Source: Holophagales bacterium UBA5704 (GTDB taxonomy: Bacteria > Acidobacteriota > Thermoanaerobaculia > Multivoradales > UBA5704). From it: DNA of 64,000 nt. The notes beneath the pieces were generated by a model. The model was not told the DNA's origin. It ran no database searches and saw nothing but the letters and a program-made list of their open reading frames with translations. How positions within the stretch are numbered: the first letter of the stretch is position 1; every line of letters begins with the position of its first letter. The position numbers and the translations under genes are program-made. Below are positions 1 through 64,000 of the stretch, one piece after another. The stretch spans positions 18,296 to 82,295 of the forward strand of contig DIHE01000157.1 in the NCBI GenBank assembly GCA_002420005.1, in the 5' to 3' direction.

Positions 1-1
1 C

Positions 2-2029
2 GGCCATCCCGCGATCCGGGAGTGCGCCGTCCTGGCGCGCCGCGACGAAGGAGAGACCCGCCTGGTCGCCTACGTGGTCCTGCACCGGGCCGATGCGGCC
101 GGCACGGCGGAATCCTCCCTCCGCGAAGGGCTCCGGGAGCGCCTCCCCGACTTCATGGTCCCCTCGGCCTGGGTCTTCCTGGAGGCGCTGCCGCTCTCCG
201 CCAACGGCAAGCTGGACCGCCGAGCCCTGCCGGCGCCGGGGCGAAAGGCCGAGGACCCGGGGTATGTCGCACCGTCCGATCCGATCGAGGAAACGCTGGC
301 CGCCATCTGGGCCGAGGTGCTGGGGCTCGACCGGATCGGGGCGACCGACGACTTCTTCGCGCTGGGGGGGCACTCCCTGCTGGCCACCCAGGTGGTCACC
401 CGGGTGCGCGAGGTGCTGGGCGTGGAGCTGCCGCTGCGGCGTATTTTCGAGACGCCGACCCTGGCGGGCCTGGCGCGCGCGATCGCAACCGGCCTCTCGC
501 GCTCCACGGTGCAGGAGGTGCCGCCCTTGGAGGCGGTGCCGCGCGATCTGCCGCTGCCGCTCTCGTACTCCCAGCAACAGTTCTGGTTCCTCCAGCGGAT
601 GGATCCGGAAGGCAGCGCCTACACGATCTTTCTCCCCTTCCATCTCGCCGGGCGGCTCGACCCGGCGGTCCTCGCCTGGACGCTGGACGAGATCGTCCGG
701 CGCCACGAGGTGCTGCGCACGACGTTCGCCGACGTCGACGGTGCACCGGAGCTGCGCATCGCGGCCCGGGTTACGGTCGCGCTGCCCCAGGTCGATCTCG
801 GCGCGCTCGCGAAGGAGCGGCGCGAGGCCGAGCTGAGGCGCCTGGCGAGGGAGGAGAGGAGGCGTCCCTTCGATCTGGCAACCGGGCCGCTGCTGCGGGT
901 GCTCCTGGTGCGCCTCGCAGCGGCGGAGCACGCCGTGCTCGCCGCCCTGCACCACATCGCCGGCGACGGCTGGTCGCTGGGAGTCCTCACGCGCGAGATC
1001 GGCGAGATCTACGCCGCACGCTGTGAACGGCGCGCGGCGGCGCTGCCCGACCTGTCGATCCAGTACGCGGATTTCGCCCACTGGCAGCGGCGCTGGCTGT
1101 CCGGCGAGATCCTGGAGCAGCAGCTCGCCTACTGGCGGGAGCGGCTGGGGGGAGCCCGCGACGCGCTGCGCCTGCCCACCGAACGGCCGCGCCACGACGT
1201 GGTCGACACGCGCAGCTCCTTCCTCATCGTGGAGCTCTCGCGCGAGGTCTCGGCGGAGCTGGCCGGCCTGAGCCGGAGCGCGGATGCCACCCTGTTCATG
1301 ACCCTGCTGGCCGGTTACATGGTCTTGTTGCGCTGCCATGCGCAGCAGGACGACATCCTGGTCGGCACACCGATCGCCAACCGCCATCTCATCGAGACCG
1401 AAGACTTGATCGGCCTCTTCACGAACACGCTGGTCCTGCGGGCCGACCTGGCGGGCCAGCCGACCTTCCGGGAGGTGATCGCCCGCGTCCGGGAGGCCGC
1501 GCTGGGTGCCTACGCGCACCAGGACCTGCCCTTCGTCACGCTGGTCGAATCCCTGCGGCTGGAGCGCGACCCGAACCGGTCGCCTCTGTTCCAGGTCTGG
1601 TTCGCCCTCCAAAACACTCCGCGGGTGGCGCTGGATCTGCCCGACTTGACGCTGCGGCCGCTCGAGCTGTGGGAGGGGGAGGCGCGGCACGACCTGAAGC
1701 TCGACCTGACGGAAACGCCGGAGGGAATCCGGGGGTTCTTCGAGTACAAGACCGCTCTGTTCCGGCCCGCGGTGGTGGAGCGGATGGCGCGCGACCTGAA
1801 GGCGCTCCTCGAGCTGGTGGCGCGCGATCCGGACGTGCGCCTCGACCGCATCGAGAGCGAGCTCGCCGAGCTCGCGCGGCGGTCGCGGGAGCAGCGGGAA
1901 GACGAGCTCGAGCGCGCGATCTCCCAGGATCTTCGCGGCCTCAAGGGGAGGACCGGAGCGCGCACCCCGACGGTGGTCCGGAGGAGCCCGGGCGAGGGAT
2001 CGGAGCCCCTGGACGAGGAAAGGCGGTAG
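2..2029 (+). CDS. Non-ribosomal peptide synthetase, 5'-truncated by the window edge (end of A domain - T - C)
   Basis: The frame is open from nt 2 (GHPAIRECAVLARRDEGETRLVAYVV...). A10 motif LPLSANGKLDRRALP. Carrier motif FFALGGHSLLATQ (Ser codon 374-376). C-domain motifs LSYSQQQFWF, RHEVLRTTF and HHIAGDG (950-970). Stop at 2027-2029. Confidence 0.9.
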   Translation, partial: GHPAIRECAVLARRDEGETRLVAYVVLHRADAAGTAESSLREGLRERLPDFMVPSAWVFLEALPLSANGKLDRRALPAPGRKAEDPGYVAPSDPIEETLAAIWAEVLGLDRIGATDDFFALGGHSLLATQVVTRVREVLGVELPLRRIFETPTLAGLARAIATGLSRSTVQEVPPLEAVPRDLPLPLSYSQQQFWFLQRMDPEGSAYTIFLPFHLAGRLDPAVLAWTLDEIVRRHEVLRTTFADVDGAPELRIAARVTVALPQVDLGALAKERREAELRRLAREERRRPFDLATGPLLRVLLVRLAAAEHAVLAALHHIAGDGWSLGVLTREIGEIYAARCERRAAALPDLSIQYADFAHWQRRWLSGEILEQQLAYWRERLGGARDALRLPTERPRHDVVDTRSSFLIVELSREVSAELAGLSRSADATLFMTLLAGYMVLLRCHAQQDDILVGTPIANRHLIETEDLIGLFTNTLVLRADLAGQPTFREVIARVREAALGAYAHQDLPFVTLVESLRLERDPNRSPLFQVWFALQNTPRVALDLPDLTLRPLELWEGEARHDLKLDLTETPEGIRGFFEYKTALFRPAVVERMARDLKALLELVARDPDVRLDRIESELAELARRSREQREDELERAISQDLRGLKGRTGARTPTVVRRSPGEGSEPLDEERR

Positions 2030-2036
2030 ACGGCGG

Positions 2037-3360
2037 ATGGGTGAAGACGTCCTCGAAGGATTTCCCCTCTCTGCGCAGCAGCGGGCTGTGTGGACGTTGC
2101 AACAGACCGGTGGCGGCGCGTTCCGCTGCCAGTGCGCGGTCTGGCTCGATGGTCCGGTCGCCCCCGGGCTCCTGGAGGAGGCGCTCGCCGAGGTGGTCGC
2201 CCGCCACGAGATCCTGCGCACCCGGTTCGAGCACGCGGAAGAGCTGGCGGAGCCGTTCCAGGTCATCGGCGAGCCGGCGGGGCCGCCGCTCTCCAGAGTC
2301 GAAGGCGCGGCCGGGGAAGACGTCCGGTCTCTCCTCGCCGCACGCCGCCGCGCAGAGCGGCTGCTCCGCGATCCGCCGCCGGCCGCCTCCCTCGCACAGC
2401 CCATGCCGGGGAGGCATCTCTTGATCCTCGATCTGCCGGCGCTCTGCGCCGACGCGGTCACCCTGGGCAACCTGGTTCGCGAGATCGCCGGCTCGTACGC
2501 GGCCCGCGCAGAAGGGCGCACGGCCGACGCCGGGGAGACTCTCCAGTACGTCGACTTCGCAGAGTGGCAGCGGGCTCTGCTGAGCTCCGGGGACGCCGAG
2601 ATCGGCCGCGAGCACTGGGACCGTCACGACCTGCGCCGTCTCGGCGAGGCCCGCCTTCCGTTGGCCGCGGCCCCCGAGGCCCGCGGCGAGCTGCGGCCGG
2701 AGATCCTCGACGTTCCCTGCGCGCCCAGGGTCCTCTCGTCCCTGGAGGCCATGGATGCCTCGATCCGGGCGGTGCTCGCCGCGGCCTGGGCCGCCCTGGC
2801 CGGCAAGCTGCTCGGCGGCGCGGTGCTCCTGGGTGTGGCCGCCGCCGGGCGCAACTTCCAGGAGCTGAGCGACGCGCTGGGACTGTACGAGACCTTCCTG
2901 CCCGTGCGCCTGGAGCTCGACGCCGAGGAGCCTTTCGCCGCTCTCGCCGGACGGGTGGAGAAAGAGCTCGCCACGGCCGCCCGCTGGCAGCCGTTCTTCG
3001 GCTGGGGAGAGCTCGCCGGCCCCGCGGCCTTCTTCCCCGTCTGCTTCGCCTTCGAAGACCGTTCGGCGGTGCATCGGGCCGGCCCTCTCGAGCTCACCGT
3101 CGCCGATCAGTACACCTGTACCCATCGCTTCGAGGTGAAGCTCGTCGGCGTCCGCCGGCGCGACGGCCTGGCGCTGGAGCTCCACTACGACCCCGACCTC
3201 TTCCGGCGCGAGGACGTGGAGCGTCTCCGCGACAGCCTGCAGGCGGAGCTGGCGAGCCTCGCGGCCGATCCCCGGCGCCCGCTGGGCGACGTCGATCTGC
3301 TGGGGGCCGACGAGCGGGAACACCTCGCCAGGCATGCCGTGCCGCTGCCATTTCCATCGG
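2037..3360 (+). other. Condensation-like domain lacking the catalytic HHxxxDG motif (candidate interface/recruitment domain)
   Basis: About 440 aa ahead of the A domain. C-domain-like motifs flank DLPALCADAVTL at the position of HHxxxDG. It is paralogous to the N terminus of the 7710 gene (EVPALCADRRGL). Domain ends are approximate. Confidence 0.5.
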
Positions 3361-6300
3361 GAGACGAGGCCCCGGTCCATCTCCTGTTCGAGCGGTGGGT
3401 GGCCGAGCGATCCGCCGAGCCGGCGCTCGTTTTCGAGGACCGGGTGCTGTCCTGGGCCGAGCTCAACAGCCGGGCCAACCAGCTCGCGCATCGCCTGCGA
3501 AGGGAAGGGGTCGGGCCGGACGTCCCGGTGGCGATCTGCCTCCCGCGGTCCCCCCCCGTCGTCGTCTGCCTCCTGGGCATCCTCAAGGCCGGCGGCGCCT
3601 ATGTGCCTCTCGATCCGAGCCTGCCCTCCGAGCGGCTGGCCACCCTGCTGGAGGACTGCGCAGCGCGCGTGCTCCTCGCCGACCGGCGCACCGCGGTGCG
3701 CCTGCCGCAGGGGCCGGCCCGGCGGATCCTGGTGGATGTCGAGGCGGATCGCATCGCAAGCGAGAGCCGGGACAACCCGCGGCCGGCGGCGTGCGGCGCC
3801 AACCTGGCCTATGTCATCTTCACCTCGGGATCGACCGGGCGGCCCAAAGGCGTCGGCGTCGAGCATCGCCAGCTCCTGAGCTATCTCCAGGGCATCTTGC
3901 AGGTCCTGGATACCGCGCCGGGCGACGCGTTTGCGCTGGTCTCCACCTTCGCCGCCGATCTCGGGCACACCTGTCTGTTCCCGGCTCTCTGCGGCGGCGG
4001 CGTCCTCCATCTCCTCGCCGACGAGCGGGTCGCGGACGGCGACGCCCTGGCCGACTATGGCACGCGCCACCGCATCGACTTCCTGAAGATCGTACCCGGG
4101 CACCTGGCGGCCTTGCTGGAGGCCGAACGGCGCGAGTCGATCCTGCCGCGCCGCGGCCTCATTCTGGGCGGAGAGACGGCCGCCCGGACGTTGCTCGACC
4201 GGGTGCGCCGGCTCGCACCGCAGTGCCGGACGTTCAACCACTACGGCCCGACGGAGACGACGGTCGGCGCGATGATCTATGAGATGGGCCCGGACCTGGC
4301 GGCCTGGCCGGGGAGGGGGATGCCGCTGGCACGGCCGCTGGCAGGATCGGCGGTGGCCGTGCTCGATCCCCGCCTCACCCTCGTGCCGGCCTGGGCGGCG
4401 GGCGAGCTCTACATCGGCGGCTCCGGGGTCGCCCGCGGCTACGTCGGCCGCCCGGATCTCACCGCCGAGCGGTTCCTGCCCGATCCGTTCGCCGGTGCGC
4501 CGGGAGCGCGCCGGTATCGCACCGGCGACCTGGTGCGCCGGCTCGGCGCCGCGGGCCTGGAGGTCCTCGGCCGCGTCGACCATCAAGTGAAGATCCACGG
4601 CTTCCGCATCGAGCCCGGCGAGATCGAGGCGGCCCTCCGCCGTCACCCGGCGATCCGCGACGCCGTGGTGGTGGCACGGGAGGACGGAGGCGGCGAGAAG
4701 CGGCTGATCGCCTATGTCACCGCGGAAGGGGCCGGCGTCCCGGCCCGCAGCGAGCTGCGCATCTTCCTCGCCGCGCACCTCCCCGAGCCCATGATCCCGG
4801 CGGTCTTCGTCCCCTTGGAGTCTCTCCCCCGCACCGCCAACGGCAAGCTGGATCGCCGCGCCCTGCCACCGCCTCCTGCGGCCATGGAGCCGACCGGCGG
4901 CGACGGCGCGCCGCGCAGCCTCGCCGAGGAAGTCCTGGCTGAAATCTGGGCCGAGCTGCTCCGGCTCGACCGCATCGGCATTCACGACAACTTCTTCGAG
5001 CTGGGGGGCCATTCGCTGCTGCTCACCCAGATGGCATCGCGCGTCCGCAAGGTGTTCGGCGTGGAGCTCTCCCTGCGGACCCTGTTCGATCACCCGACCG
5101 TCGCCAAGCTCGCTCTGCAGGTGGCGCAGGGGGCGGACGGCGGGGAGGTGCTGCAGCTGCCCGCCATCGAGCCGGCCGAGCCGGCGGCGCGCCTGGGCGA
5201 CCAGCCGCTGTCGTCCGCCCAGCAACGCATCTGGTTCGTCGACCGGCTGGTCGCCGGCAGCTTCTTCAACATCCCCGCCGCCGTGCGCATCCGGGGGAGG
5301 CTGGACGAGGTCGCCCTGGAGAAGAGCCTCTCCGAAATCGTGCGCCGGCACGAGGTGCTGCGCGCGACCTTCCGGGTCGTGGGGCGGCAGCCGGTGCAGC
5401 GGATCGCTCCCCCGGCACCGCTGCCGCTGCCACGCATCGATCTCTGCGCCCTGGCGGTGGCGGTGCGCGACGCCTGTGCCGTGACCCTCGCCCGCGAGGA
5501 GGGGTCGCGGCCGTTCGACCTGTCGTGCGACCGGCCGCTGCGCGCCGCGCTCCTGCGCACGGGAGAGAACGAACGGGTCCTGCTGTTGACGCTGCACCAC
5601 ATGGTGAGCGACGCCTGGTCGATCGATCTTCTGGTGCGCGAGCTGGCCGCGCTCTACGAAGCCTTGGCGGCGGGCGCTCCTTCGCCGCTGCCCGAGCCCG
5701 CCCTCCAGTACACGGACTATGCCCGCTGGCAGCAGCGCCGGCTGCGGGGGGATGCCGAAGAGAAGCTCCTGGCCTTCTGGCGGCGCCAGCTCGCGGGAGC
5801 CCCTCTGGTGCTCGAGCTGCCGATGGACCACCCGCGGCCCACCGCAGGTGTGCCGCAGGCGGCGCGCCACCCGCTGGCGCTCTCGCAGGAGCTGGCGCAG
5901 GCGCTGCGGGCGCTCTCCCGGGGCGAAGGTGCGACGCTCTTCATGACGCTGCTCGCCGCCTTCAACGTCCTCCTGGGACACCTGGCCGGCCGGGACGACA
6001 TCCTGGTGGGCGCCAATGCAGCGAATCGCACCCCGCTGGAGACCGAAGGCTTGATCGGGTGCTTCATCAACCAGATCGTCCTGCGCACCGATCTTGCGGG
6101 CAACCCGACGTTTCGCGAGCTGCTGGCGCGGGTACGGCGGACGGCGCTGGACGCCTATGCCCACGAGCTCCTCCCGTTCGACCGCCTGGTCGAAGAGCTC
6201 GCTCCGCCGCGCGAGCCGGGGCGCCACCTGCTGTTCCAGGTCAAGCTCGAGCTGCAGAGCCGCCAAGGGCCGCGCGAGCTGGCGGGGCTCGTCCTCGAGC

Positions 6301-6659
6301 AGCTCGACACCGGGTATCAGATCCTCCGCTACGACCTGTACCTGGCTCTGCGCGAATCCCCCGAGGGGATCACCGGAGCGCTCGCGTACAACGCCGACCT
6401 GTTCGAGCCGGGGACCGTCGCGTGCATGGCGGACCAGCTCGCGGCGCTCCTGCAGAGCATCGCCGGACATCCCGAGGCCACCCTGGACGAGCTGCGGGCG
6501 GTGCTCGCCGAGACGGGACGCCGCCGGCGCCATCGGGAAACCGCGGAGCTGGAACAGGCGGCGCTGCGCCACCTGGGCCGGACCCGGCGACGAGCCGCCG
6601 AAACCATCCATGCCACCTCCACCAAAGGAGTCGAAGATGTCAGAGCGGGCAGCTGGTGA
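2037..6659 (+). CDS. Non-ribosomal peptide synthetase, one module: noncanonical C-like domain - A - T - C
   Basis: 1540 aa ORF. The N-terminal domain has C1/C2-like motifs (LSAQQRAVW, RHEILRTRF) but DLPALCAD (2430-2453) where HHxxxDG is expected. A-domain cores: LSWAELNSRANQLA, AYVIFTSGSTGRPKG, NHYGPTETT, YRTGDL, GRVDHQVKIHGFRIE, LPRTANGKLDRRALP. T domain FFELGGHSLL (Ser 5013-5015). C-terminal C domain LSSAQQRIWF and HHMVSDA (5595-5615). Confidence 0.9.
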   Translation: MGEDVLEGFPLSAQQRAVWTLQQTGGGAFRCQCAVWLDGPVAPGLLEEALAEVVARHEILRTRFEHAEELAEPFQVIGEPAGPPLSRVEGAAGEDVRSLLAARRRAERLLRDPPPAASLAQPMPGRHLLILDLPALCADAVTLGNLVREIAGSYAARAEGRTADAGETLQYVDFAEWQRALLSSGDAEIGREHWDRHDLRRLGEARLPLAAAPEARGELRPEILDVPCAPRVLSSLEAMDASIRAVLAAAWAALAGKLLGGAVLLGVAAAGRNFQELSDALGLYETFLPVRLELDAEEPFAALAGRVEKELATAARWQPFFGWGELAGPAAFFPVCFAFEDRSAVHRAGPLELTVADQYTCTHRFEVKLVGVRRRDGLALELHYDPDLFRREDVERLRDSLQAELASLAADPRRPLGDVDLLGADEREHLARHAVPLPFPSGDEAPVHLLFERWVAERSAEPALVFEDRVLSWAELNSRANQLAHRLRREGVGPDVPVAICLPRSPPVVVCLLGILKAGGAYVPLDPSLPSERLATLLEDCAARVLLADRRTAVRLPQGPARRILVDVEADRIASESRDNPRPAACGANLAYVIFTSGSTGRPKGVGVEHRQLLSYLQGILQVLDTAPGDAFALVSTFAADLGHTCLFPALCGGGVLHLLADERVADGDALADYGTRHRIDFLKIVPGHLAALLEAERRESILPRRGLILGGETAARTLLDRVRRLAPQCRTFNHYGPTETTVGAMIYEMGPDLAAWPGRGMPLARPLAGSAVAVLDPRLTLVPAWAAGELYIGGSGVARGYVGRPDLTAERFLPDPFAGAPGARRYRTGDLVRRLGAAGLEVLGRVDHQVKIHGFRIEPGEIEAALRRHPAIRDAVVVAREDGGGEKRLIAYVTAEGAGVPARSELRIFLAAHLPEPMIPAVFVPLESLPRTANGKLDRRALPPPPAAMEPTGGDGAPRSLAEEVLAEIWAELLRLDRIGIHDNFFELGGHSLLLTQMASRVRKVFGVELSLRTLFDHPTVAKLALQVAQGADGGEVLQLPAIEPAEPAARLGDQPLSSAQQRIWFVDRLVAGSFFNIPAAVRIRGRLDEVALEKSLSEIVRRHEVLRATFRVVGRQPVQRIAPPAPLPLPRIDLCALAVAVRDACAVTLAREEGSRPFDLSCDRPLRAALLRTGENERVLLLTLHHMVSDAWSIDLLVRELAALYEALAAGAPSPLPEPALQYTDYARWQQRRLRGDAEEKLLAFWRRQLAGAPLVLELPMDHPRPTAGVPQAARHPLALSQELAQALRALSRGEGATLFMTLLAAFNVLLGHLAGRDDILVGANAANRTPLETEGLIGCFINQIVLRTDLAGNPTFRELLARVRRTALDAYAHELLPFDRLVEELAPPREPGRHLLFQVKLELQSRQGPRELAGLVLEQLDTGYQILRYDLYLALRESPEGITGALAYNADLFEPGTVACMADQLAALLQSIAGHPEATLDELRAVLAETGRRRRHRETAELEQAALRHLGRTRRRAAETIHATSTKGVEDVRAGSW

Positions 6660-7686
6660 CCTTCCCAGCCTGGGGAGCCTGGGCCGGCCGGCGCGCCGCG
6701 CCGTCGTCGTGTCGCAGGAAAGCCTGGTGAACAGCAGCTCCCTGCTCCCCGGCAGCTCGCTTCCCCTCCTCATCGAGCCTGCGCTGGAGGACGTCGATCT
6801 CGTCGGCTGGGCGAAGAACCATCTCGACCAGATCGAGGCGTATCTGGACGAGCGTGGGGGCATCCTGTTCCGCGGTTTCAACCTGGGCGGGATCGATCGT
6901 TTCCAGGAGCTCAATCAGGCCACGTCGCGCACCGGCCTGCTGGAATATTCCTACCGCTCGACTCCGCGCACGCAGGTGCAAGGAAAGATCTATACATCCA
7001 CCGAGTACCCGGCGCAACAGCACATTCCGCTGCACAATGAGATGGCGTATTCCAGGAGCTGGCCGCTGCGGATCACTTTTTTCTGTGTGAAGAACGCCGA
7101 GCGGGGCGGCGAGACGCCGATCGCCGACAGCCGCCGCGTCCATGAACGGATTCCCCGCGAGATCCGCGAAGAATTCGCCGCCCGGCAGGTTCTGTACGTG
7201 CGCAACTATGGCCAGGGCCTCGATCTGCCCTGGCAGACCGTCTTCCAGACCGAGAGCCGCGAGGACGTCGAGCGTTTCTGCCGGGAGCATGGCATCGAGC
7301 TGGAATGGAAGGACGACGGAGGCCTGCGCACGAAGCAGCTCTGCCAGGCGGTCGCCGTGCATCCCCGGACCGGCGCGCCGGTCTGGTTCAATCAGGCGCA
7401 TCTCTTCCACTTTTCGAGCCTCGAGCCGGCTCTGCGCGAGTCTCTCCTGCGTTCGTTCGGCGAGGAGAACCTGCCGCGCAATGCGTGCTTCGGCGACGGC
7501 TCGCCGATCGACCCGGCGGCTCTGGCGGAGATCCGCCGGGCGTACCAGGAGGAGACGGTGGCGTTCCCCTGGCAGGAAGGGGACGTGCTTTTGCTCGACA
7601 ACATGTTGACGGCGCATGGACGCGCTCCCTTCGAGGGAGAACGCAAGATCCTCGTGGGGATGAGCGACGAGTCTTCCGCCGCTTAG
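6637..7686 (+). CDS. TauD/TfdA-family Fe(II)/2-oxoglutarate dioxygenase (SyrP-like amino-acid beta-hydroxylase candidate)
   Basis: ATG at 6637 is preceded by AAAGGAG (6624-6630) and overlaps the upstream NRPS stop by 23 nt. The sequence reads ...GGILFRGF...IPLHNEMAYS (H-x-E of the facial triad)...GDVLLLDNMLTAHGRAPF (distal His, Arg). Its ~349 aa length and position between NRPS genes are typical of SyrP/TauD-type tailoring enzymes. Confidence 0.85.
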   Translation: MSERAAGDLPSLGSLGRPARRAVVVSQESLVNSSSLLPGSSLPLLIEPALEDVDLVGWAKNHLDQIEAYLDERGGILFRGFNLGGIDRFQELNQATSRTGLLEYSYRSTPRTQVQGKIYTSTEYPAQQHIPLHNEMAYSRSWPLRITFFCVKNAERGGETPIADSRRVHERIPREIREEFAARQVLYVRNYGQGLDLPWQTVFQTESREDVERFCREHGIELEWKDDGGLRTKQLCQAVAVHPRTGAPVWFNQAHLFHFSSLEPALRESLLRSFGEENLPRNACFGDGSPIDPAALAEIRRAYQEETVAFPWQEGDVLLLDNMLTAHGRAPFEGERKILVGMSDESSAA

Positions 7687-7709
7687 CGGAAGGGGGCAGG
7701 AGCAGCAGC

Positions 7710-9090
7710 ATGGACGCGGCGATCACGGGCTTTGCTCTCTCTCCACAGCAGAAGCACCTCTGGCTTCTGGCGCAGGAAGGCGAGGCCGCCTTCCGCAGCC
7801 GGTGCACGGTCTTCCTGCGGGGCGACCTCGAGCCGGAAACTCTGAAGGCGGCCCTGGCGGACCTGGCGCAGCGCCACGAGGTGCTGCGCACGGTGTTCCA
7901 CCGCCCTCCCGGCCTGAGCCTGCCGCTGCAGGTGGTCGGGGAGCCCGGGTGGGACCTGCGGGAGGACAGCTTCGTCGATCTCCCCCCGGAGGAGCGGGCC
8001 GAGCGCCTCGGCCGGCTCCGCGCCCGCCTCGCCGCGGAGCCGATGGATCTGGCACGCGGGCCTTTGTGGCGCGCCGCTCTCGTGGCGCTGGCACCGCGAG
8101 AGCACGCCCTGCTTCTGGAAGTCCCGGCCCTGTGCGCCGACCGCCGCGGGCTCATCGCCCTGGTCCGGGAGATCGCCCGGTCCTGGACGGCGCTCGCCGC
8201 CGGCGGCGCGAGCGCCGGTGAGCCCGCCCAGTACATCGATCTGTCGGAGTGGCAGAACGAGCTGCTGAGCGCGGCGGACACCCGGCCGGGCCGGGAGCAC
8301 TGGCGCCGGCGCGGGACCACCGCACCGCCGCCTCCGGAGCTGCCGCTGCGCGCGGCGAGCCGTGCGGACGGTGCGAACGCTGCGCCGTTCCAGCCGCGCT
8401 CCGTGGCGGTGGCGCTCCCACCGGCTGCCTGGGGAGAGCTGCGCGCGCTCGCCGGGCGGGAGCAGACCGATCTGCGGAGCCTTCTGCTGGCCGCCTGGGC
8501 TCTCCTCCTGGCCCGGCTGACCGGCCGCGCGGAGCAGGAGGTCGGTCTGCTGGCCGATGGCCGCAACTTCAGCGAGCTGGTGGAGGCCGTGGGGCTGTTC
8601 GCGCGCTGCCTCCCGCTCTCCTTCACCGTGGCGCCGCACCGGCCGTTCACCTCGCTGCTGCGGGACGTCGCCGGTGAGGTGGGCGAGGCGGTGCAGCGAC
8701 AGCAGTTCTTCTCCTGGGAGGATTGGGAGGGCGGATCGCGCACCGCCACCGGGGTGCCCTGTCCGGAAGTCGCTTTCGAGCTCGCGGAGCTTCCGGAGCC
8801 GGTTGCGGCGCCGGGCGTGACGCTCTCCCTCGGCCACGCCGAGTCGACCAGCGAGCGCTTCGGCCTCAAGTTGCTGTGCTCGGCCGGGGACGAGGCCACC
8901 ACCGCGGAGATCGGCTTCGATGCCGCGCGCTTTCAGGAGGAAGACGTCCGCCGTCTGGCCGAGGGTCTCTCCGCCCTCCTGGCCGGCGTTCTCGCCTCCC
9001 CGGAGGGCGCCGTTGGAGACTTCGAGATCCTGGGTCCCGGGGAGAGAGCCCGCCGCCTGGTGGAGCTCAATCGGCCGGAGCCTCCGCTGC
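7710..9090 (+). other. Condensation-like domain lacking the catalytic HHxxxDG motif (second copy)
   Basis: N-terminal ~460 aa with LSPQQKHLWLL, RHEVLRTVF, LLLEVPALCADRRGLIALVREI and YIDLSEWQ. It has the same architecture as 2037-3360. Domain ends are approximate. Confidence 0.5.
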
Positions 9091-12000
9091 CGGCCGCTCC
9101 GGATCTCTGCGGCCTCTTCGATCGGCAGGCGGAGGCGCGCCCTGAGGCTCTCGCCGTGGTCGCGGGCGCGCAGAGCCTGACCTGGCGCGAGCTGGCGGAC
9201 CAGGCCAACCGCCTGGCCCATCATCTGCGGCGCCTCGGCGTCGGCCCCGAGGTCTGCGTCGCTCTCTGCCTCGACCGCTCGGTCGAGATGATCGTCTCCC
9301 TGCTGGCGGTGCTCAAGGCCGGCGGCGCCTACGTGCCGCTCGATCCGGGTCTGCCCCAGGAGCGGCTGGAGCTGATGCTCGCCGATGCCGGAGCCCGGGT
9401 GCTGGTGGTGCACGGGCCGACCTCTCTCCTGCTCCCGGCGGTGCCGGCGATCCGCCTCGACCTCGGTGCGGCCGGGGCGGCGCTCGCCGCGGAGAGCCCC
9501 GTGGCCCCGCCACCCGCCGCGGATGCGGACAACCTGGCCTATGTGATCTACACCTCCGGCTCGACCGGCCGGCCGAAGGGCGTCGCGATCTCGCGGGGCC
9601 AATTGGCGAGCTACACCCAGGCGGTGGCGCACCGGCTCGACCTGCCCGCGGGCGCCGGGTACGCGCTGATCTCGACCTTCGCTGCGGACCTCGGCAACAC
9701 CGTTCTCTTTCCCGCGCTCGCCGGCGGCGGCTGCCTGCACGTCCTGACGCAGGAGCATGCCTCCGACACGGCGGCGCTGGCGGACTACGCCGGACGCCAC
9801 GCGATCGACTGCCTGAAGATCGTCCCCTCGCACCTGCGCGCCCTCCTCGACGGCCCGCGGCCCGAGCGCGTGCTGCCGCGCAGGTGCCTGGTGCTCGGTG
9901 GAGAGGCGACCGACTGGGCCTTCCTGGCCCGCGTCCAGGAGCTGGCGCCCGGGTGCCGGGTGCTGAACCACTACGGCCCGACCGAAACCACGGTGGGCGC
10001 GCTGACCTGTGCCGTGCCGCACGGCTGGCGCGATCCCGACGCCGCGACCCTGCCGCTCGGGCGGCCCCTCCCCAACAGCCGGGTGTATGTCGTGGACGCC
10101 CGGTTGCAGGCGGTACCGGGTTGGGTGCCGGGTGAGGTGCTCATCGGCGGCGAGGGCGTGGCGCGCGGCTATGTGGGCCACCCCGCCCTGACCGCGGAGC
10201 GGTTCGTGCCCGATCCCTTCGCCGCGAGCCCCGGCCGGCGGGTCTACCGAAGCGGCGATCTGGCGCGCCATCTGCCGAGCGGCCTCCTCGAGTTCCTCGG
10301 CCGCAGCGACGACCAGGTGAAGATCCGCGGCTTCCGGGTCGAGCCCGGCGAGGTCGCGGCCCTGCTGCGCGGCCACCCGGCGGTGCGGGAAGCCGTGGTG
10401 CTGGCGCGCGAGGACGGGGGAGAGGGCAGGCGTCTGGTCGCCTATGTGGTGCCGGCCCGCGGCGGGCAGATCGCGCCGGACGAGCTGCGCTCCTGGCTGC
10501 GGCAGCGGCTTCCGGAGCACATGGTCCCCGCGGCTCTCGTCGTGCTCAAGGCCCTCCCGTTGACCTCCAACGGCAAGCTGGACCGCCGCGCCCTGCCGGC
10601 GCCGGAGCCGCCTCCCACCTCTCCGGCCGCGGGAGGCGCGCCACCGGACCCGGCCGAGGAGATCCTGCTCGGGATCTGGAGCGATCTGCTCGGCACGGCG
10701 CGGCGGATCGGCCGCCGCGACAGCTTCTTCGAGCTCGGCGGGCATTCGTTGCTGGCGATGCAGCTCATCTCGCGGGTGCGCGACGCCTTCCATGTGGAGA
10801 TCCCCCTCCCGGTGCTGTTCTCCACACCGACGGTGGCCGGCCTTGCGGAACGCATCGCGGCGGCCGGCCGGCCGGGCCGGGCGGTGGCGCCGCCGATCGA
10901 GCGTGTGCCGCGCGGGGGCGATCTGCCGCTTTCGTTCGCGCAGCAGCGCCTGTGGTTCCTCGACCGTCTCGAGCCGGGGAGCCCGTTCTACAACATCACC
11001 CGCGCCCTGCGGCTGCACGGCCACCTGGACGTCCGCTCGCTCGGCCGTGCCCTGGGCGAGATCGTCCGGCGGCATGAAGCACTGCGCACCACGTTCCCGT
11101 CGTCCGGCGGGTTCCCGGCCCAGGTGATCGCCGCCGCCGGAGACGCCTCCCTCTCCCTCGTCGACCTCGGCGGTCTCGGTACGGCCGGGCGCGAGGCGGT
11201 CGCGCTGGACCTGGCGACCCTCTGGGCACGGTCTCCCTTCGATCTGGCGCGCGGTCCTCTGCTGCGCCTCGGCCTGCTGCGGCTCGGCGAGCAGGAGCAC
11301 CTGCTGCTCGCGGCCGTCCACCACAGTGTCGCCGACGGCTGGTCCATGGGCGTGCTGGTGCGCGAGATCGGGGCGCTCTATGCGGCGTTCGTCCAGGGGG
11401 AGCCGTCCCCGCTGCCCGAGCTGCCCGTGCAGTACGCCGACTTCGCCGCCTGGCAGCGCAGTTGGCTGCAAGGCGAGGTCCTGGAGGAACAGATCGCCTT
11501 TTGGCGAGGCCGCCTCGCCGGAGCCCCCCGCGTGCTGGAGCTGCCGGCGGATCGGCCGCGCCCCCCGGTGCAGACCTTCCGGGGTGCCGTGCAGCCCCTG
11601 GTCCTGCCGCCCGCTCTTGCGCAGGCGGCTCGCGGCCTCGGCCGCCGGGAGAGCGCGACCCTCTTCATGACCCTGCTCGCCGCCTGGGCGGTTCTGCTCG
11701 GCCGCCACGCCGGGCAGGAGGACCTGCTGGTGGGGACGCCGATCGCCGGCCGCAACCGGCGCGAGATCGAGGACCTGGTCGGGTTCTTCGTCAACACCCT
11801 CGTCCTGCGCATCGAGCTGAGCGCAGGGGACAGTGGGACGGCGCCGGCGTTCCTGGAGGTCCTGGGGAGGGTGCGCGCCGGAGCCCTCACGGCTTTTGCC
11901 CACCAGGATCTCCCCTTCGAGCGCCTCGTCGAGGAGCTCGCCCCGGAGCGGGACCTCTCGCGCTCGCCGCTGTTCCAGGTCCTGTTCTCGCTGCAGAATG

Positions 12001-15000
12001 CGCCCGCCGGGGAGCTGCGGCTCCCCGGTCTCACCCTGGCCCCGGTGGAGACCGGGGCCGCGGTGGCGAAGTTCGATCTCTCGCTGTATCTCGTGGAGAC
12101 CGGCGCGGAGATCACGGGCGGGCTGGAGCACAATAGGGATCTGTTCGACGCGGGCACGGTGGAGCGGCTGGGAGCCCGCTTTGCAGCGCTCCTCGCAGCA
12201 GCCGTGGCGGACCCCGGTTGCCCGGTCGGGGACCTGCCGCTCCTGTCGCCGGCGGAGGTGGAGCAGCTCGTGACCGGCTGGAACGACACGGCCGAGCCGT
12301 TCCCGGCCGACCTCTGCGTCCATGAGCGGATCGCGGCGCAGGCGGCCCGGACACCGGAGGCCGTCGCCCTGTCCTTCGGCGGCGAGCCTCTCTTCTACCA
12401 GGAGCTCGTGGAGCGCGCCGGGCGGCTCGCCCGCCGGCTGGTCCGTCTGGGCGTCGGGCCGGACGTGCCGGTCGGCCTCTGTGCCGACCGCTCGCCCGCC
12501 CTGCTGGTGGGAGTGCTCGGGATTCTCCAGGCCGGCGGCGCTTACGTGCCGCTCGATCCGACCCATCCGCGGGAGCGTCTGGGGGCCATCCTGGCCGACT
12601 CCGGCCTCCGCGTCCTGGTCACCGAGAACGCTCTGCTCGGGACCTTGCCACACCACGGGGTGCCTCTCGTTCTCCTCGACGGCGAGACGGCCGGGGACGG
12701 GCGCGTGCCGTTGCCGCGGGTGCACCCCGAAAACCTGGCGTACGTCCTCTTCACCTCGGGCTCGACCGGCCGGTCCAAGGGGGTCGCGGTGAGCCACCGC
12801 GGCGTGATGAACTTTCTGACCACCTTGGCGGCACGGGCGGGGTTTTCCGCCGGCGACGTGGTGGTGGCCCTCACCACGCTCTCGTTCGACATCGCGGTCA
12901 CCGAGCTGCTCCTGCCGCTGACGATCGGAGCGCGGATCGAGCTGGTGCGCCGCGAGACGGCCGGCGACGCGCGGCTGCTGGCCGCGGCTCTGGAGTCGGC
13001 GGGCGCCACGGTGTTGCAGGCGACGCCGGCCACCTGGACCCTGCTGGTCGATGGGGGCTGGCAGGGCCGTCCCGGGCTCAAGGCGCTGTGCGGCGGTGAG
13101 GCCCTGCCGCGGGCTCTCGCCGATCGGCTGCTGCTCCGGGCCGCGGAGCTGTGGAACCTCTACGGCCCGACCGAGACCACGGTCTGGTCGACGCTTCACC
13201 GGATCACCGCAGACGAGCGCCGGGTGCCGATCGGACATCCCCTGGGCAACACCACGGTCCACCTCCTGGGGCGCTGGGGTGAGCTGGTGCCGGTCGGCGT
13301 GGTGGGCGAGCTGTGGATCGGCGGCGCCGGCCTGGCGCGCGGCTACCACGGCCGGCCCGACCTGACGGCCGAGCGGTTCCTCCCCGATCCCTTCGCAGCG
13401 CCCGGTGCGCGGCTCTACCGCACGGGCGACCTCGCCCGCCGCCTGCCCGACGGAGCGCTCGACTACCTGGGCCGCGCCGATTTCCAGGTGAAGGTGCGCG
13501 GTCACCGCATCGAGCTGGGGGAGATCGAGGCCGCGCTGCGCCGGCATCCGGATGTCCGCGACGCGGTGGCCGTGGTCCGCCAGGACGCACCCGACGAGAA
13601 GCGGCTGGCCGCCTACGTGGTGCCGGCGCAGGGAAAGGGGATCGGAGCCGCGGCACTGGCCGACTTCCTGCGTGGGATCCTGCCCGCCTCCATGATCCCT
13701 GCGGCCTTCTCCTTCCTGCCGGCGCTCCCCTTGACGCCCTCCGGCAAGGTCGACCGCCGCGCTCTGCCGGCGCCGGATCGCCGGGCCGCCGCTGCGGGCG
13801 CCGTGGAGCCGCGCGATCCGCTGGAGGAGCTGCTGGCCGGGGTCTGGGCGGAGGTCCTGCGGCTCGACCGGGTCGGCGTCCACGACGATTTCTTCCTCCT
13901 CGGAGGCCACTCCCTGCTGGCCACCCAGGTGATCTCGCGCCTGCACCAGGCGCTCGGGATGGAAGTGCCGCTGCGGTGGCTGTTCGAAGCTCCCACCGTG
14001 GCCGGGTTGGCGCGGAAGATTCTCGCCGGGCGGGCCGAGGGCGCGGCGACGCCGGCGCCTCCGCTCGTGCCGGTGCCGCGCGGCGGAGACCTCCCCCTCT
14101 CCTTCGCCCAGCAGAGGCTCTGGCTCATCGACCGTCTCGATCCCGGCAGCCCGGCCTACAACATGCCGCTGGCCCTGCGCCTGACCGGCGAGGTCACGCC
14201 CGCCCGGCTGGGGTGCATCTTCGCGGCCATCGTCCGGCGGCACGAGGTGCTGCGCACCACGTTCGTGGTCCGTGCGGGGGCGCCGGTGCAGGTGATCGCG
14301 CCCGCGGAGGATCGGACACCGCCCGTACCGGTCGTCGATCTGTCGTACCTGCCGGACGCGGCGGGCACGGCGGCGGCGCTCGCCCGCGACGAGGCACGCC
14401 GCCCCTTCGATCTGCGGCACGGCCCGCTGCTGCGCCTCGGCCTGCTCCGGCTGGGCACGGACGACCACGTCCTGCTTCTGACCCTGCATCACGTCGTCAC
14501 CGACGGCTGGTCTCAGGGAGTCCTGCTGCGCGAGATCGCCGAGCTCCACACCGCCTTCACCGAGGGGCGGCCTCCCGCCCTGCCGGAGCTCCCGGTGCAG
14601 TACGCCGATTTCGCCGTCTGGCAGAGGAGCTGGTTGCAGGGCGCCGTGCTGGCGGAACAGCTCGGCCACTGGCGGCGGCGCCTCGCCGGGGCACCGCGGC
14701 AGCTGGAGCTGCCCACGGATCGCCCGCGCCCGCCGTTGAAGACCCGCCGCGGTGCGAAGCGCCCGGTCGCCCTCCCGCCGGACCTGGCGGCGGGGATCCG
14801 GGAGCTGGGGCGGCGGGAGGGGGTCACCCCCTTCATGGTCCTCCTCGCCGCCTGGGCGCTCCTTCTCGGCCGTCACGCAGGCCAGGAGGACGTGGTGGTG
14901 GGCACGCCCATCGCCGGCCGCAACCGCCGCGAGCTCGAGGACCTCATCGGGTTCTTCGTCAACACCCTCGCCCTGCGCATCCGGCTCGACGGCTCCGGCT

Positions 15001-18000
15001 CCCCGCCCGCCTTCCGGGAGCTGCTCGGCCGCGTGCGCGAGAGCGCTCTGGATGCGTTCGCGCACCAGGACGTACCGTTCGAGCGCCTCGTCGAAGAGCT
15101 GGCTCCCGAGCGGGACCTCGCGCCCTCCCCGCTGTTCCAGGTCCTCTTCGTGCTGCAGAACCTGCCGGTCGCCGCACCGGCGGTGCCGGGGCTCTCTCTG
15201 GTGCCCCTCCCCATCGACAACGGAACGGCGAAGCTCGACCTGACGCTCTCCCTGAGCGAGGGGGCCGCCGGCTTTGCCGGCTCCCTGGAGCACGACCTCG
15301 ACCTGTTCGACGACGCGACGGTGGAGCGCCTGCCGGCCCGTTTCGCGGTGCTCCTCACGGGAGCCGTGGCGGCGCCCGGCCGGGCGCTGCCGGACCTGCC
15401 GCTGCTCCTCCCGGCGGAGCTGGAGCAGGTGGTGCACACCTGGAACGCCACGACCCGCGAGTACCCGCGGGACTCCTCCCTGCCCGAGCTGTTCGCCCGG
15501 GTGGCGCAGGAGCTGCCGGACGGCCCGGCGGTGATCGGCTCCGGAGAGGTCTGGAGCTACCGCCGGCTCGCCGCGGCATCCGACCGCCTCGCGCGGCGGC
15601 TGCGCGCCCTCGGGGTCGGGCCGGAAACCCCGGTCGGCCTCGCCATCGAGCGCTCGCCCGCGCTGGTCCTGGGCACCCTGGCCATCGTCAAGGCCGGCGG
15701 CGCCTACGTGCCGCTCGATGCCGGCCATCCCGACGAGCGCCTCGCCTTCCTCCTGGCGGACACCGGAGCGCGCATCGTGCTGGTGCACGGCGCCACGCGG
15801 GACCGGATGGCGGCGCTCGGCGCCTGCTGCGTGGACCTTGAAGACGCGCCGGACGAGAGCGCTGCGCCCCCGCCACCGCCACACCTTCCGGCCGACAGTC
15901 TCGCCTACGTCCTCTACACCTCGGGCTCGACCGGCCGGCCGAAGGGGGTGGCCGTGCCGCACCGGGCCGTCGTGCGGCTGGTGCGCCAGACCGACCACCT
16001 GCGCCTGGGACCCGGCGACCGCGTGGCCCACCTGTCGAATACGAGCTTCGACGCAGCCACCTACGAGATCTGGGGCGCCCTGCTCAACGGCGCCGCCGTG
16101 GCCGTGATCCCGCGCGACACCGTGCTTTCGTCCTCCGCCGGGCTCGCGGCGGCCCTGGCGGAGCAGCGGGTCACCTCGATGTTCCTCACCTCGGCGCTGT
16201 TCACCCGGATGGCGGCCGAGGTGCCGGACGCCTTCCACCACCTGCACGAGGTGCTCGTCGGCGGCGAGGCGGTGAGCCCCGCCGCCGCCCGCAGAGTGCT
16301 GGCCGGCCGGCCGCCGCGCCGCCTGCTCAACGCGTACGGCCCGACCGAGAGCACGACCTTCGCCGCCTGGTATCCGATCCGGGAGGTCCCGGCGGACGCG
16401 GTCTCGGTCCCCATCGGGTTTCCGCTGGCCAACACGACGCTCTACGTGCTGGACCGCCGGTGGTCTCCGGTCCCGCCCGGCTCGGTGGGAGAGCTCGCCA
16501 TCGGCGGCGACGGCCTCGCCCGCGGCTATCTGGGCCGTCCGGAGCTCTCCGCCGAACGCTTCGTTCCCCATCCCTGGGGCGACGGTGAGCGCTTGTACCG
16601 CACCGGGGACCTGGTGCGGCGGCGGCCTGATGGGGCGCTGGAGATCCTCGGCCGGCTCGACCACCAGATCAAGATCCGCGGCTTCCGGATCGAGCCGGGT
16701 GAGATCGAGACGGTCCTGGCGAGCCATCCGGCGATCCGCGAGTGTGTGGTCGTGGCGTGCGAGGGCCCGCCGGGATCGCATTTCCTGGCCGCCTATGTCG
16801 TGGGCTCCGCGGAGCCTCCCGAGGCGACGGGTCTCCGCACCTTCCTGAGCGAACGGCTGCCCGGCTACATGGTGCCGTCCGCGTTCGTGGTCCTGGAGGC
16901 CCTGCCGTTCTCGCCGAACGGCAAGGTGGACCGGAGGGCCCTGCCGGACCCGCAAGGCCACGGCTCACCGGAGCACGCCTTCGTGGCACCCTCCGATCCG
17001 GTGGAGGTGAAGCTGGCCGCGATCTGGAGCGAGGTGCTGCGGCGCGACCGGATCGGGGCCGAGGACGACTTCTTCGCGCTGGGCGGACACTCCCTGCTGG
17101 CCACCCAGGTGGTCACCCGGGTGGAGGAGGTGCTGGGCGTGGAGATCCCGCTGCGCGATGTCTTCGAAGCACCGACCCTGCGCCGCCTCGCCCGCCGTCT
17201 GCGCGAACAACACGGTGGAGAGACCGCCACACCGCCCCTCCTGCCCGCCACCGACCCGCCGCGGAGCGCTCCCTTGTCCTTCGCCCAGCAGCGGCTCTGG
17301 TTTCTGAACCAGCTCGAGCCGGGAAACCCGGCCTACAATGTCCCGCTGGCGGTTCGCCTCACCGGCGGGCTGTCGGTGGAAGCGCTGGAGAGGACCTTTG
17401 CCGAGGTCGTGCGCCGGCACGAGGCGCTGCGGACCTCGTTCCCGGTCGAAGCCGGACAGCCGGTGCAGAGGATCGCGGCGAGCGGGGACCTGCGGCTGGA
17501 GCTGCAGCCCGTCGATCTGTCGGACGCCCCGGAGGAGGCGCGCGAAGAATGGGTCCACAAACTGGTCCAGGAGGAGGCCGGGCATCCGTTCGATCTGGAG
17601 AACGGTGCGCTGCTGCGCTGCGGCCTGCTGCGCCTGGGTGAACGGGAGCACCTTCTGTTGGTGACCTTCCACCACATCGTCTCCGACGGCTGGTCCATGG
17701 GCGTCCTGCTGCGCGAGCTCGGCGCCTTGTATCCGGCCTTCCTCCGCGGCGAGCCTTCACCTCTTCCCGAGTTGAGGTCGCAATACGCCGATTTCGCGCG
17801 TTGGCAGCGGAGCCGGCTGCAGGGGGAGGTCCTGGAGCAGCTCCTCTCCCATTGGAAAGACGCGCTCGCCGGAGCTCCGACCCTGCTGGAGCTGCCCACG
17901 GATCGGCCACGGCCGGCGGTTCAGTCCTACCGCGGTGCCTTGGCCGGCCTGACCCTGGCACCCGGCTTGCCGGCGGCCCTCCGCGAGCTCTGCCGGAAGG

Positions 18001-20441
18001 CGGGGGTGACTCCTTTCATGCTTCTGCTGGCGTCCTGGGCGGTCGTGCTGGGGCGCTACGCCGGGCAGGAGGACGTGCTGCTGGGCTCGACCATCGCGGG
18101 GCGCAATCGCCGGGAGATCGAAGATCTGATCGGCTTCTTCGTGAACACCCTGGTGTTGCGCACGAACCTCGCGGGCTCCCAATCCTTCGCTCATCTGCTG
18201 GGGTGCGTGCGCGAGACGGCCCTGGACGCCTTTGCGCATCAGGACCTCCCTTTCGAGCTTCTGGTCGAGGAGCTCACGGTCGAACGCAATCTCGCACACT
18301 CCCCGCTGATCCAGGCGATGCTGACGTTCCAGAATACACCGGCCGCCGAGCTGCGGCTGGCGGACCTGACGTTCTCCCCGGTGGAGCGGCAGGCCACCAC
18401 GGCGAAATTCGACCTCGGTCTCGGGTTCCGCCAGACGGCCGAGGGCTTTGCCGGCTCTCTGGAGTATGCGACCGACCTCTTCGACCCCTCGACGGCCGAG
18501 CGCCTTCTCGGCCACCTGACCCAGGTTTTGACGCACGCCGCCGCGTCTCCCGCATGCCCTCTCTCGGAGCTCCGCTTCCTGAGCGCAGCGGAAGAGCGGT
18601 TGCTCCAGACCGACCTCAACCAGGCCCGGCGGAGCTGGGCGCTTCCCGGCACCGTCCAGGACCTGTTCACGCGGCAGGCGCGCCGGACACCCGACAAGAC
18701 CGGCGCCGTGGGTCCCCGGGGGGCGATGACCTACCGCGAGATCGCAGAGCGTTCCTCCGCTCTGGCGCAGCAGATCGGGTGGGCCGGGGCCGGTGCGCCG
18801 CTCGACCGGCGGATCGGCCTGCTGGCGGATCCCGATCCCGAGGTGTTGGTCGGGATGCTCGGTATTCTGAAGGCGGGCGGCGGATTCGTCCCGATGGACA
18901 CCCGCCATCCGGACGAGCGCCTGGCCTGGACTCTGCAAGACTGCGGGTGTGAGGTGCTGGTCACCCAGCGCCGGCACGTGGCGCGGGTGGCGGCGCTCGC
19001 CCCCGGTTTGCGCCGCGTGGTCTGCCTGGAAGACGCACTCCCCTCCGCCACGGAGACCGCTCTCCGGAGCGAGCCGCTCTCCCTCGCGTATGCCGTGTAT
19101 ACCTCGGGCTCGGCCGGCCGGCCCAAGGGAGTGCAGATTGCGCACGAGAGCCTCGTGCCGATGCTCCACTGGGGCTGCAGCCATCTGGGCCTCGGCGAGC
19201 ACACCCGGGTCCTCCAGAGCCTCGCCTTCTGCTTCGACTTCGGCATCTTCGAGATCCTCACGACCGTGGTCGCGGGAGGCACACTTCTCTTCCCCGGCGA
19301 GGCCGCGGGTGATCCGGAGGCCTTCGCGCAGGAGATCGCCCGGCACGGCGTCAACACCCTGCACACGACGCCGGCTTTTGCGCGTGAGCTCGCGAGGGCT
19401 GCCGAGGCGGGCCGGGCTCTGGAGAGTCTCGAGATCCTCCATCTCGGGGGTGAGGCGCTGCCGCGGGAGACCGCGGCGCGCCTTCGCGAAGCCGCGCCGC
19501 GCGCGGCTCTCTACAACGGCTATGGCCCGACCGAGGCGACGATCAACAGCTCGATCTACCGGATCGACGGCGGCGACGGCGAAGAGACGGCCTGGCCGGT
19601 GGTCCCGATCGGCCGGCGGTCGGCGGACAATGCGCTGTACGTCCTCGACCCCACGGGCCGGCTTGCGCCGCTCGGCGCGCGCGGGGAGCTCTGCGTCGGG
19701 GGGATCGGAGTGGCACGGGGCTACCTCGGACGACCCGGCTTGACCGCCGAGCGTTTCGTCCCGGACCCGTTCGGCACCGCACCCGGCGGGCGGCTCTACC
19801 GTACCGGCGACCTGGTTCGGTATCTGCCCGAGGGCGGCCGGCCCGGCAGGGATCTCGAATTCCTCGGCCGGATCGATCAGCAGGTCAAGCTGCGTGGCTT
19901 CCGGATCGAGCTGGGGGAGATCGAGTCCGCGCTGCAGAGCCATCCCGCGGTGAGCGCCTGCGTGGCTCTGCTGCGGACGGATGCCCCCGGAGATCCACGC
20001 CTCGTCGCCTACGTCGTCCTCGATCCGCCGGACGATCCGGAAGATCCGCGGCCGGCTCTCGCGGCCTGGCTGCGCGGAAAGCTGCCCGAGTACATGGTGC
20101 CCGCGCTCGTTCTCCTCGATGCGTTGCCGCTCACCACCAACGGCAAGGTGGACCGCCGGGCGCTGCCGGCACCGGAGCGCCGCGCGGAGGAGTCGGCCTA
20201 CGTGGCACCCGGCGATCCGCTCGAAGAAAAGCTGGCCGGGATCTATCAAGAGGTGCTCCAGCTCAACCGCGTGGGCATCCATGACAACTTCTTCTCCCTG
20301 GGCGGACATTCGTTGCTCGCCACCCAGGTGGTCACGCGAGTCCGGGAGACCTTGGGTCTCCAACTCCACCTGCGGCGTATCTTCGAGGCGCCGACCGTCC
20401 ATCAGCTCGCCAGGGGCTTGCGCGGCGGGCATCCCGCCTAA
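7710..20441 (+). CDS. Non-ribosomal peptide synthetase, four modules: C-like - A - T - C - A - T - C - A - T - C - A - T (no release domain)
   Basis: Track ORF 7305..20441. I moved the start to ATG 7710, the first ATG after the dioxygenase stop at 7684-7686. Motifs in order: EVPALCAD 8118-8141 instead of HHxxxDG; A1 (SGSTGRPKG, NHYGPTETT); T1 Ser 10747-10749; HHSVADG 11319-11339; A2 (SGSTGRSKG, NLYGPTETTVWS); T2 Ser 13911-13913; HHVVTDG 14487-14507; A3 (SGSTGRPKG, NAYGPTESTTFA); T3 Ser 17091-17093; HHIVSDG 17670-17690; A4 (SGSAGRPKG, NGYGPTEATINSS); T4 Ser 20310-20312. Only ~43 aa follow the last carrier Ser. Confidence 0.9.
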   Translation: MDAAITGFALSPQQKHLWLLAQEGEAAFRSRCTVFLRGDLEPETLKAALADLAQRHEVLRTVFHRPPGLSLPLQVVGEPGWDLREDSFVDLPPEERAERLGRLRARLAAEPMDLARGPLWRAALVALAPREHALLLEVPALCADRRGLIALVREIARSWTALAAGGASAGEPAQYIDLSEWQNELLSAADTRPGREHWRRRGTTAPPPPELPLRAASRADGANAAPFQPRSVAVALPPAAWGELRALAGREQTDLRSLLLAAWALLLARLTGRAEQEVGLLADGRNFSELVEAVGLFARCLPLSFTVAPHRPFTSLLRDVAGEVGEAVQRQQFFSWEDWEGGSRTATGVPCPEVAFELAELPEPVAAPGVTLSLGHAESTSERFGLKLLCSAGDEATTAEIGFDAARFQEEDVRRLAEGLSALLAGVLASPEGAVGDFEILGPGERARRLVELNRPEPPLPAAPDLCGLFDRQAEARPEALAVVAGAQSLTWRELADQANRLAHHLRRLGVGPEVCVALCLDRSVEMIVSLLAVLKAGGAYVPLDPGLPQERLELMLADAGARVLVVHGPTSLLLPAVPAIRLDLGAAGAALAAESPVAPPPAADADNLAYVIYTSGSTGRPKGVAISRGQLASYTQAVAHRLDLPAGAGYALISTFAADLGNTVLFPALAGGGCLHVLTQEHASDTAALADYAGRHAIDCLKIVPSHLRALLDGPRPERVLPRRCLVLGGEATDWAFLARVQELAPGCRVLNHYGPTETTVGALTCAVPHGWRDPDAATLPLGRPLPNSRVYVVDARLQAVPGWVPGEVLIGGEGVARGYVGHPALTAERFVPDPFAASPGRRVYRSGDLARHLPSGLLEFLGRSDDQVKIRGFRVEPGEVAALLRGHPAVREAVVLAREDGGEGRRLVAYVVPARGGQIAPDELRSWLRQRLPEHMVPAALVVLKALPLTSNGKLDRRALPAPEPPPTSPAAGGAPPDPAEEILLGIWSDLLGTARRIGRRDSFFELGGHSLLAMQLISRVRDAFHVEIPLPVLFSTPTVAGLAERIAAAGRPGRAVAPPIERVPRGGDLPLSFAQQRLWFLDRLEPGSPFYNITRALRLHGHLDVRSLGRALGEIVRRHEALRTTFPSSGGFPAQVIAAAGDASLSLVDLGGLGTAGREAVALDLATLWARSPFDLARGPLLRLGLLRLGEQEHLLLAAVHHSVADGWSMGVLVREIGALYAAFVQGEPSPLPELPVQYADFAAWQRSWLQGEVLEEQIAFWRGRLAGAPRVLELPADRPRPPVQTFRGAVQPLVLPPALAQAARGLGRRESATLFMTLLAAWAVLLGRHAGQEDLLVGTPIAGRNRREIEDLVGFFVNTLVLRIELSAGDSGTAPAFLEVLGRVRAGALTAFAHQDLPFERLVEELAPERDLSRSPLFQVLFSLQNAPAGELRLPGLTLAPVETGAAVAKFDLSLYLVETGAEITGGLEHNRDLFDAGTVERLGARFAALLAAAVADPGCPVGDLPLLSPAEVEQLVTGWNDTAEPFPADLCVHERIAAQAARTPEAVALSFGGEPLFYQELVERAGRLARRLVRLGVGPDVPVGLCADRSPALLVGVLGILQAGGAYVPLDPTHPRERLGAILADSGLRVLVTENALLGTLPHHGVPLVLLDGETAGDGRVPLPRVHPENLAYVLFTSGSTGRSKGVAVSHRGVMNFLTTLAARAGFSAGDVVVALTTLSFDIAVTELLLPLTIGARIELVRRETAGDARLLAAALESAGATVLQATPATWTLLVDGGWQGRPGLKALCGGEALPRALADRLLLRAAELWNLYGPTETTVWSTLHRITADERRVPIGHPLGNTTVHLLGRWGELVPVGVVGELWIGGAGLARGYHGRPDLTAERFLPDPFAAPGARLYRTGDLARRLPDGALDYLGRADFQVKVRGHRIELGEIEAALRRHPDVRDAVAVVRQDAPDEKRLAAYVVPAQGKGIGAAALADFLRGILPASMIPAAFSFLPALPLTPSGKVDRRALPAPDRRAAAAGAVEPRDPLEELLAGVWAEVLRLDRVGVHDDFFLLGGHSLLATQVISRLHQALGMEVPLRWLFEAPTVAGLARKILAGRAEGAATPAPPLVPVPRGGDLPLSFAQQRLWLIDRLDPGSPAYNMPLALRLTGEVTPARLGCIFAAIVRRHEVLRTTFVVRAGAPVQVIAPAEDRTPPVPVVDLSYLPDAAGTAAALARDEARRPFDLRHGPLLRLGLLRLGTDDHVLLLTLHHVVTDGWSQGVLLREIAELHTAFTEGRPPALPELPVQYADFAVWQRSWLQGAVLAEQLGHWRRRLAGAPRQLELPTDRPRPPLKTRRGAKRPVALPPDLAAGIRELGRREGVTPFMVLLAAWALLLGRHAGQEDVVVGTPIAGRNRRELEDLIGFFVNTLALRIRLDGSGSPPAFRELLGRVRESALDAFAHQDVPFERLVEELAPERDLAPSPLFQVLFVLQNLPVAAPAVPGLSLVPLPIDNGTAKLDLTLSLSEGAAGFAGSLEHDLDLFDDATVERLPARFAVLLTGAVAAPGRALPDLPLLLPAELEQVVHTWNATTREYPRDSSLPELFARVAQELPDGPAVIGSGEVWSYRRLAAASDRLARRLRALGVGPETPVGLAIERSPALVLGTLAIVKAGGAYVPLDAGHPDERLAFLLADTGARIVLVHGATRDRMAALGACCVDLEDAPDESAAPPPPPHLPADSLAYVLYTSGSTGRPKGVAVPHRAVVRLVRQTDHLRLGPGDRVAHLSNTSFDAATYEIWGALLNGAAVAVIPRDTVLSSSAGLAAALAEQRVTSMFLTSALFTRMAAEVPDAFHHLHEVLVGGEAVSPAAARRVLAGRPPRRLLNAYGPTESTTFAAWYPIREVPADAVSVPIGFPLANTTLYVLDRRWSPVPPGSVGELAIGGDGLARGYLGRPELSAERFVPHPWGDGERLYRTGDLVRRRPDGALEILGRLDHQIKIRGFRIEPGEIETVLASHPAIRECVVVACEGPPGSHFLAAYVVGSAEPPEATGLRTFLSERLPGYMVPSAFVVLEALPFSPNGKVDRRALPDPQGHGSPEHAFVAPSDPVEVKLAAIWSEVLRRDRIGAEDDFFALGGHSLLATQVVTRVEEVLGVEIPLRDVFEAPTLRRLARRLREQHGGETATPPLLPATDPPRSAPLSFAQQRLWFLNQLEPGNPAYNVPLAVRLTGGLSVEALERTFAEVVRRHEALRTSFPVEAGQPVQRIAASGDLRLELQPVDLSDAPEEAREEWVHKLVQEEAGHPFDLENGALLRCGLLRLGEREHLLLVTFHHIVSDGWSMGVLLRELGALYPAFLRGEPSPLPELRSQYADFARWQRSRLQGEVLEQLLSHWKDALAGAPTLLELPTDRPRPAVQSYRGALAGLTLAPGLPAALRELCRKAGVTPFMLLLASWAVVLGRYAGQEDVLLGSTIAGRNRREIEDLIGFFVNTLVLRTNLAGSQSFAHLLGCVRETALDAFAHQDLPFELLVEELTVERNLAHSPLIQAMLTFQNTPAAELRLADLTFSPVERQATTAKFDLGLGFRQTAEGFAGSLEYATDLFDPSTAERLLGHLTQVLTHAAASPACPLSELRFLSAAEERLLQTDLNQARRSWALPGTVQDLFTRQARRTPDKTGAVGPRGAMTYREIAERSSALAQQIGWAGAGAPLDRRIGLLADPDPEVLVGMLGILKAGGGFVPMDTRHPDERLAWTLQDCGCEVLVTQRRHVARVAALAPGLRRVVCLEDALPSATETALRSEPLSLAYAVYTSGSAGRPKGVQIAHESLVPMLHWGCSHLGLGEHTRVLQSLAFCFDFGIFEILTTVVAGGTLLFPGEAAGDPEAFAQEIARHGVNTLHTTPAFARELARAAEAGRALESLEILHLGGEALPRETAARLREAAPRAALYNGYGPTEATINSSIYRIDGGDGEETAWPVVPIGRRSADNALYVLDPTGRLAPLGARGELCVGGIGVARGYLGRPGLTAERFVPDPFGTAPGGRLYRTGDLVRYLPEGGRPGRDLEFLGRIDQQVKLRGFRIELGEIESALQSHPAVSACVALLRTDAPGDPRLVAYVVLDPPDDPEDPRPALAAWLRGKLPEYMVPALVLLDALPLTTNGKVDRRALPAPERRAEESAYVAPGDPLEEKLAGIYQEVLQLNRVGIHDNFFSLGGHSLLATQVVTRVRETLGLQLHLRRIFEAPTVHQLARGLRGGHPA

Positions 20442-20478
20442 GGTTTATCGGTTCAATTTGAAGAAAGGGGGCTCAACC

Positions 20479-22398
20479 ATGTACCGTGTCGCACTCGTCA
20501 ACATGCCGTTCGCCAACGCCGACATGCCATCGCTCGCCCTGACCCAGCTCAAAGCCGTCTTGCAGAGCGAGCTGGGCGATCAGGTGGAGTGTCAGGTGCT
20601 CTATCCCAACCTCGATTTCGTCGGCCATCTCGGTCCCCGCCTCTACGAGATCATCTCCAACACCACCCTGGCCAACACCGCGGGGCTGGGGGACTGGTTC
20701 TTCAGCCAGGAGGCGTTTCCCGAGAAACCCGACGATTCGGACGCCTACCTGGTCCGCCACTTCTCCGAGCACCGGTCGCAGCTCGATGCCTTCCGTGGCG
20801 AGCTGAAAGAAAAACGCCGGCAGGCGGGAGCCCTCCTCGACGATCTCATCGAGCGCTACCGGCTGGACAGCTACTCGCTGATCGGCTTCACCACCATGTT
20901 CTCGCAGAACATGGCGTGCATCGCCATGGCCAGGAAGCTCAAGGCCCTGCGCCCCGAGATCACCATCCTGATGGGCGGGGCCAACTGCGAGTCCCCGATG
21001 GGAGACGTGCTCGCCAGGAACGTGGCCGAGATCGATTACGTTTTTTCCGGGCCCAGCCTGGTCGCCTTTCCACGGCTCGTCCGCCATCTCCTGCAGGGAG
21101 AAATCGAGGAGTGCGACAAGATCAAGGGTGTCCTCACCAGCCGGAAGCTGGCGGCACAGGAGGCCGGCCACGACCGCGAGATCGGCGAAGAGCTGGACAT
21201 CGCGTTCGACGTACCGCTCGATTATGACGACTACTTCGCGGCGTTCGATGCGAAGGTGCCGAAGGATGCGGGCTTCGAGCCGAAGGTGATGTTCGAAACC
21301 TCGCGCGGCTGCTGGTGGGGCGAGCGGGCCCACTGCACCTTCTGCGGCCTGAACGGCGTCACCATGTCTTACCGCGCCTTGCCGGCGGACAAGGCCCTGA
21401 ACCTCCTGCACGGGCTGTTCGAGCGGTACGGCGCCCGGGCCCCGGAGTTCAAGTCGGTCGACAACATCCTGCCGCGGGAATACCTCACCGACGTCCTGCC
21501 GTATCTGGAGACACCGGAAGAAAACTTCCTGTTCTATGAGATCAAGGCCGATCTCAAGGAACGCGAGGTGGCGGTGCTGGCGCAGGCCCGGGTGACGCGG
21601 ATCCAGCCCGGCATCGAGTCGCTGGCGACCAGCTCCTTGAAACTGATGCGCAAGGGGACGACGTCGTTCCAGAACCTCAAGTTCCTCAAGCACTGCCAGC
21701 GGTACGGCATCTATTCGCTGTGGAACCTCCTGGTCGGCTTCCCCAACGAGCCCGAATCGGTCTACGCGAAGTATTACGAGGATCTGCCGCTGCTCATCCA
21801 TCTCGAGCCGCCGAGCGGCGCCCATCCGATCCGCTTCGACCGCTTCAGCCCCTATTTCGTGCGGGCCCAGGAGTACGGCCTCAAGCTGAAGCCGTTCAAG
21901 TGGTACGAGATGCTCTATCCCTTCCCGGCGGAAGAGCTCCACGACCTCGCCTACTACTTCGCGGACGAGGATTACAAGGCGACGCATGTCGCGAGCACCG
22001 CGCGCTGGCTCGGCAAGCTGCGCGAGCGCATCGCCCACTGGCAGGTTCGCTACTACCAGCGCGACCGGCGGCTCAAGCCGGAGCTGACCACCAAGGAGCG
22101 CCGCGGAGCCATGGTGGTCTACGACTCCCGCTCCGGCTCTGCCGTCGAGCACTCCCTCTCTCCGACCGTCTGGAAGATCCTCGATCTCCTGGAGGAGCCG
22201 CTCAAGATTCCGCGGCTGGTCGAGAAGCTCGCCGGCATCCCGGAGCAGGAGGTGACCGCGGGGGTCGCCTTCCTCAAGCAGCGCGGCCTCCTCTTCGAGG
22301 AGGACGGCGCCTACATGAGCCTGGTGCTGCGGCCCGAGAGACCGACCTTGCTCCGCGCACAACCGGCCGCAGCCGCGACCGAGGCGATCGCCTCGTGA
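20479..22398 (+). CDS. B12-binding-domain radical SAM enzyme, RiPP-maturase-like family
   Basis: ATG at 20479 lies 37 nt after the NRPS stop and is preceded by GAAAGGGGG. The N terminus MYRVALVNMPFANADMPSLALTQLKAVL is typical of the B12-binding rSAM family that I recall as TIGR03975-like. Cys cluster SRGCWWGERAHCTFCGLNG (Cys codons 21310, 21334, 21343). C-terminal stretch LSPTVWKILDLLEEPLKIPRLVEKLAGIPEQEVTAGVAFLKQRGLLFEEDG looks like a PqqD/RRE winged helix. Confidence 0.85.
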   Translation: MYRVALVNMPFANADMPSLALTQLKAVLQSELGDQVECQVLYPNLDFVGHLGPRLYEIISNTTLANTAGLGDWFFSQEAFPEKPDDSDAYLVRHFSEHRSQLDAFRGELKEKRRQAGALLDDLIERYRLDSYSLIGFTTMFSQNMACIAMARKLKALRPEITILMGGANCESPMGDVLARNVAEIDYVFSGPSLVAFPRLVRHLLQGEIEECDKIKGVLTSRKLAAQEAGHDREIGEELDIAFDVPLDYDDYFAAFDAKVPKDAGFEPKVMFETSRGCWWGERAHCTFCGLNGVTMSYRALPADKALNLLHGLFERYGARAPEFKSVDNILPREYLTDVLPYLETPEENFLFYEIKADLKEREVAVLAQARVTRIQPGIESLATSSLKLMRKGTTSFQNLKFLKHCQRYGIYSLWNLLVGFPNEPESVYAKYYEDLPLLIHLEPPSGAHPIRFDRFSPYFVRAQEYGLKLKPFKWYEMLYPFPAEELHDLAYYFADEDYKATHVASTARWLGKLRERIAHWQVRYYQRDRRLKPELTTKERRGAMVVYDSRSGSAVEHSLSPTVWKILDLLEEPLKIPRLVEKLAGIPEQEVTAGVAFLKQRGLLFEEDGAYMSLVLRPERPTLLRAQPAAAATEAIAS

Positions 22399-22476
22399 GT
22401 CTTTGAAAGATCGGGGGCGGCGAAACCCACCGCCGCACCCGATCCCGAGCCGCTCTGTCGCTCGATTGCTCTCTCC

Positions 22477-22499
22477 GGGGACGTGCCCCCCACGTCCCC
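22477..22499. terminator. Perfect 9-bp-stem hairpin between convergent genes (possible bidirectional terminator)
   Basis: GGGGACGTG-ccccc-CACGTCCCC sits in the 214 nt gap between the rSAM stop (22398) and the convergent ORF stop (22613). There is no clear U tract. Confidence 0.35.
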
Positions 22500-22612
22500 G
22501 CCTCGTCTCCCCCCGGGAACCGTGTCAAACCCGGCCACAGGCCGATGCAATGAACAGCCTTCCCAGGCTGCTCACGAGCCGGCTGCCTCGTGGGAACCGA
22601 GGGAAGCGGTGC

Positions 22613-23047
22613 TCACCGGAGCCTGTACTCGCGCATCTCAGCGTAGAGCGGGGTCAACGTGTCGATTTCGCACGAACGGTCGGTGAACCTGTAGGTCGTC
22701 GCGAAGTCCTCATAGCTGCGGGCCCGCCAGAGCCTCCCGGCGGGATCGACCACCAGAGAGTGCCCGACGCCCCCGCGGAAGATCGCCGAGCCGTCGGTGC
22801 CGGTGTACCCCCGGCACGTCCAAGGCCGTTCCTCGGGATGCGCGGCCATGAAAGCCTCGATCTCGCCGACGAGCTGCGCGAAGAGCTGCGCCCGTTCCGC
22901 CGCAGGTGCACGGAGAGTGCGCTCGATGGCCCGGCTGAGCATGGGCTCTGCCGGTGAAGAGAGGACCCCTGATTGGAGCGGCTCGGCCATGACCCAACCA
23001 TCATGCTGGCAGCCGACCTGAAACCCCAGGGGCTCCAGGAACCGCAA
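22613..23047 (-). CDS. Hypothetical protein
   Basis: 144 aa ORF with a protein-like composition (..GSAIFRGGVGHSLVVDPAGRLWRARSYEDFATTY..) and G/C-rich third positions. I recognise no family. The start is uncertain; internal Met codons are possible. Confidence 0.5.
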   Translation of the reverse strand: MRFLEPLGFQVGCQHDGWVMAEPLQSGVLSSPAEPMLSRAIERTLRAPAAERAQLFAQLVGEIEAFMAAHPEERPWTCRGYTGTDGSAIFRGGVGHSLVVDPAGRLWRARSYEDFATTYRFTDRSCEIDTLTPLYAEMREYRLR

Positions 23048-23106
23048 GAAACCACCGTGCCCTTGCCGTTCCTGAAGCCCTTGCCGTCCTGGGTCTTCCT
23101 GCTTTC

Positions 23107-24045
23107 CTAGATCTCCACCCCGCCCATCAGCCAGAGCAGGATCGCCTTCTGGATGTGCAGGCGGTTCTCCGCCTCGTCATAGATGCGGCTCTGCGGGCCG
23201 TCCGCGACTTCGGCGGTGACCTCTTCGCCGCGGTGGGCGGGGAGGCAGTGGAGGAAGACGGCCTCGGGCCGGGCGTGGGCCATCAGGGCGCTGTCGACCG
23301 TCCAGCCCTGGAAGGCGCGCAGGCGCTCCTGGGCTTCCTGCTCCTGACCCATGGAGGCCCAGACGTCGGTGTAGACGGCGGAGGCCCCGGCGACGGCTTC
23401 GCGCGGATCGTTGGTGACGATCACCTGGGTGCCGGCGGCGGCGGCGTCCTGGCGGGCCAGCTCGAGATACTTGCCCTGGACCTCATAGCCCTTGGGCGAG
23501 GCGATCGCCACGTCCATCCCCACCTTGGAGGCGCCGAACATCAGCGAGTGGGCCATGTTGTTGCCGTCCCCCACATAGGTGAGCTTGCGGCCGCGCAGCT
23601 TGTCGAGCCCGCCGAAGACCTCGGTCAGGGTGAAGTAGTCGCACAGGCTCTGGCACGGGTGCAGCTCGTCGGTCAGGCCGTTGATCACCGGGATGGAGCC
23701 GTACTTGGCGAGGTCGGTCACGGTCTGGTGGGCGAAGGTGCGGGCCATGATGCCGTCCAGGTAGCGCGACAGGACTTTCGCGGTGTCGGAGATCGGCTCG
23801 CCGCGGCCGAGCTGGATGTCGCGGCTGGAGAGGAAGAGGGCGTGGCCGCCCATCTGGGCCATGCCCACCTCGAAGCTCACCCGGGTGCGGGTGGAGGACT
23901 TCTCGAAGATCATCCCCAGAGTCTTCCTGTGCAGATGGTTGTGGAACTTGGCGGGCTCGGCCTTCACCTCGGCGGAGAGCCGGAAGAGGCCGGCGACTTC
24001 CGCCGCGGTCAAGTCGTGGATCGAGATCAGGTGACGCAGGGCCAT
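23107..24045 (-). CDS. arcB: Ornithine carbamoyltransferase
   Basis: Motifs SSTRTRVSFE, DELHPCQSLCD and FLHCLPAHRGEEV over 312 aa. It lies directly downstream of arginine deiminase on the same strand, which favours the catabolic name, but an anabolic argF role is not excluded. Confidence 0.92.
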   Translation of the reverse strand: MALRHLISIHDLTAAEVAGLFRLSAEVKAEPAKFHNHLHRKTLGMIFEKSSTRTRVSFEVGMAQMGGHALFLSSRDIQLGRGEPISDTAKVLSRYLDGIMARTFAHQTVTDLAKYGSIPVINGLTDELHPCQSLCDYFTLTEVFGGLDKLRGRKLTYVGDGNNMAHSLMFGASKVGMDVAIASPKGYEVQGKYLELARQDAAAAGTQVIVTNDPREAVAGASAVYTDVWASMGQEQEAQERLRAFQGWTVDSALMAHARPEAVFLHCLPAHRGEEVTAEVADGPQSRIYDEAENRLHIQKAILLWLMGGVEI

Positions 24046-24086
24046 CGGGTCTCCTCAGAACCGGAAAGATCCGGTGGAATCGGTGT

Positions 24087-25358
24087 CTACAGGGGATCCC
24101 GCTCCAGGGGCATGGTCATGCAGTGCGGACCGCCCCGGGCGCGGGAGAGCTCGTTGTCGTACAGGGTGATGACGGTGGGGCCGCCGCCGAGCAGATCGCA
24201 CTCCTCCGCCATGGCGTCCTCCACGGTCAGAACGCGCCAGCCGCGGCGCCGCAGCTCGTCGAGCGTGCGGCGGTTGCGGCGGTAGAGCAGGATGACGCCC
24301 GGCGCCAGGGCGAACGAGTTGGCGCCGTCGGTCCACTGCTCGCGCTCCTGGTCGACCGCCTCCGGCCCGCCGCACGGCACCACCTCCAGCTCCAGACCCA
24401 GCTCCCGCAGAACCTTGAGGAACGAGCTGCGCAGCGTAAACGTGAGGTGCTTCGCGTGCAGGTCGACCACGTAGACGTGCGCCGACTCGGCGCCGCCCGG
24501 CTGGATGATCGGCAGGTGCGCCAGGCAGGTGTTGCGGTCGATCAAGGTGAAGACGGTGTCCAGGTGCATGTAGGAGCGCTTGCGGGGCAGCTCGACCAGG
24601 ATCAGATGGCGGAAGGAGGACTCCTTCTTGCGCAGATACTCGGCGAGCACCTCGGCGCCGCGCCGGTTGGTGCGCTCGGAGAGCCCGACCAGGACGATCT
24701 CCGGCGAGGCGACCAGGATGTCGCCGCCCTCCAGATCGGGATAGGGGAAAAACGGGTTGTGCTCCGGCGCCCCCGAGGGCGGGGTGTCGATGTCCAGCAC
24801 CGGCAGGCCGGCGAAGTCCGGATGGTGCCGGACGATCGTGCGGGTCAGCAGCGGCTCGCGCTCGCGCGCCGCGGTCGCCATCGACGAGATGACCAGCCGG
24901 TCGCCGACCACCGCCATGGGATCGCGCTGGAAGAAGTAGTTGGGCACCGGCTGGACGTCGAAGAACCGCGGCCGGCCGGCACCTGTTGCCTCCTGGGAGG
25001 CGGCGACGCCGCCGATCACCGCGGCACCCAGCTCGGCCGGCGGCAGGTCGGCCAGCCGCCGGACCATGTCCGGCGCTACGCCATACTCCCGCTCCAGCTC
25101 ACCGAGGAGCTCGTGGCGCGTCGCATCCGCGGCGAGGACGGTGGTGAGCAGGCTCTGGGAGTCGACCACCTCCACTCCGGCGCGCCGCAACACGCCGCAG
25201 AAGCTGTCGTGCTCCTCGCGGGCGTCCTCGCCATAGAGGATGTCGTCGAACAGGAGCTGCTCCATCATGGAGGGGACCATCAGGTCGATCTCGCGACCTG
25301 GGCGGTGGACGAGGACGCGCCGCAGGCGTCCGATTTCTGAATCGACTCGAACAGGCAT
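24087..25358 (-). CDS. arcA: Arginine deiminase
   Basis: 423 aa. N terminus VDSEIGRLRRVLVHRPG and C-terminal catalytic motif GGPHCMTMPLERD. Confidence 0.9.
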   Translation of the reverse strand: MPVRVDSEIGRLRRVLVHRPGREIDLMVPSMMEQLLFDDILYGEDAREEHDSFCGVLRRAGVEVVDSQSLLTTVLAADATRHELLGELEREYGVAPDMVRRLADLPPAELGAAVIGGVAASQEATGAGRPRFFDVQPVPNYFFQRDPMAVVGDRLVISSMATAAREREPLLTRTIVRHHPDFAGLPVLDIDTPPSGAPEHNPFFPYPDLEGGDILVASPEIVLVGLSERTNRRGAEVLAEYLRKKESSFRHLILVELPRKRSYMHLDTVFTLIDRNTCLAHLPIIQPGGAESAHVYVVDLHAKHLTFTLRSSFLKVLRELGLELEVVPCGGPEAVDQEREQWTDGANSFALAPGVILLYRRNRRTLDELRRRGWRVLTVEDAMAEECDLLGGGPTVITLYDNELSRARGGPHCMTMPLERDPL

Positions 25359-25452
25359 GATGGGATCCGATCTTGGAACCGAAGGCAGGGGCGAGCCCCC
25401 GGCAGGCGCAGGGGGGGATTGTAGCAGAACCGGCCGCCCGGCTGCGCGCTCC

Positions 25453-26346
25453 TTACGGCCCGGCCCGGAGAACCGGCGGCCCGAGGGGGACCGGCGAGCC
25501 GGGGGCCGGCTCGAGGGTGATGACCACGGCGGAGATGCCGGCCGGCATCTGGTCGGAGGCCATCTGGATCTTCGCGCCGCCCTGGGCGACCAGGGAACCG
25601 GCGTCCTGCGGTCCCTCGGGCGTCACCCACCAGAGCTTGTAGACCCCTCCCTCGGGAGCCGGCTGCAGGCCTTCCACCGAGAGGTACCAGTGCTGATGAT
25701 CCGGCGCCACGAACAGCAGGCCGCGGGCGTTCGGCTGGGCGTTGCCGACGGCGCGCAGCGGGCGGACGTCCACGGCGGGCGAGGTGACCAGGGTGAACTG
25801 GGAGCGCATCCGGTCGATCTCGGTGCGCGCCTGCCGTCCATCCTGCTCTGCGCGCAGAGCGATCTGTTGCTGCGCCACCAGGTCCTGGCGCAGGCGGTTG
25901 ATCTCGTCTCCCTGGCTCTGCGTCACCTGCCAGAGCCAGGCAGAGGTCCCGGCGAAGGCGAACGCCAGCGTCGCCGCGAGAGCGAGAGGCCACCGGCTCT
26001 GCCGCCGGGGGATCGGGCCCGGGGCCGGGCGGGGGGCCGGGCGCGCCGGCTCGGCGGCCGGAGGCGCGGGCGCGGGAGCCGCCACCAGGACGGGCCGGGA
26101 GTCTCCCGCCCGCAGGCCCGGCCCCGGGCCGAGGGACGCCAGAAGGCGCTCCCGGGAACCCGGGCTCGGCGCCACCGGTTCGAGCTCGCAAGGGAGAAGA
26201 CCCAGGACCTCGGCGTACAGGCGCGCCAGGGTCTCGGTGGTCTCGTCACCCCGCGCCTCGGACGCCGCCATCGGGTCGGCACCCTGCGTGAGGCTCTCGA
26301 TCGCCGCGAGAATCGTGGTGTCTTCCGGGTTCTGTTCCTGGCTCAC
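25453..26346 (-). CDS. Anti-sigma factor, RskA-like C-terminal domain
   Basis: Overlaps the upstream ECF sigma gene by 4 nt. Has a central TM segment (WPLALAATLAFAFAGTSAWLW). The C-terminal region ..WYLSVEGLQPAPEGGVYKLWWVTPEG..ISAVVITLEP resembles the anti-sigma-K (RskA) domain. Confidence 0.7.
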   Translation of the reverse strand: MSQEQNPEDTTILAAIESLTQGADPMAASEARGDETTETLARLYAEVLGLLPCELEPVAPSPGSRERLLASLGPGPGLRAGDSRPVLVAAPAPAPPAAEPARPAPRPAPGPIPRRQSRWPLALAATLAFAFAGTSAWLWQVTQSQGDEINRLRQDLVAQQQIALRAEQDGRQARTEIDRMRSQFTLVTSPAVDVRPLRAVGNAQPNARGLLFVAPDHQHWYLSVEGLQPAPEGGVYKLWWVTPEGPQDAGSLVAQGGAKIQMASDQMPAGISAVVITLEPAPGSPVPLGPPVLRAGP

Positions 26347-26948
26347 AGCAATTGCCTGATCTCGGCGCGCAGTGCGCTCCGCAGCTTCTTCATGGCCAAC
26401 AAGGTGCGCGTCTTGACCGTCCCCAGGGGGAGGTCCGCGCGCGCGGCGATCTCGGTCTGACTGAGCCCGTCGTAGAACGCCATCTCGAGGACCTGCCTCT
26501 GCTCCGGCGGCAGGTTGTCGAGCTCGCGCCGGACGCGCTCTCTTCGTTCCCTGATGAATACGGACTCGACCCCTTCGGGAGATGCATGCCCGTCGCCCGG
26601 AGCCTGCCGATGGGCCGACTCATGCGCCCGGTCCACCACCCCGCGATGGCGCAAACGGTCGATGGCGCGGCTGCGCGTGAGGAGCACCAGCCAGGTGGAG
26701 ACCGACGACCGGGAGGGATCGTAGTGCGCGGCATGATGCCAGACGTGCAGGAAGGCATCCTGGACCGCATCCTCCGCCTCCCCTGCGGCGCTCAGAATGC
26801 GGCGGGCGAGGGCCAGGAGCTGCGGGGCGTGGCGGTCATGCAGCGCACCGAGCGCCTCTGGCCTCCGTTCGCCGATCAGGCGCAACAGGGCCGCATCCGT
26901 CAAGGGAGCAGCGCTGGTCTCGGTGGCGATGGGGCTCGTCTCCGGCAT
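26343..26948 (-). CDS. ECF-type RNA polymerase sigma factor
   Basis: Region 2 (DAVQDAFLHVWHHAAHYDP..STWLVLLTRSRAIDRLR) and region 4 (LPPEQRQVLEMAFYDGLSQTEIAARADLPLGTVKTRTLLAMKKLR). Confidence 0.88.
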   Translation of the reverse strand: MPETSPIATETSAAPLTDAALLRLIGERRPEALGALHDRHAPQLLALARRILSAAGEAEDAVQDAFLHVWHHAAHYDPSRSSVSTWLVLLTRSRAIDRLRHRGVVDRAHESAHRQAPGDGHASPEGVESVFIRERRERVRRELDNLPPEQRQVLEMAFYDGLSQTEIAARADLPLGTVKTRTLLAMKKLRSALRAEIRQLL

Positions 26949-26985
26949 GGTGTGGCGTACCGCCGCGGCGAGCGCCTAGGATAGC

Positions 26986-27399
26986 ATGGCGCCCATGAGC
27001 GAACCTTCTTTCAGCCCACCCACGGGACCGATGCAGCCGGCGATCCGCGTCCTCATGATGCCCAAGGACACCAATGCCCTGGGCACCATCTTCGGCGGCA
27101 TCATCCTTTCCTATATCGACCAGGCAGGCGCCGTGGAGGCCCACCGGCACACTCCGGGCCGCCTGGTGACCGTGGCGCTGCGCGAGGTGGTGTTCCACGC
27201 TCCGGTCTTCGTCGGCGATCTGGTGAGCTTTTTCACCGAGACGCTGCGCCTCGGCCGCACCTCGGTGAGCGTCAAGGTGACCGTCGAAGCCGAGCGCGGC
27301 TACCAGGGAACCGGCCGGGTCAAAGTGACGGAGGCGGAGATCGTCTACGTCCACGTCGACACCAACAACCAGCCGGTGCCGATCGCAGGCGGCGGCTGA
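26986..27399 (+). CDS. Acyl-CoA thioesterase, hotdog fold (YciA-like)
   Basis: 137 aa with MPKDTNALGTIFGGIILSYIDQAG...VVFHAPVFVGDLV. The start could be a downstream Met. Confidence 0.8.
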   Translation: MAPMSEPSFSPPTGPMQPAIRVLMMPKDTNALGTIFGGIILSYIDQAGAVEAHRHTPGRLVTVALREVVFHAPVFVGDLVSFFTETLRLGRTSVSVKVTVEAERGYQGTGRVKVTEAEIVYVHVDTNNQPVPIAGGG

Positions 27400-27442
27400 C
27401 CGAAAACGACCCGTCAGCTCCGATGGCGACCCCGCCCCCCCC

Positions 27443-28609
27443 ATGAAGCTCCTCCACGTCGTCCCCACCTACGTCCCGGCCTGGAAGCATGGCGGGCCGA
27501 TCCGGTCGGTGCATGGGCTGTGCAAGGCTCTCGCGGCGCGGGGGCATGAGGTGACCGTGTTCACCACGGACGTGGATACCGGCGGTGCCGTGCCGGTGGG
27601 AGAGGCCGTGGCGCTGGACGGCGTGGAGGTCTGGTACTTCCCGGTGACCACGCCGCGGCGGCTGTACCGGTCTCCTGCGATGGGCGAGGCCTTGCGGCGG
27701 CGGATGGCGGAGTGGGACGCGGTGCATCTCCACTCCGTCTTCCTGTGGCCGACCTCGGCTGCGGCGCGGGTCGCCGAACGGGCCGGGGTGCCGTATCTGG
27801 TCGCGCCGCGCGGGATGCTGGTGGCCGATCTGCTGCGGCGCCGCGGCCGGTGGCGCAAGGCCGCCTGGTTGCGCCTGGTCGAGCGGCGGACCCTCTCCCG
27901 CGCGGCGGGTCTGCACGTCACGGCCGAGCTGGAAGCCGCGGAAGCGCAGAAGCTCGGCCTCCCGCTCCCTCCTGTGTTCGTCGTCCCGAACGGCATCGAG
28001 CCCGAGCCGGTCCCGGCAGACGCCGCGCTCGCGGCGCCGGTGCGCGGTCTCCTCGACGGTGGCCCCTTCCTTTTATATATCGGCCGCCTGAGCTGGAAGA
28101 AGGGCCTCGACCGGCTGATCCCGGCCCTGGGCCACGTCCCCGGCGCGGTTCTCGCCGTGGCCGGCAATGACGAGGAGGGGATCCGCCCGCGCCTGGAGGC
28201 CCTGGCGCGCGAGGCGGGCGTCGCCGGCCGGGTGGTCTTCCTCGGGCCGGTGGACGGCGCCGACAAAGCCGCGCTCCTGCATGGATGCGCCGCCCTCGCC
28301 CTCTCCTCGTACTCGGAGAACTTCGGCAACGCCGTGCTCGAAGCCATGGCCGCCGGCCGGCCGGTGGTGGTGACCCCGGAGGTCGGCCTGGCCGACGTCG
28401 TCCGCGAAGAGCGGGCCGGTCTCGTGGCGGACGGTGACCCGGCGCTCCTCGGCGCGGCCCTCGGCGCGCTGCTCGCCGATCCGGAACGCGAAGCGATGGG
28501 GCGGCGCGGTGCCGAGGCGGCGCGCCGGCGGTTCGGGTGGGCGGCGGTGGCGGCGGAGATGGAGGCGGTGTATCGCGTGGTATCCTCGGGAACGATTTGC
28601 GCAAGATGA
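27443..28609 (+). CDS. Glycosyltransferase family 4
   Basis: MKLLHVVPTYVPAWKHGGPIRSV at the N terminus and an E-x7-E region SYSENFGNAVLEAMAAGRPVVVT. Confidence 0.85.
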   Translation: MKLLHVVPTYVPAWKHGGPIRSVHGLCKALAARGHEVTVFTTDVDTGGAVPVGEAVALDGVEVWYFPVTTPRRLYRSPAMGEALRRRMAEWDAVHLHSVFLWPTSAAARVAERAGVPYLVAPRGMLVADLLRRRGRWRKAAWLRLVERRTLSRAAGLHVTAELEAAEAQKLGLPLPPVFVVPNGIEPEPVPADAALAAPVRGLLDGGPFLLYIGRLSWKKGLDRLIPALGHVPGAVLAVAGNDEEGIRPRLEALAREAGVAGRVVFLGPVDGADKAALLHGCAALALSSYSENFGNAVLEAMAAGRPVVVTPEVGLADVVREERAGLVADGDPALLGAALGALLADPEREAMGRRGAEAARRRFGWAAVAAEMEAVYRVVSSGTICAR

Positions 28610-28645
28610 CTTCTTCGCCGGCACCTGGTTGCTGATCCGGATCGG

Positions 28646-29773
28646 GTGATGCGCATAACCTTCGTCGTCGAGCGGCCGACCCAGTTCGAGGTCCCGTTCT
28701 ATCGCTTCGCCGCGGCGGACCCCGTGCACCGGCTGCGCGTCCTCTACACCGATCCCCGCGGCGCCGAGCCGGTCTATGACCCCGAGCTCGGGCAGACCGT
28801 GTCCTGGGGGATGGACCTGCGGGCCGGTTATGAGCACGCCGTCTGCCCCGATGCCGGAGCCCTGCGGCGCGAGCTGCTCCGGGATCGGCCGGACCTGGTC
28901 CTGGTCAACGGGTACACCCAGCGGCTGTACGTGCTGGCCGCCGCGCTCGCCCGGAGCGCCGGGACGCCGGTCGGCCTGCGCCTCGATTCGGCCCTGTTCG
29001 CCACCCCGCCGCCGCGCGAGCGGGTGAAGCGGCTGCTCTTCGCGCTCTATCTGAAACCGATGTACCGCCTGTTCTTCGGCGTCGGCAGCCTGAGCCTCGA
29101 CTATCTGCGCCATTTCGGCGTTCCGGAGGAGCGGCTCGCCCTGTTTCCCTATGCGGTGGACGTGGACGCCTTCCGCCGGGCCTCCGCCCTCACGCCGGAC
29201 GGGCGCGCCGCGGCGCGGGCACGCCTTGGCATCCCGGCGGACGCCCGGGTGCTCCTCGCCGTGTCCAAGCTCAGCCCGCGCGAGGCGCCGTGGGACCTGC
29301 TGCGCGCCGCCCGCCCCGACGACGGCCGGTGGATCGTCCTCGCCGGAGACGGCCCGGAGCGCGGCGCCCTGGAGGCGCTGGCCCGGGAGCGCGGGCTCGA
29401 CCGGGTGCGCTTCCTCGGCTACGTCCCCTATCCCGAGCTGCCGGTCCTCTATGGCCTGGCGGACCTCTTCCTGCATCCGGCCCGCGAGGAGCGCTGGGGC
29501 GTTTCGGTGCAGGAGGCGCTCGCCTGTGGCCTGCCGGTCGTCACCTCGTCGCGGGTGGGCGCGGCGCGCGACCTGATCCGCCCGGGCGTGAATGGCGCCA
29601 CCTACACCGCCGGGGACGCGGACGCGCTGGCGCGGCGGATCGACGAGGTGCTGCACCTCGCTCCGGCCGCGGTCGCCGCGGTGAACCGGCGGATTCTAGA
29701 AGACTGGGACTATTCGGCCACCTGGCGCGGTATCCTTCAGGCGGCTTCCCGCATGACCGGAGAAAGAGCTTGA
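28646..29773 (+). CDS. Glycosyltransferase (GT4-like)
   Basis: E-x7-E region EERWGVSVQEALACGLPVVTS within a 375 aa GT-B-like layout. Confidence 0.75.
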   Translation: MMRITFVVERPTQFEVPFYRFAAADPVHRLRVLYTDPRGAEPVYDPELGQTVSWGMDLRAGYEHAVCPDAGALRRELLRDRPDLVLVNGYTQRLYVLAAALARSAGTPVGLRLDSALFATPPPRERVKRLLFALYLKPMYRLFFGVGSLSLDYLRHFGVPEERLALFPYAVDVDAFRRASALTPDGRAAARARLGIPADARVLLAVSKLSPREAPWDLLRAARPDDGRWIVLAGDGPERGALEALARERGLDRVRFLGYVPYPELPVLYGLADLFLHPAREERWGVSVQEALACGLPVVTSSRVGAARDLIRPGVNGATYTAGDADALARRIDEVLHLAPAAVAAVNRRILEDWDYSATWRGILQAASRMTGERA

Positions 29774-30633
29774 GTGGCAATGTCCCATTGACCGTGCTGG
29801 TCACGACCCGCAACGAGGAGCTCAACCTGGAGCGCACCCTGCAGAGCGTGCACGGCTTCGCCGACCAGATCCTGGTGATCGATTCGGAGAGCACCGACCG
29901 CACGCAGGAGATCGCCCGGCAATGGGCGGACGAGGTGCACAACCTCCCTTATGAGCACGGCCGGATCATCCCCTGGATCTTTCAGTGGGGCCTCGAGCAC
30001 CTGCCGATCCGCAACGAATGGATCCTGATCCTGGAGGCGGACCAGGCGGTGACACCGGCGCTCCGCGCGGAGATCGCGGCGCTCCTGGCGCGGCCGGAGA
30101 TCCGCGAGAACGGCTTCTACCTGCGGCGGCGCCAGATCTTCCGCGGCAAGCCGCTGCGCTTCGGCGGCTATGGCGGCAAGCATCTGATGAAGCTGTTCCG
30201 GCGCGGCCACGGAGCGCTCGATCCGGTCGAGCAGGACACCCGGGTGTACATCCAGGGCCCGGTGGGACGCCTGCGCGCGCCGCTCGAGGAGCACAACCGC
30301 AAGGAAGACTCGATCCTGTTCTACCTGGAGAAACACCTGCGCTACGCCGACGCCTTCGCGCGCGAAGAGGTGGAGCGCCGCCGCGGGCTTCCCTGGCGGA
30401 TCACGCCGCGCTTGTTCGGCGCTCCCGACGAGCGGGTGCTGTGGCTGAAGACGCTGTGGTACCGGATGCCGCTGTACGTGCGGCCGTTCCTCTATTTCAT
30501 CTACCGGTACTTCGTCCTGCTCGGCATCCTGGACGGCAAGAACGGGCTGATCTTCCACTTTCTGCAGGCATTCTGGTTCCGCTTCGTGGTGGACGTGCGG
30601 CTGGACGAGCTGCAACAGCGCCAGGATCCCTGA
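29770..30633 (+). CDS. Glycosyltransferase family 2
   Basis: LTVLVTTRNEELNLERTLQSV..ILVIDSESTDRT..ILILEADQ. I chose TTG at 29770 because it overlaps the upstream TGA (29771-29773). The start may instead be TTG 29788 or GTG 29794. Confidence 0.8.
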   Translation: MSGNVPLTVLVTTRNEELNLERTLQSVHGFADQILVIDSESTDRTQEIARQWADEVHNLPYEHGRIIPWIFQWGLEHLPIRNEWILILEADQAVTPALRAEIAALLARPEIRENGFYLRRRQIFRGKPLRFGGYGGKHLMKLFRRGHGALDPVEQDTRVYIQGPVGRLRAPLEEHNRKEDSILFYLEKHLRYADAFAREEVERRRGLPWRITPRLFGAPDERVLWLKTLWYRMPLYVRPFLYFIYRYFVLLGILDGKNGLIFHFLQAFWFRFVVDVRLDELQQRQDP

Positions 30634-31862
30634 TGCGCCGCAAGGAGGTGCTTCTCCGGTCTCTCCTCCTGGGGACGTCGCTCACCCTCGGCCTCGCGGC
30701 CGCCGAGCTGGTCGCCCGCAGGACCTATGGCCCCGGCTTCCTCTCGCTCGTCGACCCGTACGAGCACCATCCGTACCGGCCCTTCGCCCACTACAGGGAC
30801 GTGCGAAACGGCATCGAGATCTCCACCAACTCCCTCGGTTGGAAAGACGTGGAGCAGCGCGTCGTGGCGCAGCGCTTCGCAGGCCGGCGCATCGTCGTGC
30901 TGGGCGATTCCTTCGCCGAAGGGCTGGGCCTGCCGGCCGGCGACGCCATCCCTGCCCGGCTCGAAGCCTTGCTGCGCCGGCGCGGCCTTGCCGTGGAGGT
31001 GCTGAACGGCGGCCGGGTGTCGTATTCACCGCTCGTCGAATATCAGAGGCTGCGGCGCTTCTTTGCCGCCGGTTACCGCACGGACGTGGTCGTGGTGATG
31101 CCCGACCTCTCGGACCTGCAAGACGACCTGAGCTACGCGCAAGAATACGTGCTCGCCGCCGATGGCTCGCCGACGGTGCTGCGCAGTGGCGCCTACTCGC
31201 CGTTCGTGCGATGGATCTACAATCACTTCGCTCTCGCCCGGGCCGTCCGCCGTCTCCATCTGCGGCTGCGCGGGGAAGCGATCGCCCCCGGCGAGACCGC
31301 CCATGGGGCGCGGGAGATCGTCCTCACCGCCGAGGAGAAGGCGGCGCTCGCCGACCCGGCCCCGCTGACGCTCGAACGCTACGCCACGCTGCCCGGCCCG
31401 GTGCGGGCCGTCTTGCGCTCCAACTGGATCGATCATGCGCCGAGCCGTGAAGGCTGGGCGGGCGCCGGTCTGGGCCGCATGGAGGCCAACCTGGAGCGGA
31501 TCGCCCGCCTCGCCGCGGCGCACGGTGCGCAGACGTGGGTGGTTCTCTACCCCTATCCGCAAGGCCTCTACATGGACCGCCACCTGTACCGCCGGCTGGT
31601 CGAACGCTTCCCCCGCTGGTTTCGCGAACGGGCCGCCGTGGCCGGTCACGCGCCCGGCGACGGTGCCCGCGCCTGGAGGGAGCCGTTGCTGCGCTGGGGG
31701 CGGCTGCACAACGTCCCGGTCCTCGACCTGTGGCCGGTGTTCTTGCAGCAGAGCGACTGGCCCGGGCTCTTCCAGGCCGGCGACGTTCACTTCAATGCCG
31801 CCGGCTGCCGCCTGGTGGCCTATCATCTCGCCGAGGCCCTCGGCACAACCACGAAGCTTTAA
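30633..31862 (+). CDS. SGNH/GDSL-like hydrolase-fold protein with N-terminal membrane anchor
   Basis: ATG at 30633 overlaps the upstream TGA by 1 nt. Hydrophobic N terminus. Block I RIVVLGDSFAEGLG and block V-like GDVHFNAAG. Confidence 0.6.
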   Translation: MRRKEVLLRSLLLGTSLTLGLAAAELVARRTYGPGFLSLVDPYEHHPYRPFAHYRDVRNGIEISTNSLGWKDVEQRVVAQRFAGRRIVVLGDSFAEGLGLPAGDAIPARLEALLRRRGLAVEVLNGGRVSYSPLVEYQRLRRFFAAGYRTDVVVVMPDLSDLQDDLSYAQEYVLAADGSPTVLRSGAYSPFVRWIYNHFALARAVRRLHLRLRGEAIAPGETAHGAREIVLTAEEKAALADPAPLTLERYATLPGPVRAVLRSNWIDHAPSREGWAGAGLGRMEANLERIARLAAAHGAQTWVVLYPYPQGLYMDRHLYRRLVERFPRWFRERAAVAGHAPGDGARAWREPLLRWGRLHNVPVLDLWPVFLQQSDWPGLFQAGDVHFNAAGCRLVAYHLAEALGTTTKL

Positions 31863-31867
31863 GCACC

Positions 31868-33637
31868 ATGACGCAGCGCATCCTCGGTCTTTCCGCCTTC
31901 CACGCCGACGCCTCGGCCGCCGCGGTTCAGGACGGCCGCTTCCTCGCCGGAGTCGAGGAGGAGCGCTTCCGGCGGATCAAGCACTGGGCCGGGTTTCCGG
32001 AGCAGGCGCTGCGCTTCTGCCTGGCCGAGCTGGGGGTGGAGATGGCCGGGGTGGAGGCCCTGGCGGTGTCGCGCCAGCCGCGCGCCTATTTCCTGCGCAA
32101 GGCGCTGCTCGCCCTGACGCACCCCAGGAGCCTGCGGCGCGCCGCCGGGCGGGTGCGCAACCTGGCACAGATCCAGTCTCTGGAGGAGCGCATCGCCGCC
32201 GCCTTCGGCCGCTCGCCGCGCGTCCATCCGGTGGAGCACCACCTGGCGCACGTCGCCTCGGCCTTCTTCTGCTCGCCGTTCGAGGACGCCATGTGCCTCA
32301 CCGTCGACGGCTTCGGCGACTTCGTCTCGACGATGCTCGCGGTGGGCCGCGGCACCTCGGTCGAGGTGCTGCAGCGGGTGCATTTCCCGCACTCGCTCGG
32401 GCTGTTCTATTCGGCGATCACCCAATTCGCCGGCTTCCCCGGCTTCGGCGACGAGTACAAGGTGATGGGCCTCGCGGCCTACGGCGAGCCCACCTTCGTG
32501 CGCGAGCTGCGGCAGGTGGTCCCCGCCCGGCCCGACGGCACGTTCGTCCTCGACCTGCGCTACTTCCGCCACCTCTCCGAAGGCGTGGACATGACCTGGG
32601 AGGACGGCTCGCCCGAGATCGGCCGCATCTACACGCCGGCCCTGGAAGAGCTGCTCGGCCCGGCCCGCCGACCAGACGAGGAGCTGACCCAGCGCCACAA
32701 GGACCTCGCCGCTTCGCTCCAGGCGGTCTACGAGGAGCGCTTCTTCGCCCTGGTGCGGGCGCTGCAGCGCCGCACCGGCCTCCCCCGCCTCGCCCTGGCC
32801 GGCGGCTGTGCCATGAATTCGCTCGCCAACGGCAAGCTGTTCGACCGGACGGACGTCGAGGACGTCTACGTCCAGGCCGCGGCGGGGGACGCCGGAACGT
32901 CCCTCGGAGCCGCTCTCTGGGTGCAGCACGTCGAGCTGGGGGCGCCGCGCGGCTTCGTGATGGAGCACTGCTCGTGGGGTCCGCGCTACGGGGAGGCGGA
33001 GATCCGTGCCGCGCTCGCCGAGCGCCTGCCGGGCTCCGGCGGCCGGGACGGAGCCCATCCGCACGGAGGGGGAGAGATCCGGGTCACCGCCGAGCCGGAC
33101 GAGGACCTCCTGTGCGCCGCGACCGCCGCCGCCATCGCCCGCGGCGAGGTGGTCGGCTGGTACCAGGGCCGCTCCGAATGGGGACCGCGCGCGCTCGGCA
33201 ACCGCTCGATCGTCGGCGATCCACGGCGCGCCGACATGAAGGACATCCTCAATCTGAAGATCAAGCGGCGGGAGTCGTTCCGCCCGTTCGCCCCCTCGAT
33301 CCTGGAGGAGCGCACCGCGGAGTGGTTCACCTGCGCCTACCCCGACCCGTTCATGATCAAGGTCTATCCGATCCGCCCGGAGAAGCGCCCGCTGGTCCCC
33401 GCGGTGACCCACGTGGACGGCACCGGCCGGTTGCAGACCGTCTCGGCGCGCGCCAATCCGCGCTACTGGAAGCTGATCCGCGCCTTCGAGGTGGAGACCG
33501 GGGTGCCGATGGTGCTCAACACCTCGTTCAATGAGAACGAGCCGATCGTCAACACTCCCGGCGAGGCGCTCGACTGCTTCCTGCGCACCCGCATGGACCG
33601 GCTGGTGCTCGGCGACGTGGTGGTGTCGCGGACGTGA
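31868..33637 (+). CDS. Carbamoyltransferase (NodU/CmcH family)
   Basis: MTQRILGLSAFHADASAAAVQDGRFLAGVEEERFRRIKH...GWYQGRSEWGPRALGNRSI...VLNTSFNENEPIV. Confidence 0.9.
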   Translation: MTQRILGLSAFHADASAAAVQDGRFLAGVEEERFRRIKHWAGFPEQALRFCLAELGVEMAGVEALAVSRQPRAYFLRKALLALTHPRSLRRAAGRVRNLAQIQSLEERIAAAFGRSPRVHPVEHHLAHVASAFFCSPFEDAMCLTVDGFGDFVSTMLAVGRGTSVEVLQRVHFPHSLGLFYSAITQFAGFPGFGDEYKVMGLAAYGEPTFVRELRQVVPARPDGTFVLDLRYFRHLSEGVDMTWEDGSPEIGRIYTPALEELLGPARRPDEELTQRHKDLAASLQAVYEERFFALVRALQRRTGLPRLALAGGCAMNSLANGKLFDRTDVEDVYVQAAAGDAGTSLGAALWVQHVELGAPRGFVMEHCSWGPRYGEAEIRAALAERLPGSGGRDGAHPHGGGEIRVTAEPDEDLLCAATAAAIARGEVVGWYQGRSEWGPRALGNRSIVGDPRRADMKDILNLKIKRRESFRPFAPSILEERTAEWFTCAYPDPFMIKVYPIRPEKRPLVPAVTHVDGTGRLQTVSARANPRYWKLIRAFEVETGVPMVLNTSFNENEPIVNTPGEALDCFLRTRMDRLVLGDVVVSRT

Positions 33638-34695
33638 GCGAGCGGATCGAGCGCCTGATGCGGCGCCTGCGCCGTCTCTTCCTGGCCCTGCTCGTCTGCG
33701 CCGTCGCCGGTGAGGTGGCGGTGCGGATCCGAGACGCAGCTCTGGGCGGCACGGGCTCGCTCTACGACCATGTCGCCCCCGCGGGCTCCCGCTTCAAGAT
33801 GCGCCCGGGGGTCTCCGTGGTGGTGCCCGAGCGGTATGGCGACATCCGCTATCGCTTCAACCGGGCCGGCTACCGCGACGGCGAGCCGCAGCCGGGGCGC
33901 CGCATCGTCGTCCTCGGCGACTCGGTGAGCTTCGGCCTGGGGGTGGCCCAGGAGTCCATCTGGCCGGAGGTCCTCGAACGCAGCCTGGAGAGCGGCGGGC
34001 TCGTCCCCTCCCGGGTCGACAATCTCGCGATCTGGGCCTACCACACGGCGAACGAAGCCGACGCCCTGCGCGAGGACGGTCTCGCCCTGCGCCCCGACGT
34101 GGTTCTTCTCCAGTTTTACATGAACGATTTCTCCATTCCGCCGCCCGCCGTGCCCGGTACGCCGCCGGTGCCACCGTCTCTCGGGCAGCGCCTCACCGCT
34201 CTCAAGAACCGCGTGCTCTACAGCTCCGCCCTGTACCGCCGGCTTCACCAGGCGGGAGCCGGGCTCGCCTACGCGCTTTCTCACGACCTGCGGCGGCGGC
34301 GTTTCCCCGGCACCCTCAACGACGCCGAGCCGCGGGGGCAGAGCGCCATGCTGCGGGCCACCCCGGACGACGGGGACGTGGCGGCCTTCCGCGCGATCCG
34401 CGCGATCCGCGACCTCGCCCGGGACCGGGGCGCCCGCTTCCTCCTGATCCTGTCCCCGGATGAGACCCAGCTCTTCTCCGCCCGTTTCGACGCGATCAAC
34501 CGGCGGATCGCGGCGTTCTGCCGGCGCGAGGAGATCGCCCTGTTCGATCCCCTGCCGGTCTACCGCGCCTCGCCCGAGCGGCTGGATCTCTATTACGACG
34601 GCGTCCACTACAGCCCGCAAGGACATGCGCTCCTGGCGCGCCTCGTCGCGGCCGAGCTGCGGCGGCTCGGCTTCGTCCGCAAGGAGGAAGCATGA
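33634..34695 (+). CDS. SGNH/GDSL-like hydrolase-fold protein with N-terminal membrane anchor
   Basis: GTG start overlaps the upstream stop by 4 nt. Block I RIVVLGDSVSFGLG and block V DGVHYSPQGH. Confidence 0.65.
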   Translation: MSERIERLMRRLRRLFLALLVCAVAGEVAVRIRDAALGGTGSLYDHVAPAGSRFKMRPGVSVVVPERYGDIRYRFNRAGYRDGEPQPGRRIVVLGDSVSFGLGVAQESIWPEVLERSLESGGLVPSRVDNLAIWAYHTANEADALREDGLALRPDVVLLQFYMNDFSIPPPAVPGTPPVPPSLGQRLTALKNRVLYSSALYRRLHQAGAGLAYALSHDLRRRRFPGTLNDAEPRGQSAMLRATPDDGDVAAFRAIRAIRDLARDRGARFLLILSPDETQLFSARFDAINRRIAAFCRREEIALFDPLPVYRASPERLDLYYDGVHYSPQGHALLARLVAAELRRLGFVRKEEA

Positions 34696-35465
34696 TCCGC
34701 CCGTGGATCGAGAAGCTGAGCCGCGACCGGGTGGTGCGGCGCCGCCTGCCCGCAGAGGCCGGGGGCCACGCCCTTTTCGTCTCGCCCGATGCGGCCCTCA
34801 AGCTCTGGCGCCGCGACCTGCGCCAGGCCGATCCCGAGCTGTTCGACCTCGCCCGGGAGCTCGTCCAGCCGGGAGACACGGTGTGGGACGTGGGAGCCAA
34901 CGTCGGCCTCTTCGCCTTCGCCGCCGCGTTCGCCGCCGGAGCGTCCGGCCGTGTGCTGGCCGTCGAGGTGGACGACTGGCTGGCCGGCCTGTTGCGGCGC
35001 TCCGCCCAGACCGCCCCTCCGGCCTACGCTCCGGTGGCGGTGCTCGCCGCCGCGGTGGCCGACCGTTCTGCGATCGTCGAGCTGCACATCGCGAGCCGCG
35101 GCCGGGCCGGCAACCATCTGGCCGACGTGTCGGGCTCCACGCAGACCGGAGGCCACCGCGAGACCCGTCCCGTCGTCGCCGTCACCCTGGATGGTTTGCT
35201 GGACGCCTTCCCTCCACCCCGCCTGCTCAAGATCGACGTGGAGGGAGCCGAAGCGCTCTGCCTGCGCGGCGCCGGGCGCCTGCTCGCCGAGATCCGGCCG
35301 ACCCTCCTCTGCGAGGTGACCGCGGAGAACACCGCCGCGGTGGGAGAGATCCTCCACCGGCACGCCTATACCCTCTACGATGCCGCGCAGCCCGGCGCGC
35401 GCCGCCAACCCATCGACCGCCCGGTCTGGAACACCCTCGCCCGGCCGGAAGGGGCGCCGTCATGA
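34692..35465 (+). CDS. FkbM-family methyltransferase
   Basis: VWDVGANVGLFAFAAA...LLKIDVEGAEALCLRGA. 4 nt overlap with the upstream gene. Confidence 0.8.
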   Translation: MIRPWIEKLSRDRVVRRRLPAEAGGHALFVSPDAALKLWRRDLRQADPELFDLARELVQPGDTVWDVGANVGLFAFAAAFAAGASGRVLAVEVDDWLAGLLRRSAQTAPPAYAPVAVLAAAVADRSAIVELHIASRGRAGNHLADVSGSTQTGGHRETRPVVAVTLDGLLDAFPPPRLLKIDVEGAEALCLRGAGRLLAEIRPTLLCEVTAENTAAVGEILHRHAYTLYDAAQPGARRQPIDRPVWNTLARPEGAPS

Positions 35466-36550
35466 GGGTGCTCCTGGTGAGCCATCCGCCTCTCACCGCA
35501 ACCCTGGGCGCCGCCCAGATCGCGCTGCACCTCGCCGCCGGCCTGCGCGAGCTGGGCCACGATGCGGTCGCCCTGTCCCCCGCACCGCTGCCGCCCGGCC
35601 CGCACTGGTTTTCCTGGCTGCAGCAGCGCCGGGTCCTGGATCGCCTGGTCGCGGAGCAGGGTCCTTTCGACGTGATCGACACGCCGGCCATCTCGGCGAC
35701 CCCGGCGCTGGCCCGCGCCGGACGGCTGGTGGTGCGCAGCATTCAACCCGAGCTGTGCTACCTGCGCGACGACATCCTGGGGGAGCTGCGGCGGCGGCCG
35801 GTCCCCTCGCCGCGCGCGCTGGCCCATGCCACGCTGGCGGCCCCGCGGGCGGGCGCGATTCTCGCCGGCTGGCGGCGGGCCCGGAAGATCCTCTGCCTGG
35901 GCAGCCGGGAGCAGGCATGGATGCGCCGCCGCTTCCCCTCCTGGGCCGCCAAGACCGGGTTTTACGTCTGCGCTCCGGCGCAGGAGGAGCGGCCCGCCCT
36001 GGCCGCGGTGCGGCGCCGGCGGCCGGAGCAGCCGCCCGGCCCGGGTCTCCGCTTCCTCTGGCTCGGCCGCTGGGCCGGCCACAAGGGAACCGGCCGGCTG
36101 CTGCGCTTTCTGGCCGAGCGCCTCGCGGCCCACCCCGACGACGTCTGCACCGTGGCCGGATGCGGGCCGGCCGCCGAGCGCGCGCTGCCGGCCGCGTGGC
36201 TGCGCGCGGGACGGGTCCGCCTGATCCCCTCCTACGCCCGCGCCGAGCTGCCCGCGCTGCTCGCCGCGCACGACGCCGGGCTGTTCACCAGCACCGTGGA
36301 AGGGTGGGGGCTGTCGCTCAACGAGATGCTCGAATCCGGGCTCCCCGTCTTCGCCACCCCGGCCGGCGCGGTGGACGACCTGCGGCCGTACTTTCCCGCC
36401 TCCCTGCGGCCCTTCCCGCCGCCCGCCCGCATCGAGCCGGCGCCACGCGAGGACCTGGAGGCGAACGGCTACTTCGCACGCTTCGCGTGGAGCGCCATCG
36501 CCCGCGACTACGAGCGCCAGGCCCTGGCCCCCGGTGGAGGACCGCCGTGA
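35462..36550 (+). CDS. Glycosyltransferase (GT4-like)
   Basis: Internal ATG at 35462 (MRVLLVSHPP) overlaps the upstream TGA. E-x7-E region STVEGWGLSLNEMLESGLPVFAT. Confidence 0.7.
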   Translation: MRVLLVSHPPLTATLGAAQIALHLAAGLRELGHDAVALSPAPLPPGPHWFSWLQQRRVLDRLVAEQGPFDVIDTPAISATPALARAGRLVVRSIQPELCYLRDDILGELRRRPVPSPRALAHATLAAPRAGAILAGWRRARKILCLGSREQAWMRRRFPSWAAKTGFYVCAPAQEERPALAAVRRRRPEQPPGPGLRFLWLGRWAGHKGTGRLLRFLAERLAAHPDDVCTVAGCGPAAERALPAAWLRAGRVRLIPSYARAELPALLAAHDAGLFTSTVEGWGLSLNEMLESGLPVFATPAGAVDDLRPYFPASLRPFPPPARIEPAPREDLEANGYFARFAWSAIARDYERQALAPGGGPP

Positions 36551-37452
36551 GCCCCGCCTCGCCTCCGCCGGGAGCCTGGAGCGGCCGGCTGCGCGCCGCG
36601 CTCTGGCGCTTCCACACCCTCGCGCTCGCCCACCGGATCTTCGACGGCTTGCCGGTGCCGACCGTGCTCTCCCGCCCGTTCTGCGGCCGGAGGCTCTGGG
36701 TCGACGTGGCGCGGGCCAATCCGCAACGCCTCCTCTGGCTCGAAGGGGAACGTTTCGTGGCGGAGCGCCGGCTGCTGCGCCGCTTCCTGCGCACCGGCTG
36801 GAACGTGGCCGACGTCGGCGCCAACATCGGCTACTGTGCCCTCCTCTTCGCCGAAGCGGTGGGGCCGGCCGGCCGCATCGCCTGCATCGAGCCCGAACCG
36901 GACAACCTCGCCGAGCTGCAGCGCAACGTGGCGGAGAACCGGCTCACGCAGGTGGACGTCTTCCCGGTGGCGGCGGGCGCCGCCTCCGGGACGGTCTCGC
37001 TGCGCACCGGCCTCAACGGCACGGTGGCCGCCGACGGCTGCGGCGAGGTCCGGGTCCCCCTCCGGACCCTGGACGAGCTCCTGGCCGGCCGGCCGCCGGA
37101 TTTCGTCAAGATCGACGTCGAGGGGTACGAGGGGCACGTCCTCGACGGCGCCACCCGGATCCTCCACGAGCACCGCCCCACGCTCTTCCTGGAAATCCAC
37201 CCCGGCTTCCTGGCGCCGCCGCATACCGTGGACGGGCTCCTCGGCCGGCTGGAGGCGCTCTATCCCCACGTCGAGCTGTGGGAGATCGCGCCGCAGGCCA
37301 CCCTCGCGCAGAAGATCGCGGCGCGCTACCTGGGCGCCGGCGCCTGCCGGGTGCGCGACCGCCAAGCGCTCCTCGCCGCCTGCCGGGCCGGCCGGCGGGA
37401 GGAGCCGTTCTGGGCGGTGGCACCGTCGCCGCGAAAAGGGCGGGACGCATGA
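36547..37452 (+). CDS. FkbM-family methyltransferase
   Basis: GTG at 36547 overlaps the upstream TGA. VADVGANIGYCALLFA...FVKIDVEGYEGHVLDGA. Confidence 0.8.
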   Translation: MSPASPPPGAWSGRLRAALWRFHTLALAHRIFDGLPVPTVLSRPFCGRRLWVDVARANPQRLLWLEGERFVAERRLLRRFLRTGWNVADVGANIGYCALLFAEAVGPAGRIACIEPEPDNLAELQRNVAENRLTQVDVFPVAAGAASGTVSLRTGLNGTVAADGCGEVRVPLRTLDELLAGRPPDFVKIDVEGYEGHVLDGATRILHEHRPTLFLEIHPGFLAPPHTVDGLLGRLEALYPHVELWEIAPQATLAQKIAARYLGAGACRVRDRQALLAACRAGRREEPFWAVAPSPRKGRDA

Positions 37453-38588
37453 AGCTCCTGCGCCCCCTGCGCGCCCTGCGTGCCCTCCCCCGGCGGGCCG
37501 GCGCCGCGCTCCTGGAACGAGAGGTGCGCCGCGCCGCCGCCCGGGCACCGGCCCTCTCCGGGCCCCCGGAGGAACCGCGCTCGCTCTTCGTGCTGCGCAA
37601 CAACGACCTGGGGGATCTCCTGGTGGTCACCCCCTTGTTCGAAGCGCTCCGCCGGCGGTTCCCCGCGGCGTCCATCGCCGCCGGCGTGGGCGACTGGAGC
37701 CGCGACGTGCTGCGCCACAACCCCTGGATCTCCGAGGTTCTGCCGGTCAACGCCCCCTGGTTCAACAAGTACACGGCGGGGGCCGGGCCGCTCGGCCGCC
37801 GGGCCTATCTGCGCCGTTCTCCGGAGGTGCAGGAGGTGGCGCGCCGCCGCTTCGAGGTGGGGATCGACGTTCTGGGGAGCGCCTGGGGAGCCCTCTTCCT
37901 GCTGCAGGCGGGCATTCCCTGGCGCCTGGGGATCCGCGGCTACGCCGGCGGCTGCTCCGGCGCCCAGGCGACCGTCCCCTTCGATCCCGCCGAGCACGTG
38001 GGACGCACCGCCCTGCGCTTCGCCGAGCTGCTCGGCGCGACCGATCTCCCGGCGGTTCGGCCGCAGCTCTTCCTGTCTCCCGAGGAGGCACAGGCGGGCG
38101 AGCGCTGGTGGGCGGACGCGGAGCCGGGCGGACGCCGGCCGCGCCTGGTGATCGGCCCGGGGGCGGGGCTCCCCGGCAAACGCTGGCCCCTCGACCGCTT
38201 CGCGGACCTGCTCCGCGGCCTGGCGGGCGCCGGACACCGGGCGGACCTCCAGATCCTCGTCCTCGCCGGCCGTGGCGAAGAAGACCTCGTGCGTGCCCTC
38301 GCGCCCCTCCACCCGGGGGTGCGCACGTTCGCCGAGCCGCCGGACCTGCGCACCAACTTCGCGCTGGTCGCCGCCTGCGACGCCGTGGTCTGCCATTCGA
38401 GCCTGCTGCTGCACGTGTCCGCCGCCTTCGCCCGGCCGGCCTTGACCCTCCTCGGGCCGTCCTTTCCGTCCGCATCCCGGCATCAGGCACAGTGGGGGTA
38501 TCCCGGGCTCAGCCGCAGCCTGTCCCTCCCCTCCCCCGCGGCGGTCCTGAGCCTGCTCCAGGAGGAGCTCGCCCGATGCGCGCCCTGA
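37449..38588 (+). CDS. Glycosyltransferase family 9 (heptosyltransferase-like)
   Basis: ATG at 37449 overlaps the upstream TGA. LFVLRNNDLGDLLVVTPLFEALRRRFP...GKRWPLDRFADL...AACDAVVCHSSLLLHVSAA. Confidence 0.7.
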   Translation: MKLLRPLRALRALPRRAGAALLEREVRRAAARAPALSGPPEEPRSLFVLRNNDLGDLLVVTPLFEALRRRFPAASIAAGVGDWSRDVLRHNPWISEVLPVNAPWFNKYTAGAGPLGRRAYLRRSPEVQEVARRRFEVGIDVLGSAWGALFLLQAGIPWRLGIRGYAGGCSGAQATVPFDPAEHVGRTALRFAELLGATDLPAVRPQLFLSPEEAQAGERWWADAEPGGRRPRLVIGPGAGLPGKRWPLDRFADLLRGLAGAGHRADLQILVLAGRGEEDLVRALAPLHPGVRTFAEPPDLRTNFALVAACDAVVCHSSLLLHVSAAFARPALTLLGPSFPSASRHQAQWGYPGLSRSLSLPSPAAVLSLLQEELARCAP

Positions 38589-40093
38589 AGCGATCCCCCG
38601 TTCTCTGGCTCGCCCTCGGCCTCTGGCTGACCTACCTGTGGACCTCGTCCGGAGGCCTGGAGACGAGCGATGCCGTGCTGCGCTACCTGACCGCCCGGTC
38701 GTGGATCGAAGGGCACGGCGGCGTCCTGGCCGCCGAGCTCGGCTGGAACGGCGGCGCCGTCCTCCCCGACGGGAGGGTGTACGCCTTTTTCGGCCCGCTC
38801 CAGTCGGTGCTCATGGTGCCGTTCCTGCTCGCCGCCCGAGCCCTGCCCGCGCCGGGCATGGACACCGGCGTCGTCGAGACCTTCGCCATCTGCCTCGGCC
38901 TCTTCCCGCTCCTCTCGGCCGGCGTGATCGCCCTGCTCTACCGGTCCCTGGGCCATCTCGGGGTGGCTCCGCGCGTCCGCCTCCTCACCTGCCTCGGCAT
39001 CGGACTGGGCAGCCTGTTCTGGCACTATGCCCGGATGGGCCAGGAAGAGAGCCTGGTGGCCTTCGGCTTCGCCCTCTGGCTCCTCGGCGCCACCCGCCTG
39101 ATCGCCGGCCTCCGCTCGCCCGCGCTGCTGATGGCCGCGGGCGCCGCGATTCCGCTCGCCACCCGCTGGGCGGCGGCGCCCCAGCTCGCCGTTCTCTGCG
39201 CCGCGACGCTCGTCCTGCTCTGGCGCCACCGCCGGCAGGTGTCGTTCCGCGATGTGGCCGCCGGGGCCGCCCTGGTGGCCGGTGTGGCCTCCCTGGTCCT
39301 GCTCTACAACCACGCCCGCTTCGGCGATCCGCTGCAGACCGGCTACCCGATCTGGTACGCCCACCAGGGCTATTCCATGTTCACCTTCGACAACTACGGC
39401 CGGCACTTCGCAGCCCTCCTGGCCAGCCCGTACCGCGGCCTGCTCTTCTATTCACCCATCGCCGTGGCGGCCCTCGCCGGGTGCTTTCTCCTGCGCACCT
39501 CCGACGAACGCCTGCTGGGCTTCGCGGCGGCCGGAGTGCTGGTGGCCACGCTCCTGTTCATCGCCGCCTTCCGCTTCTGGGCCGGCGGCCATTCCTGGGG
39601 GCCCCGCTTCCTCACCGCGCCCCAGGTCCTGCTGGCCCCCGCGCTCGCCGCCCTCATCGCCCGGGCGCCGCGGCGCGCCGCCTGGGCGGTGGCCCTCTGC
39701 GCCTCCCTGCAGATCTTCTCCACCGTGCTCCCTGCGTCCACCGAGGAATACGTGTGGTTCAACATCGATCGCTCCCAGCCCGGAGCCTGCAACGAATGGA
39801 GCTTCGCATGCACCGCGGTCCCTTCGCGCATCCCGCGCGGTCTCGCCGCCTTGGCGAACACCGCCGCCAACCGGCCCGGCGTGGCCCTGTCCGACCGCGC
39901 CCTCGTGGCGCCGGAGGTGGTCCTCGCCACCTCGGACTACCGCACCCTCTACTGGTGGCCGGTGCGGATCGCCTTCCGGCTCGGCCGTTTCCCCGCCTGG
40001 CTCGCCCTGCTCGCCTGCGCCGCCGGTCTCGCCGCCGCTGCGGCCTGCCTGGCGCGCGCCTGGCGGCTCTGCGGTGCAGAAGAAGCGAGGTGA
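38576..40093 (+). CDS. Polytopic membrane protein, GT-C-like (ArnT/PMT-type glycosyltransferase candidate)
   Basis: 505 aa with roughly 10 or more hydrophobic segments. An acidic first loop (SGGLETSDAV) follows TM1, as in GT-C enzymes. Overlaps the upstream gene by 13 nt. The family assignment is by architecture only. Confidence 0.55.
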   Translation: MRALKRSPVLWLALGLWLTYLWTSSGGLETSDAVLRYLTARSWIEGHGGVLAAELGWNGGAVLPDGRVYAFFGPLQSVLMVPFLLAARALPAPGMDTGVVETFAICLGLFPLLSAGVIALLYRSLGHLGVAPRVRLLTCLGIGLGSLFWHYARMGQEESLVAFGFALWLLGATRLIAGLRSPALLMAAGAAIPLATRWAAAPQLAVLCAATLVLLWRHRRQVSFRDVAAGAALVAGVASLVLLYNHARFGDPLQTGYPIWYAHQGYSMFTFDNYGRHFAALLASPYRGLLFYSPIAVAALAGCFLLRTSDERLLGFAAAGVLVATLLFIAAFRFWAGGHSWGPRFLTAPQVLLAPALAALIARAPRRAAWAVALCASLQIFSTVLPASTEEYVWFNIDRSQPGACNEWSFACTAVPSRIPRGLAALANTAANRPGVALSDRALVAPEVVLATSDYRTLYWWPVRIAFRLGRFPAWLALLACAAGLAAAAACLARAWRLCGAEEAR

Positions 40094-40097
40094 CGCC

Positions 40098-41114
40098 ATG
40101 ATCCGTATCGCCATCCTCGGCGCGGGCCATTGGGGCCCGAACCTCATCCGCAACTTCCATACCCACCAGGCGAGCGAGGTCGTCTGGGTGATCGACCGCG
40201 ACCCCGGACGCCTGGAGCTCGCCCGCTCCCGCTACCCCGACGTGCGCGTCGGGGCCGACCCGGCGGCGGCGTTCGACGATCCCGCGGTCGATGCGGTGGT
40301 CCTCGCCACGCCGACGGTGACCCACCACCCGCTCGCCGCCGCGGCGCTGCGCGCCGGCAAGCACGTCCTGGTCGAGAAGCCTCTCGCCACCCGCACCGAG
40401 GAGGCCGAGGAGCTCTGTGCCCTCGCCGACCGGCTCGGACGCATCCTCATGGTGGGGCATGTGTTCCTGTTCAACGGCGCCGTCCGGCAGATCAAGGAAG
40501 ACCTCGACGCCGAGCGCGTCGGCAAGGTCTTCTACCTCTCCATGCTGCGCACCAACCTGGGCCCCATCCGCAGCGACGTCAACGCCGCCTGGGACCTGGC
40601 GGCGCACGACGTGGCGATCGCCAACTACTGGCTGGGCGGCCCGCCGCTCGCCGCCGCGGCCCAGGGAGGCTCCTGGATCAACCCCGGCATCGAAGATGCC
40701 GTCTTCGCCAACCTCTGGTATCCAAACGGGGTGATGGCTCACCTTCACGTCTCCTGGCTGAGCCCGCGCAAGGTGCGCGACATCACCCTCGTCGGGGAGA
40801 AAGGCATGTTGACCTTCGACGACATGAATCTGCAAGAACCGGTTCGCCACTATGACAAAGGCGTGAGCGAAAAGCGCTCGGCGGGCTTCGTGGACACCTT
40901 CGCCTTGTTCCGCACCAGCATCCGCGAAGGCGCGGTGACGATCCCCCGGGTGTCGACCGGCGAGCCGCTCAAAGCCGAGTGCGACCATTTTCTCGACTGC
41001 ATCCACCGCGGCGTCCGTCCCCTGGCCGATGGGCGCAGCGGCCTCGACGCCGTCCGCGTCCTCGCCGCCCTCGACCGTTCGCTGCACGAAGAAGGCCGCA
41101 GGGTGGACGTATGA
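40098..41114 (+). CDS. Gfo/Idh/MocA-family NAD-dependent sugar oxidoreductase
   Basis: MIRIAILGAGHWGPN...VLVEKPLA...MVGHVF; 338 aa. Confidence 0.88.
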   Translation: MIRIAILGAGHWGPNLIRNFHTHQASEVVWVIDRDPGRLELARSRYPDVRVGADPAAAFDDPAVDAVVLATPTVTHHPLAAAALRAGKHVLVEKPLATRTEEAEELCALADRLGRILMVGHVFLFNGAVRQIKEDLDAERVGKVFYLSMLRTNLGPIRSDVNAAWDLAAHDVAIANYWLGGPPLAAAAQGGSWINPGIEDAVFANLWYPNGVMAHLHVSWLSPRKVRDITLVGEKGMLTFDDMNLQEPVRHYDKGVSEKRSAGFVDTFALFRTSIREGAVTIPRVSTGEPLKAECDHFLDCIHRGVRPLADGRSGLDAVRVLAALDRSLHEEGRRVDV

Positions 41115-42223
41115 GCGCCGCCCCGGCTGCGATTCCCCTGGTCGACCTCAAGGCGCAGCACGCCGAGATCGCCGAGGAGGTGGCGCGCGGCATGGCCCGG
41201 GTGATGGACGAGACCTCGTTCATCCTCGGTCCCGCCGTCCGCGCGTTCGAAGAAGCCTTCGCCCGCTTCTGCCAGGTTCCCCACTGCATCGGTGTGGGCA
41301 ACGGCACCGACGCGCTCGAATTCATCGTCCGCGCCGCGGGCCTCGGCCCGGGCGACGAGGTGCTCGTCCCGGCCAACACCTTCATCGCCACGGCGCTCGG
41401 GGTGCTGCGGGCCGGCCCGTCACCGGTGCTGGTGGATTGCGACGCCTGGCACCTGATGGACCCGGAACGGATCGAGGCGAAGATCGGGCCGCGCACGCGG
41501 GCGATCCTGCCGGTCCACCTCTACGGCCAGCTCGCCGACATGGAGGCGATCGGCGCGCTCGCCGCGGCGCACGGCCTGCTGCTGCTGGAAGATGCGGCCC
41601 AGTGCCAGGGAGCGCGCCGCCACGGCCGCCCGGCCGGCACCTTCGGCGCCGCCGCGGCCACCAGCTTCTACCCCGGCAAGAACCTGGGAGCCTACGGCGA
41701 CGCCGGAGCCGTGCTCACCACCTCGGACGATCTCGCCGCCCGCGTTCGCAAGCTGCGCAACTGGGGCAGCGAGCAGAAGTACCACCACCCCGAGATCGGC
41801 TTCAACTCCCGGCTCGACACCCTCCAGGCCGTGGTCCTCTCCGCCAAGCTCGCCCGCCTCGACGCCTGGAATGAAGCGCGCCGCCGGGCCGCCGCGCGCT
41901 ACGACGAGCTGCTGGCGGACGTGCCCGGTGTCGAGACCCCGGGCACCCTCCCCGGCAACGAGCACGTCTGGCACCTCTACGTGGTGCGGGTCCCCCGCCG
42001 CGACGCCGTCCTGGAGCGGCTCCAGGCGGCGGGGATCGGAGCGGGCATCCATTATCCCGTGCCGCTGCACCTGCACGGCGCCCTCTCCCATCTCGGCCAC
42101 CGGCGCGGCGACTTCCCCGTCGCCGAGAAAGCCGCGGCGGAGATCCTCTCGCTCCCCATGGACCCACACCTCACCGAAGACCGGCAGGCGCGGGTGGTCG
42201 ACGCGCTGCGGAGAGCGCTATGA
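41111..42223 (+). CDS. DegT/DnrJ/EryC1/StrS-family sugar aminotransferase
   Basis: GVGNGTDALE...SFYPGKNLGAYGDAG (PLP Lys)...FNSRLDTLQA...IHYPVPLH. 4 nt overlap with the upstream gene. Confidence 0.92.
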   Translation: MSAAPAAIPLVDLKAQHAEIAEEVARGMARVMDETSFILGPAVRAFEEAFARFCQVPHCIGVGNGTDALEFIVRAAGLGPGDEVLVPANTFIATALGVLRAGPSPVLVDCDAWHLMDPERIEAKIGPRTRAILPVHLYGQLADMEAIGALAAAHGLLLLEDAAQCQGARRHGRPAGTFGAAAATSFYPGKNLGAYGDAGAVLTTSDDLAARVRKLRNWGSEQKYHHPEIGFNSRLDTLQAVVLSAKLARLDAWNEARRRAAARYDELLADVPGVETPGTLPGNEHVWHLYVVRVPRRDAVLERLQAAGIGAGIHYPVPLHLHGALSHLGHRRGDFPVAEKAAAEILSLPMDPHLTEDRQARVVDALRRAL

Positions 42224-43089
42224 GCCCGTCCGTCCTCTACATGGCCTATGGCGAGATCGGCCGCTTCTGCCTCACCGAGATGCTCGCCGCCGGCTTCGAC
42301 GTCGTCGGGGTGTTCTGCCGCGCCGCCGACCGTGCCGAGCGCGACGACATTCCGTCCGTCTACACCGCAGCCCGGCGCGCCGGGCTGCACGTCTTCGGCG
42401 CCGTCGATCCGAGCGATCCGGCGTTTCTGGAGGAGGCCCGCGGGCTCGCTCCGGACCTCCTCCTGTCGGTCCAGTACGACCGCATCCTGAAACCGCCTCT
42501 CCTCGCCATCCCACGCCACGGCGCGTACAACCTCCACTTCGGGCCGCTGCCGCGCCTGCGCGGCTGCTTCCCCACCAAGTGGGCGATCCTGGAGAACGAG
42601 CCGGGAGGCGTCGCGTTCCATTGCATCGATCCGGGGATCGACACCGGCGACGTGATCGCCCGCTCCCTCGTCGCGCTCGCTCCGGACGAGACCGACCAGA
42701 CCCTCTACGGCAAGCTCGTGGAGGCCGGCAAGGCCCTGTTCCTGCAGCAGCTCGGCTGGATGCACGCCCTCACGCCGCCGCCCGCCCTGCCGCAGGAGGA
42801 GTCCCGGGCGTCCTACCACCCCAAGCAGATCCCCTATGGGGGCATGATCGACTGGAGCCGCGACGCCGCCTGGATCGAGCGCTTCATCCGCGCCTTCACC
42901 TTCCCGCCCTACCCGGCCGCCAAGGCCCTGCTGGAGGGGCGGGAGGTGCAGATCCGCGCCCCCGTGGCCACCGGTCCCGACCTGCCCGGCCTGGCGGCGG
43001 GCGCCGCGCAGCGGCACGGCGACGGCTCGGTCACCATCCAGTGCGGCGCGGGCAGCCTGACCGTGCCGGCCGGCGGAGTCCTCGCGTGA
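42220..43089 (+). CDS. Formyltransferase-fold protein (sugar N-formyltransferase candidate)
   Basis: GAYNLHFGPLPRLRG (N-x-H...R-G formyltransferase core) and IDPGIDTGDVI (catalytic Asp), 289 aa. Translationally coupled to the aminotransferase. Confidence 0.78.
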   Translation: MSPSVLYMAYGEIGRFCLTEMLAAGFDVVGVFCRAADRAERDDIPSVYTAARRAGLHVFGAVDPSDPAFLEEARGLAPDLLLSVQYDRILKPPLLAIPRHGAYNLHFGPLPRLRGCFPTKWAILENEPGGVAFHCIDPGIDTGDVIARSLVALAPDETDQTLYGKLVEAGKALFLQQLGWMHALTPPPALPQEESRASYHPKQIPYGGMIDWSRDAAWIERFIRAFTFPPYPAAKALLEGREVQIRAPVATGPDLPGLAAGAAQRHGDGSVTIQCGAGSLTVPAGGVLA

Positions 43090-43880
43090 AAGACCTGCCA
43101 CGGGAGGAGATCCTCGCCCTGATCGACGCCGCACCGGCCCCACCGCCGGAGCAGCGGGTGCGCTACCGCGGTCTCACCCTCTGCGTGGTCATGGCCTCCT
43201 GGAACGAGGCCGGCAAGGTGGGGCCGGGAGTGGCCGCGGTGCCCCGCGACCTGGTGGACACCGTCTGCGTGGTGGACAACGGCTCGGTCGACGCCACCGC
43301 GGCGGAAGCCCGGGCGGCCGGTGCCGTGGTGATCTCCCACCCGCGCAACCTGGGGGCCGGCGGCGGCTACCGGTCGGGCTACGTCTACGGCCGCCGCAAG
43401 GGGTTCGACCTGATCGTCGAGCTGGCCGGCGACAACCAGGACGATCCGGCCGACATCCGGCACGTCGTGGACACTCTGATCGACGGCGGCTACGACTACG
43501 TCCACGGCTCGCGCTGGATGGCCGGGGGCACGCGGGTCAACATGACGGTCTCGCGCTCCTACCTCACCCGCCTCTACTCGTTCCTCTTCCGCACCTTGTT
43601 CGGCTTCCCGGCGACCGATGCCACCAACGGGTTCCGGGTGTTCAAGAGCTCGCTGCTGGATCATCCGCAGATCGATCTGTGGCAGGAGTGGCTCATCCAG
43701 TATGAGCTGGAGCCGTATTTCTTCATCCAGGTGGTGCGGCTGGGCCACCGCGTGGGCGAGGCGCCGGTGCGCAAGATCTACCACCGGGAGATGAAGAAGA
43801 ACACCAAGATGGTCCCCATCAAGAGCTGGTGGTCCATCCTGCGCCCGCTCTTCCTCCTGCGGCTGGGCCTCCGGAAGTGA
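43086..43880 (+). CDS. Glycosyltransferase family 2, polyprenyl-phosphate sugar transferase-like (DPM1/ArnC-type)
   Basis: GTG at 43086 overlaps the upstream TGA. LCVVMASWNEAGKV..VCVVDNGSVDAT..ELAGDNQDDP..TDATNGFRV. The C-terminal segment is hydrophobic. Confidence 0.78.
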   Translation: MKDLPREEILALIDAAPAPPPEQRVRYRGLTLCVVMASWNEAGKVGPGVAAVPRDLVDTVCVVDNGSVDATAAEARAAGAVVISHPRNLGAGGGYRSGYVYGRRKGFDLIVELAGDNQDDPADIRHVVDTLIDGGYDYVHGSRWMAGGTRVNMTVSRSYLTRLYSFLFRTLFGFPATDATNGFRVFKSSLLDHPQIDLWQEWLIQYELEPYFFIQVVRLGHRVGEAPVRKIYHREMKKNTKMVPIKSWWSILRPLFLLRLGLRK

Positions 43881-43941
43881 GCCACGCCGCCCCGGCCGAG
43901 GTCGGGACGGCGGGCAGGAACCCTGCATCGTGGGCAAGGAT

Positions 43942-43983
43942 GATCCGGTTTCGCGCATTTTCGAGTTGCGCGTCACGATCCGG
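43942..43983. promoter_or_regulatory. Inverted repeat flanked by direct GATCCGG repeats upstream of the HTH-TPR gene (candidate operator)
   Basis: GATCCGGtttCGCGCAttttcgagtTGCGCGtcacGATCCGG lies 50-90 nt upstream of ATG 44034 in a locally lower-GC spacer. Confidence 0.25.
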
Positions 43984-44033
43984 TCCCCGGGAGCACTTGT
44001 CCTTTTGAAGCGCTTCTTTCCTGGAGGACCCAC

Positions 44034-45503
44034 ATGCCCGAACCGAAACCAACCCCGGAAGGGGCCACCCTGCGATTTTTCCGCTTCGCGGAGGGGCTGG
44101 CCGAGAGCCAGCTGGGCAAACCGAACGGATTGGCGGAACAGACGATCGGCCGCCTCGAAAACGGCAAGGGACCCCTCCCGGTCGGCCGGATTGTGAAGCT
44201 GCTGTCCCCGTGGAAGGTTCCGCGCGAGGCGATCGAGACCGCCTTGCTCGCCCTCGAGATATCCCGTCCACCGGCCGATCCCGGGGCACCCACCGCGCCG
44301 ACGGCCGGCGAACGTCTGGCGCTCCAGGCGGCCGCCGTCGCAGCCGGCACGGCCTCCCTCCGGGCCACCCGCACCGTGCTGACCCGGGAGAGCCACCGCC
44401 GCCATGCCCGGCGGCACCGGCGCTGGGCGCAGAAGATCTGGGCGCGCCTCGCGCGTCTGCCGGAGAAACCCCAGGAAGCGGAGATCCAGGCGCTGCTCGG
44501 GGAGCCGAAGAGCTGGGCCTTGGCGGAACGGCTGGCCTGGGCCTCCGAGATCGCCGCGGCGGATCGCGCCAGCGAAGCCTTGCGCCTGGCTCGGCTCTCT
44601 CTGCGCGTGGTGGCGGCGAGCCCCGGGCCGGAGCTCTGGCTTCTGCGGCTGCGCGGCGCCCTGGAGCCTTTTCACGGCAACGCCCTGCGGGTCTCCGGCG
44701 ACCTGCCGGCCTCCGAAGCGTCGTTCGACCTCGCCGACGATTGCTGGAAACGCGGGGCCGGCGGTGACCCCGGCCAGCTCCTCGACGGCAGGCGGCCGCT
44801 CGACCTGAAGGCTTCTTTGCTCCGCCAGCGCGGAAGATTCGACGAAGCGATCCAGTTGCTCGACCGCGCCCTCGCCGCAAGCCCACCGAAAGCAGCGGCG
44901 CGCCTGTTGATCAAGAAGGCAGCCACCTACATTCGGGCCGGGGAGTACAAGCTGGCTCTCGAAGTTCTGGATCAAGCGGAGCCGAAGATCGACGAGTGGG
45001 GTGAGCGGCGGCTTTTGCTGGTGCATCGCTTCAGCCGCGCGAACAGCCTGTGCCACCTGGACCGTTATGCTGATGCCGAAGCATTGTTGCCATTGGTTGA
45101 CACGCTGACCGCAGAACTGGGAAATGAGCTGGACAAGCAGAGGACCCGCTGGCTACTAGGGCGAACCTGTCGGGGCCTCAACCGCTGGGTTGAAGCGCTC
45201 GCTGCGCTGAGTAAGGTGCGGGCGTATTTCCGCGACAAGCAGATCGCCTACGACTACGCCTTGGCCAGCCTGGAAGTGGCGGAGATCTACCTGGAGCAGG
45301 GCCAGACCCGGCTCGTCCAAGCGCTGGCCGAGGAGATGCTATGGCTCTTCAATGGGCAGAAGGTTCACAAAGAGGCCCTGGCGGCACTGACACTTTTCTG
45401 CCGTGCCGCCGAGGCGGACGTGCTCGAGCCGGAGTGGACCCGGCACCTGATCAAGTACCTCTACCGGGCGCAGTACAAGCCTGAGCTACGGTTCGAGCCG
45501 TGA
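44034..45503 (+). CDS. Transcriptional regulator: N-terminal XRE-like helix-turn-helix, C-terminal TPR-like helical repeats
   Basis: GGAGGA lies 6 nt upstream of the ATG. The N terminus LRFFRFAEGLAESQLGKPNGLAEQTIGRLENGKGPLPVGRIVKLL fits the XRE HTH pattern. The C-terminal ~250 aa is made of helical A/L-rich repeats (e.g. GRFDEAIQLLDRALA, GEYKLALEVLDQA, RYADAEALLPLV, WVEALAALSKV). Confidence 0.65.
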   Translation: MPEPKPTPEGATLRFFRFAEGLAESQLGKPNGLAEQTIGRLENGKGPLPVGRIVKLLSPWKVPREAIETALLALEISRPPADPGAPTAPTAGERLALQAAAVAAGTASLRATRTVLTRESHRRHARRHRRWAQKIWARLARLPEKPQEAEIQALLGEPKSWALAERLAWASEIAAADRASEALRLARLSLRVVAASPGPELWLLRLRGALEPFHGNALRVSGDLPASEASFDLADDCWKRGAGGDPGQLLDGRRPLDLKASLLRQRGRFDEAIQLLDRALAASPPKAAARLLIKKAATYIRAGEYKLALEVLDQAEPKIDEWGERRLLLVHRFSRANSLCHLDRYADAEALLPLVDTLTAELGNELDKQRTRWLLGRTCRGLNRWVEALAALSKVRAYFRDKQIAYDYALASLEVAEIYLEQGQTRLVQALAEEMLWLFNGQKVHKEALAALTLFCRAAEADVLEPEWTRHLIKYLYRAQYKPELRFEP

Positions 45504-45516
45504 AGGCAGTTGTGTC

Positions 45517-45831
45517 TTAGCCGCCGCAACGCCCACTGGGGTCCATTTCGCACCCGTTGTCGAGGGTCTCCGGGTAAGCTCTTGGCGCGCAACGCCCGCT
45601 GGGGTCAACCTCGCACCCGTTGTCGAGGGTCGCCGGAGCCTGCCGCGGCGCACAGCCGCCGTCAGGGTCAAACTCGCACCCGTTGTCGCCCCAGGCGGTG
45701 GTGAGGAAGGTCCAGAGGTCACCGAGGAAGCCCCAGGGCGCCGGGGTGGCGGGCTCGGCGGCGTGGAGGGGTGGGGCCGCGAGGAGCAGAGTGAGGACGA
45801 GGAGGCCGGTTTTCGTGAGAGGACGGACCAT
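45517..45831 (-). CDS. Small secreted peptide precursor (104 aa) with three tandem Cys-loop repeats
   Basis: ATG at 45831 with GGAG 6 nt upstream (minus strand ctGGAGcttgtcATG). Sec-type signal MVRPLTKTGLLVLTLLLAAPPLHA/AEP. Then an aromatic stretch WGFLGDLWTFLTTAWG, followed by DNGCEFDPDGGCAPRQAPATL, DNGCEVDPSGRCAPRAYPETL and DNGCEMDPSGRCGG-stop. I verified the translation codon by codon. The stop lies 13 nt from the convergent regulator stop. Confidence 0.6.
   Translation of the reverse strand: MVRPLTKTGLLVLTLLLAAPPLHAAEPATPAPWGFLGDLWTFLTTAWGDNGCEFDPDGGCAPRQAPATLDNGCEVDPSGRCAPRAYPETLDNGCEMDPSGRCGG
45520..45687 (-). repeat. 63-bp (21-codon) in-frame tandem repeat inside the peptide gene, 2.7 copies
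   Basis: Units at 45625-45687, 45562-45624 and 45520-45561 (truncated). Each encodes D-N-G-C-E-x-D-P-(D/S)-G-(G/R)-C. Confidence 0.85.
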
Positions 45832-45964
45832 GACAAGCTCCAGACGGGACGCGCTCCGCGGGAGCCTCCATGGCCGCCGGGACGCCTCCCGGCCTCCAGA
45901 TTGACAGGACCCGGCGCGGAAACCGGACGAAACGACCCCACAACGTAGGCTTTTCGAGCGGTGA

Positions 45965-46556
45965 CGGGCGGTTGGGGCAAGACCGGCAGGCGGGCTCCGC
46001 CCGAGGTCTGAGAGACTCAGACGTCGGGCGGAGTGGCCCGGATCGCGGGCGGAGAGGTCTGGACGTCGGGCGGGGGTACCCCCGCCCACGGGCGGAGTGG
46101 CCCGGATGTCGGGCGGAGGGGCTCCGCCCGCGAGCGGAGGGACCCGGACCTCGGGCGGAGGGTCCCGGATCGCGGGCGGAGGGACCCCTCCCCGCGGGCG
46201 GAGCAGCCCGGATCTCGGGCGGAGCCTCTCCGCCCGCGGGCGGAGGGACCCCGGCTCTCGGGCGGGGAGACTCGGATCGAGAGCGGGGAGGCCCGGATCG
46301 AGAGCGGGGAGGCGTGGACCGAGAGCGGAGAGGCGTGGACCGAGGGCGGAGAGGCCCGGGCCGAGAGCCGGCCGACCCGGGCCGAGACCCCGGAGGCCCC
46401 TCCCGAGAGCGGCGAGGCGCGCACCGAGAGCCGGGAGACCGGCACCGAGGGCGGAGCGGCGAGGATCGGGAGCGGGGAGGCCCGGACCTGGAGCCGGGAG
46501 GCTCGGATCGCGGGCGGATGGGCCACGGCCGAGGGCGGAGTGGCCCGGATCGAGGG
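45965..46556. repeat. Degenerate tandem array, ~28 units of 21-22 bp (core CGGGCGGAG / GAGAGCGGNGAGGCCCGGATC)
   Basis: The GCGG/GCCG anchor recurs at 46028, 46049, 46070, 46092, 46113, 46134, 46155, 46176, 46198, 46219, 46240 and 46262. From 46262 to 46535 it recurs every 21 nt exactly. Three units are 22 nt. All six frames are open across the array. Confidence 0.85.
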
Positions 46557-46584
46557 AAAGTACGACGACGGTCCCTCCCTGCCG

Positions 46585-46779
46585 TCAATCGCCCGTGCCC
46601 TCCCACCCACGGTCAGCGGTCCACCAGACCCCTTCGCCGGCACCGGGCGCAATCAGGTCCGCTGCATCGGCGGGGAGGCCTTCGGCCCAAGCGGCGAAAC
46701 CGGCGTCGGCCACCTCGAGGCTCTCCGGATGGGGCTGCCGGAGCGATTGCCGAAGCTGGTCGGTGCGGGCATTCGGCAT
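46585..46779 (-). CDS. Hypothetical small protein (64 aa); coding status uncertain
   Basis: ATG at 46779 is preceded on the minus strand by AGGAGAcggagccATG, a strong SD. It lies 52 nt downstream of the GT-A-like gene on the same strand and stops ~30 nt before the repeat array. An overlapping plus-strand frame has similar third-position GC, so this is a weak call. Confidence 0.3.
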   Translation of the reverse strand: MPNARTDQLRQSLRQPHPESLEVADAGFAAWAEGLPADAADLIAPGAGEGVWWTADRGWEGTGD

Positions 46780-46831
46780 GGCTCCGTCTCCTGACCGATC
46801 ATCCTCTGAATCCTTCTGAGTATACCTGCTT

Positions 46832-47695
46832 TCACGACCCCAGCCGCCGCTTCAGCTCGGCAGCCGCCAGGCTCCACCAGGGGCAGCCCGGCGCCGGCAC
46901 CGTCGTGAGCGCCACCGGCTCGGCTCCGGCCGCAGCGCGGGCCCACCCGGCGTAGAGCGGCAGCAGGGCACGCCGGGGGGTGACGAAATGCAGGGCGACG
47001 AGACCCTCCGGCGGCGTGAACCGCTCGCCCGGCAGCCGCACCCGGGACGGATCGACGAACCGGCAGCCGTGCCGCGCACCGAGGAGAGCCCAGGCGGTCT
47101 GCTCCACCCAGACCGGCGTCCGGTGGTACGCGGGATGCGCCAGGAACCACTCCAGCAGATCCGCGTCATACGCCGCGCGGGGAAACCCTACGATCCCGGT
47201 GTTGACGAACCCCGCGAGACGCAGGCGCGGCTCGCGCAGCACCTGCCACGAACGCACGGAGTAGGCGTGCTGGGTGTCGTGCAGGAACACCGTCTCGCCC
47301 TCGGCCCCCCACAAGCCGGAGAACGGCCGGAAGAAGAGGACGTCGGTGTCGCAGAACAGCAGGCGTTCCTCGGCACCGAGCACCGCCGCATCGACCAGCT
47401 TGAGCCCGAGCGGGTTCGTGCGCCGAAGCTCCCGCGTGGCCGGGCGGGCGGCCAGATGCTCCGCCAGACGCTCCTCGGCGTCGCCCCGCGCCACGATCTC
47501 CGGCTCCGCCAGACCCTCCGCCAACCGCGCCCGGTCCTCCCCGGTCAACGTCCCGTCGTCATGCAGCCGCAAGCGCACCGGCTCGGCCGCATGGGCCAGC
47601 AGGCTCCCCAGACAGAGCAGCGCCATGTCCACGTGAGAGTGGCCGAGGAGGGAGGTCACGACCAGCGGTGCCTGCACCCTCGGACCATACCACAT
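46832..47695 (-). CDS. GT-A-fold glycosyltransferase-like protein (GT8-like DxD)
   Basis: N-terminal strand PLVVTSLLGH, LLFCDTDVLFFRPF (DxD) and FVNTGIVGFPR. 287 aa from ATG 47695, and that ATG lies inside direct repeat R1. Confidence 0.55.
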   Translation of the reverse strand: MWYGPRVQAPLVVTSLLGHSHVDMALLCLGSLLAHAAEPVRLRLHDDGTLTGEDRARLAEGLAEPEIVARGDAEERLAEHLAARPATRELRRTNPLGLKLVDAAVLGAEERLLFCDTDVLFFRPFSGLWGAEGETVFLHDTQHAYSVRSWQVLREPRLRLAGFVNTGIVGFPRAAYDADLLEWFLAHPAYHRTPVWVEQTAWALLGARHGCRFVDPSRVRLPGERFTPPEGLVALHFVTPRRALLPLYAGWARAAAGAEPVALTTVPAPGCPWWSLAAAELKRRLGS

Positions 47696-47723
47696 ATACT
47701 CGCACGTATAAGGAGACCAACCG
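47638..47723. repeat. 86-bp direct repeat, copy R1
   Basis: Matches 48208-48293 with 6 mismatches (counted by eye). The offset is exactly 570 nt at both ends. It contains the 5' end of the GT-A-like gene and a degraded copy of the vapBC promoter, operator and SD. Confidence 0.9.
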
Positions 47724-47838
47724 AGCCGCGGAGCATAACCGGAGCTGCCTTGACTTCGAAGAGCCGGCAGGTGATACTTTTCATGGAGGCTCGGCCCAGG
47801 GGCTGCTGTTTGGTGGCTCCGAAGGCATTGCCTCCTTT

Positions 47839-48105
47839 TTATTCTCCAGCCTTCCTGGCCTCGTATGGATCCGGCACGAAAACGATGCCGTAGGAGTTGT
47901 AGCTGGCTCCTTCGCGGTACCCCTCAATTCGGAACTGAAGCTGAGTGAGCCAACTACCGTAGTTGTCGGTGATCTCCGGCCGGCCAGGCGCGTCCATCCC
48001 TCGACGCGGCAGACGAAAACCCCAGTTCACACAATAGATTGCCAGGTCTGCGGCTTGGATCGGGTAGGCCATGTCAGACGAAACGAAAAACGGAGCTGGA
48101 ACGAT
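47839..48105 (-). pseudogene. C-terminal fragment of a DUF3800-family gene
   Basis: ..FFVSSDMAYPIQAADLAIYCVNWGF.. resembles the C-terminal Q-x-ADL motif region of DUF3800. There is no N-terminal DESG-type region, and the upstream part of ORF 47839..48207 looks like non-coding read-through. The segment is visibly lower in GC than its surroundings. Confidence 0.4.
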
Positions 48106-48207
48106 CCAGGTCGACCGGAAACGCCCCCGCGAACTTCGTAAGGCATGGTTCGATGGTCGTGGCCGCTCTCGTCCAGAAACAGCAGATAGCTCATACCGAA
48201 ACCTCAA

Positions 48208-48293
48208 AGTGGCCGGCGAGGGAGGTCACGACCTGCGGTGCTTGCACCCTCGAACCATACCACATATACTCGCACGTATAAGGAGGCCAACCG
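48208..48293. repeat. 86-bp direct repeat, copy R2
   Basis: See R1. This copy carries the intact promoter/SD of vapB and a 24-codon dead-end duplicate of the GT-A-like N terminus (MWYGSRVQAPQVVTSLAGH...stop). Confidence 0.9.
48242..48270 (+). promoter_or_regulatory. Sigma-70-type promoter of vapBC with overlapping palindromic operator
   Basis: TTGCAC (48242-48247) - 17 nt - TATACT (48265-48270). Palindrome TATAC-tcgcac-GTATA at 48265-48280. SD AGGAGG at 48281-48286 lies 7 nt before TTG 48294. Confidence 0.5.
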
Positions 48294-48524
48294 TTGAGCC
48301 AGCTCACCCTCTACCTGGATGCAGAGACCGAGAGCCGCATGAAGGCGGCAGCCAAGGCGTCCGGCGTCTCCCTCAGCCGCTGGGTGGCGGGCCTGATCCG
48401 CGAGAAGACGGCGAACCGGTGGCCCGATTCGGTCGCGCAGCTGGCGGGCGCCTGGGCCGATTTTCCGACTGCGGAAGAGATCCGCGCCGGCCTGGGCGAG
48501 GACGCGCCGCGCGAGCCCCTCTGA
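48294..48524 (+). CDS. vapB: Ribbon-helix-helix antitoxin (VapB-type)
   Basis: 76 aa with a TTG start. LTLYLDAETESRMKAAAKASGVSLSRWVAGLIREK is a CopG/RHH pattern. The stop overlaps the ATG of the PIN toxin gene. Confidence 0.75.
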   Translation: MSQLTLYLDAETESRMKAAAKASGVSLSRWVAGLIREKTANRWPDSVAQLAGAWADFPTAEEIRAGLGEDAPREPL

Positions 48525-48916
48525 TGTATGCACTCGACACCAACATCCTGAGCTACTTCTTCAAGGGGATCGGACAGGTGGCAGAGCGCCTGCTGGCGAC
48601 GCCGCCTTCCGAGATCGCCATTCCCTCGGTCGTCCTCTTCGAGCTGGAATTCGGGCTGGAACGGTCGAGCCGCGCCGCCCAGCGGCGCGAACAGCTTCAG
48701 GAGCTGCTGTCCCTTCTGACGATTCTACCCTTCGGATCGGCAGAGGCCCGGGCGGTGGCGGTGATCCGCGCGGATCTGGAGCGCGCCGGGACCCCGATCG
48801 GCCCTTATGATCTGTTGATCGCCGGGACCGCCCTCCATCATGGAGCCGTCCTGGTCACCCACAACACGAAGGAGCTCGGGCGCGTGCGTGGGTTGAAGCT
48901 GGAAGACTGGACCTGA
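48524..48916 (+). CDS. vapC: PIN-domain toxin (VapC-type ribonuclease)
   Basis: MYALDTNILSYFFKG (first acidic residue)...FELEFG...YDLLIAGTALHHGAVLVTHNTKE; 130 aa. ATG at 48524 overlaps TGA 48522-48524. Confidence 0.88.
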   Translation: MYALDTNILSYFFKGIGQVAERLLATPPSEIAIPSVVLFELEFGLERSSRAAQRREQLQELLSLLTILPFGSAEARAVAVIRADLERAGTPIGPYDLLIAGTALHHGAVLVTHNTKELGRVRGLKLEDWT

Positions 48917-48934
48917 CACGGAACGAGGAAACGC

Positions 48935-49954
48935 ATGGATTGGAATCAAAAGAAAGTCCTGGTCACCGGGGGCGCGTCGTTCATCAGCTCCCACCTGATC
49001 GACCTGTTGGTGGCCAAAGGGGTCCGGGACGTCCGGGTGGTCGATGACCTGACGAGCGGCAAGCTCGCCAACATCCAGGGCCACATCGACGCCGGGGTGG
49101 TCGAATTCCGCCGCGAGGACCTGCTGGCCCCGGGGGCGGCCCAGAGGGCGGTCGAGGGCGTCCACGTCGTCTTCCACCTCGCCGCCATCCACGGCGGGCG
49201 CGGCTACGTCGACCTGCACCAGGCCGCCTGCGCGCAGAACCTGGCGATGGACGGGATGCTGATCAAGGCCGCCCACGAGGCCGGCGTCGAGAAGTTCGTC
49301 TTCGCCTCCTCCGGCTGCGTCTATCCCAACTTCCTCCAGGGTGACGTGACGAAGGAGCTGTACCTCACCGAGGAGATGGTCGGGCCGCCCTACGACGCCG
49401 ACAACATGTACGGCTGGGCGAAGCTGATGACCGAGATGACGCTCCAGGCCTACCACCGGGATTTCGGGCTCAAGGCGGCCTCCTGCCGGTTCTTCACCGT
49501 GTACGGCGAGCGCGGCGTCGAGAACCATGCGGTGATCGCGATGATCGCCCGCGCCTTCGTGCGCCAGAACCCGTTCGAGGTGTGGGGGGACGGCACCCAG
49601 ATCCGCAACTGGACCTACGTCGGCGACATCGTCTCCGGCATGGTGCTCTGCGCCGAGAAGATCGACGACGGCACCGCGGTCAACCTCGGCACCGAGGAGC
49701 GCACACGGGTGATCGACGCGGTGCACGAGGTGCTGCGCTACACCGGCCAGGAGGCCGAGATCAAGCTCCTCCCGCACATGCCCACCGGGCCGCTCAACCG
49801 GGTGGCGAGCAACCGCCTGGCGCGCGAGCTCCTGGGCTGGGAGCCGCAGATGAAGTTCATCGACGGCCTGCACCGCACCATCGACTGGTACTTCGCCTCG
49901 CGGCAGCGCGAGGTGGTGAGCGGCTACCTGCAGGAGATGCTCACCGAACGGTAG
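48935..49954 (+). CDS. NAD-dependent epimerase/dehydratase (extended SDR)
   Basis: VLVTGGASFISSHLIDLL (Rossmann fold) and YGWAKLMTE (YxxxK); 339 aa. Confidence 0.88.
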   Translation: MDWNQKKVLVTGGASFISSHLIDLLVAKGVRDVRVVDDLTSGKLANIQGHIDAGVVEFRREDLLAPGAAQRAVEGVHVVFHLAAIHGGRGYVDLHQAACAQNLAMDGMLIKAAHEAGVEKFVFASSGCVYPNFLQGDVTKELYLTEEMVGPPYDADNMYGWAKLMTEMTLQAYHRDFGLKAASCRFFTVYGERGVENHAVIAMIARAFVRQNPFEVWGDGTQIRNWTYVGDIVSGMVLCAEKIDDGTAVNLGTEERTRVIDAVHEVLRYTGQEAEIKLLPHMPTGPLNRVASNRLARELLGWEPQMKFIDGLHRTIDWYFASRQREVVSGYLQEMLTER

Positions 49955-49968
49955 GTGGGCCCGCGCCG

Positions 49969-51138
49969 ATGGGTGGACCCACCGCGGCGACGGCCGGCGG
50001 CACGGAGACGACGCATTTTCCGGGGCTCGACAGCCTCCGGTTCTACGCCGCCTTCTGCGTGCTGATCGGCCACATTCCGCTCAACCAGCAGAGCCGGGGC
50101 CTGCCCGATCCGCACAGCGGCGCCATCTTCTTCCGCGGCGCTCCGGCCGTCTCCTTCTTCTTCACCCTGAGCGGCTTCCTCATCACCTGGCTCCTGCTGC
50201 GCGAGATCCGCAAGACCGGCGGCGTGCGCGTGCGCAGCTTCTACCTGCGCCGCATCTGCCGCATCTGGCCGCTCTATTTCCTCATCGTCTTCTTCGGTCT
50301 CGCCTTCTACAACGTGCTCCTGCCCCGCCTCGGCATCGCCTATCCGGTCGAGTACGGCATCCCGTTCGCCCTGCTCCTCTACACCTTCCTCCTGCCCAAC
50401 CTGATGAACAGCCTGTACACCGTGGGCGGCATCCTGAACCCGCTCTGGTCGATCGGGGTGGAGGAACAGTTCTATCTCGCCTGGGCGCCCACGGTGAAGC
50501 GGTTCCACCGCGCCCTGCCGCGGATCTGCTGGGGAATCCTCGCGGTCTCGTTGACCGTGTTCTGCCTGAGCTCCCTGGGCTTCTTCGGCCGCGCGGCGAT
50601 GCAGAAATTCACCGGCCAGCTGGAGGTGCACTTCATGGCTGCGGGAGCGCTCGCCGCCTGGGCGCTCTTCCACCACCGCGAGCGGCTGCTCGCCCTGCCC
50701 GTCTTCGCCCACCGGGCGGTCCAGGTCCTCCTCGCGGCCCTGCTCCTCGACTACTACTTCACCACCTTCATCCGCTGGGGCTGGTTCGGCACCGAGATCG
50801 TCCAGCTCGTCCTCTACACCTGGCTCATCGTCAACGTCGCCGCCAACCCGCAGAACGTGCTGCCGGTCGAGAACCGGGTCACCGACTACCTGGGCACGAT
50901 CTCCTACGGCTTCTACATGGTCCATATGATCGCGGTGTACGCCACCTCGTACGCCTTCCTGCGCTGGCGCTGGTGGGAAGGCGGGTCGCTCGCGGTCTAC
51001 GTCCTCGCCTACTACGGCCTGGCGATCGGCCTCACGGTCGCGCTCGCCTCCGCCTCGTACTTCTTGTTCGAGAAGCCGTTCCTGCGCCTCAAGGACCGCC
51101 GCTTCACCGTCGTCGCGAGCGCGCCGGGGGCCGGGTGA
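49969..51138 (+). CDS. Acyltransferase family 3 membrane protein (O-acyltransferase)
   Basis: Internal ATG at 49969. FPGLDSLRFYAAFCVLIGH...FFFTLSGFLIT...RRICRIWPLYF, and multiple TM segments. Confidence 0.85.
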   Translation: MGGPTAATAGGTETTHFPGLDSLRFYAAFCVLIGHIPLNQQSRGLPDPHSGAIFFRGAPAVSFFFTLSGFLITWLLLREIRKTGGVRVRSFYLRRICRIWPLYFLIVFFGLAFYNVLLPRLGIAYPVEYGIPFALLLYTFLLPNLMNSLYTVGGILNPLWSIGVEEQFYLAWAPTVKRFHRALPRICWGILAVSLTVFCLSSLGFFGRAAMQKFTGQLEVHFMAAGALAAWALFHHRERLLALPVFAHRAVQVLLAALLLDYYFTTFIRWGWFGTEIVQLVLYTWLIVNVAANPQNVLPVENRVTDYLGTISYGFYMVHMIAVYATSYAFLRWRWWEGGSLAVYVLAYYGLAIGLTVALASASYFLFEKPFLRLKDRRFTVVASAPGAG

Positions 51139-52244
51139 GATCGCTCGTCTACCTGTGCGACTGGCTGCCGCCGGACTTCGGCGCCGTCGGCCAATACAGC
51201 CTCCTGTTCGCCCGCGAACGGGCCGCGGCGGGCGAGGACGTCGTGCTCGCCGGCCTCTCCTCCACCGCCGGCTCGATCGCCGAGGAAGCGGTCGGAAGCG
51301 GCCGGCTGCGCATCGTCCGCCTGCAGGCGCCGGTCTATGACAAGGCGGACTTCCGGCGCCGGGCCTGGTGGACGCTGCGCACCAACGGCGCCCTCCTCCT
51401 CGCCCTGCGCCGCGAGATCCGCCGCGCCGACGAGGTGCTGTTCACCGGCAGCCCGCCGTTTCTCATCCATCTGCTCGCGCCGCTCAATCTCCTGCTGCGC
51501 CGGCGCCTGACCTACCGGATCACCGATTTCCACCCCGAGTGCCTGATGGCGGAGCTGGAGCGGGTTCCGCTGCCCCTGCGCCTTTTCCACCGCTGGACCG
51601 TCTTCCTGCGCCGCCGGATCGACCGCTTCGAGGTGCTCGGGGAGGACCAGCGGGAGCGCCTCCTTGCCCTCGGCATCGAAGCCGGGCGGATCGTCCTCAA
51701 GCGCGATCCCTCGCCGGTCGCGATTCCGGCGGGCACCGAGCCCTTGCCGGTCCCCGAGGAGCTCGCCGGCCGCACCGTCCTCCTCTACTCCGGCAACTTC
51801 GGCGTCGCCCACGACCATGAGACCTTCGTCGAAGGCTACCGGCGCCACCACCGGGAAGGCTCCGGCCGCGTCGGGCTGTGGCTCAACGCCACCGGCGCCA
51901 AGGCCGACCGGGTGGAAGAGATCCTGCGGAGGGAGAACCTGCCGGTGCACCGCAGCCGGCCGGTCCCCCTGGAGCTGCTGCCGCGCCTGCTGGTGACTCC
52001 GCACGCCCACCTGATCACGCTGCGCGACGCCTTCGTCGGCTACGTGCTGCCGTCCAAGGTGCATGGCTGCATCCAGTCCGGCCGCACCGTCCTCTACGTG
52101 GGGAGCGACCGCTCCGACGTCCACCTTCTGTGCCGCCAGGGGCTCCCGCCCGGCCGCTACCACCGTGCCGCGGTGGGCGATCCGGCGGCGGTGGCCACGG
52201 CCCTGGAGGCTCTGGGGGCTTGCGCTTCGCCCGGTTTCGGCTAA
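51135..52244 (+). CDS. Glycosyltransferase (GT4, WcaI-like)
   Basis: GTG at 51135 overlaps the upstream TGA. VYLCDWLPPDFGAVGQYS...LLYSGNFGVAHD...VLPSKVHGCIQSGRTVLYVG. Confidence 0.7.
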   Translation: MRSLVYLCDWLPPDFGAVGQYSLLFARERAAAGEDVVLAGLSSTAGSIAEEAVGSGRLRIVRLQAPVYDKADFRRRAWWTLRTNGALLLALRREIRRADEVLFTGSPPFLIHLLAPLNLLLRRRLTYRITDFHPECLMAELERVPLPLRLFHRWTVFLRRRIDRFEVLGEDQRERLLALGIEAGRIVLKRDPSPVAIPAGTEPLPVPEELAGRTVLLYSGNFGVAHDHETFVEGYRRHHREGSGRVGLWLNATGAKADRVEEILRRENLPVHRSRPVPLELLPRLLVTPHAHLITLRDAFVGYVLPSKVHGCIQSGRTVLYVGSDRSDVHLLCRQGLPPGRYHRAAVGDPAAVATALEALGACASPGFG

Positions 52245-52259
52245 CATACACACAAGTCG

Positions 52260-53447
52260 ATGAACCACATCCTGTTGTATGCCCTGGGCGCGGCCGTGGT
52301 CGCGGCCTTGCTGACCAGCCTGCTGGTGCCGCCGGTCACCCGTCTGGCCATCGCTCTGCGGGCGCTCGACCATCCGGACGCCCGCAAGCTGCAAGAGACC
52401 GCCGTGCCCCGGCTGGGCGGCGTGGCCATCTCGGTGGGCCTCGCCTTGGGCGCCGGCATCGCGGGGGTTTCCCGCTGGGGGCAGTGGGATACGCTCCAGC
52501 GCGGCGAGATGCTGGTGCTCGTCCTGGCGACCGGCCTCGTCTTTCTCGTCGGTGTCGCCGACGACCTGACCGGCGTCTCGGTGGCCAAGAAGTTTCTCTG
52601 CCAGATTCTCGCCGCCTGGCTGCTCATCGAAATGGGCTGGTCGTTCGAGGTCCTGCGGCTGCCGCTGGTGGGCGAGATCCAGCTCGGCTGGCTCGGCCCG
52701 GCGCTGTCACTGGTCTGGATCGTCGGAGTCACCAACGCGGTCAATCTGATCGACGGCCTCGACGGCCTGGCGAGCGGCATCGTGGCGATCATCGCGACCA
52801 GCGTGCTCGCCTATTCCGTCGTCCAGGGCAACGCGGGCACCGTCCTGTTGATGGCCGCGACCGCCGGCTCCTGCCTCGGCTTCCTGCGCCACAACTGGCA
52901 GCCGGCGAAGATCTTCATGGGGGACTCCGGCTCGCTGACCCTGGGGTTTCTGCTGGCGGCGGCCACCGTCCACTCGTCGCTCAAGGCGCCCGCGGCGGTG
53001 GCGATCCTGGTGCCCCTCCTGGCGCTCGGCCTGCCGGTCATCGACACCCTGCTGGTGATGACCGTGCGTTTCCTCGACCGCCCGCACAGTCCGCTCGGCG
53101 AGCGCTTCCTGCGCATGTTCCACGCCGACCGGCAGCACCTGCACCACCTGCTCGCCCATTTCGGCGGCGGGAGCAAGCCGACCGTCAAGGTTCTCTACCT
53201 GGTGGCGGTCAGCTTCTGCGCCATGGCGCTGCTGGTGGCCTTCACCGGGGAAACGGCCCTGGGGGTCGCCCTCGTGGTCCTGGAGTTCGCCGTCGTCTTC
53301 ACCATGCGCCGCCTGGGGATGTCCCGCTCCGCCCAGAACCTGGTTGCGACACAGCGTGAAGGACTGCGGGCCGGGGCTCGCAGCGACGGCGACGGCGAGC
53401 CGCCGGCCGACGAGCGCAACGTGCTGCCGTTCATCCGCCGCCCGTAG
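52260..53447 (+). CDS. Polyprenyl-phosphate N-acetylhexosamine-1-phosphate transferase (MraY/WecA family)
   Basis: PRLGGVAI...VGVADD...VTNAVNLIDGLDGLASG...FMGDSGSLTLGF, and about 10-11 TM segments. Confidence 0.9.
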   Translation: MNHILLYALGAAVVAALLTSLLVPPVTRLAIALRALDHPDARKLQETAVPRLGGVAISVGLALGAGIAGVSRWGQWDTLQRGEMLVLVLATGLVFLVGVADDLTGVSVAKKFLCQILAAWLLIEMGWSFEVLRLPLVGEIQLGWLGPALSLVWIVGVTNAVNLIDGLDGLASGIVAIIATSVLAYSVVQGNAGTVLLMAATAGSCLGFLRHNWQPAKIFMGDSGSLTLGFLLAAATVHSSLKAPAAVAILVPLLALGLPVIDTLLVMTVRFLDRPHSPLGERFLRMFHADRQHLHHLLAHFGGGSKPTVKVLYLVAVSFCAMALLVAFTGETALGVALVVLEFAVVFTMRRLGMSRSAQNLVATQREGLRAGARSDGDGEPPADERNVLPFIRRP

Positions 53448-53491
53448 TACGTCCGGGTTTTCCCGGAGCCGGTCACGGTCATAATGGTGCC

Positions 53492-55087
53492 ATGCCGACC
53501 GGAACCTCACCGCCCTCAGGCCGCTCGTACCATCAACTGCTGCATGCCATGAACGAGATCCTCGCCGTCCTGTCGAGCGACGGCGACCCGGAGGCGGCCC
53601 TGTGCGCCTCCTTCACGGCGGCCTCCCAGGGGTTCGGTGCCCAGAAGGCCCTGCTTCTTCGGGTGGAAGAGCAGGCGCCGCTGCGGCTGCGTGCCATCCA
53701 TACCCACGGCAAGCTCGCGCCGGAGCAGGTGCGGGCCTGCGAGCGGGGGGAGTCGGTGCGCGGGGTGAGCCCGTCGGTCATCTACCGGGTGATCGAGACC
53801 GGCGTACCGGAGCTGATCGAAGATCCGCGGCTGCACGCCGATGCGTCCCGCACTCCGTCCCTCGAAGGCTTCCACTTCAGCGTGCTCTGTGCGCCGATCC
53901 GCGATCCCCTGCGCGACGCGGTGCTCGCGGTGATCTACCTGCAGAACAGTGGATTGCTCGAAGCCTATGGCGAGGACGACCGGGCCTGGCTCGCGGCCTA
54001 TGCCACCGCGGTGGGGCGCGTCTTCGGGTTCCACTTCCGCCAGGAACGCCAGGAGCGCGAGCTGCGCGACCGTCTCGAAGCCGCAGCGGCGCAGGACGAC
54101 GCGCCGGAGATCCTGGGCGACTCCGCCCATACCCAGGCCCTGCGCCGCGCCCTGCACGCCACCTTCCTCCCCGCGCTCGACGTCGAGCATCCCGAGCCGA
54201 TCCTGCTCCTCGGCGAACGCGGCACCGGCAAGGACCTGATCGCCCGCTATCTCCACGCCTTCAGCGCCCGGCACAAAAAACCCCTGGTCGTCGTCAACTG
54301 TGCCGAGATCACCGACGAGCTCGCCGCCGCCCGCTTCTTCGGCCACAAGAAGGGCTCGTTCACCGGTGCTCTCTCGGATGAGCCCGGCTTCTTTCGCGCC
54401 GCGCATGGCGGCGTGCTCTTCCTGGACGAGATCGGCGAGCTCTCCCTGCGCGCCCAGGCGCATCTGCTCCGCGTGCTCGAAAACCACACCGTCGTGCCGG
54501 TGGGGCAGACGCGCGAGCACCCGGTCGACGTGGCGGTGCTGCTCGCCACCAACCACGATCTCCCGGAAGCAGTGCAGGCCGGCACCCTGCGGGCGGACTT
54601 CCATGACCGCTTCCGCACCCTCGCCATCCACCTCAGCCCGCTGCGCGAGCGGCCGGCGGACATCCCGATTCTCCTGGAGCACTTCCGCCGCCATCACGAG
54701 CGCAAGCACAAGAAGCGGACCCTCGGCTTCACCCCGGAAGCCCTGCGCGCCCTCACCTCCGCCGCCTGGCCCGGCAACGTGCGGGACCTGGCGCGGGCCT
54801 GCGCCCTCTTCGTGATCCACGCCCAGGCGGGAGCCCCGATCGACCTCGCGCTCCTCGAACGCTGCCTGCCGGAGGTCCTCCAGGGAACGCCCAACCCCAA
54901 AGCCGGCCCGCTCCTCTGGGACGGCGTCTCGCTGCGCGACGCCGTCCGCGGCTTCGAGCGCGAGCTGATCCTCGCCCGCCTCGAGCGCCACGGCGGCAGC
55001 CTCAAAGGGGCGAGGGAGAGCCTGGGGGTCAGCAAGGCGACGTTCTTCCGGTATCTGCGGGGGCTGGGGATCGGCGGAGGCGATTGA
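53492..55087 (+). CDS. Sigma-54-dependent transcriptional activator (GAF - AAA+ - Fis-type HTH)
   Basis: Walker A GERGTGKDLIARYLH, sigma-54 contact loop variant KKGSFTGAL, Walker B GGVLFLDEIGEL, FHDRFRTLAIHLSPLRERPADI, and C-terminal HTH ESLGVSKATFFRYLRGLG. The N-terminal ~170 aa is GAF-like. Confidence 0.9.
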   Translation: MPTGTSPPSGRSYHQLLHAMNEILAVLSSDGDPEAALCASFTAASQGFGAQKALLLRVEEQAPLRLRAIHTHGKLAPEQVRACERGESVRGVSPSVIYRVIETGVPELIEDPRLHADASRTPSLEGFHFSVLCAPIRDPLRDAVLAVIYLQNSGLLEAYGEDDRAWLAAYATAVGRVFGFHFRQERQERELRDRLEAAAAQDDAPEILGDSAHTQALRRALHATFLPALDVEHPEPILLLGERGTGKDLIARYLHAFSARHKKPLVVVNCAEITDELAAARFFGHKKGSFTGALSDEPGFFRAAHGGVLFLDEIGELSLRAQAHLLRVLENHTVVPVGQTREHPVDVAVLLATNHDLPEAVQAGTLRADFHDRFRTLAIHLSPLRERPADIPILLEHFRRHHERKHKKRTLGFTPEALRALTSAAWPGNVRDLARACALFVIHAQAGAPIDLALLERCLPEVLQGTPNPKAGPLLWDGVSLRDAVRGFERELILARLERHGGSLKGARESLGVSKATFFRYLRGLGIGGGD

Positions 55088-55237
55088 CGCCCCCTTTCCT
55101 TTCGAGCGCGCTGTACCACCACCCGGTCTCAAACCTGAGCCCTGCACACCTCGCGGCAGGCTCAATCCTGAACCTTGCGTGGCGGGTGTCTCACCGTAAG
55201 CTCTTTTGAATCTGCGCCTTTGTGCCTTCCGTTCGAC

Positions 55238-55252
55238 GGGCGCGCGGTTTGC
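55238..55252 (+). promoter_or_regulatory. Candidate sigma-54 (-24/-12) promoter
   Basis: gGGCGC-gcggt-TTGC, with GG at 55239-55240 and GC at 55251-55252 (canonical spacing). It lies ~75 nt upstream of ATG 55328 and downstream of the adjacent enhancer-binding protein gene. Confidence 0.35.
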
Positions 55253-55327
55253 CTCTTCCCTCCGAGGTGACCGAGCAGCTCTCCGTTCGCACCGTCGCGA
55301 TTCGGAGGTTCCAGAAAGGATCAACGT

Positions 55328-55867
55328 ATGAGGCACGTCAGTTGGAAAGCCGCCTTGGCCTTCGCCCTCGCCATGGCCATCCTCCCGGCCGTCGCAGCGG
55401 CCCAATCGAGCTGTACCGGATGCACCATCACCGGCACCGCCGGAAACGACATCATCTATGGCACGGCCGGCGCCGACACCATCTGCGCCCTCGGCGGAGA
55501 CGATACGGTCTACGGCCTGGGCGGAGACGACCACCTCTGCGGCTACACCGGGAATGATCAGCTGTACGGCGGGTCCGAGGCCGACTTGTGCGAAGGCCAT
55601 GAGGGGGTCGACTATCTGGTCGGCGACACGGAGAATGACCAACTCATCGGTTGGCGGGACGGAGACACTCTTGACGGCTGGACCGGCAACGACGATCTCT
55701 TCGGCTCCCGCAACAACGATTTCCTCCTGGGCTACAGTGGCAACGACAACCTTTATGGAGAGAACGACAACGACACGCTCGACGGCGAGGCCGGCACCGA
55801 CTACCTGGACGGGGGAGCCGGGACGGACTCTTGTGTCAATGGCGAGACGTACGTGAGTTGCCCCTGA
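55328..55867 (+). CDS. Small secreted calcium-binding repeat protein (RTX/hemolysin-type GGxGxD-like repeats)
   Basis: Signal peptide MRHVSWKAALAFALAMAILPAVAAAQS. Then about 12 tandem 9-residue-type units (GTAGNDIIYGTAGADTICALGGDDTVYGLGGDDHLCGYTGNDQLYGG...). 8 Cys. Confidence 0.75.
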   Translation: MRHVSWKAALAFALAMAILPAVAAAQSSCTGCTITGTAGNDIIYGTAGADTICALGGDDTVYGLGGDDHLCGYTGNDQLYGGSEADLCEGHEGVDYLVGDTENDQLIGWRDGDTLDGWTGNDDLFGSRNNDFLLGYSGNDNLYGENDNDTLDGEAGTDYLDGGAGTDSCVNGETYVSCP

Positions 55868-55950
55868 CTCCGGGCTCTCCCCCGACACGCGAGGGCGCGA
55901 GGGGGAGGGTTCCCCTTTTTCAAAACCCTACGGAACGGGAGGATCGCGTC

Positions 55951-58900
55951 ATGCCCCGGAGTCGGCTTCTTCTCGCCGAGCTGTTGCTTCTCTTTACCTT
56001 GGAGATTCGGGCCGAGGAAGTGGCGGTCACCGCCGCCGGAACGGTTCGAAACCCGGCCGGCCGGCCGCTGGCAGGGGCCGAGGTGGAGCTCCAACGGATC
56101 TCCACCGGCTACGAAGCCGGCATCCGGCTGCTCGACCGTATGGCCGATCCGGCACCGGCAGCCCGGAGCCTCACCGACCGCCAGGGCCGCTTTACACTGA
56201 GCGGTCAAGAGCGGGGCCTGTATCGCGTGGTGGTCCGCGCACCGGGTCTCGTGGCGATGGAGATGGCGCCGCTCGCCCTGGTCGAGCCGGTCGAGCTGGA
56301 ACCGCTGGAGCTGTCTCCAGACGCCGGTCTGACCGTACGCGTCGCCGACGCCGAAGGCCGGCCCCTTCCGGGGCTCTGGGTCTTCGCCTCCGCCGAGCAG
56401 GAGGCCGGGCACGCCGGTGGCTGGCGCGTCGCGCCCCGCAAAAGCCTCACCGATCCGGCAGGCACGGCTCGGCTCCCGTTACGCGCAGGAGAAAGCCTCA
56501 GAGTGTCCGTGTTCGCCGCCGACTTTGCCGAGATCGTGCGTTCCGGAGTCCAAGCCGATCTGTCGGTCGAGCTGGGACCCGCCGGACGCGGACGGGAAGC
56601 CCTCCTCCGTGCCGTCGATTCCGCCGGGCAGCCGATCGAGGGCGCCCTCGTGCGGGTCGGCGCTCTCGCCTGGCCCGTCGGACGAACCGATACCCGAGGC
56701 GGTGTCCGCTTCCGCGTCCCTGCCGGGGCCTCGACAAAGCTTCGCGTCTCCACCTCGGACGGCCGCGGCGCTGTCCTCGATCTCGCCAGCGGAGCTTCAG
56801 AGGCCGAGATCCGCCTGCCGGCGGAGCCGCTCCTCCTGACCGGCCGGGTCCGCGATGCGGTCACACGGGAGCCCCTCGCGGGTGCGCTCGTCTGGTCCGC
56901 AGCCGAGCCGGGCGCCGCCTTGCTGACAAGAGGAGATGGCTCCTATCGGCTCCTGGCCCCCGATCGCCTCGCTTTGGCGCTGCGCGTAGAGGCTGCTGGC
57001 CACCTGGGCCTTTCTGCGCGAGTGGCCGAGGCAGAGATCCGCACCCGCCGCCTGCCGGCCGTCGCCCTCCTCCCCACGGTTCCAGTACCAGGCAGTGTCG
57101 TGAATGCCGACGGTCAGCCGTTGGCCGGTGCTCTGGTCGAGGCTCTGGCCCTTGGCAATACCGAAGCCTCTCTCGCAGAATGGCGGCGGAGCTCCCCACA
57201 GGGGCGTTTCGAGCTGCGCCGCCTGGCCGGCGGCAGATTCTACGAGATCCGCGCCACCCATCCGGGTTTCCTTTCGGCCCACCTGGAGATGTCCACTCCG
57301 GAGACTGCGCGGCTCCTGCCTCCTCTTCGCCTGGTGCTCGTTCCGGCCCGGCCGGCCAAGGGAAGCGTGATCGACGACAAGGGCCAGCCCCTCGCGGGCG
57401 TCCGCGTCGTCGTCCGCCGCGCAGCCGGAGCCGGCGTGCGGGACCCCTTCCAGCTCCCGGCCGCCTGGGAGCGCGGCGTGAATGAAGCCACGACCGATGC
57501 CCGTGGCCGGTTCACACTCGCCGAGCCACCCGCGGCCGAGGTCGACCTGCTGGCGGTACACCCGGGGTTCGTTCCGACGCTGCAGCGCCGTCGTCAGATG
57601 CCGCCCGGGACAGCTCCCTGGGAGCTTGGAAAGATCGTTCTGCGGCCGGGCGTCACGCTTTCCGGCCGGGTCGTCGACGCGGCGAACCGGCCCGTGGAAG
57701 GAGCCGGGATCCACCGGCTCACGGAAGTGGTGCCGGTCGAGCGCCTGGAGACCGTCCTCCGCCGCGAAGAGCCGGCGACGAAGAGCGGAGCGGACGGCCG
57801 CTTCACTCTGAGCGACTTGCCCGCCGGCAAGCCGGTCCACCTCGCCGTCGCCGCGGAGAGCTACCTGCCGGCCGCGGTCCAAGGCCTCCGCCCGCCGGTC
57901 GATCATCCGGTCATCCGCCTGCAAACAGGCTCCCGTGTGGCCGGCCGGGTGCTGGACGCAACCGGAGACCCGGTCGCCGGGGCCAAGGTGCGGCTCACCT
58001 GGCAAGGCACGGTGGGGGGGCTTCCCGCCGGGGGCGCCGTCTACCGGGACACCGGCACCGACTCCGCAGGACACTTCGAGATCCGGGATTCGCCGGCAGG
58101 CACGGTCCAGATCGCCGCAAGCGCCCCTGGCTTTGTCGAGTCTTCCCCTGTCGAATGGACGGTCCCGGCTCCACCCGGAACCGAGCTCGCGATCCGCCTC
58201 CGGCGTGGCCTCGCCCTGCAAGGACTGATCAGGACGACCGACGGAGAGCCGGTCGCGGGCGCCCGGGTGACGGTCGGCAATGCCGGTGGCAGGTCCGATG
58301 CGGAGGGCTTCTATCATCTTGAGGGTGCGAAGCCCGGATCGGTCTTGGCCGAGCTGTTCCATCCCGCCTACGGGCGGCAGCAGCGCCGGGTCACCTTGGA
58401 GACCGAAACCACGACTCTGGATTTCGAGCTTGAAGCAGGGCGGCGGATCTCCGGGCGCGTCGTCGATGAGGACGGCCGCCCCGTCTCGGCAGCGCAGGTG
58501 ACCCTGGAGACGCCGCAGCGGAACCGGTCCTACCGTATCTACCAGGTCTGGAGCGCCCTTGATGGCCGCTTCGAGATCTCTTCGGTCGCTCCCGGCGAGT
58601 ACCAGGCCGGCGCCGAAGCCGAGGGTTTCGCGCCAGCGCCCGCCAGTCCCCTGCTCATGGGAGAGAGCGAGATCGAGGACCTCGAGCTGGTTCTCGGCCG
58701 GAGCGGTTCGGTGGTCGGGCAGATCCTGGGCCTGGACCCCGAGCAGCTCGCACGGGTCCAGGTCGCGGCGGACGACGACCGGATGGGCCGCCCCGGCCAG
58801 ATCGACGCGCAGGGGCGCTTCGCGATTCGCGACCTGCCCGCCAGCACCTGGGAGCTGACCGCCCGGCTCTCCGGCGAACAACGCCAGGTCCAGGCTCGGG

Positions 58901-59973
58901 TCGTCCTCGCAGCCGGCGAGACCGTGGTGCGCGACCTCGAGTTCGGCAATCGGCTGACGCTCTCCGGCCACGTCGAGTACAACGGTGGACCTCTCTCCGG
59001 GGCCGCAGTGGCCATCCGTGCCTCGCATTTCACCCTCGAACGGAACGTGACCACCGGTTTCGATGGCGGTTTCCGCATTGAGGACCTGGAGCCCGACACC
59101 TACTGGCTGGGCGTGAGTCACAGCCGCGAGATCCTGACCCACAACGAAACGCTCACCCTCTCGGCTGACCGAGACGTTGTGATCCGCCTGGACGCCGGCT
59201 CGCTCAGCGGCCGGGTCCGCGACGACGCCACGGGAGAGCCCGTGGCCGGGACCCTGGTTCAGCTGCATCCGGAGGACGGGCCGGATTTCCTGATCGCCGG
59301 AAGCGCCGACGCTGCAGGGCATTTCCATCTGCCGCGCGTGCCGGCCGGCCGTTATACGTTGCTGGCCAAGGCCGACGGCTATTCCCCGGCCCAACTCGGC
59401 GTCGAAGTCCCGGGAAATCAACCGGGAGACGAGGTCGAGGTCGCCCTGGAAGCCGTGCAGGGACTCGAGATCCATGTGCGGCTCGCCTCCGGCTCCATCC
59501 CCGGCTGGATCGATGTCCGGGCGGAGAGCCTCCCTGGCGGTCCAGCCTTCACCGAGCGGCGGCAGGTCGCCAAAGACGGCAGCGTCCGCCTCCCAACGCT
59601 TGCGGCAGGGACCTGGGCGCTGTTCCTCGGAACGGCTGGAGGCGGGCTGGTCGAGCTCACCGCCACCGTCCCGGGACCTCCAGTCGGCGTCACCTTTCCA
59701 AACGCAGCTCCGCTCCAGATCCAGGTTCCTGCCCTCGCCGAGTCAAGCCTGGTGGGGACCGCCCGCCTGGTAGGGGGAACCGGCACCGTGCTGGCGACCC
59801 TCTCCTCAACGGGCCAGCTCGCGACGGAGACGCCCGTGACCGGCGGGATCGCCATCGTCGACAACGTACCCGCCGGCGTGTGGAAGATACAGGTCGACGC
59901 TCCCGACGGCCGCCGGTGGAACGCCGTCGCCTCCACCGACGGGCACAGCGGTATCTCGGTGCAACTGGAATAA
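55951..59973 (+). CDS. Large secreted protein made of tandem carboxypeptidase-regulatory-like (CarboxypepD_reg) beta-sandwich domains
   Basis: ATG at 55951 with GGGAGG 9 nt upstream. Signal-like N terminus MPRSRLLLAELLLLFTLEIRA. About 14 repeats of the pattern G-R-V-x-D-x-x-G-x-P-(V/L)-x-G-A-x-V...TD..G.F.L..LP.G.Y. No TonB-receptor plug or barrel motifs are seen. Confidence 0.75.
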   Translation: MPRSRLLLAELLLLFTLEIRAEEVAVTAAGTVRNPAGRPLAGAEVELQRISTGYEAGIRLLDRMADPAPAARSLTDRQGRFTLSGQERGLYRVVVRAPGLVAMEMAPLALVEPVELEPLELSPDAGLTVRVADAEGRPLPGLWVFASAEQEAGHAGGWRVAPRKSLTDPAGTARLPLRAGESLRVSVFAADFAEIVRSGVQADLSVELGPAGRGREALLRAVDSAGQPIEGALVRVGALAWPVGRTDTRGGVRFRVPAGASTKLRVSTSDGRGAVLDLASGASEAEIRLPAEPLLLTGRVRDAVTREPLAGALVWSAAEPGAALLTRGDGSYRLLAPDRLALALRVEAAGHLGLSARVAEAEIRTRRLPAVALLPTVPVPGSVVNADGQPLAGALVEALALGNTEASLAEWRRSSPQGRFELRRLAGGRFYEIRATHPGFLSAHLEMSTPETARLLPPLRLVLVPARPAKGSVIDDKGQPLAGVRVVVRRAAGAGVRDPFQLPAAWERGVNEATTDARGRFTLAEPPAAEVDLLAVHPGFVPTLQRRRQMPPGTAPWELGKIVLRPGVTLSGRVVDAANRPVEGAGIHRLTEVVPVERLETVLRREEPATKSGADGRFTLSDLPAGKPVHLAVAAESYLPAAVQGLRPPVDHPVIRLQTGSRVAGRVLDATGDPVAGAKVRLTWQGTVGGLPAGGAVYRDTGTDSAGHFEIRDSPAGTVQIAASAPGFVESSPVEWTVPAPPGTELAIRLRRGLALQGLIRTTDGEPVAGARVTVGNAGGRSDAEGFYHLEGAKPGSVLAELFHPAYGRQQRRVTLETETTTLDFELEAGRRISGRVVDEDGRPVSAAQVTLETPQRNRSYRIYQVWSALDGRFEISSVAPGEYQAGAEAEGFAPAPASPLLMGESEIEDLELVLGRSGSVVGQILGLDPEQLARVQVAADDDRMGRPGQIDAQGRFAIRDLPASTWELTARLSGEQRQVQARVVLAAGETVVRDLEFGNRLTLSGHVEYNGGPLSGAAVAIRASHFTLERNVTTGFDGGFRIEDLEPDTYWLGVSHSREILTHNETLTLSADRDVVIRLDAGSLSGRVRDDATGEPVAGTLVQLHPEDGPDFLIAGSADAAGHFHLPRVPAGRYTLLAKADGYSPAQLGVEVPGNQPGDEVEVALEAVQGLEIHVRLASGSIPGWIDVRAESLPGGPAFTERRQVAKDGSVRLPTLAAGTWALFLGTAGGGLVELTATVPGPPVGVTFPNAAPLQIQVPALAESSLVGTARLVGGTGTVLATLSSTGQLATETPVTGGIAIVDNVPAGVWKIQVDAPDGRRWNAVASTDGHSGISVQLE

Positions 59974-59993
59974 TCCGTCGTCTCTCAACCGTC

Positions 59994-62900
59994 CTATCTC
60001 CCATCCCCGCTGAGCTGAAACGCAGCCCAGTGGTACGGATGGGAAAGCCTGCCCGAGCGGATGAGCTCGACCTGGGCCGCCTGGAGCGCCTCGGTTTTCG
60101 GCCGGCCGATCCGCAGATGGCCGTAGAAGCGCTGCATGAGATCGGCCGTCGAGGTGTCGGAGACGCTCCACAACGTGGCGAGAACCGAGCGGGCGCCTGC
60201 GTACTGGAAAGCTCGGGTGAGGCCGATGAGGCCTTCACCGCCCATTTCCTTTCCCAGCGCGGTGCCACAGGCCGACAAGGTCACCAGGTCGGCATCCAGC
60301 CGCAGGCTCTCGAAGATCTCCCAGGCTTGGAGCAGGCCGTTGCCCTGCCCGTCTCCGGGGCTCTCGGGGAGGGTCAGGGCGAGAGCCGAGTTGAGCGGAA
60401 AGCGCTCGTCGAGCAAGCCGTGGCAGGCGAAGTGGATGAGGCGCGGCTCCTTCCCCAGCGACTTGGCCCTCTCTTCGGTCGCATCGCGGCCGAGGTAGGC
60501 CTCGGCCTGGGGGAAGAGAGCCACAATCGCTTCCACCTCCCGGCGCGTCGAGGGGAGCGGCGAGAGCGTGGCCCCGCGCCGGAGGGCATCGCGGATCTCG
60601 GGATCGGCCGGGCTTCCAGGTGCCACGGAAGGATAGACGGGATCCCCGAAGGCGGCGAGCCGATCTGCCCCAGGCTCTCGCGAGGTGCGCCGCGACCGGG
60701 CCAGCTCGGCGTAAACCGTGGCCGAAAGCACGAAATGGAGCGGTTTCCACTCGATCAGATGGCGCTCCCGGCGGAGCAATGCGGCAAAGGGAAGGGTATG
60801 CAAGGGCCCGTCCGCGGAGAGGAGGAGGCGCCGGGCCCCGGCGATCCGGGGCTCGGCGGGCTGAACCAGCAGCCGGTAGAGCCGCCGTGCACGATCCCGC
60901 AGGGCCGCGCGATCCGAGCCGGCATGGCCGAGGAGCCGGCGGAAGGACTCCACCTCGTCGCGCAGAGCTTTGGCTCCGGCCGCGATCCGGAAGACCGAGA
61001 CCGCGGGTCCGGTGGCATCCACGGGCTGCACGACGAACAGCCAGGTCGCCTCCGATCCGACGGCATATTCGAGCAGGACGGTTCCCGGATCGAGAATCGC
61101 CCGGACAGCCGGAAGATCGAGGGGCTGGGGAGCTTCCATGGCGGCCGTGCGCGGGGATTCCCTGCGGAGCCTTGTGACGATCTCCTCCTGGCGGCGGCGC
61201 AGCTCTCCCAGCTCGCCCGAGAGGCGCTCGATCTCGGTGGCGGAGCGGCCGGCGTCCAGATGGGCGAGCTGCGCCTGCACCCGGTCGTAGGCGAGGTCGA
61301 CCTGCCGGCGCTCGGCGGCGAGACCGGGCGGCAGGTCCGCGAGGCGGAGGTCCCGCTCCGCGAGGAGGGCGAGAAACGAACGGGCACGCCCCCTCTCCAG
61401 GGCATGGAAGGCCTCGGTGGTCCGGCCGAGCCCGATCAACCCGTCCAGGCAGGCAAAGTAGTGCTCGCCGATGGAGGCTTCAAAGAAGCTCCTCCCTTCC
61501 TGCGTTCCGCCGAGCCGGGTGCGCTGGTGATCGAGGACGATCGTGGCGCGGCAGAAGTGCTCCGTCGCTTCCGCATCGTGCCCGGCCAGACGCTCGGTGC
61601 GACCGAGAAGATGGAGCGCCACCGCCTCATCCGTCGCCCCCGGGGCGAGCTTCTGCTGGAGTTCCAGGCTCCTGCGGAGCAGGGCGAGAGCCTCCGCAAA
61701 CCCGCCGCGGAGTGCGACGGCCTCTCCCAGGTCGCGCAGGATCTCCGCATGGTTCAGGCTGACCGGCGCCTTGTCCTCATAGATGGCCAGAGCCTGGCGC
61801 AGGAGCCTCTCCGCCCGGACAAGATCGCCGCGGCTGTCGATCTCCAGCCGGCCGACCCGTTCGGCGCTTTCCGCCTCGTCGAGACTGCCGGGCGCCACTT
61901 TCGCCGCCAGCTCCAACGAGGTCTGCAGGTGCATCCGGGCGGCGGCGAAGTCGCCGCGCGCCGCCGCCAGGAGCCCGAAAGCGACGGCCGCTCGGCCTGC
62001 GTCTACCGGAGAGAGCTTCTCGCAGAGCCCACGCGCCCGCTCGTAATGCCGGCCGGCCGCGTCCAGGTCACCGCGACGCACCTCCAGATTGCCCAGGTCG
62101 ATCAGAAAGTCCGCGAGCACCAGCGCATCCGGCGCGCTTTGTTCCTGGATGGCCAGAGCCTTCCGGAACCGGTCTTCGGCCGTCGCGAGGTCACCCCGGA
62201 AAAGGGAAATCCGGCCGAGCAGAGCCAGACTGTCGGCCACACCTTGGCCGCCCGGGCTGTTCTTCTCGAAGAGGGTGAGCGCTTGGCGGAAGAAGCCTTC
62301 GGCTCTGTCCAGGTCGCCACGGTCCCGGGCGACGTTTCCGAGGTTCTGGAAGAGCATGGCATGATCCCTGTTGCCGGGAGCCAGCCGCCGTTGCAGCTCC
62401 TCGCCCCGCGTCAGGTACTCCTCCGCGGCCGAAAGATCACCGCGGCGGCGCGCCAGGATTCCCAGGTTGTTGAAGCTCGCCATCATCTCGGTCGTCCCCG
62501 GCGCCAGCTCCTCCCGGATCGCCAGGGATTCCCGGAACCGCGACTCGGCGGACGCAAGGTCCCCTTTCTCGGCAAACACGATCCCCAGCTGGTCGAGCGT
62601 TCGCGCGGCGCCAAGGCTCGGCGATCCCTGTCTTTGATGAAAGGTGAGCGCCTCCGCGGAACGCGCCGCAGCCGATTCCCAGTCGGCGCGCCGCATGTAG
62701 GTATCTCCCCAGCGCCGGAGAAGCTGCGCCGCCGCGAGAGCCTGTGCCTCGCTCTTCAAGGCTTCCAGAGCTTCGCCATGCGCGGCATCGGCCTCGTCCC
62801 AGGCCCGTGCCGCAGCAAGCGCCTCCGCCCATCGGTCGAGAAACCAGGCGGCGAGGCGGCCGTCCCCGGCGGCGCGCGCAGTGTCCGCAGCGGCCCGCCA

Positions 62901-64000
62901 GCTTCGCCCGGCCGCGACGAGGTCGCCGGCGGCGATCTGCGATGCCCCCTGGTCGTAAAGCCGGACGATGCCTTCCGGAACCTCCGGACGCCCGCGGAGC
63001 CCCCACTCCCCGCGGTTCAAGACCCAGGTCTTCTTCTCGGCCCCACGCCACCCGGACAACACGACAGGGCGCCGGGGAGCTTCCTCGCCTTCAGGTAGCA
63101 GCAGGTCATAAGGGGAAGAGACGCGACCACCCGCCGGCGAGGGAAGGCCGGGAGGCGTGGCTGCGCAGGACCAGGAAAAGATTCGGTCGCCCGGTTGCAA
63201 TCCGGCCTCCTCGCCGGGAGAGCCCGGAGCGACGCTCTCGATCACGGCGCCGACCGCCACCTCGCCGGCCGCCAGACGGAGCGCGTGATCCACGGCGGTG
63301 AGGAGAGCCCGCAGCCCGGCGTCCCCGGGCGAAGCCTCAACCGCCTGGAGCAACCGATCGCGTGCCTCCTCCGCCTGCCGGGAGAGCGTGGCGAAGCCGG
63401 CCTCCCCCGACGCCACCGGTCCCGGCCGGTCCAGCGTCTTCACGGTCCAGTGATAGCGGATTCCCGGGGTGAGAGTCCCGGCAGCAACCGCGACGACGGG
63501 CGACCGGGTCTCCACCTGGAAGATCACCGCCCCGCGGGTGTCCTCGATCGCCACCCGGTACGTCCCGCCTCCGGCGACCGGATCGAAACGCAGGACCGTC
63601 TCGGCGGCGAGCGTTGCGGCGCCACAGCAAGGGGACAGTCCACCGATGCGCTCCCCGCGGATGCGCACGGCACCCGAAGCCGACCCGGCCTTCTCCTCGT
63701 CCGCAATCGGCAGAAGGAGCAGGAGAGCGGGCACCGCGGGGAGAGAGCGCACGGAGCCGGAGCGCTGCGCGAGGTCCGCGGCGCTGAAAGTCGCCCGGGA
63801 ATCCGGGCCCAGCTCGTAGCGTCGCCCGTTGACGAAGGCCAGGGAGAGGCGCCCATCCGCCCCGGTCGTCACCACCGCACCCTTCGCAAGGCGATCGTAG
63901 AGGCGGATCGGCCGTTGGACCCGGTTCGGCCCAGCTTGCGTGGCCTCCCCTTCGATCGCATAGACGAGAGCCACCGGCCTGTTACGAGCCGGGAGGCCCG
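59994..64000 (-). CDS. FecR-like / PDZ / TPR-repeat / CHAT-domain protein (5' end may lie beyond the window)
   Basis: C-terminal CHAT region ..LIHFACHGLLDE..LVTLSACGTALG..ARSVLATLWSVSD..HPYHWAAFQLSGD. More than 10 TPR units (e.g. NLGNVARDRGDLDRAEGFFRQALTLFEK). PDZ-like GAVIESVAPGSPGEEAGLQPGDRIFSW. FecR-like N terminus. The track start at 63974 is a GTG, and the frame stays open to nt 63998. Confidence 0.85.
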   Translation of the reverse strand, partial: GLPARNRPVALVYAIEGEATQAGPNRVQRPIRLYDRLAKGAVVTTGADGRLSLAFVNGRRYELGPDSRATFSAADLAQRSGSVRSLPAVPALLLLLPIADEEKAGSASGAVRIRGERIGGLSPCCGAATLAAETVLRFDPVAGGGTYRVAIEDTRGAVIFQVETRSPVVAVAAGTLTPGIRYHWTVKTLDRPGPVASGEAGFATLSRQAEEARDRLLQAVEASPGDAGLRALLTAVDHALRLAAGEVAVGAVIESVAPGSPGEEAGLQPGDRIFSWSCAATPPGLPSPAGGRVSSPYDLLLPEGEEAPRRPVVLSGWRGAEKKTWVLNRGEWGLRGRPEVPEGIVRLYDQGASQIAAGDLVAAGRSWRAAADTARAAGDGRLAAWFLDRWAEALAAARAWDEADAAHGEALEALKSEAQALAAAQLLRRWGDTYMRRADWESAAARSAEALTFHQRQGSPSLGAARTLDQLGIVFAEKGDLASAESRFRESLAIREELAPGTTEMMASFNNLGILARRRGDLSAAEEYLTRGEELQRRLAPGNRDHAMLFQNLGNVARDRGDLDRAEGFFRQALTLFEKNSPGGQGVADSLALLGRISLFRGDLATAEDRFRKALAIQEQSAPDALVLADFLIDLGNLEVRRGDLDAAGRHYERARGLCEKLSPVDAGRAAVAFGLLAAARGDFAAARMHLQTSLELAAKVAPGSLDEAESAERVGRLEIDSRGDLVRAERLLRQALAIYEDKAPVSLNHAEILRDLGEAVALRGGFAEALALLRRSLELQQKLAPGATDEAVALHLLGRTERLAGHDAEATEHFCRATIVLDHQRTRLGGTQEGRSFFEASIGEHYFACLDGLIGLGRTTEAFHALERGRARSFLALLAERDLRLADLPPGLAAERRQVDLAYDRVQAQLAHLDAGRSATEIERLSGELGELRRRQEEIVTRLRRESPRTAAMEAPQPLDLPAVRAILDPGTVLLEYAVGSEATWLFVVQPVDATGPAVSVFRIAAGAKALRDEVESFRRLLGHAGSDRAALRDRARRLYRLLVQPAEPRIAGARRLLLSADGPLHTLPFAALLRRERHLIEWKPLHFVLSATVYAELARSRRTSREPGADRLAAFGDPVYPSVAPGSPADPEIRDALRRGATLSPLPSTRREVEAIVALFPQAEAYLGRDATEERAKSLGKEPRLIHFACHGLLDERFPLNSALALTLPESPGDGQGNGLLQAWEIFESLRLDADLVTLSACGTALGKEMGGEGLIGLTRAFQYAGARSVLATLWSVSDTSTADLMQRFYGHLRIGRPKTEALQAAQVELIRSGRLSHPYHWAAFQLSGDGR

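What the first reader, a model, noticed from the sequence alone, without database searches (positions are those of the whole stretch)
45965..46556. ~28-unit tandem array with a strict 21-bp phase immediately upstream of the peptide gene
Seen in sequence:
- A degenerate unit (5' half CGGGCGGAG, later GAGAGCGG(G/A)GAGGC(C/G)(C/T)GGA(T/C)C) repeats head to tail from ~45965 to ~46556.
- Anchor positions are 21 nt apart in all but three units, which are 22 nt. From 46262 to 46535 the phase is exactly 21 nt for 14 units.
- The array fills most of the gap between the small ORF ending at 46585 and the peptide gene start at 45831, all on the minus strand.
- All six frames are open.
- Third-position GC enrichment fits two mutually antisense frames equally well: plus-strand heptads E-S-G-E-A-R-I and minus-strand I-R-A-S-P-L-S. 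I therefore cannot decide from composition whether it is translated.

Inference: 21 bp is two helical turns, so repeated sites would lie on one DNA face. That would suit cooperative binding of a regulator, such as the adjacent HTH-TPR protein, in an iteron-like array. Alternatives are a heptad-repeat low-complexity protein, a structured RNA leader, or a hypervariable minisatellite. I compared the 63-bp period of the peptide repeats (3 x 21) with the array by eye and found no sequence similarity.
Basis: partly seen in the sequence, partly recalled or inferred. Interest (0 to 1): 0.6.

Follow-up and report, generated by a model that had tools for sequence, protein, structure and literature searches.

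The report
Dispersed non-coding 21-bp minisatellite element
The 21-base repeat array is real, but it is one of about 15 copies of a non-coding repeat element in this soil acidobacterium, whose genome and relatives hold dozens of similar 21-base arrays, so it is not shown to be a control region built for the neighbouring peptide gene.

Summary
There are 26 head-to-tail units at 46003-46551, with 22 spacings of 21 bp and 3 of 22 bp.

The array is not unique to this locus. The whole ~590-bp block recurs collinearly at 15-16 intergenic loci of the same genome, at 72-83% identity. No copy of this element was found in five same-genus species, 91 same-family genomes or three public collections.

Its edges here are rearrangement junctions:
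- Left: an 89%-identical copy of the regulator and peptide genes on another contig ends exactly where the array starts, and has no array.
- Right: the array is fused to the first ~12 codons of a truncated mazF toxin gene. The "small ORF" is a decayed antitoxin.

Coding and conserved-RNA readings are not supported.

A whole-genome census shows a wider class. Of 527 tandem-repeat loci, 188 have period 21. Seventy-nine are long and non-coding, falling into at least 8 multi-locus sequence families. Sister species carry their own 21-bp families.

The class is about 3-fold enriched within 2 kb of HTH-TPR genes (P = 0.001). Protein docking therefore remains possible but unproven.

The closest known element is the BrickBuilt minisatellite-MITE. 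I tested for terminal inverted repeats and found none.

The parts
45960..45994 (+). Leader of the element (GGTGACGGGCGGTTGGGGCAAGACCGGCAGGCGGG). It resembles the 3' tail of a second, more abundant interspersed repeat that I call Rep-A.
   Evidence: Homology with the C51 paralogous module ends at 45959. The leader is conserved in copies C100, C195, C198 and C31. It is shared with a subset of Rep-A copies.
45995..46033 (+). Long left-end hairpin: CTCCGCCCGAGGTCTGAG-AGA-CTCAGACGTCGGGCGGAG.
   Evidence: It is paired in the minimum-free-energy folds of both strands. The sequence is present in most copies, usually with one or two mismatches.
46024..46261 (+). First half of the array: 11 units with a CGGGCGGAG core, spaced 21 or 22 bp, with a 64-bp higher-order repeat. 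Three sites form perfect 9-10-bp-stem palindromes (46068-46087; 46110-46130; and 46216-46236, which overlaps a second palindrome at 46228-46245).
46262..46545 (+). Second half of the array: 13-14 units of the type GAGAGCSGGGAGNCYCGGAYC in strict 21-bp phase, with a 63-bp higher-order repeat.
   Evidence: Between copies, the only indels seen in this half are 21 bp long.
46546..46584 (-). Remnant of a PemK/MazF toxin gene. Only about 12 codons remain (..GGTVVVLSLDP). It joins the array through the shared bases CGGATCG.
   Evidence: Window 46546-46768 is 76% identical to G005:C58. The intact neighbour there matches Pfam PF02452 with E = 1.5e-10.
46585..46779 (-). The 'small ORF'. It is a decayed MazE-type antitoxin that has lost its N-terminal DNA-binding part through an internal deletion.
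   Evidence: Alignment with the 100-aa protein of G005:C58. That protein gives weak YlcI/YnfO, MazE and CcdA matches.
45517..45831 (-). Secreted Cys-loop peptide gene. This is context and not part of the element.
   Evidence: The paralog on C51 is 85% identical.
44034..45503 (+). HTH-TPR regulator gene. This is context and not part of the element.
   Evidence: TPR domains by Pfam. There are 63 tblastn hits (E < 1e-8) on 40 contigs of the genome.

Best explanation
The array is one copy of a dispersed, non-coding, satellite-like element.

Architecture. The element has a ~75-bp leader holding a long hairpin, about 25 head-to-tail 21-bp units, and a short tail. Each unit has a weak internal dyad (GRGC-N6-GCYC).

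What is shown:
- The block of units was built once and then spread as a whole to about 15 intergenic sites of this Thermoanaerobaculia genome.
- Copies have since drifted to 72-83% identity.
- Copies gain and lose whole 21-bp units.
- In the window, the element lies at a rearrangement junction. To the left is the end of a duplicated regulator-peptide module. To the right is a mazF toxin gene cut off after about 12 codons.
- The element belongs to a genome-wide and genus-wide class of non-coding 21-bp-period arrays built from many unrelated unit sequences.

What is inferred:
- Unit gain and loss occurs by slipped-strand mispairing.
- Dispersal occurs by recombination at short homologies or by an unidentified enzyme acting in trans.
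- The element's main local effect is passive. It is GC-rich, hairpin-dense spacer DNA that may block read-through between the decayed toxin-antitoxin genes and the peptide gene.
- The peptide-regulator pair does not need the array.

Why the period is 21 bp across families remains unexplained.
For: Copy number and collinearity:
- BLAST finds whole-length collinear matches on 10 other contigs plus fragments.
- A profile search finds 15-16 loci.
- Position-matched units in different copies are 74% identical. Different units within one copy are 61% identical.

Non-coding:
- No ORF with genome-typical codon-position GC overlaps any copy.
- Copies differ by 1-nt indels in the first half.
- Variability is lowest at the shared third codon position of the two high-GC3 frames. 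Entropies by frame position are 0.53, 0.49 and 0.61.
- Five array ORFs have no Pfam match.

Junctions:
- C51:135-2087 is 89% identical to window 44005-45959, then runs into an unrelated XRE-type regulator gene.
- The mazEF homolog in G005:C58 defines the right edge at about 46546.

Absence from relatives:
- No real match in 40 relatives.
- One marginal match in 91 same-family genomes.
- No true homolog turned up in the genome, metagenome or viral collections. The specific patterns gave zero hits.
- Homology of the BamA-like gene beside the C198 copy stops at the element edge in all five sister species.
- The syntenic glycan locus of G005 has a 1.4-kb ORF where this genome has the regulator, peptide gene, array and antitoxin remnant.

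The wider class:
- 188 of 527 tandem-repeat loci have period 21.
- 79 loci are long and non-coding, and at least 8 families occur at several loci.
- Sister genomes carry other 21-bp families.
- For the CGGGCGG core, hits at spacing 21 in the six genus genomes are 57/20/16/21/14/8. At spacing 24 they are 2/5/0/2/4/2, and at spacing 18 they are 4/3/2/4/3/9.
Against: - No terminal inverted repeats, no target-site duplication and no cognate transposase were found. The way the element spreads is therefore unknown.
- One period shared by unrelated unit sequences, in several species, is hard to explain by neutral drift alone.
- 21-bp arrays are enriched within 2 kb of HTH-TPR genes: 11 of 79 against 3.4 expected, P = 0.001. 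Rep-A elements show no such enrichment. Some link to those loci therefore exists.
- One array of another family lies upstream of a peptide gene, in the same layout, in a sister species (G005:C39).
Confidence: 0.6

Rival explanations
1. Phased protein-docking array. Each 21-bp unit presents a short dyad on the same face of the helix (two turns apart). A dimeric DNA-binding protein coats the array cooperatively. The protein could be one of the roughly 60 HTH-TPR paralogs or a nucleoid protein. The array would then act as an operator bank, a decoy or an insulator.
For: - The 21-bp period is held across unrelated unit families and across species.
- Most families carry a short palindrome in each unit.
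- Arrays are about 3-fold enriched within 2 kb of HTH-TPR genes, and Rep-A elements are not.
- For the window's family alone, 3 of 15 copies lie within 2 kb (P = 0.009).
- G005:C39 repeats the layout of regulator, peptide gene and array with a different unit.
Against: - The 89%-identical regulator-peptide module on C51 has no array.
- Two regulators that are 84% identical (C100 and C129) are followed by arrays of different families.
- Only 14% of the long arrays are near such genes, and only 1 of 22 array loci sampled in relatives.
- The dyad in this copy is weak, with many A-C mismatches. Covariation between the paired positions is marginal (P = 0.05).
- Variation within units is mostly transitions (R or Y positions), which is the pattern expected from drift.
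- The window copy sits at a gene-truncating junction.
Confidence: 0.25
2. Transcribed non-coding RNA. The array would be made into a hairpin-rich RNA. Possible roles are a 3' or 5' UTR stabiliser or terminator, a protein sponge carrying about 50 GGA motifs, or a precursor cut into 21-nt pieces.
For: - Both strands fold better than shuffled sequence (z = -6.7 and -4.8).
- Many copies abut the 3' ends of genes, with gaps of 5-55 nt.
- The plus strand is strongly purine-rich.
Against: - No Rfam match for the element.
- The consensus fold of 8 copies has a covariation term of +5.64, meaning no support, and stems are simply broken in some copies.
- Orientation relative to the upstream gene is not constant.
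- No promoter-like or terminator-like site lies in 45400-47000.
- Across all long arrays, the contexts are 33 tandem, 17 divergent and 18 convergent, which is close to the baseline.
Confidence: 0.08
3. A heptad-repeat protein (plus-strand ESGEARI or minus-strand IRASPLS) is translated from the array.
For: Period 21 equals 7 codons. Four of the six frames are open.
Against: - Third positions of those frames are the least variable among paralogs.
- Copies differ by 1-nt indels.
- There is no conserved start.
- No Pfam family matches.
- All frames are open mainly because the DNA is 75-80% G+C.
- No copy lies in an ORF with genome-typical codon statistics.
Confidence: 0.03
4. Assembly artefact: a spurious loop in the k-mer graph of a short-read metagenome assembly.
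For: The genome is a 207-contig metagenome-assembled genome (MAG). Seven long arrays lie within 300 bp of contig ends, and one copy carries a run of N.
Against: - Units are only about 69% alike, and their order is reproduced at 15 loci with different flanks.
- Graph loops give perfect repeats.
- Arrays of the same class occur in sister assemblies with few contigs, for example G002 with 30 contigs.
Confidence: 0.02

Closest known systems
BrickBuilt minisatellite-MITE of Porphyromonas gingivalis (Klein et al. 2015, PMC4596501)
   Same: Both are tandem units of about two helical turns (23 nt there, 21 nt here) with no spacers, flanked by conserved leader and tail segments. Copy number per genome is similar (19 there, 15-16 here). 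Both are always intergenic and restricted to one species.
   Different: BrickBuilt has small inverted-repeat ends and promoter activity. I tested for terminal inverted repeats and found none. No promoter-like site was found. Here the element is one of at least 8 families that share one period, and it is very GC-rich.
BOX elements of Streptococcus pneumoniae (PMC3049150)
   Same: Both are modular interspersed repeats, with conserved end modules around a variable number of tandem internal modules. Both can disrupt genes and create open frames on both strands.
   Different: boxB is about 45 bp and usually present in only a few copies per element. BOX ends resemble the inverted repeats of ISSpn2. 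There is no sequence relation to the element here.
STAR elements of Staphylococcus aureus (PMC3532100)
   Same: Both are GC-rich, intergenic direct repeats that occur at many loci. They expand and contract locally, and their function and means of spread are unknown.
   Different: STAR has a 14-bp motif separated by spacers of about 40 bp that differ between loci. Here the units are contiguous and whole arrays are collinear between loci.
REP/BIME elements and their RAYT transposases (PMC3184786, PMC3733652)
   Same: Both are hairpin-forming, GC-rich intergenic repeats that can occur in tandem clusters, often at the 3' ends of genes.
   Different: The units carry no GTAG or CGTC tag. The three Y1-transposase genes of this genome are flanked by other palindromes, not by this element.
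Iterons and centromere-like site arrays (R6K, pSC101, sopC of plasmid F). This comparison rests on my own knowledge.
   Same: Both are direct repeats spaced about two helical turns apart.
   Different: Iteron and centromere arrays are single arrays tied to one replicon and one cognate binding-protein gene. Here there are about 79 chromosomal arrays, and this array does not travel with its neighbouring regulator.

Membership tests
Minisatellite-bearing MITE (BrickBuilt type) | Many dispersed, intergenic, non-coding copies in one genome | tested here: met
   15-16 loci, all intergenic.
Minisatellite-bearing MITE (BrickBuilt type) | Spacer-free tandem units between conserved leader and tail segments | tested here: met
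   The alignment of 10 copies shows a shared leader, collinear units and a shared tail (..GGGCGCACCGGCCCCGCCGGAGGCC..).
Minisatellite-bearing MITE (BrickBuilt type) | Terminal inverted repeats | tested here: not met
   No inverted pair joins the two ends of the full-length C198 copy.
Minisatellite-bearing MITE (BrickBuilt type) | Target-site duplication | tested here: inconclusive
   In the window, the two flanks come from different ancestral loci and share only TCGAG. The C195 copy has a ~30-70-bp flanking direct repeat of unclear origin. No empty site was available for a clean test.
Minisatellite-bearing MITE (BrickBuilt type) | A transposase in the host with matching ends | not tested
   Only Y1 transposases were examined. 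A related array in G057 lies beside what I read by eye, from my own knowledge, as an IS1595-like transposase fragment; I ran no family search on it.
REP/BIME with RAYT | Association with a RAYT (Y1 transposase) gene flanked by the same palindromes | tested here: not met
   Three PF01797 genes are flanked by different palindromes and give no match to this element.
REP/BIME with RAYT | GTAG or CGTC tetranucleotide tag at one end of the palindrome | tested here: not met
   Neither tag appears at fixed unit positions in the position table of 263 units.
Operator or iteron array of the adjacent HTH-TPR regulator | The array travels with the regulator gene in paralogs and orthologs | tested here: not met
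   The C51 paralog (88% protein identity) lacks it. Paralogs on C100 and C129, 84% identical, carry different array families.
Operator or iteron array of the adjacent HTH-TPR regulator | Specific binding of the regulator to each unit | not testable with these tools
   This needs EMSA, footprinting or DAP-seq.
Operator or iteron array of the adjacent HTH-TPR regulator | Statistical association of arrays with regulator genes | tested here: met
   11 of 79 arrays lie within 2 kb, against 3.4 expected (P = 0.001). In relatives the count is only 1 of 22.
Heptad-repeat protein gene | One frame preserved among paralogs, with excess variation at third codon positions | tested here: not met
   Copies differ by 1-nt indels, and third positions of the high-GC3 frames are the least variable.
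Known RNA family (Rfam 15) | Match to a covariance model, or covariation support for a consensus structure | tested here: not met
   No hit with E <= 1 for the window copy. The C198 copy gave only chance matches, to eukaryotic miRNA precursors and two other families, far below their thresholds. The covariation term is +5.64.
CRISPR array | Repeats separated by unique spacers, with cas genes nearby | tested here: not met
   Units are contiguous. The only link to CRISPR is that one copy lies about 200 bp from an unrelated CRISPR array.

The most novel reading that the evidence does not exclude
These Thermoanaerobaculia may run an undescribed chromosomal system of helically phased, 21-bp palindrome arrays. 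There would be dozens per genome, in many sequence families, each family read by its own DNA-binding protein. The greatly expanded HTH-TPR peptide-sensing regulators are possible readers. The arrays would then serve as operator banks, decoys or insulators at the borders of regulator-peptide cassettes, rather than being junk DNA.
Probability: 0.17. Interest if true: 0.8.

Novelty: new variant of a known kind. Interest (0 to 1): 0.5.

Why it matters
For this locus, the result removes an attractive but unsupported idea. The array is not shown to be part of the regulator-peptide circuit, and the circuit should be studied without assuming that it is.

For the genome, the result joins findings that had been read one at a time. 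About 80 long non-coding arrays, all with a 21-bp period but with unrelated unit sequences, make up a satellite-like layer of DNA that is unusual for a bacterium. Sister species share the period but not the sequences.

Two explanations are open, and both are worth knowing:
- A protein may read two-turn phased dyads.
- A repeat-generating process may have a fixed 21-nt step.

Both can be tested with array DNA and cell extracts, or by comparing strains.

The arrays also mark rearrangement junctions and contig breaks. This matters when assembling and annotating these common soil bacteria, because gene callers will readily call false ORFs across them.

Tried and rejected
Rejected readings:
- Coding. 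I examined five long ORFs over the array. None has a Pfam match. The codon-position variability test points the wrong way. No ORF with genome-typical statistics covers any copy.
- Known RNA. Rfam E-value scans of the window copy and the C198 copy gave nothing meaningful. One scan covered the wrong coordinates and was repeated. RNAalifold gave no covariation support.
- Hairpin selection within units. Stem positions 2-15 and 4-13 are mostly G-C, but covariation at positions 3-14 is marginal (P = 0.05). Mutual information between positions mostly reflects the two unit subtypes.
- RAYT/REP link. The Y1 transposase genes have their own palindromes.
- Terminal inverted repeats. None found.
- Promoter or intrinsic terminator in 45400-47000. 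None found.

Searches outside this genome:
- Two specific patterns gave zero hits in 185,579 species genomes and zero in viral contigs.
- An 18-nt pattern was too short.
- A 21-spaced CGGGCGGAG pattern returned mostly unrelated coding heptad repeats in other phyla.

Other points:
- The link to the neighbouring peptide gene's 63-bp repeats (3 x 21) was not tested.
I therefore had no RNA-seq, no long reads and no strain comparison.
An unbiased census of repeat periods could be made only for the window's own genome.

Full report
**1. The observation**

The region is a genuine tandem array.
- Tandem Repeats Finder reports 46025-46556 with period 21, 25.2 copies and 69% matches. Overlapping higher-order periods are 64 and 106 in the first half and 63 in the second.
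- The self-match at lag 21 is 0.64, against a mean of 0.35.
- Chaining the units gives 26 units at 46003-46551, with 22 spacings of 21 bp and 3 of 22 bp.
- From 46262 the phase is exactly 21 bp.
- The DNA is 75-80% G+C, and the plus strand is purine-rich.
- Four of the six frames, not all six, are free of stops.

**2. The array is not unique**

- The 592-bp stretch matches 10 other contigs of the same 8.0-Mb genome over nearly its whole length at 72-83% identity. There are also shorter copies.
- A profile built from the copies finds 15-16 loci and nothing else.
- The copies are collinear. They share the same leader, the same order of unit variants and the same tail.
- Units at matching positions in different copies are more alike (74%) than different units within one copy (61%).
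- The block was therefore assembled once and then spread as a whole.
- In the second half, copies differ only by 21-bp indels. In the first half they also differ by 1-nt indels.

**3. The edges in the window are junctions**

Left edge:
- Contig C51 carries an 89%-identical copy of window 44005-45959, which holds the HTH-TPR regulator, the peptide gene and its upstream region.
- That homology ends at 45959. C51 then continues into an unrelated XRE-type regulator gene and has no array.

Right edge:
- Window 46546-46768 is 76% identical to a locus in a same-genus genome, G005:C58.
- That locus encodes a 100-aa antitoxin followed by a PemK/MazF toxin (Pfam PF02452, E = 1.5e-10).
- The window keeps only about 12 codons of the toxin (..GGTVVVLSLDP). 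They are fused to the array within the shared bases CGGATCG.
- The 64-aa "small ORF" at 46585-46779 is the antitoxin with its N-terminal part deleted.

In the syntenic glycan locus of G005, a 1.4-kb ORF lies where this genome has the regulator, peptide gene, array and antitoxin remnant.

**4. Not coding, and no support for a structured RNA**

- No copy overlaps an ORF with the genome's usual codon-position GC pattern.
- The five long ORFs across the array have no Pfam match.
- Among paralogs, the shared third codon position of the two high-GC3 frames is the least variable (entropy 0.49, against 0.53 and 0.61).
- Rfam gives nothing for the window copy or for a full-length copy.
- Both strands fold better than shuffled sequence (z = -6.7 and -4.8). 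This is expected from the palindromes.
- The consensus fold of eight copies has a positive covariation term (+5.64), and its stems are simply broken in some copies.
- Orientation relative to neighbouring genes is not constant.
- No promoter-like or terminator-like site lies in 45400-47000.

**5. Distribution of this family**

- Five same-genus species and 35 other relatives have no real match.
- Ninety-one same-family genomes give one marginal hit.
- Two specific patterns find nothing in 185,579 species genomes or in viral contigs.
- Beside the C198 copy, a BamA-like gene is conserved in all five sister species. Its homology stops at the element edge, and those species have short, different intergenic DNA there.
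- By the record titles of its closest relatives, the organism is a soil Thermoanaerobaculia (Acidobacteriota).

**6. The wider class**

The marginal hit, in G057, is a 10-unit 21-bp array. Its unit GAGAGCGGGGAGCTCCGCATC matches 17 of 21 bases of a second-half unit variant seen in other copies (GAGAGCGGGGAGGCTCGGATC). Sister species also hold multi-locus, non-coding 21-bp arrays with other unit sequences and with 42/63-bp higher-order repeats.

Those arrays were found with a 21-spaced pattern, so the search was biased. I therefore ran two controls.

Control 1, spacing of the CGGGCGG core, allowing up to 2 mismatches, in the six genus genomes:

| Spacing | G000 | G001 | G005 | G003 | G004 | G002 |
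|---|---|---|---|---|---|---|
| 21 bp | 57 | 20 | 16 | 21 | 14 | 8 |
| 24 bp | 2 | 5 | 0 | 2 | 4 | 2 |
| 18 bp | 4 | 3 | 2 | 4 | 3 | 9 |

Control 2, an unbiased Tandem Repeats Finder census of the whole genome:
- 188 of 527 tandem-repeat loci have period 21. By comparison, 31 have period 18 and 54 have period 24.
- 79 of the 159 arrays of at least 100 bp have period 21.
- The arrays of period 20-22 include at least 8 families that occur at several loci. The window's family is the second largest.
- Only 3 of the 86 long arrays lie inside a convincing ORF.
- After merging, there are 79 long non-coding loci covering 19.9 kb.
- Their contexts are 33 tandem, 17 divergent and 18 convergent, close to the baseline of 64%, 18% and 18%.
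- Most families carry a short palindrome in each unit.

Earlier notes of this scan had described two other 21-bp arrays in this genome as separate local binding platforms. They belong to the same class.

**7. Associations**

Counts are measured against random non-coding positions:

| Test | Observed | Expected | P |
|---|---|---|---|
| Long arrays within 2 kb of an HTH-TPR gene | 11 of 79 | 3.4 | 0.001 |
| Long arrays within 300 bp of a Rep-A copy | 9 of 79 | 0.96 | < 0.001 |
| Rep-A copies within 2 kb of an HTH-TPR gene | 1 of 67 | 3.0 | 0.96 |

- Rep-A is a second repeat of about 65-95 nt with at least 67 copies. It is also present in sister species.
- The leader of the window's family resembles the 3' tail of some Rep-A copies. 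A full Rep-A is fused to the C198 copy.
- Most of the arrays near an HTH-TPR gene (9 of 11 array rows) lie beyond the regulator's 3' end.
- Two regulators that are 84% identical (C100 and C129) are followed, 24-55 bp after the stop codon, by arrays of different families.
- In relatives, only 1 of 22 sampled arrays lies near such a gene. That one, G005:C39, repeats the window's layout with a different unit.

**8. Reading**

The best-supported reading is a dispersed, non-coding minisatellite element that sits at a rearrangement junction and is not needed by the regulator-peptide pair.

How it spreads is unknown.
- It has no terminal inverted repeats.
- No clean target-site duplication was found.
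- The Y1 transposases of the genome have their own, different palindromes.

The shared 21-bp period and the modest enrichment near HTH-TPR genes keep a protein-docking model open. I put that at about 0.25 as a rival and 0.17 in its strongest form.

The closest described element is BrickBuilt of Porphyromonas gingivalis. It has 23-nt units without spacers, a leader and a tail, 19 copies, and is always intergenic and species-specific. The element here fails BrickBuilt's inverted-repeat criterion, so I file it as a new variant of that kind and not as a member.

**9. Limits**

- An artefact is unlikely. The units are diverged and their order recurs at 15 loci.
- The gene calls in my scripts are crude: ORFs of at least 100 aa filtered on GC3, giving 3,885 genes.
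- The period census covers only the window's own genome.

Noticed in passing
L370:2935-3000 (G000 contig C198:12275-12340); another copy lies on the window's contig, outside the window, at C91:89483-89547: A second interspersed repeat, which I call 'Rep-A'. It is about 65-95 nt long, with at least 67 copies in this genome and dozens in same-genus genomes. Its consensus is about GGCCGGGCCTTCGGCCCATTCTTCTTGAATGCCGGCGAGACGCCAGCGCTCCCAGGGGGCG, with three short hairpins. It has no Rfam match. It lies within 300 bp of 21-bp arrays about 9 times more often than expected.
   Followed up: partly
window 46546-46779: A decayed toxin-antitoxin pair. The antitoxin has lost its N-terminal part, and the PemK/MazF toxin is cut off after about 12 codons by the array.
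   Followed up: yes
window 44005-45959, compared with G000 contig C51:135-2087: The regulator-peptide module is duplicated at 89% DNA identity on another contig. Both ends of the duplication are sharp.
   Followed up: partly
window 47638-47723 and 48208-48293: An 86-bp direct repeat at 93% identity brackets the lower-GC segment. It was seen as a self-hit in BLAST.
   Followed up: no
G000 contig C195:9650-10600: A CRISPR array (repeat GTTTCAATCCACGCCCCCGCGCGGGGGGCGAC) with cas2 and cas1 genes. One copy of the 21-bp element lies about 200 bp beyond its far end. That copy is flanked by a ~30-70-bp direct repeat (..CTCGAACCGGC.TCTCGAATCGGCAGGCACCT).
   Followed up: no
G000 contigs C131:49892-50236, C49:68544-68882, C190:13033-13377: Three Y1 (IS200/RAYT-type) transposase genes. 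Each is flanked on both sides by its own inverted palindromes, which are unrelated to the 21-bp arrays.
   Followed up: partly
L507:1669-2040 (G000 contig C129:9668-10039) and G000 contig C100:195044-195636: Two HTH-TPR paralogs that are 84% identical are each followed, right after the stop codon, by a 21-bp array. The arrays belong to different families (one has the hairpin GGTGCAG-CCA-CTGCACC, the other is the window's family). Homology between the two loci ends at the stop codon.
   Followed up: partly
L416:1-2250 (G005 contig C39:2100-4350): A sister species has the same layout of HTH-TPR gene, convergent Cys-loop peptide gene and 21-bp array about 340 bp upstream of the peptide gene. The unit there is unrelated (CGACCTTCGGGTCAAGCCGCT).
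   Followed up: partly
L388:1500-1705: In a genome of another genus of the same family (G057), a 10-unit 21-bp array whose unit matches 17 of 21 bases of a second-half unit variant found in other copies of this family lies next to what looks, by eye, like the C-terminal fragment of an IS1595-like transposase.
   Followed up: no
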